Origin: a virus
Lineage: Duplodnaviria; Heunggongvirae; Uroviricota; Caudoviricetes
Virus record (IMG/VR): IMGVR_UViG_2667527839_000005
Length of the DNA: 5,331 nt
Reading direction: 5' to 3' (one strand)
Shown here in pieces: positions 1 through 5,331 of the stretch. Each line of letters begins with the position of its first letter. Positions within the stretch are counted from its first letter, which is position 1. Below the pieces are notes generated by a model, which had not been told where the DNA came from, did not search any database, and worked only from the letters and a program-made list of their open reading frames with translations. The position numbers and the translations under genes were made by a program.

Positions 1-55
1 TGGAGCACCTCAAAAACACCATCATACACTAAATCAGTAAGTTGGCAGCATCACC
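1..55 (-). mobile_element. IS1 insertion sequence, terminal 55 bp only (the window begins inside the element; insA would start just beyond the left edge, reading leftward)
   Basis: Positions 1..55 (tggagcacctcaaaaacaccatcatacactaaatcagtaagttggcagcatcacc) match, from memory, the reverse complement of the IS1 left end: the terminal inverted repeat GGTGATGCTGCCAACTTACTGAT followed by the sequence preceding the insA start. The match ends abruptly at 55/56, where a dehydrogenase reading frame continues. Confidence 0.8.
33..55. repeat. IS1 23-bp terminal inverted repeat (end of element abutting the target gene)
   Basis: atcagtaagttggcagcatcacc at 33..55 is the reverse complement of the IS1 terminal repeat GGTGATGCTGCCAACTTACTGAT. 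The partner repeat and the 8-9 bp target duplication lie outside the window. Confidence 0.75.
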
Positions 56-588
56 CCGTTCTGGTTTATGGTGCCGGTCCAATCGGCCTGACGATCGTTC
101 AGGTATTAAAAGGCGTCTATAACGTTAAAAATGTGATTGTTGCCGATCGCATTGATGAACGACTGGAAAAAGCGAAAGAGAGCGGGGCTGACTGGGCGAT
201 TAATAACAGCCAGACACCGCTTGGCGAGATTTTCACTGAAAAAGGCATCAAGCCGACATTAATTATTGATGCGGCTTGTCATCCTTCTATCCTGAAAGAG
301 GCCGTAACGCTGGCTTCTCCAGCGGCACGTATTGTATTGATGGGTTTCTCCAGTGAACCGTCTGAAGTGATTCAGCAAGGAATTACCGGAAAAGAACTCT
401 CTATTTTCTCTTCACGCTTAAATGCAAATAAATTCCCGGTCGTTATCGACTGGTTAAGTAAAGGGTTAATTAAACCAGAAAAATTAATTACCCATACGTT
501 TGATTTCCAGCATGTTGCTGATGCCATTAGTTTATTTGAACAGGATCAAAAACATTGCTGCAAAGTCTTACTCACTTTTTCTGAATAA
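56..588 (+). pseudogene. rspB: 3' portion of a Zn-dependent medium-chain dehydrogenase/reductase gene (RspB-like), 5'-truncated by the IS1 insertion
   Basis: The frame of ORF 133..588 stays open upstream to the IS1 boundary and translates as VLVYGAGPIGLTIVQVLKGVYNVKNVIVADRIDERLEKAKESGADWA..., i.e. the GxGxxG Rossmann NAD(P)-binding motif and C-terminal half of an MDR dehydrogenase. The N-terminal catalytic zinc domain (~160 aa) is absent and replaced by IS1. The symbol is inferred from recalled K-12 synteny (rspB next to the Qin integrase end), not from alignment. Confidence 0.6.
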
Positions 589-645
589 TACCAATAACGG
601 CGAGTAAGTAGTACGCATCTTACCTCTTTTTTAGAGATAACCATT

Positions 646-774
646 ATGACAATAGAAAAACACGAAAGAAGCACTAAGGATTTGGTGAAAGCAGCAGTAT
701 CGGGATGGCTGGGCACTGCGCTTGAATTTATGGATTTCAAGAGTCATACGTGTCAACTATTTGATAAATATTAA
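646..774 (+). pseudogene. ydfJ: 5' stub of an MHS-family (metabolite:H+ symporter) transporter gene, truncated by prophage integration
   Basis: ATG at 646 opens a 42-codon ORF. Its first 31 residues, MTIEKHERSTKDLVKAAVSGWLGTALEFMDF, resemble the conserved N-terminus of MHS transporters (compare ProP ...AASLGNAMEWFDF). After codon 31 (about 738) the sequence becomes hydrophilic (KSHTCQLFDKY-stop), with no first transmembrane helix. The name comes from recalled K-12 context (ydfJ is split by Qin). Confidence 0.45.
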
Positions 775-775
775 A
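739..775. other. Candidate prophage attachment junction (integrase-proximal att core/arm region) with an IHF-like site
   Basis: This is the point where the transporter reading frame loses its family character, 37 bp before the integrase stop codon. The segment is AT-rich, and 754..766 (caactatttgata) matches the IHF consensus WATCAANNNNTTR on the minus strand. Exact core boundaries cannot be set without an unoccupied site for comparison. Confidence 0.3.
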
Positions 776-2056
776 TTAATTTTTCATTGCTTCGTTATGG
801 GGCATGGTTGGGGCAAACTCGCTTAACTGTGTATTTAACAAAGCTACCTGTGCATTATTGTTTTCAGACATCCATTTTCCGTATACCTGAAATACCATTT
901 GCGCATCTGCATGGCCCATCTGGTTTGCTATAAATGCCGGATTAGCACCAGCTGTCAGCGACCAGCAGGCATAAGTATGTCTCGACTGATATGATTTTCG
1001 ATGGCGGAGTCCGGCACGTTTTATCGCTGCGTCCCACATCTGCCTTATTGAGTCAACGGTAAAATGGTCACCATAATTTTTTACTCTCGCTGACACTTCA
1101 GGTTGAAAAACAAAGGTGCATTTATGTTTTTCTGTTCTGCCATACTCTCTGAGGTGAACATCAATGATATGCTCTTTGCTCAGTCTCGTTAATGTCATCT
1201 GACTCCGGAGAGCGTCGATTGCTGGCTTAATAAGATGAATGACCCGATTGGTTCCCGCCTGTGTTTTTGGTACCGTGAAACGGTCTTTTGCTAAATTTCT
1301 CCTGATCATCATTGTTCCATTTTTCAGATCTATGTCCTCCCATCCAAGTGCACACAGCTCACCAGGGCGAACGCCAGTATAAACAGAAACACACCATAAA
1401 TTTTTGGCTTGCTGATTTCTGCACGCATCGATAAGACGGATGAATTCCTCCCGCGAAAGAGGATCCGGAATGGTTCTTGATTCCTTTAATGGCGAGATCC
1501 CCTTAAACGGGTTATCTGCCAGGTAACCGTTATCAACACCAAACTGGAACACGGCGTTAAGATTTGTCATGTAATTATTTACAGTTACAGCCGATCTCCC
1601 TGGTTGTGTAACAATATAGTTACTTTTGGGGATCTGGTATCCAGTCAGTAGCTCTTTACGAACCTCCAGTAATTTTTCTTTATTAATCGATGAGGCAAGA
1701 TTTTTTTCACCGATTATGCTCAGGATATTTTTGATGACGGCACGGTATGTGTTGAGTGATGTTTTTGCGACTTCAGTTTCTTTCAGTGCCAGAAATTTTT
1801 CAGCCAGTTCTTTTATGGTTAAATCTTGTCGAGTCTCACCAAATTTTTCCAGATTGCGTGAGGAGGGAAACTGTTTTGCATAGTCGAAAACACCAGTTTT
1901 TATTGCGTAACAAACAGAGGCGCGTAGCTCACCTGCAACGCGCCTGTTTTTTGCTGTGTCAGGAACCCCCAGGTTTTCCCTGACTCTTACGCCTTTATAA
2001 ACAAACCAGATACGTAATTTCCCTCCATGGTTTTCCACGCCTGTCGGATATTTCAT
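776..2056 (-). CDS. int: Lambdoid tyrosine integrase (lambda Int family with N-terminal arm-binding domain), apparently intact
   Basis: Long minus-strand ORF. The N-terminus MKYPTGVENHGGKLRIWF is typical of Rac/Qin-type integrases. Catalytic signature is present: box I arginine in YTGVRPGELCALGWEDID, RHTYA box II, and GHADAQMVFQVYGKW with the catalytic tyrosine. Start chosen at the second ATG (2056), which has a GAGAGAAG purine-rich stretch upstream; the first in-frame ATG at 2071 lacks a ribosome-binding site. Placement is convergent with the chromosomal gene and next to the att junction. Confidence 0.9.
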   Translation of the reverse strand: MKYPTGVENHGGKLRIWFVYKGVRVRENLGVPDTAKNRRVAGELRASVCYAIKTGVFDYAKQFPSSRNLEKFGETRQDLTIKELAEKFLALKETEVAKTSLNTYRAVIKNILSIIGEKNLASSINKEKLLEVRKELLTGYQIPKSNYIVTQPGRSAVTVNNYMTNLNAVFQFGVDNGYLADNPFKGISPLKESRTIPDPLSREEFIRLIDACRNQQAKNLWCVSVYTGVRPGELCALGWEDIDLKNGTMMIRRNLAKDRFTVPKTQAGTNRVIHLIKPAIDALRSQMTLTRLSKEHIIDVHLREYGRTEKHKCTFVFQPEVSARVKNYGDHFTVDSIRQMWDAAIKRAGLRHRKSYQSRHTYACWSLTAGANPAFIANQMGHADAQMVFQVYGKWMSENNNAQVALLNTQLSEFAPTMPHNEAMKN

Positions 2057-2090
2057 TTCAACTTCTCTCATTAGTTAGTGTGGCTTTTAG

Positions 2091-2342
2091 TCAAGTAAGA
2101 TGACGTCTTGGTCTTGCTGATGCCTGGCGCTCAATCCAGCGATCAATTTCTTCCAGGTTGTAAAAGCATGGACTGTTATCCCATGGCATACCGTCATGAG
2201 CGACATGCTTATATTCCCTTCCTTCCATAAACGATTTTTCCCGGGCCTTTTTTAACGTACCTTTTTTTATTCCTTTCAGCGCAATTAACTGCTCTTCGGA
2301 TACCCATTTGCCGGGAGAGACAATCATGATTACTTCGCTCAT
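2091..2342 (-). CDS. xis: Excisionase-like protein (Xis; putative-excisionase/DUF1233-type as found in Rac/Gifsy-like prophages)
   Basis: 83-aa ORF immediately upstream of int on the same strand (classic xis-int arrangement). The sequence GKWVSEEQLIALKGIKKGTLKKAREKSFMEGREYKHV...FYNLEEIDRWIE fits my memory of the small basic excisionase-like family pattern (KWV...GTL...EG..YK...FYNLEEIDRWIE). An alternative start is the ATG at 2327. Confidence 0.7.
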   Translation of the reverse strand: MSEVIMIVSPGKWVSEEQLIALKGIKKGTLKKAREKSFMEGREYKHVAHDGMPWDNSPCFYNLEEIDRWIERQASARPRRHLT

Positions 2343-2371
2343 CGATTTCTTTATCTCTTACATCAGACGAG

Positions 2372-2403
2372 CGCCGGTTGCAGAATACCAGTCACAACCG
2401 GCG
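2372..2403 (-). promoter_or_regulatory. GC-rich inverted repeat (9-bp stem, 14-nt loop) in the gap between the exonuclease gene and xis; possible RNA structure or processing site, not a canonical terminator
   Basis: cgccggttg (2372..2380) pairs perfectly with caaccggcg (2395..2403). No U-run follows on the transcribed (minus) strand, so it is unlikely to be an intrinsic terminator. Confidence 0.25.
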
Positions 2404-2414
2404 ACAGTTGAACA

Positions 2415-4886
2415 TTAAGAATCAGCCTGACTCGGGATCAGTTTTTGCCAGATAACTGAAACGTATTTTGCCTGGTAACGGGCGTCATCAAGTGCATTAT
2501 GGCGCTCACCTTCGAATGGAATAGCCGTTCTGGCATCGAAGTCTATGGCTTTCCCCAGCTCAACGATTGTGCGTACATCGCGATCGTTGTAGTAACGCCA
2601 CGGGCAGGGGATCCCCTGCCGTTCGTATGAACGGCGCAAAATCGTGTTGTCGAAGTTGGCTCCATTTCCCCAGACCTGAACAAAAAATTCACCGGAGTTT
2701 TCGTCGATAAATTCCCGCAATTGTAACAGTGCATCATCTAACGGGATTTCATCGGTCATAATGGCAGATTGCGCTTCGCGTGATTGCTTAAGCCACCATT
2801 TAATGGTGTCCCGATCAATGACTCCGCCAGCAGTTTCCAGATCGATAGTCTTACTAAATTCCGGTCCCATATCTCCGGTTTGCGGATCGAAAAATATTGC
2901 ACCTATTGAGATGATCGGGGCATCAGGATTTTTTCCCATGGTTTCAAGGTCGATCATTAGATGGTCACACGTCCTGCTGGTGGATGTGATTTCTTGATGA
3001 CTGTTCACCTTAATTGAGTGATCTGCCGTCTCGCCAGTTTCATTATCGCTATCGTGATGCTGATTGCCGCCAGTGTTCTCCTTGTGTGGATGTTCAGCGC
3101 CTTCCATTTCCTCCGGATCATCTTCCTGAACTTCAACCTGATACTCTTCATCGAATGTTTCCTGGTATGTTGCGTCGCCCATTACCGCGCCACAATCAGG
3201 GCAGTTGCCGCCGCCGGTCTGACCGCAGGCGGTGCAGACTTTTTCCACTTCCTGTTGCGCCACTGATTCAGGCTGTTTCGTTTCTGGCTCGTTTTGTAAC
3301 GCATTTGGGCTGTTTTGTTCCGCTTTTTGGTAGTTCCGTTCCGATTCATGCTGGTTCTGGTTCACAGAATCGCGGGTCTGGATCCCCTTAACCCATTTCG
3401 GATCATTCGGGTCACTAATCCCTTCAACAAATTCACCACGTGATGCAGCAAGCAACTTATCGGCGTCAGGCTGGATGATATTGGCTGCCTGCATAATTTT
3501 GTTTACTTCGTCAGCGGTAACTTTTATCGGCTCTGGTTGTTCTGAATCTTCAGCGGTATCTACATTTTGCGGTAAGCCCGTGTATGTGCCATTTTTTCGG
3601 GCAAAATATTCTTCTTTTGTGATTTCAGTGGCGCCAGCAGCCAGTGCCTTATCCAGACCAGAAAGTTTGTTTGCGCGACCGTATTTTTCTCCGTCCTTAT
3701 CTGCGAAGAGGAAATAGAACGGCCCCTCACGCTCTACAGATGGTTCAGCTTCCGGCGCGGTTTCATTTTTTGGGATATCAGATACCTCAGTTTCCACTGC
3801 ATCAGTTTGTGTTTCTGATGACTGGAGAACATCAACAGTGCCCAGGTCTGTTTCTTCATTCTCAAACACGCCCTTTGTCGTCAGGTATTCGCAGATATAT
3901 TTGTTCAGTGCTACGGGATCTTTGTGAATGTCGATCGGACGCTCACGGACAAGGCCAAAAATAGTTTGGCGGTCGTAGCGAAGGGCATCAGGCTGTTTGC
4001 GCATTGATGCCGAGATACGCTTCCAGTCTTCGCGGTCGTTGTCGATAACTTCATTTTTTGCCCGGCGATGGATGCTGCCGTCAATGTTTCCGGCATCCAC
4101 ATCACCAGGCCAGAGAGCGTAGGCCAGTTCGTCATCCAGTGTTTTCCATGTCTGCTTGTATTCGCGATGAATGGCAGCAATGACCGGGCTGATTTTTCCT
4201 GTTGAATTTTCAGTGTACTGTTGATTGGCTCTGGCGCGGGCGAGATCAACAACAGACGTGTATTTTCCGGTTTCCTTGCGTTCACCTTCGCGACGTTTTT
4301 TCCAGATGCGCATCTCTGCCTGAATTTCGGGCCATTTAGCACCAGGAATACATTTATGCTTAACCCACCCAATGGCGTGCAACTTAAGCTCCGGATACAT
4401 GGCGTTAACTTCTGGCATTTTCATCAACGCTTCAACGATATGTCCGTCGAATGTTGCCATGTCTTCCTGCAACAATTCCTGTGCGCTAATAACCATATCA
4501 ACGGTGATGTTTTCACATGTGTCGAACTTAACCATGACAGCGTTCTGTACTTCAGGGGCCAGCTTGTCAAAAGTGACGTTCATCGGATCGGATTCAGTCT
4601 CAACCGGGACAAAAGAAGCAGACTCCTCATCCCAGCGGTTTTCCTGCATATATTCAGCATCCCATGAATCGAGGGCAGGGCGGGGTATGCCAGGTTTATC
4701 CTCGCAGACAATAAATTTATAAGCGCAGTCCTGAGCAGCCGGATAATGTTCCAGGAATTGCCAGTGAAATTTTGCTCGAGCACGGCGTTCGTCGCCAGCT
4801 TCAATGGCTGTGGCTACAGCCACAGCGCCTTCTTCCCTTGTTGCCAGTTCGTCAGGAATAGCGGCGCAAATAAAGACTTTACTCAT
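2415..4886 (-). CDS. Large prophage early-operon protein (~823 aa) with C-terminal DnaQ-like DEDDh 3'-5' exonuclease domain, a central Cys4 zinc-ribbon motif and acidic low-complexity linkers; occupies the position of the exo/recE gene of lambdoid phages
   Basis: Continuous 2.5-kb minus-strand ORF. The C-terminal ~180 residues carry the three DEDDh motifs: Exo I LMIDLETMG (D codon 2949..2951, E codon 2943..2945), Exo II GNGANFDNTIL (2637..2669) and Exo III HNALDDARY (2484..2501). A CTAC-x7-CPDC motif lies at 3192..3236. Start chosen at the ATG at 4886 (MSKVFICAAI...), which has GAGG 10 nt upstream; the ORF track's 4922 start is a TTG. By position this should be the intact counterpart of the K-12 Qin ydfE fragment; that is an inference. 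Confidence 0.85.
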   Translation of the reverse strand: MSKVFICAAIPDELATREEGAVAVATAIEAGDERRARAKFHWQFLEHYPAAQDCAYKFIVCEDKPGIPRPALDSWDAEYMQENRWDEESASFVPVETESDPMNVTFDKLAPEVQNAVMVKFDTCENITVDMVISAQELLQEDMATFDGHIVEALMKMPEVNAMYPELKLHAIGWVKHKCIPGAKWPEIQAEMRIWKKRREGERKETGKYTSVVDLARARANQQYTENSTGKISPVIAAIHREYKQTWKTLDDELAYALWPGDVDAGNIDGSIHRRAKNEVIDNDREDWKRISASMRKQPDALRYDRQTIFGLVRERPIDIHKDPVALNKYICEYLTTKGVFENEETDLGTVDVLQSSETQTDAVETEVSDIPKNETAPEAEPSVEREGPFYFLFADKDGEKYGRANKLSGLDKALAAGATEITKEEYFARKNGTYTGLPQNVDTAEDSEQPEPIKVTADEVNKIMQAANIIQPDADKLLAASRGEFVEGISDPNDPKWVKGIQTRDSVNQNQHESERNYQKAEQNSPNALQNEPETKQPESVAQQEVEKVCTACGQTGGGNCPDCGAVMGDATYQETFDEEYQVEVQEDDPEEMEGAEHPHKENTGGNQHHDSDNETGETADHSIKVNSHQEITSTSRTCDHLMIDLETMGKNPDAPIISIGAIFFDPQTGDMGPEFSKTIDLETAGGVIDRDTIKWWLKQSREAQSAIMTDEIPLDDALLQLREFIDENSGEFFVQVWGNGANFDNTILRRSYERQGIPCPWRYYNDRDVRTIVELGKAIDFDARTAIPFEGERHNALDDARYQAKYVSVIWQKLIPSQADS

Positions 4887-4978
4887 TTGTTTTAACCTCA
4901 TGACAGATTTAAGGATGAACAAATCCCTGCCATTGCTGGCATATAAGAATGAAACCGGATATTTATTACGGAACTGTT

Positions 4979-5170
4979 TTAAAGACCTGCCGGGATTTCG
5001 ATATTATCCTGGTGAATAACTTTATCGACCGGGTAACAGTTACCGGGAATTTTCTGTTCGGTTGCTGCAGTCATACACTCCTGCATTGTCCTGTGAACAC
5101 TGACTGCAATATCAACTGGCTCTCCGGAAACAAGAAAAACTGTCAGAACAAGCACAAATGCTGAATTCAT
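4979..5170 (-). CDS. ydfD: Small membrane protein, 63 aa, YdfD-like (Qin prophage lysis protein)
   Basis: ATG at 5170 has AAGGA 8 nt upstream and gives MNSAFVLVLTVFLVSGEPVD..., with an N-terminal hydrophobic segment (residues 4-16). The 63-aa length and the position immediately downstream of dicB, with the start overlapping the upstream stop (ATGA), match my recollection of K-12 ydfD. The 81-aa version in the ORF track (start 5224) is an upstream extension in the same frame, with no ribosome-binding site, that overlaps the dicB 3' end. Confidence 0.65.
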   Translation of the reverse strand: MNSAFVLVLTVFLVSGEPVDIAVSVHRTMQECMTAATEQKIPGNCYPVDKVIHQDNIEIPAGL

Positions 5171-5331
5171 TGTGCACATCCTTTTGGCATCAGACGTAAA
5201 CGAGCCAGCATTGAAACAATGCATATTTTATTTAATAGCTCCCGTTCTTGTTTTCTCTTGTTAATGGCATCTTCGTAAGCGTCGTCTGAGTACCGTCTGG
5301 TCCCGAATCCAGGATCCTGTAACTTAAGCAC
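5167..5331 (-). CDS. dicB: 3' part of a dicB-like gene (prophage cell-division inhibitor); 5' end lies beyond the window
   Basis: The minus-strand frame is open from the window edge (5331) to the TGA at 5167..5169 and translates as ...VLKLQDPGFGTRRYSDDAYEDAINKRKQERELLNKICIVSMLARLRLMPKGCAQ-stop. It is missing from the ORF track only because no start codon falls inside the window. Its stop overlaps the ydfD start, consistent with the dicB-ydfD arrangement I recall in Qin. Identification is by context, not alignment. Confidence 0.45.
   Translation of the reverse strand: MLKLQDPGFGTRRYSDDAYEDAINKRKQERELLNKICIVSMLARLRLMPKGCAQ

Follow-up and report, generated by a model that had tools for sequence, protein, structure and literature searches.

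An IS66-family element truncates dicB beside an intact ydfD in a Qin-type cryptic prophage of Escherichia coli strain 81

The 5,331-nucleotide (nt) stretch of DNA analyzed here (the window) carries at its right end a dicB-ydfD module that is, with a probability of about 0.9, broken: an IS-truncated dicB stub, whose control region has been lost, stands next to an intact but orphan ydfD gene. A previous interpretation of the same letters, made without database searches (the sequence-only reading), had proposed a working, translationally coupled dicB-ydfD module. That proposal fails at this locus, where dicB lacks codons 1 to 27, dicF and the regulator genes are not found in the 9 kb upstream, and the promoters appear to be gone as well. 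Base for base (5,331 of 5,331), the window matches E. coli strain 81 (NZ_CP088131.1), so called below. Publications already cover the dicB-ydfD pair with its overlap and regulation as well as the activities of both proteins, and RefSeq annotates the locus correctly.

Truncation of dicB by an IS66-family element

All dicB and ydfD features of the window lie on the minus strand, and the TCAT at positions 5167 to 5170 is an ATGA when read on that strand. In an alignment with K-12, identity starts at GAAGATGCC (dicB codon 28), spans ydfD, and reaches into the exonuclease gene for a total of 1,155 nt; the sequence upstream of it is unrelated. The 3' remnant of dicB (5167..5274, minus strand) thus comprises codons 28 to 62 (EDAINKRK...KGCAQ) and the stop codon, on which the K-12 alignment, RefSeq, and NCBIfam agree, and its translation ends with ...DAINKRKQERELLNKICIVSMLARLRLMPKGCAQ before the stop. 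RefSeq lists the dicB of strain 81 as a pseudogene of 108 nt, "incomplete; missing N-terminus". The sequence-only reading was right that the frame upstream of ydfD carries the DicB C terminus: the Pfam DicB domain (PF05358) matched with 69.5 bits versus 27 (E = 1.9e-19), at profile positions 27 to 62. The NCBIfam model for DicB (NF049927), which stands for the full-length protein, gave 67.5 bits, below its cutoff of 100, and matched at positions 28 to 62 only. The native N terminus of DicB (residues 2 to 13), on which lethality and strong MinC binding depend (PMC4967827), is absent, residues 1 to 27 having been replaced by 19 IS-derived residues. In strain 81, dicB is an IS66-truncated pseudogene that retains codons 28 to 62 only.

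The last 57 bp of the window (5275..5331, no strand assigned) are the end of an IS66-family element, with an inverted repeat that runs from GTAAGCG on the plus strand; the element continues past the window. On the plus strand this end begins GTAAGCGTCGTC..., and the 57 bases (GTAAGCGTCGTCTGAGTACC... on the plus strand) recur in about 2,500 E. coli genomes, on chromosomes as well as plasmids and at unrelated sites. Four complete copies of the element are each 2,437 bp long, encode tnpA-tnpB-tnpC, and have inverted repeats from GTAAGCG (GTAAGCGT...); their 8-bp target duplications are GAAGAAAG, GAAGAGTC, GCATAGGC, and GAAGAAAT. Because the four complete copies share inverted repeats and 8-bp duplications, the boundary of the element could be fixed at position 5275 of the window. 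The gene order tnpA-tnpB-tnpC, the inverted repeats starting with GTAA, and the 8-bp duplication, the last two taken from the complete copies, place the element in the IS66 family; the RefSeq label for it is "IS66 family" only.

The copy in strain 81 has no far end, which has been deleted. Over 1,859 bp it matches a complete copy at 100% identity, after which it is cut off within tnpC, where a ydaT fragment adjoins it. The order of genes in the RefSeq annotation of strain 81 is IS66 tnpC (truncated)-tnpB-tnpA, dicB "missing N-terminus", ydfD, exonuclease, xis, and int. Among 5,426 complete E. coli genomes, the IS66::dicB junction was found in one, and the ordinary dicB-ydfD region was found in 4,001. 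With regard to a possible intact dicB in another prophage of strain 81, the query was placed at four sites in the record of this strain, some or all of which may be IS66 ends.

The sequence-only reading had described the ORF upstream of ydfD as partial. It does end at the overlapping TGA, but its dicB homology stops at position 5274, and what lies beyond is the end of the IS66-family element. The frame itself stays open across the junction as a hybrid ORF of 54 amino acids (aa) (5167..5331, minus strand), which appears in the mechanical ORF list and consists of a GTG in the IS66 end, 19 IS-derived codons, and 35 dicB codons. Its GTG is formed by the final three bases of the window, inside the IS end, and an in-frame TGA lies 27 nt upstream of that GTG, beyond the window edge. 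No frame other than this hybrid could bring ribosomes to the ydfD start in strain 81.

The ydfD gene and its start codon

The gene for the 63-aa lysis protein YdfD (DUF1482 family) is intact and occupies positions 4979 to 5170 on the minus strand, including the stop (ATG at 5170..5168, stop at 4981..4979). The 63 codons of the ORF, which ends at 4979, read MNSAFVLVLTVFLVSGEPVDIAVSVHRTMQECMTAATEQKIPGNCYPVDKVIHQDNIEIPAGL, and the translation is MNSAFVLVLTVFLVSGEPVD...IPAGL. As the sequence-only reading had proposed, this protein is YdfD: it is identical to YdfD of K-12, and a single RefSeq accession ("lysis protein YdfD", WP_001083297.1) serves both strain 81 and a K-12 derivative. Residues 4 to 61 match Pfam PF07358 (DUF1482) with 91.1 bits versus a cutoff of 25, and the match to PHROG 1092 covers residues 1 to 63 of 63 (E = 6.8e-36), so that membership extends over the full length.

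The mechanical ORF list gives, in the same frame as the 63-aa ORF, an ORF of 81 aa (4979..5224, minus strand), the upstream ATG of which lies at 5222..5224. If this longer ORF were the real gene, ydfD would have no stop/start coupling to dicB. The 81-aa ORF is the longest one with an ATG start, its ATG is kept among close E. coli relatives, and proteins of 81 to 85 aa appear in several automated gene calls (ENA and other sources; P0004, P0007, and P0063). However, the ATG at 5224 is preceded by GCTATTAAATAAAAT, which contains no purine-rich motif, has no Shine-Dalgarno (SD) sequence, and was judged not to be a start, whereas an SD-like AAGGA (5179..5183, minus strand) stands 8 nt before the ATG at 5170, inside the dicB frame. 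The corresponding sequence is AAAAGGA, AACAGGA, and AAAAGGAG or GGAG, with equal spacing, in every homologue that has the overlap. The ATG at 5224 is conserved among close relatives because it is embedded in conserved Ile-Cys codons of DicB, and the extension that it would provide is not maintained farther away: in the homologues of PPompW, SW-37, and the Klebsiella phage, it is closed within 8 to 10 codons or has no start. Both the Pfam and the PHROG profiles open at the Met at 5170, and 63 aa is the length adopted by RefSeq and by the experimental papers (including PMC8835842). We therefore consider it very unlikely that the 81-aa ORF is the real gene. The 81-aa form is a gene-caller artifact.

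The start at 5170, which the sequence-only reading had preferred to 5224, is well supported by the AAGGA 8 nt upstream, by the profiles that begin there, and by an overlap conserved down to 38% identity. A warning that the ORF track would lead to an 81-aa protein and to dicB being missed altogether was fair with regard to the 81-aa form, which is indeed listed and is also present in automated gene sets; the list does show the dicB frame, as the 54-aa ORF. A third in-frame ATG (5179..5177) was considered and rejected; its A doubles as the final base of the SD-like AAGGA, there is no spacer, and it is not conserved.

Overlap and translational coupling

The stop/start overlap ATGA (5167..5170, minus strand) is made up of the TGA of the dicB frame (5169..5167) and the ATG of ydfD (5170..5168), and the positions that had been claimed for it, and for its TGA and ATG, are correct when read on the minus strand. 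We found an ATGA or GTGA overlap in 14 of 15 homologous loci; the other one, SW-37, has a 1-nt overlap, TGATG. Because it is conserved in 14 of 15 loci, the stop/start overlap is a real, conserved arrangement, and overlap and SD together are kept down to 38% protein identity. Among genes on the same strand, ATGA is the most frequent overlap in the operons of bacteria and phages.

The structural features expected of coupling, namely, an overlap (ATGA, 5170..5167) and an SD 5 to 10 nt upstream of the start and inside the upstream ORF (AAGGA, 5183..5179), are both present. A literature search found no experimental test of dicB-ydfD translational coupling. The MFE fold of the ydfD leader has local hairpins in which the SD and AUG are weakly and partly paired, but with z = −1.7 it falls short of significance, and a leader structure that enforces coupling was rejected on that ground. 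The 4-nt overlap and the internal SD are thus compatible with coupling but set no ratio.

The claim of "coupled, stoichiometric expression" was an over-reading, both because an overlap fixes no ratio and because the same overlap occurs behind genes other than dicB, in the Klebsiella phage and in SW-37. Since DUF1482 genes overlap unrelated genes in the same way, the arrangement is a general packing of DUF1482 genes and not a signature of a DicB/YdfD partnership, and a 4-nt overlap is not evidence of a functional or stoichiometric partnership. Separately, we observed that in the hybrid 54-aa ORF the dicB frame runs uninterrupted as far as the TGA, and physical coupling to ydfD could persist in that form.

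Loss of the control region

The operon layout, the promoters, and repression by DicA have been described (PMC10448788 and PMC11430063). We searched the 9 kb upstream in strain 81 for the K-12 segment that runs from dicC through dicA, ydfABC, and dicF to the 5' half of dicB and obtained no match. DicF RNA (Rfam RF00039) is present in K-12 and was not found in strain 81, and the dicB of strain 81 does not lie downstream of dicF under a DicA-repressed dicBp. Judging from intact loci, we infer that the repressor switch, dicBp, and the internal promoter upstream of dicB have all gone. In K-12, dicBp is induced by mitomycin C, heat, or urea.

A consensus scan of the coding strand over the 500 bp upstream (the IS66 end plus the dicB stub) found no sigma-70-like promoter, although such a scan would not necessarily reveal a weak promoter directed outward from the IS end or transcription that reads in from farther upstream. 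According to the RefSeq annotation, the tnpA gene of the IS66 element points away from ydfD. Because no promoter-like site was found on the coding strand, expression of ydfD cannot be argued from the sequence. The orphan ydfD gene, which has no known promoter, is probably silent in strain 81.

The region is the distal portion of the early-left (dicBF) operon in a lambdoid cryptic prophage of the Qin type, integrated beside rspB; where intact, this operon runs dicBp, ydfA, ydfB, ydfC, dicF, dicB, ydfD, exonuclease, xis, and int. In intact copies, ribosomes ending dicB may start ydfD through the ATGA and the SD in the end of dicB. In strain 81, an IS66-family element appears to have entered dicB after codon 27, ahead of codon 28. 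Subsequently, a deletion with one end in the tnpC of the element would have removed the far end of the IS together with everything from dicB codon 27 back to the ydaT fragment. It would have taken dicA, dicC, ydfABC, dicF, and, presumably, the dicB-side promoters. What is left is a 35-codon dicB stub in frame with IS sequence, followed by an unchanged ydfD.

Activities of DicB and YdfD

DicB works through MinC and blocks ManYZ-dependent phages (PMC6832061). Two sources report that YdfD lyses growing cells and that co-expressed DicB or SulA prevents this lysis (PMC8835842, PMC11430063). YdfD binds IspG, which is needed for envelope precursor synthesis (PMC8835842). What the sequence-only reading had said about DicB (MinC, phage interference) and YdfD (lysis) therefore matches the literature (PMC6832061, PMC8835842). 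The step from there to two jointly acting toxins does not, for in the literature DicB opposes lysis by YdfD (PMC8835842). Because DicB counteracts YdfD, the published pair is a toxin and its brake rather than two joint toxins.

The consequences of N-terminal truncation were described by Yang et al. (PMC4967827). DicB proteins that lack 2 to 26 N-terminal residues (delta-N2 to delta-N26) lose their lethality and no longer prevent colony formation; their binding to MinC is weaker, and DicB activity is masked when a partner is fused to the N terminus (PMC4967827). Truncated DicB showed some residual MinC binding and mild filamentation (Yang et al., PMC4967827). Because of this residual binding, the dicB stub is "inactive" here in the sense that lethality is lost, which need not mean a total loss of function. 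The remnant in strain 81 has 27 residues missing and 19 foreign ones in their place; that it still inhibits division is very unlikely. We infer that no active DicB would be made from the strain 81 locus. If ydfD were transcribed, YdfD would then presumably be produced without the DicB that normally stops lysis.

Alternative readings of the locus

The broken module has to be weighed against an intact, translationally coupled dicB-ydfD module in which dicB appears partial merely because the window ends within it. The 35 C-terminal residues of DicB and the ATGA overlap are present, as that reading would have it, and about 4,000 other E. coli genomes carry an intact dicB-ydfD pair. But the sequence upstream of 5274 is an IS66 end and not dicB, RefSeq calls the gene a pseudogene, and the NCBIfam DicB score is below its cutoff. 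In addition, the 9 kb upstream contain neither dicB codons 1 to 27 nor dicF nor the dicA/dicC region. We regard an intact module as extremely improbable, and for this locus it is refuted, provided that the strain 81 assembly is right at the IS junction. Note that reading a sequence at the edge of a window can confuse an IS-truncated pseudogene with a gene cut by the window. Beyond the correct annotation, for which the 63-aa start is the right call, the significance of the locus is small.

The other possibility starts from the truncation itself: ydfD might still be expressed, by transcription from or through the IS66 end, translation of the hybrid ORF, and reinitiation at the ydfD ATG, with no DicB to buffer the product. 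The hybrid ORF has no stop between its GTG, in the IS end, and the TGA that overlaps ydfD, the SD and the start of ydfD are unchanged, and RefSeq starts another truncated gene at the same IS-end GTG. A leader fold that pairs the SD and the AUG would favor dependence on upstream translation, with the caveat on significance given above. However, there is no promoter-like site on the coding strand, the tnpA of the IS66 element is transcribed away from ydfD, and the GTG of the hybrid ORF has no obvious SD. An expressed, unbuffered lysis gene should also be counterselected, and the 100% identity of ydfD to that of K-12 fits silence and a recent event. Continued expression of ydfD is thus very unlikely, and we give equally little credence to the related statement that the IS66 insertion turned a buffered pair into an unbuffered lysis gene, with ydfD translated by way of the IS-end::dicB' hybrid ORF on a transcript that arises in the IS or reads through it. 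If ydfD were still translated, strain 81 would be a source of YdfD without DicB. The broken module with a probably silent ydfD remains our preferred reading.

The N terminus and fold of YdfD

The sequence-only reading had given YdfD an N-terminal transmembrane segment. The protein does have a hydrophobic stretch there, but no more than 14 consecutive residues of it are uncharged (S3 to G16). The Kyte-Doolittle mean over 19 residues is 2.0 here versus 0.8 to 1.4 in distant homologues, some of which have Asn or Thr in the segment. In the AlphaFold2 model of YdfD, a strand at residues 4 to 12 is paired with one at residues 18 to 26 and followed by a helix at residues 29 to 38 and three short strands, which together form a compact alpha/beta unit; there is no N-terminal helix. 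The model has a mean pLDDT of 86 and a pTM of 0.64, with two of five models confident, and was built on a shallow alignment of 13 sequences that are 70 to 97% identical. The alignment is shallow because the matches listed from the homologue search (the best 120 of 226) are almost all from Escherichia or Shigella.

A Foldseek search of the PDB gave no fold relatives of YdfD at an E value of ≤0.001, and a literature search found nothing relevant on its transmembrane topology. The original ydfD lysis paper, by Masuda et al. in 2016, is said to assign YdfD a hydrophobic domain of 22 residues at the N terminus, which toxicity does not require. Neither Cys32 nor Cys45 varies, even when the distant phage homologues are included. 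Tagged full-length YdfD was purified by Lu et al. from the soluble fraction in a detergent-free buffer. A transmembrane role for the YdfD N terminus is doubtful, and DUF1482 proteins might instead be small alpha/beta proteins that are soluble and carry two conserved Cys residues, and not membrane proteins. If they are soluble, they might be produced solely via coupling to whichever small ORF precedes them.

Downstream genes and comparison with related loci

The genes downstream of ydfD are intact and are all on the minus strand. The next gene of the same early-left operon encodes an exonuclease of 823 aa (2415..4886), which is annotated by RefSeq and matches PHROG 2082 over its full length; the Pfam Rv2179c-like exonuclease domain covers residues 654 to 825 of the 835-aa ORF. 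It is followed by an excisionase gene (2091..2342; RefSeq, and Pfam DUF1233 putative excisionase, E = 1.6e-31) and by a tyrosine integrase gene (776..2056; RefSeq, and Pfam Arm-DNA-bind_2 plus Phage_integrase), where the prophage ends.

The closest relative is the dicB-ydfD pair of K-12 Qin (b1575-b1576, dicBF operon), which occupies the same chromosomal site beside rspB. When both ORFs were aligned to K-12, as the sequence-only reading had suggested, ydfD was identical in protein and in nucleotides over the whole gene, and 100% identity was also seen for dicB codons 28 to 62, the ATGA, the SD, and 768 nt at the start of the exonuclease gene. Unlike K-12 Qin, strain 81 lacks dicB codons 1 to 27, dicF, ydfABC, dicA, dicC, and the promoters (the last as judged from intact loci) and has a truncated IS66-family element instead. 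The reverse holds for the exonuclease, xis, and int genes, which strain 81 has in intact form and which are broken by IS2 in K-12 Qin, where ydfE is the IS2-truncated remnant of the exonuclease gene ("incomplete" beside IS2 in RefSeq).

The inducible lambdoid phages mEp460, Tritos, vB_EcoS-813R8, and PPompW have the same order as that found here, dicB, a ydfD-like gene, and an exonuclease gene, with a 4-nt overlap, but their dicB genes are full length (in PPompW the Pfam match covers positions 1 to 62 of 62). In PPompW the overlap is GTGA and not ATGA. In Klebsiella phage ST974-OXA48phi18.2 and Salmonella phage SW-37, the gene for a DUF1482 protein of 63 to 65 aa shares its start with the stop of a small gene before it, by way of ATGA or TGATG, and lies upstream of an exonuclease or recombination gene; unlike here, the gene before it has no similarity to dicB.

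YdfD of Qin is encoded in an early operon, and its temperate phage possesses a separate holin-endolysin cassette. Like phiX174 E, Qbeta A2, and levivirus LysM, single-gene lysis proteins that block the supply of cell wall precursors, YdfD is a small phage protein that lyses growing cells by inhibiting a host enzyme, in its case IspG (PMC8835842), but it has no sequence or fold relationship to any of them, the fold comparison being the Foldseek search of the PDB at an E value of ≤0.001.

At the other end of the window, the 3' part of rspB extends to position 588 on the plus strand (RefSeq) and is cut by IS1, the terminal repeat of which occupies positions 1 to 55 (no strand given) and truncates the gene. 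The window is thus bracketed by two IS ends, IS1 at 1..55 and the IS66-family element at 5275..5331.

YdfD and variants of the dicB-ydfD pair

The hydrophobic N-terminus of the lysis protein YdfD (4979..5170, - strand; residues 4 to 26) was modelled by AF2 as a beta hairpin, not a helix. Every homologue examined retains both Cys32 and Cys45, even those with only 38 to 48% identity. One protein from the homologue search, P0085 (108 aa; encoded on an ENA contig of 1,915 bp), consists of DicB residues 1 to 60 joined directly to YdfD residues 16 to 63. This fusion, found on a single metagenomic contig, appears to be an in-frame deletion spanning the dicB/ydfD overlap. An E. coli-type dicB-ydfD region, with a YdfD of 86% identity and a full DicB upstream, was also found at a homologous locus (JAGZPX010000007.1) assigned to a Veillonella parvula MAG; the contig is most likely a binning contaminant. 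On the + strand, opposite nearly all of ydfD, lies a 71-aa antisense ORF (4949..5164) that has nothing to support it as a gene and is probably spurious.

Insertion sequence ends and hybrid reading frames

Flanks of the IS66-family element were compared at five independent sites, with positions that include 9058 of the strain 81 locus, L001, and 3258 of each of L017, L018, and L020, which are loci in other genomes bearing the same element. GAAGA opens four of these sites: GAAGATGC, GAAGAAAG, GAAGAGTC, and GAAGAAAT. The fifth site reads GCATAGGC. GAAGA at the flanks may reflect a target-site preference. Within the IS66 end (5275..5331), the GTG at 5329..5331 opens a frame that reads outward. The identical GTG is the RefSeq start of a truncated helix-hairpin-helix gene at L018 3201..3848, and because this IS66-internal codon is annotated as a gene start in another genome, insertions of the element can create hybrid ORFs with the target gene that they disrupt. 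Upstream of IS66 in strain 81, in a decayed prophage region outside the window, is a sok antitoxin RNA of a hok/sok-type locus (L001 3601..3772; Rfam RF01794, 99.8 bits).

At the opposite edge, positions 1..55 are an IS1 terminal inverted repeat (the reverse complement of GGTGATGCTGCCAACTTACTG...), so that two IS ends bracket the window. Only the 3' part of rspB remains (56..588), the rest having been cut away by IS1.

Candidate attachment site and exonuclease gene

A 42-aa ORF on the + strand (646..774; MTIEKHERSTKDLVKAAVSGWLGTALEFMDF...) resembles the N-terminal end of a metabolite transporter of the MFS type. We take it to be a fragment of ydfJ split by Qin integration, in which case the prophage attachment site would be at 646..774.

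The exonuclease gene (2415..4886, - strand) is intact and encodes 823 aa, whereas ydfE of K-12 is an N-terminal remnant of it, truncated by IS2. The middle region of the protein is RecE-like, and its C-terminal domain is a 3'-5' exonuclease domain of the Rv2179c-like type. It also has a long low-complexity stretch that is acidic and a CxxC...CxxC motif (CTACGQTGGGNCPDCG).
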